From NCBI GenBank assembly GCA_049964835.1, contig JBMFWW010000019.1, positions 1 to 12,152 of the forward strand: a stretch of DNA of 12,152 bases, written 5' to 3'. The translations under genes and the position numbers were made by a program. This document shows positions 1 through 12,152 of the stretch, piece by piece. Origin of the DNA: Candidatus Micrarchaeia archaeon. GTDB lineage: Archaea > Micrarchaeota > Micrarchaeia > Micrarchaeales > CABMGC01. The notes under the pieces were generated by a model that saw only the letters and a list, made by a program, of their open reading frames with translations, had not been told where the DNA came from and ran no database searches. How positions within the stretch are numbered: position 1 is the stretch's first letter; each line of letters opens with the position of its first letter.

Positions 1-717
1 TTGTACTTTGTGGCAGATGGTTCAAGAAAACTTGAAGCTCTTCTGGCTTATATAAATGAACATAATCCTAAGAAAGCTGTAGTTTTTCTTAAGACAAAAC
101 GCGAAGCAAACTTAATACATCATTTCTTAAGAAAAAATAATTATGATGCAATGCTTTTACACGGAGGCTTAACACAATCAAAACGTGAGCACTCGTTAAA
201 TAATTTTAGGAAGGGTGTTCGCTTTTTAATAGCAACAAATGTTGCGGCACGTGGAATTGATGTTAATGATATAACAGATGTAATAAACTTTGATGTACCA
301 GATGATCCATATGTATATATACATAGAGTAGGAAGATCTGCAAGAATGGGAAAGGAGGGTAAAGCCTTCACCATAGTTAATAGACAAGAAAGAAATATAA
401 TCGAGGATATAAAGTATGTCGCTAAGATAAATATAGACTTGATTAACCTAGACACTTACTCTTACAAAAACATAGTCATGGAATTCTTAAAGAATGAACG
501 CACAAATAGAGAAAGTTTTGGAGATGAACGTGGAAGTAGGCGTTTTGGTGGAGGAAATCGTGGTCATGGAGGAGGCTTTAGACGTAGTAATAGATCAGGA
601 GGAAGTTACAATAAAGAAGGAGGAGGCGATGAAAGAAGACCACAACGTGGAAACTTCAGAAAAAGAAGGAGTGACGATTCAAATCAGAACTATGGCAGAA
701 GATTTAGACCGTTTTAA
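1..717 (+). CDS. DEAD-box RNA helicase, C-terminal part (5' end lies outside the window)
   Basis: RecA2-domain motifs: IV (VVFLKTK), QxxR (LHGGLTQSKR), V (ATNVAARGID), VI (HRVGRSAR), followed by a Gly/Arg-rich tail. Stop TAA at 715-717. Confidence 0.93.
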   Translation: MYFVADGSRKLEALLAYINEHNPKKAVVFLKTKREANLIHHFLRKNNYDAMLLHGGLTQSKREHSLNNFRKGVRFLIATNVAARGIDVNDITDVINFDVPDDPYVYIHRVGRSARMGKEGKAFTIVNRQERNIIEDIKYVAKINIDLINLDTYSYKNIVMEFLKNERTNRESFGDERGSRRFGGGNRGHGGGFRRSNRSGGSYNKEGGGDERRPQRGNFRKRRSDDSNQNYGRRFRPF

Positions 718-794
718 TTTTTTATATTTAAAAATAATATCTTCTTTTTATTTTTCTTCTTTTTCTTTCTTATCTTTTTATCTTTTATTAGGTA
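718..794 (+). terminator. Oligo-T tract region between convergent helicase and cdc6 genes
   Basis: Several T5-T7 runs on the + strand directly after the helicase stop, typical of archaeal intrinsic terminators. Confidence 0.55.
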
Positions 795-1991
795 TTACTC
801 TTCTTTGAAAATACTTTTTTCTATCATGTCTTTGATTTTTTCAGGCTGATAAGAAAGCTTTATCAACTTAGTATGTCCCCGTATTCCCTTGCCTGACTCT
901 TGAGTTGATATTATACCTTGCATCTCTAAATCTGCTATATATCTTCTGTACAATCTAGTTGTTTTTGGTTCCTTGTTTAGAGATGATACTACTGAACTGT
1001 ATCTATCATATATCTCTCCGCTGAATAAAAATGATTCATTATCGTTATTTAATTTTTTGTATCTTCCGCCAGTAATGGACATTAGAGCTATTGCATAAAC
1101 TATAAGTTTTTGATGTTCTGGAAGAGTGCTTATGACCTCATAAGCTATCTCCTCTTCTGCAAATTTTGAAGCTTCGTTTATTTCATTTGTTGTTACTGTT
1201 TTTTGATTTTTCGACTCTGCAAGCTCTCCTGCTTTTGTTATTATTTTCAGTGCAAGTCTAGCGTCTCCGCTATCCTTTGCTGCTATTGCAGCAGCAAGAT
1301 TTATGCACGCTGGATCTACAACGTTCGGCTTAAAGCCATAATCAATTCTGTCTTTTATTATTGCAGCAAGTTCAGAAGAGTTATAAGGTGGAAATACAAA
1401 CTCATTTTCATATAATGTAGAAAGACTTCTTGGATCTAATACTTCTTTAAAGGATATTTTATTTGAAACGCCTATTATTGTTAAGCCTCCCGATTTTATG
1501 TCGCTGTTAGAACGTGTTAGAGTATATATTAAATCGTCTAAATCTCTTACTATGTCAAGTTCATCAAGTACAACAACAAGTATCTTTCCGTCTTCTTCTA
1601 TCCAGTTTATTAGCTTTTCATATATGTCTGTTATACCATAGCCTCTCTTTGCATACTTAGGCATATGATCGCTTGCTATTTTATTAAGAACTCTATATCT
1701 TGAGTTATAAATCCTACAATTAACATAGGTTATCTTTGCTTTTATTATTGGTAACTCTTTTACCTTATCGACTACATGTTTAATACAAGAGGTTTTTCCA
1801 GTTCCTGTTTTACCATAAATAAATACATTTCTGCCTCTTTCCCCTCTCAGAGAAGGTGTTAATGCCTTTTCTATCTCTGATATTTGCCTGTCTCTAAAAA
1901 GCAGGTTTTTAGGAACGTAGTGTGGTGATAGTACCTCTCTGTTTGCAAATATATCAGAATCTTTAAATAAATCTGCAAATGGCTCTGGCAT
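795..1991 (-). CDS. cdc6: Orc1/Cdc6 replication initiator (AAA+ ATPase with winged-helix domain)
   Basis: N-terminal IFANREVLSPHYVP..L.FRD; Walker A GKTGTGKT; YVNC; Walker B VLDELD; FPPY; sensor-2 GDARLAL; C-terminal wHTH with LEMQGII...GKGIRG. Confidence 0.96.
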   Translation of the reverse strand: MPEPFADLFKDSDIFANREVLSPHYVPKNLLFRDRQISEIEKALTPSLRGERGRNVFIYGKTGTGKTSCIKHVVDKVKELPIIKAKITYVNCRIYNSRYRVLNKIASDHMPKYAKRGYGITDIYEKLINWIEEDGKILVVVLDELDIVRDLDDLIYTLTRSNSDIKSGGLTIIGVSNKISFKEVLDPRSLSTLYENEFVFPPYNSSELAAIIKDRIDYGFKPNVVDPACINLAAAIAAKDSGDARLALKIITKAGELAESKNQKTVTTNEINEASKFAEEEIAYEVISTLPEHQKLIVYAIALMSITGGRYKKLNNDNESFLFSGEIYDRYSSVVSSLNKEPKTTRLYRRYIADLEMQGIISTQESGKGIRGHTKLIKLSYQPEKIKDMIEKSIFKEE

Positions 1992-1994
1992 AAC

Positions 1995-2792
1995 TCAACC
2001 CACAATCTTCTTTAATATTATGTTATATTCATCGCTAATATTTTTATCTTTAGTATATGGCACTTCTCCTTTATCGCTTAACTCACTCATATTCTTATTC
2101 ATTTTTATTGAACCTAGGAACTGCGCGTTAAGTGCATTTGAAACCTCTACGCCTCCTTTCGGAGTTCCTTCAGACATGTTTTCTATTACTCCAAGAATAT
2201 ATACACCTAGCCTTTTTGCCATCATGCCAGATCTTATTGCATTTATAGCAGGTATATGCTGTGGTGTTGTTACTATTATAAAACCTTTTAAATCAAGTAA
2301 TTGAATTATAGAAAGTGGTGCGTCGCTTGTACCTGGAGGTAAATCAACAAGCAAATAATCTAAATCTCCCCATTCGGTATTTTCTAAAAACTCGCTAACC
2401 ATTTTACCTATCATCGGACCTCTCCAGATTATAGGTTTTTTATTATCGTCTACAAACATTGCAGTAGACAAAACAAGTATGCCATCTTTATTGAAAGGTT
2501 TTATTGGATATTCACCTTGCGCTTCGTAATTTATCCCTAAAAACATGCAGATATTTGGGCAGTCTATATCCGCGTCAAGTATACCTACTTTAAATCCCAT
2601 GCTTTTAAGTGCATATGCTAAATTTACAGTTGTTGTACTTTTCCCTACACCACCTTTAGCACTGTAAATACCTATCTTATTTTTAATAGAAGATAACTTC
2701 TCCTTTAGTCTTTTTCTTTGTTCTATTACCTTTAATATTGAAGGATGTGCAACATTGACTTTAGCTTCGCCAATCTGCGCTTCGTCGACTAT
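1995..2792 (-). CDS. Mrp/Nbp35/ApbC-family P-loop ATPase lacking the C-terminal CxxC; start extended to a probable ATA codon at 2792
   Basis: The frame stays open upstream of the track's ATG (2600) and encodes the deviant Walker A (IGIYSAKGGVGKSTT). Downstream motifs: LDADID, IIWRGPM, WGDLDYLLVDLPPGTSD, VTTPQ, GVIENMS. SD GGTGA lies 4 nt before ATA at 2792. Confidence 0.88.
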   Translation of the reverse strand: MVDEAQIGEAKVNVAHPSILKVIEQRKRLKEKLSSIKNKIGIYSAKGGVGKSTTTVNLAYALKSMGFKVGILDADIDCPNICMFLGINYEAQGEYPIKPFNKDGILVLSTAMFVDDNKKPIIWRGPMIGKMVSEFLENTEWGDLDYLLVDLPPGTSDAPLSIIQLLDLKGFIIVTTPQHIPAINAIRSGMMAKRLGVYILGVIENMSEGTPKGGVEVSNALNAQFLGSIKMNKNMSELSDKGEVPYTKDKNISDEYNIILKKIVG

Positions 2793-2904
2793 TATATCAC
2801 CGAATATAATGCGTCCTTTGTTAATATATTGTTTTTGTAATAAAAATTAGAAGTATAATAAATGTAATAAACTCTAAAAACTATTCTTGGCTAGGAGTGT
2901 TTGC

Positions 2905-3435
2905 TTAAAAACGATCATTTCTTTTGAATAAGTCTTTGCATTCATTAACTAAGTACTCTGTACTTGCTGCAAAGCATAGAGCACATCCAGTTAGAGTAAG
3001 CATACTGCTTATATCATTAGTAATTGAAACCACTTGTGTATTGTTTAGTGTTTCTACCACATGATTTAATGCAAAATTTCCTTTTGCTGCATTATCATAT
3101 AAAAAGTTACTTGCTGAAGTAGCAACTCCCAAAGCTATTGGCAATGCCACTCCAAAAACTATGTTCTTAACTCCTTCTTTTAAATTTTCCTTCATTTTAT
3201 CTGTTTCTGATTTATCTCTAAGATCTGATCTTGCACTCTTAATAAATTCGAACGTTGTTTTCCCAATTAAAACAGAACCTAAACCGAAAAATGCTAGTTC
3301 AGGCAGTACATTTGTTACTGTAGGATTTAAATATTCATTAAATGCGGCAACCCCTGCTGTTCCAGCGGCAGTTCCTAACAAACCATTTCTTAAATCTTTA
3401 AATTTTATTGCCATGTCATCAAAGGTAATTTGCAT
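2905..3435 (-). CDS. Hypothetical membrane protein (3-4 Gly/Ala-rich hydrophobic segments); alternative start ATG at 3414
   Basis: 176-codon ORF with hydrophobic stretches LLGTAAGTAGVAAF, LAFFGLGSVLIG, IVFGVALPIALGVA, MLTLTGCALCFAAS. No family recognised. Confidence 0.7.
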   Translation of the reverse strand: MQITFDDMAIKFKDLRNGLLGTAAGTAGVAAFNEYLNPTVTNVLPELAFFGLGSVLIGKTTFEFIKSARSDLRDKSETDKMKENLKEGVKNIVFGVALPIALGVATSASNFLYDNAAKGNFALNHVVETLNNTQVVSITNDISSMLTLTGCALCFAASTEYLVNECKDLFKRNDRF

Positions 3436-3614
3436 TTTCAGATATATATTGTTTTACTTCAATATAAGTTTATATTTATGGATATTTAAATATTCCTATT
3501 GCACGGCTTCAGAGGATACTATAAGAAATAAAAAGGAATTTGTCCTTGATTTATTAAAAATATTTATTAGGAAAGTATAGGCTATTAATTAAAACTAAAG
3601 TTAGATAGCAGAAT

Positions 3615-3935
3615 CTAGGCAGATGCGTCGAGAGCTTGTTTAACCGTTTCTTCGTTAAGAGAGATTACTCCCACTTGCAGTAGAACTTTACCGCCAATTA
3701 TTGTTGGTGTTATGCTTTCTGTTAGTACTACATTCATCTGTCCATTGTTTAGTAATTCGCTTACTTCGTTAGTTATCCTTAATGCGCTTCCTTTGGCTTT
3801 CGGCTCTGCAATTCCTCTTAAGGTATCTTTTAGTGCTGTTAGCTTTTCTTCATCTCTTTGTTGTTTTTCCTCATCATGTCTAAACAACAGTCTAAAAGCG
3901 CCCTCATCTTCAGCTTTTGAGAACTTTATCACCAC
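3615..3935 (-). CDS. Hypothetical protein
   Basis: 106-codon ORF with GTG start preceded by a GGTGGT SD-like tract, purine-rich coding strand and AT-rich flanks. No family recognised. Confidence 0.65.
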   Translation of the reverse strand: MVIKFSKAEDEGAFRLLFRHDEEKQQRDEEKLTALKDTLRGIAEPKAKGSALRITNEVSELLNNGQMNVVLTESITPTIIGGKVLLQVGVISLNEETVKQALDASA

Positions 3936-4143
3936 ACCACCACTAATATTATATTTTTTTGATATATATTACTTCTTAGGCAATATTGAGGGCATTTTTA
4001 AAGAAAGTCATATGAATTGTGGTATATTTTACGAAAAGCTCTGCTAAAAGTTAGGTTATATAAACGTATTTAAAAGGAACCTATATAAACTTTAATTTTT
4101 ATATATTATTGACTATTTATATTTAATTTTAAAAGGTATCTAT

Positions 4144-4839
4144 ATGTATCCAAATGTACAGGCTTATGACAGAGGGGTTATGTTTAACCCAGATGGAAGA
4201 TTATTTCAAGTAGAGTATGCAAAGGAAGCGGTTAGGAAAGGCGCTACATCAATAGGTTTAATAGCAAAGGATAGTGTTATTTTTGTGGCACACAAGAATA
4301 TAAACGAACCGCTAGCAATAGCATCAACAATACAGAAGGTATTCAGAATAGACTCGCACATAGGAGCTACATACAGTGGAATGGTAGCAGACGGTCTTCA
4401 CCTTATAGACTTCGCTAGAGGAAGGGCCCAGAATCATAGATTAATATACGATGATGTTAAATCGGTAGAAGCTTTATCAAGAGAGGCTTCTGCATATATG
4501 ATGCAAGCTACCCAATATGGGGGCTTAAGACCATATGCAGTATCATTGCTTGTAGGAGGAATGGACAACGGACCTAAGCTATTCGAAATAGAGCCGGGCG
4601 CATCATTTTTAGGTTATAAGGCTGATGCTATAGGTTCAGGAAAGAAAACTGCTACGGAGATGTTAATGAAAGAGTACAAAGACAATATGGCATTTGATGA
4701 TGCTGTCTCGCTAGGAGTAAAGATAATAAAGAAGATAAGCGAGGATAAGCTGACTGTAGATAGTTTAGATATAGGCTACATACGCGATGGAAATGAGTAT
4801 GAGCTAATGGACACAGAGGAGCTTAAGAATTATCTCTGA
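4144..4839 (+). CDS. psmA: 20S proteasome alpha subunit
   Basis: YDR...F.PDGRLFQVEYA signature, KGATSIG, SGMVADG, TQYGGLRPY, AIGSG. Confidence 0.97.
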   Translation: MYPNVQAYDRGVMFNPDGRLFQVEYAKEAVRKGATSIGLIAKDSVIFVAHKNINEPLAIASTIQKVFRIDSHIGATYSGMVADGLHLIDFARGRAQNHRLIYDDVKSVEALSREASAYMMQATQYGGLRPYAVSLLVGGMDNGPKLFEIEPGASFLGYKADAIGSGKKTATEMLMKEYKDNMAFDDAVSLGVKIIKKISEDKLTVDSLDIGYIRDGNEYELMDTEELKNYL

Positions 4840-4855
4840 TTTACTGCTGGTTGAT

Positions 4856-5539
4856 ATGTCAAAGACCGTTGTTGCTAAGTATTCACAAATGGGAGAGAAC
4901 TTTGAGATCTTTGTAGATTCTGATTTAGCATATGAGTATATTACAGGAAAGATAAAAGATCCGATAAAGGTTCTACAAGCTGAAGAAATCTTCAAAGACG
5001 CAAACAAGGGAGAACGGCAAACACAAGATAAAATCAAAAAGATATTTAATACAACAGATGTTGCTCAAGTAACTGACATAATACTAAAAAAGGGCCACGT
5101 ACCAATAACAACCGAACAGAGAGCAAAACTAATAGAAGAAAAAAAGAGACAGATAATAAACATAATAGCAACAAACTCTATAGATCCCAGAACAAACGCG
5201 CCACACACAACACAAAGAATAGAAACGGCGATGGAAGAGTCAAGAGTAAATATAGATCCGTTCAAAAATGCAAATGAACAGGTTCCAGAAGTAATTAAAA
5301 AGATTGAAATTAAATTACCTTTGAAATTTGCAACAGCAAAAATAGAGGTCAATATACCTGCATCTTATGCAAATAGATGCTTTGGCACATTGAAGCATTA
5401 TGGTATGAAATCTGAAGAATGGCTCTCTAACGGTTCGTTAAAGGCTAAACTTGAGTTCCCTGCAGGTTTAAGAGATGAGGTATTTGATAAATTAAACTCA
5501 CTTACAAAGGGAGAAATAGAAATTAAAATAGAAGAGTGA
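4856..5539 (+). CDS. Ribosome maturation factor SBDS/Sdo1
   Basis: GENFEIFVD, IFKDANKGER, ITTEQR, IDPRTNAPH..RIE.AM, EEWLSNGSL; canonical position after psmA. Confidence 0.96.
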   Translation: MSKTVVAKYSQMGENFEIFVDSDLAYEYITGKIKDPIKVLQAEEIFKDANKGERQTQDKIKKIFNTTDVAQVTDIILKKGHVPITTEQRAKLIEEKKRQIINIIATNSIDPRTNAPHTTQRIETAMEESRVNIDPFKNANEQVPEVIKKIEIKLPLKFATAKIEVNIPASYANRCFGTLKHYGMKSEEWLSNGSLKAKLEFPAGLRDEVFDKLNSLTKGEIEIKIEE

Positions 5540-5543
5540 TAAA

Positions 5544-6197
5544 ATGAGAAGAATAGTAATTCCAGGAGAGCTGATATCAGAAACTCCATTAAGAATATTA
5601 GACACTATAGTTGAAAATAATAAAACGTACTCAACTATTATCGGTCTTTTTGATGATGAAAAGAAAACACTTATACCCTTAGAAGGACTTTGGTATCCAA
5701 ACAGAGATGATTTAGTAATAGGTATTATAGAGGAGTCAAAATTAAACACAGATATTGTAATACTTAATGCTCCTTATAAAGGCTTAATCATATCAAAGTA
5801 CTCTGAAGGAAATATGAAAACAGGAGACGTAATAGAAGCAAATGTGAAGGAGCTAGACAAAACAGGCACAGTAATATTAACAAGACCGCGAGTGCTTCGC
5901 GATGGAAAGGTAATAAGGATAAAACCTTCAAAGGTCAACAGATTACTTGGTAAAAATAATACTATGATAAATCAGATAAGCGAAGGTACAAAAACAAAAA
6001 TAATTGTAGGATTAAATGGTTTGATTTGGTTAAATGGTGGCAATTTAGACCTTGCTATAAAGGCCATAGAAACCGTTTGCAGCAAAGCACATACTTCGGG
6101 CTTAACTGAAAAGATTGGAAAGATGGTAAATATTAATGGTGCGCAAAAAGCAGTAAGCAAACAAGATAAAAATAAGGTAGAAGAAGAGATGATTTGA
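5544..6197 (+). CDS. rrp4: Exosome RNA-binding cap protein Rrp4
   Basis: IVIPGE N-terminus; LIPLEG.WYP..DDLVIGII (S1); KH region PSKVNRLLGK..MI, IIVGLNGLIW, AHTSGLT; operon context. Confidence 0.93.
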   Translation: MRRIVIPGELISETPLRILDTIVENNKTYSTIIGLFDDEKKTLIPLEGLWYPNRDDLVIGIIEESKLNTDIVILNAPYKGLIISKYSEGNMKTGDVIEANVKELDKTGTVILTRPRVLRDGKVIRIKPSKVNRLLGKNNTMINQISEGTKTKIIVGLNGLIWLNGGNLDLAIKAIETVCSKAHTSGLTEKIGKMVNINGAQKAVSKQDKNKVEEEMI

Positions 6198-6916
6198 TGA
6201 AAGGTACTATTGAATTAATAAAGGATGGCAAACGATTAGATGGAAGACTGCCAGGAAATTTAAGAGAAATAAAGATAAAAACAAATATAATAAAAAATGC
6301 GCAGGGTTCAGCTTATATTGAATGGGGAAATAACAAGATAATAGCAGCAATACACGGGCCCACAGAGGCGCTTCCAAGACATACTGGAAATCCTGACAAA
6401 GCAGTTATAAAGTGCAGATATATGATGGCACCTTTTTCCTCAAGTGAAGAGCATGGAAGAAGCGGTATGAATAGGCGTGCTATTGAAATTTCAAAGGTAA
6501 CTGGTGAGGTATTTGAAAATGTAATTTTATTAGACCAGTTCCCAGGAACAGAAATTAGTATTTATATTGAGGTGCTTCAAAGCGATGGCGGCACAAGAGC
6601 TGCAGGAATAACATGCGCTGCTGTTGCACTTGCAACATCTGGAATACCTATGAAGGATCTGCCTTTTTCAGTTTCTGCCGGTAAAGTTGGAGAGACGGTA
6701 ATACTTGACTTGAATAAAGTAGAGGATAATTATTCTGATGCAGATGTTCCAGTAGCTATACTTCCAAGAACTAATGAGGTTGTTTTATTACAGATGGATG
6801 GCTCTCTTACAAAAAAACAGTACAACGATGCAATATCATTGATAGTAGAAGCCGGTAAGACAATATCAAAGAAGCAAAGGGATGCCATTATAGAGTACTA
6901 TGATGAAAAAGAATAA
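6197..6916 (+). CDS. rrp41: Exosome catalytic subunit Rrp41 (RNase PH fold)
   Basis: DGKRLDGR, GSAYIEWGNNKI, YMMAPFS, RRAIEISK, phosphate-binding QSDGGTR, catalytic acidic EDNYSDAD. ATG at 6197 overlaps the rrp4 stop (TGATG); the track uses TTG at 6194. Confidence 0.96.
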   Translation: MKGTIELIKDGKRLDGRLPGNLREIKIKTNIIKNAQGSAYIEWGNNKIIAAIHGPTEALPRHTGNPDKAVIKCRYMMAPFSSSEEHGRSGMNRRAIEISKVTGEVFENVILLDQFPGTEISIYIEVLQSDGGTRAAGITCAAVALATSGIPMKDLPFSVSAGKVGETVILDLNKVEDNYSDADVPVAILPRTNEVVLLQMDGSLTKKQYNDAISLIVEAGKTISKKQRDAIIEYYDEKE

Positions 6917-6925
6917 GGTCATTAT

Positions 6926-7702
6926 ATGAAATTAATAACAAATAATTATTTAAAAAGTAGATTTCCGATGAATAAAAGAGATGACGATAGAGGCATTAAA
7001 TCATTCAGAGATATAAAGATAAAAACGAATGAGATACCAAATGCTGAAGGTTCTGCACTAGTAGATTTAGGTAATACGAAGGTTCTCGCTGGAATAAAAA
7101 TAGATTTGGCAGAGCCTATGAGAGATACTCCAGAAGATGGAAATATAAGTACATCTGCAGAACTTTTGCCTATGGCAGATGACTCTTATGATATCGGCCC
7201 ACCTACACCGTTTGGTGTAGAATTTGCAAGGGTGGTTGATAGGGGTATAAGAGCAGCAGGAATAATAGATACTTCAAAACTTTTTATAGAAGAAGGAAAG
7301 GTGTGGAGTATTTTCATAGACTTATATGTGTTAAACAATGATGGTAATATCTTTGATGCTGGAACTCTTGCAGCAATGGCCGCTTTAATGACATGCAGAA
7401 TGCCTAAATATGAGAATGAACAGATAATAAGAGAAAGCACTGAAAAATTAAATACAAAAAATATAGTTACATCTTGCACCTTTGCAAAGATATTGGATGA
7501 ATTAGTTTTAGATCCAACAGCTAATGAGGAATCGTTAGCCGAATCAAGAATAACAATAGCAAACGATGAAAATGTAATAAGAGCTATGCAAAAAGGAATG
7601 GGCGGCTCATTTAAGATAAAGGAAATAGAAGAACTAATAGATGTAACATTTGATAAATCTAAAGAATTAAGAAGTATACTCAAAAATAATACAGGTGATT
7701 AA
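6926..7702 (+). CDS. rrp42: Exosome subunit Rrp42
   Basis: R.D.R...FR, AEGSALVDLGNTKVLAGIK, GPP...VEFARVVDRGIR, DGNIFDA, LDPT..EE, AMQKG. Confidence 0.96.
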   Translation: MKLITNNYLKSRFPMNKRDDDRGIKSFRDIKIKTNEIPNAEGSALVDLGNTKVLAGIKIDLAEPMRDTPEDGNISTSAELLPMADDSYDIGPPTPFGVEFARVVDRGIRAAGIIDTSKLFIEEGKVWSIFIDLYVLNNDGNIFDAGTLAAMAALMTCRMPKYENEQIIRESTEKLNTKNIVTSCTFAKILDELVLDPTANEESLAESRITIANDENVIRAMQKGMGGSFKIKEIEELIDVTFDKSKELRSILKNNTGD

Positions 7703-7933
7703 TTGGCAAATAAAAGTATAAGATATGGAGTTAATCTAAGGAAAAGAGAGGCATCAGTAATAAAACAGAAAAATGCTTTGTATAAATGCGATCTTTGTGG
7801 TAAAGAAGCTGTAAGAAGAAAGAATGTAGGTATATGGCACTGTAAGTACTGTAATGCGACTTATGCTGGCGGAGCGTATACTATGAAAACTTCAAGCGGA
7901 GAAATAGTAAATAGAATTCTTAATAGAGTATAG
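7703..7933 (+). CDS. rpl37ae: 50S ribosomal protein L37Ae (eL43)
   Basis: RYG..LRKR, C4 zinc finger CDLC...GIWHCKYC, YAGGAY. TTG start 4 nt after GGTGA. Confidence 0.95.
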   Translation: MANKSIRYGVNLRKREASVIKQKNALYKCDLCGKEAVRRKNVGIWHCKYCNATYAGGAYTMKTSSGEIVNRILNRV

Positions 7934-7938
7934 ATTTA

Positions 7939-8298
7939 ATGGTTAAGATAACATTTTCACCTATAAATGAACTCGTAATACACGAGGCAGTAGAAATAGA
8001 AAAGGAGGATTTAATGCGAGAGCGAGTAACTCCAGCCGGCACTATGCCACTTTATTGGTGTGATAATGTCTTGTTTAGCTTTTCATCAGTACCTATGACT
8101 GATGAAATAGTTAGCGATTATCTTAAAGGAAGAGTTCATTGGCTTGAGGTACATTACGCATTAAATGAAAAGTACACACAAATTTTAACATTAAACGAAG
8201 ATGAATATAAAGCTACTATGAATATTCGTGTTATTGACACTTCAAAGTCTTCCCTACATAGAGAAGTTGTAAAATGGTTAAAAGGTATTAAAAAGTGA
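7939..8298 (+). CDS. Archaeal hypothetical protein inside the exosome operon
   Basis: 119 codons with 5-nt and 4-nt gaps to its neighbours. From memory it resembles an uncharacterised archaeal family (ELVIHE...PLYW...DYLKG..HW...VID...WLK); this was not verified. Confidence 0.85.
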   Translation: MVKITFSPINELVIHEAVEIEKEDLMRERVTPAGTMPLYWCDNVLFSFSSVPMTDEIVSDYLKGRVHWLEVHYALNEKYTQILTLNEDEYKATMNIRVIDTSKSSLHREVVKWLKGIKK

Positions 8299-8302
8299 TT
8301 GA

Positions 8303-8437
8303 ATGGCATATGTTTGCATGCATTGTGGAAAAGAGCTTAAAACTCTTGAAAAAAATACAATAAGATGTCCTTATTGTGGTTACAGAGTACTTGCTAAAAA
8401 AAGATCAAGCCTAACTAAGGAAGTAAATACAGATTAA
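8303..8437 (+). CDS. rpoP: DNA-directed RNA polymerase subunit P (Rpo12); absent from the ORF track
   Basis: Manual translation gives MAYVCMHCGKELKTLEKNTIRCPYCGYRVLAKKRSSLTKEVNTD (44 aa): Y.C..CG / IRCPYCGYR.L.K.R signature at the canonical position after rpl37ae. Confidence 0.95.
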   Translation: MAYVCMHCGKELKTLEKNTIRCPYCGYRVLAKKRSSLTKEVNTD

Positions 8438-8449
8438 TTTTTCTTTTTT
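8438..8449 (+). terminator. Oligo-T terminator of the psmA-rpoP operon
   Basis: T-tract (TTTTTCTTTTTT-like) immediately after the rpoP stop, facing a convergent gene. Confidence 0.55.
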
Positions 8450-8492
8450 AAAGAATTAAAGTAATGGTTTTGCTTCTATTACTTTTTAATTT

Positions 8493-8726
8493 CTACTTTC
8501 CAGCTACTATATTTTCTGAAACGCTTTTTATTCTTTTATAAGCTACGCTTCCTGTTCTTAATTCTGATCTTGGATCGGCACTCCTAAGAAGCTTTTCAGG
8601 CTCAGTTATTAATAAATGTGAAACACAACCATCTTCAAAATTTAGCATAAGCCCTTTTACATTGCCTATTATTTTACCTTCTGTTGATATTATTTTTTTC
8701 CCATAGAGTTCTGATATCTTTACCAT
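8493..8726 (-). CDS. Stand-alone PRC-barrel domain protein (CdpB-like)
   Basis: ISELYGKKIISTEGKIIGNVKGLMLNFEDG.V...VAYKRIKSVSENIV matches the PRC-barrel pattern; 77 aa. Confidence 0.88.
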   Translation of the reverse strand: MVKISELYGKKIISTEGKIIGNVKGLMLNFEDGCVSHLLITEPEKLLRSADPRSELRTGSVAYKRIKSVSENIVAGK

Positions 8727-8739
8727 TTTAAAACCTTCT

Positions 8740-9279
8740 TTAATTAAGTCTACTTATCTTTTTAGATGCAAAAATTCTTATTATGTACGCATTTAATGTG
8801 TTAATGAACTCCTCTTTATTTTTATTTAATTCTGATATTTCATTATCATCAAAAAGGTCCTTGTTTTTAACTACTAAATCTTCTAGGTACTCTTTAGTCA
8901 TTGAGTAGAATCTCTTGCTGCATGACCCACATCTAAATATTGGCACTACTGGCACATCAGTTATGTTCCAAGGTTCAGTATATTCTAATTCCCTATATAA
9001 AATACCTGAGCAGCTATCACATCTCTTATCTATGCTTGTTTTTTCTTTAGATTGTTTTTCTTCTATTACAAAATCATTTCTGTATTCTTTATAAAACAAT
9101 TCTGGAATTGTACCCTGTTTCATATAAATTTGTGATATGACTCCATGAGTTTTTGAAAACTTTGTCATTAGAATGCCTTTATTTGTTTTTTCATAAATAT
9201 CGATTATATTTATGCCGTCTTTTGTATATTCTTGAGAAAGGTATCTCCCTTCAATATACTTATAAATAAGTTTAGGCAT
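8740..9279 (-). CDS. Hypothetical zinc-ribbon protein (CDSC...CGSC)
   Basis: Two CxxC pairs; DVPVVPIFRCGSCSKRFY resembles the YgiT/MqsA-type zinc finger. Start overlaps the histone 3' end by 8 nt. Confidence 0.75.
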   Translation of the reverse strand: MPKLIYKYIEGRYLSQEYTKDGINIIDIYEKTNKGILMTKFSKTHGVISQIYMKQGTIPELFYKEYRNDFVIEEKQSKEKTSIDKRCDSCSGILYRELEYTEPWNITDVPVVPIFRCGSCSKRFYSMTKEYLEDLVVKNKDLFDDNEISELNKNKEEFINTLNAYIIRIFASKKISRLN

Positions 9280-9487
9280 CCGATTCAGTTATTATATATT
9301 TTTTAATATCTTCTTTAGTTACCTTTTCCCTGCCCTTAGTCTTTGCGTTATTTACTGCAAACTTTGATATTTCATTTGCTTTCTTTTCTAATATCTGTGC
9401 AAGCTCATCTGCCCCATCGTCAGTTATACTAGCACCTAAATAATTTTTCACAAGTTTTTTTATAGAATTTTTAGGTATCTTTGCCAT
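9272..9487 (-). CDS. Archaeal histone-fold protein (atypical, 71 aa)
   Basis: Gapless manual alignment to HMfB: IP..SIKKLVK, ITDD...LA.ILE, A..GR..V..EDI. ATG at 9487 preferred because the track's GTG at 9514 lies in the C' box of the sRNA. Confidence 0.9.
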   Translation of the reverse strand: MAKIPKNSIKKLVKNYLGASITDDGADELAQILEKKANEISKFAVNNAKTKGREKVTKEDIKKYIITESDA

Positions 9488-9489
9488 TT

Positions 9490-9546
9490 TATCAGTACTC
9501 AAGATCTTCATCACATTATATCAGAAGCTTTAAGCTCATCATCATT
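9490..9546 (-). ncRNA. Box C/D 2'-O-methylation guide sRNA
   Basis: Minus strand: box C ATGATGA (9542-9536), guide GCTTAAAGCTT, box D' CTGA (9524-9521), TATAAT, box C' GTGATGA (9514-9508), guide AGATCTTGAGTA, box D CTGA (9495-9492). All four boxes are perfect, with 11- and 12-nt guides. RNA ends are approximate. Confidence 0.9.
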
Positions 9547-9564
9547 ATTTTTAATGTATTAATA

Positions 9565-9580
9565 TATTTAAAGGCTTTTG
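9565..9580 (-). promoter_or_regulatory. BRE + TATA box for the sRNA-histone unit
   Basis: Minus strand CAAAAGCC-TTTAAATA; the TATA box ends about 20 nt upstream of box C, placing the expected start site at the sRNA 5' end. Confidence 0.7.
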
Positions 9581-9642
9581 TAAAAGAAATATTTTAATGT
9601 AACATTAAATAAAAAACTTAAATTATAAAATATAAAAATTTT

Positions 9643-9657
9643 AGAAAGCTTTAAATA
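9643..9657 (+). promoter_or_regulatory. BRE + TATA box for the trxA-hisS unit
   Basis: AGAAAGC-TTTAAATA ending 30 nt before the trxA ATG; mirror image of the divergent promoter at 9565-9580. Confidence 0.7.
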
Positions 9658-9687
9658 AACGAAAAACAAAATATAACTGGTGTAAAA

Positions 9688-10002
9688 ATGTTAGAACTAA
9701 CAGATAAGAATTTTGATGAGGAAGTTAAGAATTCAAAAATACCTGTAGTGATTGATTTCTGGGCCCCTTGGTGTGGTCCTTGCAGAATCTTCTCCCCTAT
9801 AGTAGAAGAAGTAGAAAAGGAGCTTAACGGAAAGGTAAAATTTGCAAAACTCAATACTGACGAGAATCAGGAAACTGCTGGAAAGTTTAATATTATGAGT
9901 ATACCAACTCTTTTGCTCTTTAAGGATGGTAAAGTACAGGCTACATCTGTTGGAGCTCTACAAAAAGAATCATTGAAGAAATGGTTAGAGAAAAACATGT
10001 AA
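9688..10002 (+). CDS. trxA: Thioredoxin
   Basis: VIDFWAPWCGPC active site and MSIPTL cis-Pro loop; 104 aa. Confidence 0.97.
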   Translation: MLELTDKNFDEEVKNSKIPVVIDFWAPWCGPCRIFSPIVEEVEKELNGKVKFAKLNTDENQETAGKFNIMSIPTLLLFKDGKVQATSVGALQKESLKKWLEKNM

Positions 10003-10011
10003 ATTGGTAAA

Positions 10012-11292
10012 ATGGACTTATCTTTGCCACGTGGAACATCGGATCTTAAACCAGAGGATGCAATAAAGCTCAATGAATTAATAAAATTAACTGAAACTGT
10101 ATTCAAGAGTTATGGTTTTTATCCTTTGGAAACCCCTTCTTTAGAGCTAACTAGTACTCTTACAGCTAAAGCTTATGGTGAAGAGAACACCAAAGGAATA
10201 TTCTTAATTGATGGAAAACAAGAAGGTTTAAGATATGATTTGACTGTTCCATTGGCTAGGTATGTAGCGAGCAACAAAGATATTAGTTTGCCTTTTAAAA
10301 GATATCAAATTGGGAGAGTATGGCGCCTAGATGAACCGCAAAGAATGCGTGAGCGAGAGTTTATTCAAGCTGACATTGATATTGTTGGAAACACAGAGAT
10401 AATTGCCGAAGCAGAGTTAATATCTGCAACTTTTCTAATACTAAAAAACTTTGGATTAGATAACTTCAAAATATATTTAAATAGTAGGGAGCTGTTGTCT
10501 AAGATATTGACTGTATTTAAAATAGAGGAAAAACTGCAATTAGATGTCATGCGTATATTAGATAAAATAGATAAGATAGGATTAACAGAAACAAAAAGCC
10601 GGATAATTGCAAAAGGTGTTGATGAAAAAACAGCGCAAGAACTACTCGATCTCCTGCGTTCTGATAAAGTTAATGCTGAATGGTTAGCTGTATTAAAAAA
10701 TAGAGTACCAGATTCAACTTCAGAAACTGAAAAGCTTGAAACGCTTATTTCGTTGCTTAAAATTTATAATATAGAAAATGTATTTCTAGATCCATCTTTA
10801 TCAAGAGGTATGGATTATTATACTGGAATTGTTTGGGAGTTTGTAGCTTATGAGGAAGATAGACGCTTACCGACAATAGCATCAGGAGGTAGATACGACA
10901 AATTAATAGGAATTTACCTAAACAAAGAGATACCTGCAGTAGGCTCATCAATAGGAATAACGCGACTCTTCTCATTATTAAATAAAAATAATAAAAAAAC
11001 CTATGCAGATGTTTATGTCGCATATATTGGTAAAGAAAGTATAGAGTATGCATTGAAAATAGCTATAGAACTTAGGAAAAAGAGTATAAAAGTAGATATG
11101 AATATGAGTGAAAGAGGCATATCGAAACAGCTTGACTATGCTAACTCGCTAAAAATACCATATGTTGCAATAATAGGAGACAGAGAAAAATCTGAAAATA
11201 AAGTTACATTAAAAAATATGATTACTGGAGAAGAGCAATTATTAGATACTAATTCCTTAATAAATTATATAGTTGGAAATGTGATAAAATGA
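10012..11292 (+). CDS. hisS: Histidyl-tRNA synthetase
   Basis: PRGT.D, LRYDLTVPLAR, motif 2 RYQIGRVWR.DEPQ..R.REF.QAD.D, RGMDYYTG, GGRYD.L, and C-terminal anticodon-binding domain (KQLDYAN...IIGDRE). Confidence 0.97.
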   Translation: MDLSLPRGTSDLKPEDAIKLNELIKLTETVFKSYGFYPLETPSLELTSTLTAKAYGEENTKGIFLIDGKQEGLRYDLTVPLARYVASNKDISLPFKRYQIGRVWRLDEPQRMREREFIQADIDIVGNTEIIAEAELISATFLILKNFGLDNFKIYLNSRELLSKILTVFKIEEKLQLDVMRILDKIDKIGLTETKSRIIAKGVDEKTAQELLDLLRSDKVNAEWLAVLKNRVPDSTSETEKLETLISLLKIYNIENVFLDPSLSRGMDYYTGIVWEFVAYEEDRRLPTIASGGRYDKLIGIYLNKEIPAVGSSIGITRLFSLLNKNNKKTYADVYVAYIGKESIEYALKIAIELRKKSIKVDMNMSERGISKQLDYANSLKIPYVAIIGDREKSENKVTLKNMITGEEQLLDTNSLINYIVGNVIK

Positions 11293-11804
11293 GTAAGAAT
11301 GAAGTTGAAGAGCTAACAGAAAAAACGGTTAGAAAGGGGGGCTTACTAACAAAGCTTTATTTTGATATTCAAAGCAAAAATGAATCTGAGGTGCAGCCAT
11401 TAATGACAGATCTCATAAATAATAAACTGCTTAAATCTGCAGGAGTTATTTACTGTTTCGGAAGCGTTGATGAAACTATAAAGTTAGATGATGTATTTTC
11501 AACAAGCGCAGCGTTAACAGTTCTTTTTGTAGATATCGGTGCTTTGATTAATGTAGTATTTAATTTTGCGCCTGCAGGAATTGAAATTATAAAACCAGAA
11601 AATGAAGTTGTAATTAAAACATCGCAATTGCAATCAGTTATGCTTTCTCTTTCTGAAATATCAGTAGATTATTCTAAGTATATACTTGAGCGTGTTTTGA
11701 AAAAAGAAGAATTAGATAATATTGAAAGGGATCTTAAGGCAAGGGCTGAATTAGGAAAACGCCTTTTAGAAAAATCGAGAGACAACAACAAAGGCAAAGA
11801 ATAA
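11289..11804 (+). CDS. Archaeal hypothetical protein
   Basis: 171 codons with ATGA overlap with hisS. An FS...L...L...F.FAP.GIEII.P pattern recalls an uncharacterised archaeal family (from memory, unverified). Confidence 0.82.
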   Translation: MSKNEVEELTEKTVRKGGLLTKLYFDIQSKNESEVQPLMTDLINNKLLKSAGVIYCFGSVDETIKLDDVFSTSAALTVLFVDIGALINVVFNFAPAGIEIIKPENEVVIKTSQLQSVMLSLSEISVDYSKYILERVLKKEELDNIERDLKARAELGKRLLEKSRDNNKGKE

Positions 11805-11807
11805 ACT

Positions 11808-11893
11808 GCGCCAGTCATCTAGCCTGGTAGGATACGAGCTTCCCAATATCTAGGAATAAGCTCGACGCTCGGGTTCAAATCCCGACTGGCGCA
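11808..11893 (+). tRNA. tRNA-Gly(CCC) with 13-nt intron at 37/38 (11846-11858); CCA not encoded
   Basis: Acceptor GCGCCAG/CTGGCGC plus discriminator A; D arm ATCT/GGAT; anticodon stem CGAGC/GCTCG; anticodon CCC at 11842-11844; T arm TCGGG-TTCAAAT-CCCGA; BHB central helix TTCC/GGAA. Confidence 0.95.
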
Positions 11894-12005
11894 TAACTGG
11901 ATTTGTATCTTTTAAGTTGTTTATATAATTTATAATTAGGTTATTTTAATTTTTTATAGTCTTCTTTTAACTTTTACATTATATTTTATTATAGTAAATT
12001 TCAGA

Positions 12006-12152
12006 TTATCTCTTTCTAATCTTTCTTCCTACTGCTTGTGCTACAACTCTTGCATCATCCATAAATTCTGCGAACTCCTCTATGCTAAGCTGCTGCTCCT
12101 TATCGCTAAGCGCTTTTTCGGGATTGTTATGTACCTCTATTTCAAGCATGTC
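12006..12152 (-). CDS. DAHP synthase (class I-beta), C-terminal fragment; gene continues beyond the window
   Basis: Manual translation DMLEIEVHNNPEKALSDKEQQLSIEEFAEFMDDARVVAQAVGRKIRKR* contains the IEVH..P..ALSD..Q signature. Confidence 0.82.
   Translation of the reverse strand, partial: DMLEIEVHNNPEKALSDKEQQLSIEEFAEFMDDARVVAQAVGRKIRKR

Follow-up and report, generated by a model that had tools for sequence, protein, structure and literature searches.

The window, the whole stretch of 12,152 nucleotides that was analysed from a Candidatus Micrarchaeia archaeon (assembly GCA_049964835.1), carries a short run of genes on its minus strand that begins with a histone-fold gene. This gene (9487-9272, minus strand) encodes a protein of 71 amino acids and is one of three matches to Pfam PF00808 in the genome. 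The match to this archaeal histone/CBF-NFY family is above the cut-off (E 2.9e-8, 34.3 bits against 21.4), and the score against the NCBIfam model archaea_histone, 44.6 bits, is below the cut-off of 50. The closest solved structure is HMfA (E 1e-5), which is colinear with the protein over residues 1-62. The second gene of this conserved unit is a 179-aa ORF with two CxxC pairs (8740-9279, minus strand), whose ATG overlaps the histone stop codon by 8 nt. It belongs to no Pfam or NCBIfam family, and the only likeness found in Atlas is a weak one to zinc ribbons (TM < 0.5). The third gene encodes a PRC-barrel protein of 77 amino acids (8493-8726, minus strand; Pfam PF05239, E 2.4e-8). The 179-aa ORF follows the histone gene in 28 of 30 loci searched by tblastn, and the PRC-barrel gene is found downstream in 27 of the 30.

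The box C/D sRNA upstream of the histone gene

By its box architecture, the minus-strand segment 9542-9492 is a genuine box C/D sRNA. Box C (ATGATGA) lies at 9542-9536, with an alternative overlapping register at 9545-9539, and is followed by the 11-nt D' guide GCTTAAAGCTT (9535-9525) and by box D' (CTGA, 9524-9521). The K-loop spacer between boxes D' and C' is the TATA-like hexamer TATAAT (9520-9515). Box C' (GTGATGA, 9514-9508) precedes the 12-nt D guide AGATCTTGAGTA (9507-9496) and box D (CTGA, 9495-9492). The 4-nt spacer TAAA (9491-9488), which holds no oligo-T terminator, joins box D to the histone ATG at 9487. An earlier note on this DNA had described four perfect boxes with canonical guides of 11-12 nt on the minus strand and a box D that ends 4 nt before the histone ATG, and both descriptions are accurate. 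No terminal stem around boxes C and D was seen by eye in this genome. The first 107 nt fold at -7.4 kcal/mol (z +0.57), so that no structure is predicted for the leader, and concealment of the AUG by an RNA fold was rejected.

The boxes are conserved among relatives. In a set of 28 related loci that was chosen by the D-guide pattern and not by box C, box C reads RTGATGA in all 28 and box D is also kept in all 28. Box C' reads RTGATGA in 25, and the remaining three differ by one base. Three families have retained the boxes and the D guide, with free variation in the D' guide and the flanks, although the invariance of the guide is partly by construction, since both related and public loci were picked by the guide pattern. 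The D' guide is 8-12 nt long and has 27 distinct sequences among the 28 loci.

A strict four-box pattern matches only twice on both strands of the 805,809-base genome and is absent from each of 40 genomes simulated with a second-order Markov model. The other match (C1:79656-79702) comes with a T-run of its own and agrees perfectly with 23S rRNA over 11 bp; C/D guides are therefore in use in this genome. The genes for the protein partners are present as well, with fibrillarin at 261 bits, Nop5 at 163.5 bits and L7Ae at 97.2 bits, all above the Pfam cut-offs. Run by E-value, Rfam places four C/D-box families on the sRNA, the best being sR5 (29.6 bits, E 0.0012), but no family reaches its gathering score there (40-45 bits; 40 for sR5). 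The homologs of the sRNA in other lineages are likewise assigned to no specific Rfam family, with a best score of 44.4 against a gathering score of 45. Since each archaeal C/D model in Rfam describes one particular guide, the missing match weighs little. It does favor reading the motif as a product of chance or a decayed relic, whose boxes are unused and from which no sRNA is produced. The empty simulated genomes (40 of 40), the retention of the boxes and D guide over three families beside a variable D' guide and flanks, and the identical guide found in many other archaeal lineages all speak against that reading, which is exceedingly improbable.

The D guide and tRNA-Leu

The guide target, which the earlier note overlooked, is by complementarity the wobble position of tRNA-Leu and not rRNA. 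Counted from box D, positions 2-11 of the D guide pair with nucleotides 31-40 of tRNA-Leu, and position 5 faces wobble nucleotide 34, the predicted methylation position. Neither guide has a match of at least 10 bp to the 16S or 23S rRNA of this genome; the best has 9 pairs, including G.U.

The tRNA-Leu(UAA) gene of this assembly (contig C3, 52129-52235) encodes the anticodon stem-loop CAGGA-CTTAAGA-TCCTG, which forms 10 contiguous pairs with the D guide, with a G.U pair at nucleotide 34. A UAA tRNA-Leu with the loop CTTAAGA is present in all 30 related loci examined; 28 of these share the complete stem-loop unchanged, and L046 and L055 have a different stem. The tRNA-Leu(CAA), with the loop CTCAAGA, occurs in 28 of 30 loci fetched from relatives. 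It forms 10-11 Watson-Crick pairs with the D guide and places C34 at the fifth position, so that the relatives have a G-C pair where the tRNA-Leu(UAA) of this assembly has G.U. In this assembly, which is 94% complete in 46 contigs, tRNA-Leu(CAA) was not found by anticodon-loop pattern, by 11-mer or by BLAST with the relatives' genes and flanks. Its syntenic flank stops near the end of contig C10, which makes this negative result no proof of absence from the genome. The fibrillarin-Nop5-L7Ae particle would make Cm34 in tRNA-Leu(CAA) and possibly Um34 in tRNA-Leu(UAA).

The tRNA-Leu(UAA) is the only D-guide target found in this assembly. Lui et al. 2018, citing earlier work, describe a Watson-Crick pair at the target position as essential for methylation (PMC6009581). 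Set beside that statement, the G.U pair of the only target here at the methylated position counts against reading the sRNA as a tRNA-Leu wobble guide. In the sRNA upstream of the histone gene of one relative, G025, an A replaces the G at guide position 5. This is the exact change that gives a Watson-Crick pair with U34 of tRNA-Leu(UAA).

The D' guide is probably an orphan, a usual state for tRNA-directed sRNAs. In Pyrobaculum, approximately 80% of tRNA-directed sRNAs are described as single-guide (PMC6009581). Pairing of the D' guide with its own histone mRNA was considered and rejected: against the spacer and the histone ORF at 28 loci, its duplex energies are no better than those of shuffled guides (mean z +0.26).

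Guides for the tRNA-Leu wobble position are already in the literature. Three species of Pyrococcus have C/D sRNAs for the first anticodon position of tRNA-Leu(CAA) and tRNA-Leu(UAA) (Gaspin 2000 and Clouet-d'Orval 2001, as summarised in PMC7994747). Going by that summary, they share the four boxes with the sRNA described here, and in both cases the fifth base before box D faces nucleotide 34 of the complementary anticodon loop. The exact motif GATGA-N-GATCTTGAGTR-CTGA is also found in Thermococcus-titled genomes. From the shared target and this motif, and not from the published sequences, we infer homology to the named Pyrococcus sRNAs. The Pyrococcus sRNAs are described as free-standing, whereas the sRNA here heads a histone gene. 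This placement is seen in none of 55 same-guide loci from Thermoplasmatota, Thermococcus and other archaea.

The same nucleotide is also reached without a guide RNA. Eukaryotic Trm7 is a protein-only enzyme for wobble 2'-O-methylation of tRNA-Leu. In bacteria, TrmL is described as performing this reaction, also as a protein alone (PMC6313347). The predicted outcome is the same as for the sRNA, Cm34 or a U34 derivative in tRNA-Leu(CAA/UAA), but the archaeal route would be RNA-guided and has no sequence relationship to either enzyme.

Promoter and junction with the histone gene

A histone ortholog is found in 36 of 41 genomes, or 35 when the unpublished G038 is left aside. The sRNA lies directly upstream of it in 33 of these 35: the guide pattern is upstream on the same strand in 32, and G025 has the variant guide. 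The two exceptions, the same-genus genomes G009 and G010, have the histone ortholog without the sRNA and retain the guide in another sRNA. The coupling of sRNA and histone is therefore dispensable. Among public loci titled Micrarchaeota, the histone gene comes right after box D in 21 of 25. In 27 of 28 related loci, 1-21 nt separate box D from the start codon, and the spacer is 4 nt long in 13 of the 28 and 5 nt in five, although the related genomes are not independent samples. The adjacency, which the earlier note had proposed to check in related genomes, is thus borne out, and by these comparisons the junction between sRNA and histone gene shows deep conservation.

Upstream of box C, the minus strand carries the TATA-like sequence TTTAAATA (9572-9565), which ends 22 nt from the box and is preceded by the purine-rich, BRE-like CAAAAGCC (9580-9573). 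This agrees with the BRE-TATA that the earlier note had placed about 20 nt before box C. Of 27 related loci, 23 have an 8-mer made entirely of A and T within the stretch 17-40 nt upstream of box C, and none of the 27 has one in the corresponding stretch ahead of the histone start codon. In related sequences the TATA-like motif ends ~22-24 nt from box C. Transcription is predicted to start at approximately 9546-9542, at box C or 1-4 nt before it, because the usual archaeal TATA-to-start distance is ~26-27 nt, as in N. equitans (PMC3491384). A genome-wide profile of TATA positions, calculated for the frequency of leaderless mRNAs, was too noisy for use.

There is no T-run after box D. The earlier claim that the locus leaves no room for a separate promoter is right only in part for this genome, since the TATAAT loop stands 28-33 nt before the ATG. 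The histone promoter could be this loop (9520-9515, minus strand), giving a near-leaderless or leaderless mRNA and an independent sRNA. The distance is roughly right for a start near 9490. Yet the TATA-like motif between boxes D' and C' occurs in one of 27 related loci, that of this genome, no all-A/T 8-mer is found in that window in any of the 27, and an independent sRNA would lack a T-run at its end. Separate transcripts are quite improbable, and an internal promoter was rejected as a general feature, remaining a possibility for this genome. The proposal of one transcript for sRNA and histone finds support in the shared promoter position (23 of 27 against 0 of 27), the missing T-run, the short gap and the junction kept in 33 of 35 genomes. 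Together they strongly imply that the sRNA and the histone gene share a promoter and are co-transcribed.

Box D also lies at the usual Shine-Dalgarno position of this genome. The 16S rRNA of this genome ends in GATCACCTC. Among 575 long ORFs, 71 have a TGAT that begins at -7 and 26 have one that begins at -8. The TGAT of the histone gene, made of box D and the next T, stands at -7, the position of the 3' part of the Shine-Dalgarno motif, and the earlier remark on the spacing of the box D TGA is in line with this count. Of 28 related junctions, 18 hold a TGAT derived from box D at -7 or -8, and among the remaining 10, five carry GGTG, GTGGT or GAGG as a distinct motif at -8 to -11. The T that follows box D is present in 21 of 28 histone-linked loci and in 15 of 55 free-standing homologs of other archaea. 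Complementarity to the 16S 3' end amounts to only 4 nt (UGAU) in this genome. With box D 4 nt before the ATG, a kink-turn motif is predicted close to the start codon.

The sRNA as the probable leader of a histone operon

The type of RNA and its layout are already known, and the locus is a new example and not a new mechanism. Archaeal C/D sRNAs whose genes touch or overlap an ORF at its 5' end, and which are transcribed together with it, form category 1 of Lui et al. 2018 (PMC6009581), and such sRNAs just upstream of ORFs are also reported by Tripp et al. 2017 (via PMC7994747). As these sources describe them, category 1 sRNAs share with the sRNA here the sense orientation, the shared promoter and a start codon at or after box D, and in both cases maturation by sRNP protection and hindrance of initiation by L7Ae are proposals. 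In Pyrobaculum, two of 17 overlapping guides have a predicted target, and the positions are described as evolutionarily fluid (PMC6009581). Unlike these overlaps, the ORF here begins after box D, which leaves the D guide functional, and the junction persists in three families of one order as well as in the majority of records titled Micrarchaeota.

The explanation that we favor, and consider somewhat probable, is that a tRNA-Leu wobble guide serves as the 5'-terminal element of a histone operon, with the association inherited as a piggy-back. The sRNA would be a methylation guide of ~51-55 nt. Having no terminator of its own, its gene would have become the first part of a unit made up of the sRNA, the histone, the 179-aa Cys-rich protein and the PRC-barrel protein, and a single TATA promoter just upstream of box C would drive all four. 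Release of the sRNA would follow from the bound sRNP proteins, which would protect it while the flanking RNA is trimmed, in line with the general maturation model that PMC7994747 summarises from Tripp et al. 2017. The association with the histone gene would mainly be piggy-backing in a compact genome, and any effect on histone translation would be a by-product and not a dedicated switch. In the work of Tripp et al., expression of a downstream reporter fell significantly when an sRNA overlapped its 5' end (PMC7994747), and the layout before a histone gene is therefore not obviously neutral. The regularity of the tight junction hints at selection beyond piggy-backing, which favors a regulatory role.

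In such a role, a sharper form of the earlier note's idea that sRNP assembly or processing could control histone translation and so couple RNA modification to chromatin supply, one transcript would have two exclusive fates. L7Ae, Nop5 and fibrillarin on the C/D kink-turn would block the ribosome, and free transcripts would be translated with box D and the next U as the histone Shine-Dalgarno element, so that histone output is set by the available free sRNP protein. Control of translation by L7Ae on a 5' sRNA is not a new idea: Lui et al. 2018 raised the possibility that L7Ae, drawn to a 5' sRNA that has not been excised, interferes with initiation (PMC6009581). Daume et al. 2017 (PMC5539422) and Huang et al. 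2019 (PMC6298567) report that L7Ae represses its own mRNA through a kink-turn in the 5' leader. That leader has a kink-turn-forming motif close to the translation start, as the sRNA here does, but it is a dedicated regulatory stem-loop, whereas a complete guide sRNA stands here and binding and repression are putative. The reporter result, the TGAT at the genome-wide Shine-Dalgarno position, its recurrence or replacement by a separate motif across the 28 junctions, and the enrichment of T after box D in histone-linked over free-standing loci all favor regulatory coupling. The 16S complementarity of only 4 nt, the histone genes of G009 and G010 that do without the sRNA, and a junction spacing that is possibly just inherited among relatives that are not independent stand on the other side, and coupling of this kind is a tentative, minority possibility. 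It is rather unlikely that box D has a dual use throughout Micrarchaeota, as tRNA-Leu guide element and as ribosome-binding element of the main histone operon, each transcript becoming either a guide sRNP, with box D locked by L7Ae, or a translatable histone mRNA, with box D paired to 16S rRNA. If true, histone production would depend on how much sRNP and ribosome-assembly protein is free, and the status of the translation apparatus would be hard-wired to the supply of chromatin protein in a cell that has hardly any other regulators.

A stabilizing effect can also be considered. Eukaryotic long RNAs with snoRNA ends are stabilized, and an sRNP at the 5' end of the histone operon mRNA could act as a leader that shields it from 5'-to-3' decay. 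The sRNA does lie at the extreme predicted 5' end, in a layout conserved ahead of a gene that is expected to be highly expressed. An sRNP bound 4 nt from the AUG should hinder initiation and not help it, however, and the arrangement is absent in G009 and G010. Protection from decay is an improbable function.

With tRNA-Leu as its predicted target, a concrete role can be assigned to one of the small number of guide RNAs that these archaea have kept in their reduced genomes; the strict scan of this 0.8-Mb genome yielded just two C/D sRNAs. Its retention here suggests that ribose methylation of the tRNA-Leu wobble nucleotide is hard to lose. The locus is also an unusually stable natural fusion of a guide RNA to the 5' end of an mRNA, maintained across a group of the rank of an order and in the majority of public records titled Micrarchaeota, where the cited literature presents such 5' arrangements as rare, fluid and costly for the downstream gene. 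Micrarchaeota are available in co-culture with Thermoplasmatales hosts. Natural variants exist in the uncoupled G009 and G010, in the retargeted guide of G025, and in several lineages with an inserted, separate Shine-Dalgarno motif. The effect of an sRNP on a leader on translation in archaea is therefore directly testable.

Box C/D sRNA upstream of the histone gene

The box C/D sRNA lies on the minus strand at 9542-9492, immediately 5' of a 71-aa ORF (9487-9272). Re-reading of the minus-strand sequence confirmed it, and the boxes, guides, TATA and ATG spacing described in the earlier note were exact to the base. All of the following elements are on the minus strand. A TATA-like sequence, TTTAAATA (9572-9565), is located 22 nt from box C, ATGATGA (9542-9536). 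Box C is followed by the D' guide GCTTAAAGCTT, the D' box CTGA, a TATAAT D'-C' loop, the C' box GTGATGA and the D guide AGATCTTGAGTA, which leads to box D, CTGA (9495-9492). A TAAA spacer separates box D from the histone ATG at 9487. The 71-aa ORF matches the Pfam histone family PF00808 above its cut-off (E 2.9e-8) and is alignable end to end with HMfA, a histone of known structure (E 1e-5); the NCBIfam archaeal-histone model gives 44.6 bits, slightly below its cut-off of 50.

The strict four-box pattern occurs at 2 sites in the 805,809-base genome (both strands, 32% G+C) and at none in 40 simulated genomes of the same size (second-order Markov). The second site (C1:79656-79702, minus; L031) is a free-standing canonical C/D sRNA whose box D is followed by a T-run, and its D' guide, GACGAGGTATTT, can pair perfectly with 23S rRNA over 11 bp (gene positions ~1927-1937). 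Genes for fibrillarin, Nop5 and L7Ae are present as well. In E-value mode, Rfam placed four C/D families on 9489-9548 (best, sR5, 29.6 bits, E 0.0012), none of which reached its gathering score. Such sub-threshold scores weigh little because those models are built around particular guides.

Two further candidates were noted elsewhere. A looser C/D candidate starts at 88339 on the plus strand of contig C1, with a C' box of ATGAAGA and an 11-nt loop (relaxed pattern). In the window itself, at 3803-3857 (minus), a weak Rfam sR17 match (23.6 bits, E 0.06) is without proper C and D boxes and is probably due to chance.

The wobble nucleotide of tRNA-Leu as guide target

No convincing rRNA match was found for the D guide or the D' guide. 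The genome's only archaeal-type tRNA-Leu found with a YAA anticodon is tRNA-Leu(UAA) (C3:52129-52235, minus; L030, L032), whose anticodon stem-loop reads CAGGA-CUUAAGA-UCCUG. Counted upstream from box D, guide positions 2-11 pair with nucleotides 31-40 of this tRNA. Position 5, which fixes the methylated nucleotide, forms a G.U pair with the wobble U34. A UAA tRNA-Leu with the loop CUUAAGA is present in 30 of 30 related loci; the full stem-loop is identical in 28, and the stem differs in two.

Relatives have a second tRNA matched by the guide. The 11-mer GACTCAAGATC was found in 34 of 41 genomes (33 of 40 once the unpublished G038 is set aside); with the pattern reversed as a control there were 6 matches, in 6 genomes. 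Among the loci fetched with this 11-mer, 28 of 30 are tRNA-Leu(CAA) with the loop CUCAAGA. Over 10-11 bp, every pair between these tRNAs and the D guide is Watson-Crick, and C34 stands opposite position 5. No tRNA-Leu(CAA) was found in the genome's own assembly, but this is 94% complete in 46 contigs and may simply lack the gene. In G025, a genome of a different family, the sRNA before a histone-like ORF (L278, G025:C14) has the C' box GTGATGT and reads GATCTTAAGT, with A for G at position 5. This guide is Watson-Crick to U34 of tRNA-Leu(UAA), just as the usual guide is to C34 of tRNA-Leu(CAA), and this natural variant supports the tRNA-Leu wobble assignment. Lui et al., citing earlier work, state that a Watson-Crick pair is essential at the target position (PMC6009581, section 16), so U34 in this genome is only a putative methylation site. 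At 8-12 nt the D' guide is short, and its sequence varies among the loci (27 of 28 differ), consistent with PMC6009581, in which ~80% of Pyrobaculum tRNA-directed sRNAs are single-guide.

Several tRNA genes carry insertions. In tRNA-Leu(UAA), ~20 nt in the D-loop region consist of a TGGC-loop-GCCA hairpin followed by CGGAAAAA; the insertion is present in 30 of 30 related loci (L033-L061 included) with a variable hairpin loop and is probably a non-canonical intron. ARAGORN miscalls this gene as a tRNA-Arg with an intron. The relatives' tRNA-Leu(CAA) genes (L098-L127) have ~10-13 nt inserted inside the T-loop (GTTCAA...insert...AATC), also consistent with a non-canonical intron. In the window itself, the tRNA gene at 11807-11894 (plus; Rfam tRNA 47.5 bits) has a ~13-16 nt insertion in or near the anticodon loop; ARAGORN's call is Trp(CCA), changing to Gly(CCC) when introns are searched for. 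Contig C30 (944 bases) holds three A+T-rich tRNA genes (Leu-UAA, Ala, Asn), unlike the genome's G+C-rich archaeal tRNAs, and may be foreign or mis-binned.

Distribution of the guide and its link to the histone

With at most 1 mismatch, the pattern TGA-N-GATCTTGAGTR-CTGA is present in 35 of 41 related genomes (35 of 40 without G038, which had none), and its reversed control gave 0 matches. It is single-copy except in G004, where one of the two copies lies at a contig end. An exact GATGA-N-GATCTTGAGTR-CTGA scan of one genome per prokaryotic species returned at least 120 stretches, from which 80 loci were fetched. Among the matches listed, 25 of these are from records titled Micrarchaeota, Micrarchaeia, Micrarchaeales or Micrarchaeaceae, and 55 are from Thermoplasmatota, Thermococcus, Methanobacteriota, Nitrosocaldus or unassigned archaea. 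With a profile made from 27 downstream histones, a histone directly after box D was detected for 21 of the 25 Micrarchaeota-titled loci versus 0 of the 55 others, again among the matches listed. On these counts the guide family is old and widespread, and its fusion to a histone gene is confined to the Micrarchaeota-type lineage; the window very probably comes from this lineage.

Thermoplasmatota-titled free-standing homologs (among L129-L207) share a conserved D' guide, (A/G)CGAACCCTT(T/G). Within 15 nt after box D, a run of at least 5 A is found in 20 of the 55 non-Micrarchaeota loci and a T-run in only 1 (among the matches listed).

To escape the circularity of selecting by guide pattern, the histone ortholog was used as a second starting point. 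It is present in 36 of 41 relatives (35 without G038), and the guide pattern is directly upstream on the same strand in 32 of 35 of these genomes; G025 adds its variant guide. G009 and G010, of the same genus, have no sRNA before the histone (L253, L254). There, the tRNA-Leu guide is the D' guide of another sRNA (L072, L075) with the D' box ATGA, whose D guide, GTATCTAATCCG, is complementary to a conserved 16S region (GGAUUAGAUAC / GGATTAGATAC).

Shared transcript and histone expression

The earlier note held that the sRNA and the histone mRNA are one transcript; its interpretation as a whole is supported in part. Of 27 loci, 23 have an all-A/T 8-mer between 17 and 40 nt before box C, and 18 have a TATA-type motif there. 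At the corresponding distance from the histone start codon, 0 of 27 have the 8-mer and 1 has the motif, namely this genome's TATAAT loop. Box D is 4 nt from the start codon in 13 of 28 loci, 5 nt in 5, and 1, 3, 8, 9, 11, 14 or 21 nt in 9; in the one left over, the start codon probably overlaps box D. No oligo-T run was seen after box D. The next ORF (8740-9279, minus) is Cys-rich, with 179 aa and two CxxC pairs; its start overlaps the histone stop by 8 nt, and it directly follows the histone in 28 of 30 loci. It matches no Pfam or NCBIfam family, and Atlas shows a weak zinc-ribbon likeness. A PRC-barrel gene comes next, and 27-28 of 30 loci preserve this order. The A/T 8-mer position, short box D gap, absence of a T-run and conserved gene order together argue for a single promoter 5' of box C. 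Judged from these features, co-transcription of the sRNA with the histone operon would be the sole arrangement consistent across the lineage.

The note's further proposal, that sRNP assembly or processing could control histone translation, is the less likely reading when sharpened to an either/or switch, though several observations fit it. The 16S 3' end contains GAUCACCUC, and across 575 long ORFs AGGT, GGTG, GTGA and TGAT peak at -10, -9, -8 and -7, respectively; 71 of these ORFs have TGAT starting at -7, and 26 have it starting at -8. In this genome the UGAU formed by box D and the next U is at -7. Of 28 related junctions, 18 place it at -7 or -8, and among the remaining 10 a separate GGTG, GTGGT or GAGG is found at -8 to -11 in 5. 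The base after box D is T in 21 of 28 histone-linked loci versus 15 of 55 free-standing homologs, the latter among the matches listed. In Sulfolobus, 5' sRNA overlap significantly lowered downstream reporter expression, according to section 9 of a review (PMC7994747). However, the 16S complementarity of UGAU is only 4 nt, and the junction counts come from related, non-independent genomes. No structure is predicted for the sRNA-histone leader (z +0.57), pairing of the D' guide with the histone mRNA is not supported, and the histone of G009 and G010 works without an sRNA leader. On these grounds, the most likely reading, of moderate confidence, is that the sRNA would be inherited as a piggy-back on the histone transcript and matured through sRNP protection.

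Each component is already in print. For Pyrococcus, PMC7994747 describes C/D sRNAs directed against the first anticodon base in tRNA-Leu(CAA) and tRNA-Leu(UAA), the same kind of target. Section 9 of that review gives sRNA genes that abut or overlap ORF 5' ends and share their promoter as 7% of genes in six species, often with the start codon downstream of box D. The same layout is category 1 in Pyrobaculum (PMC6009581, section 24), and the discussion of that paper suggests that L7Ae on an sRNA leader could hinder initiation. A limited search of the Micrarchaeota/DPANN histone, fibrillarin and sRNA literature, for which 'C/D' was unusable as a term, found no description of an sRNA-histone fusion; one paper only lists Micrarchaeota as a histone-bearing phylum. 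The novelty lies in this instance and its stability: a guide predicted to be functional, fused to the histone operon across three families and in most public Micrarchaeota-titled records among the matches listed. Its main value is that a clear target assignment and natural variants make the translation-coupling question testable.
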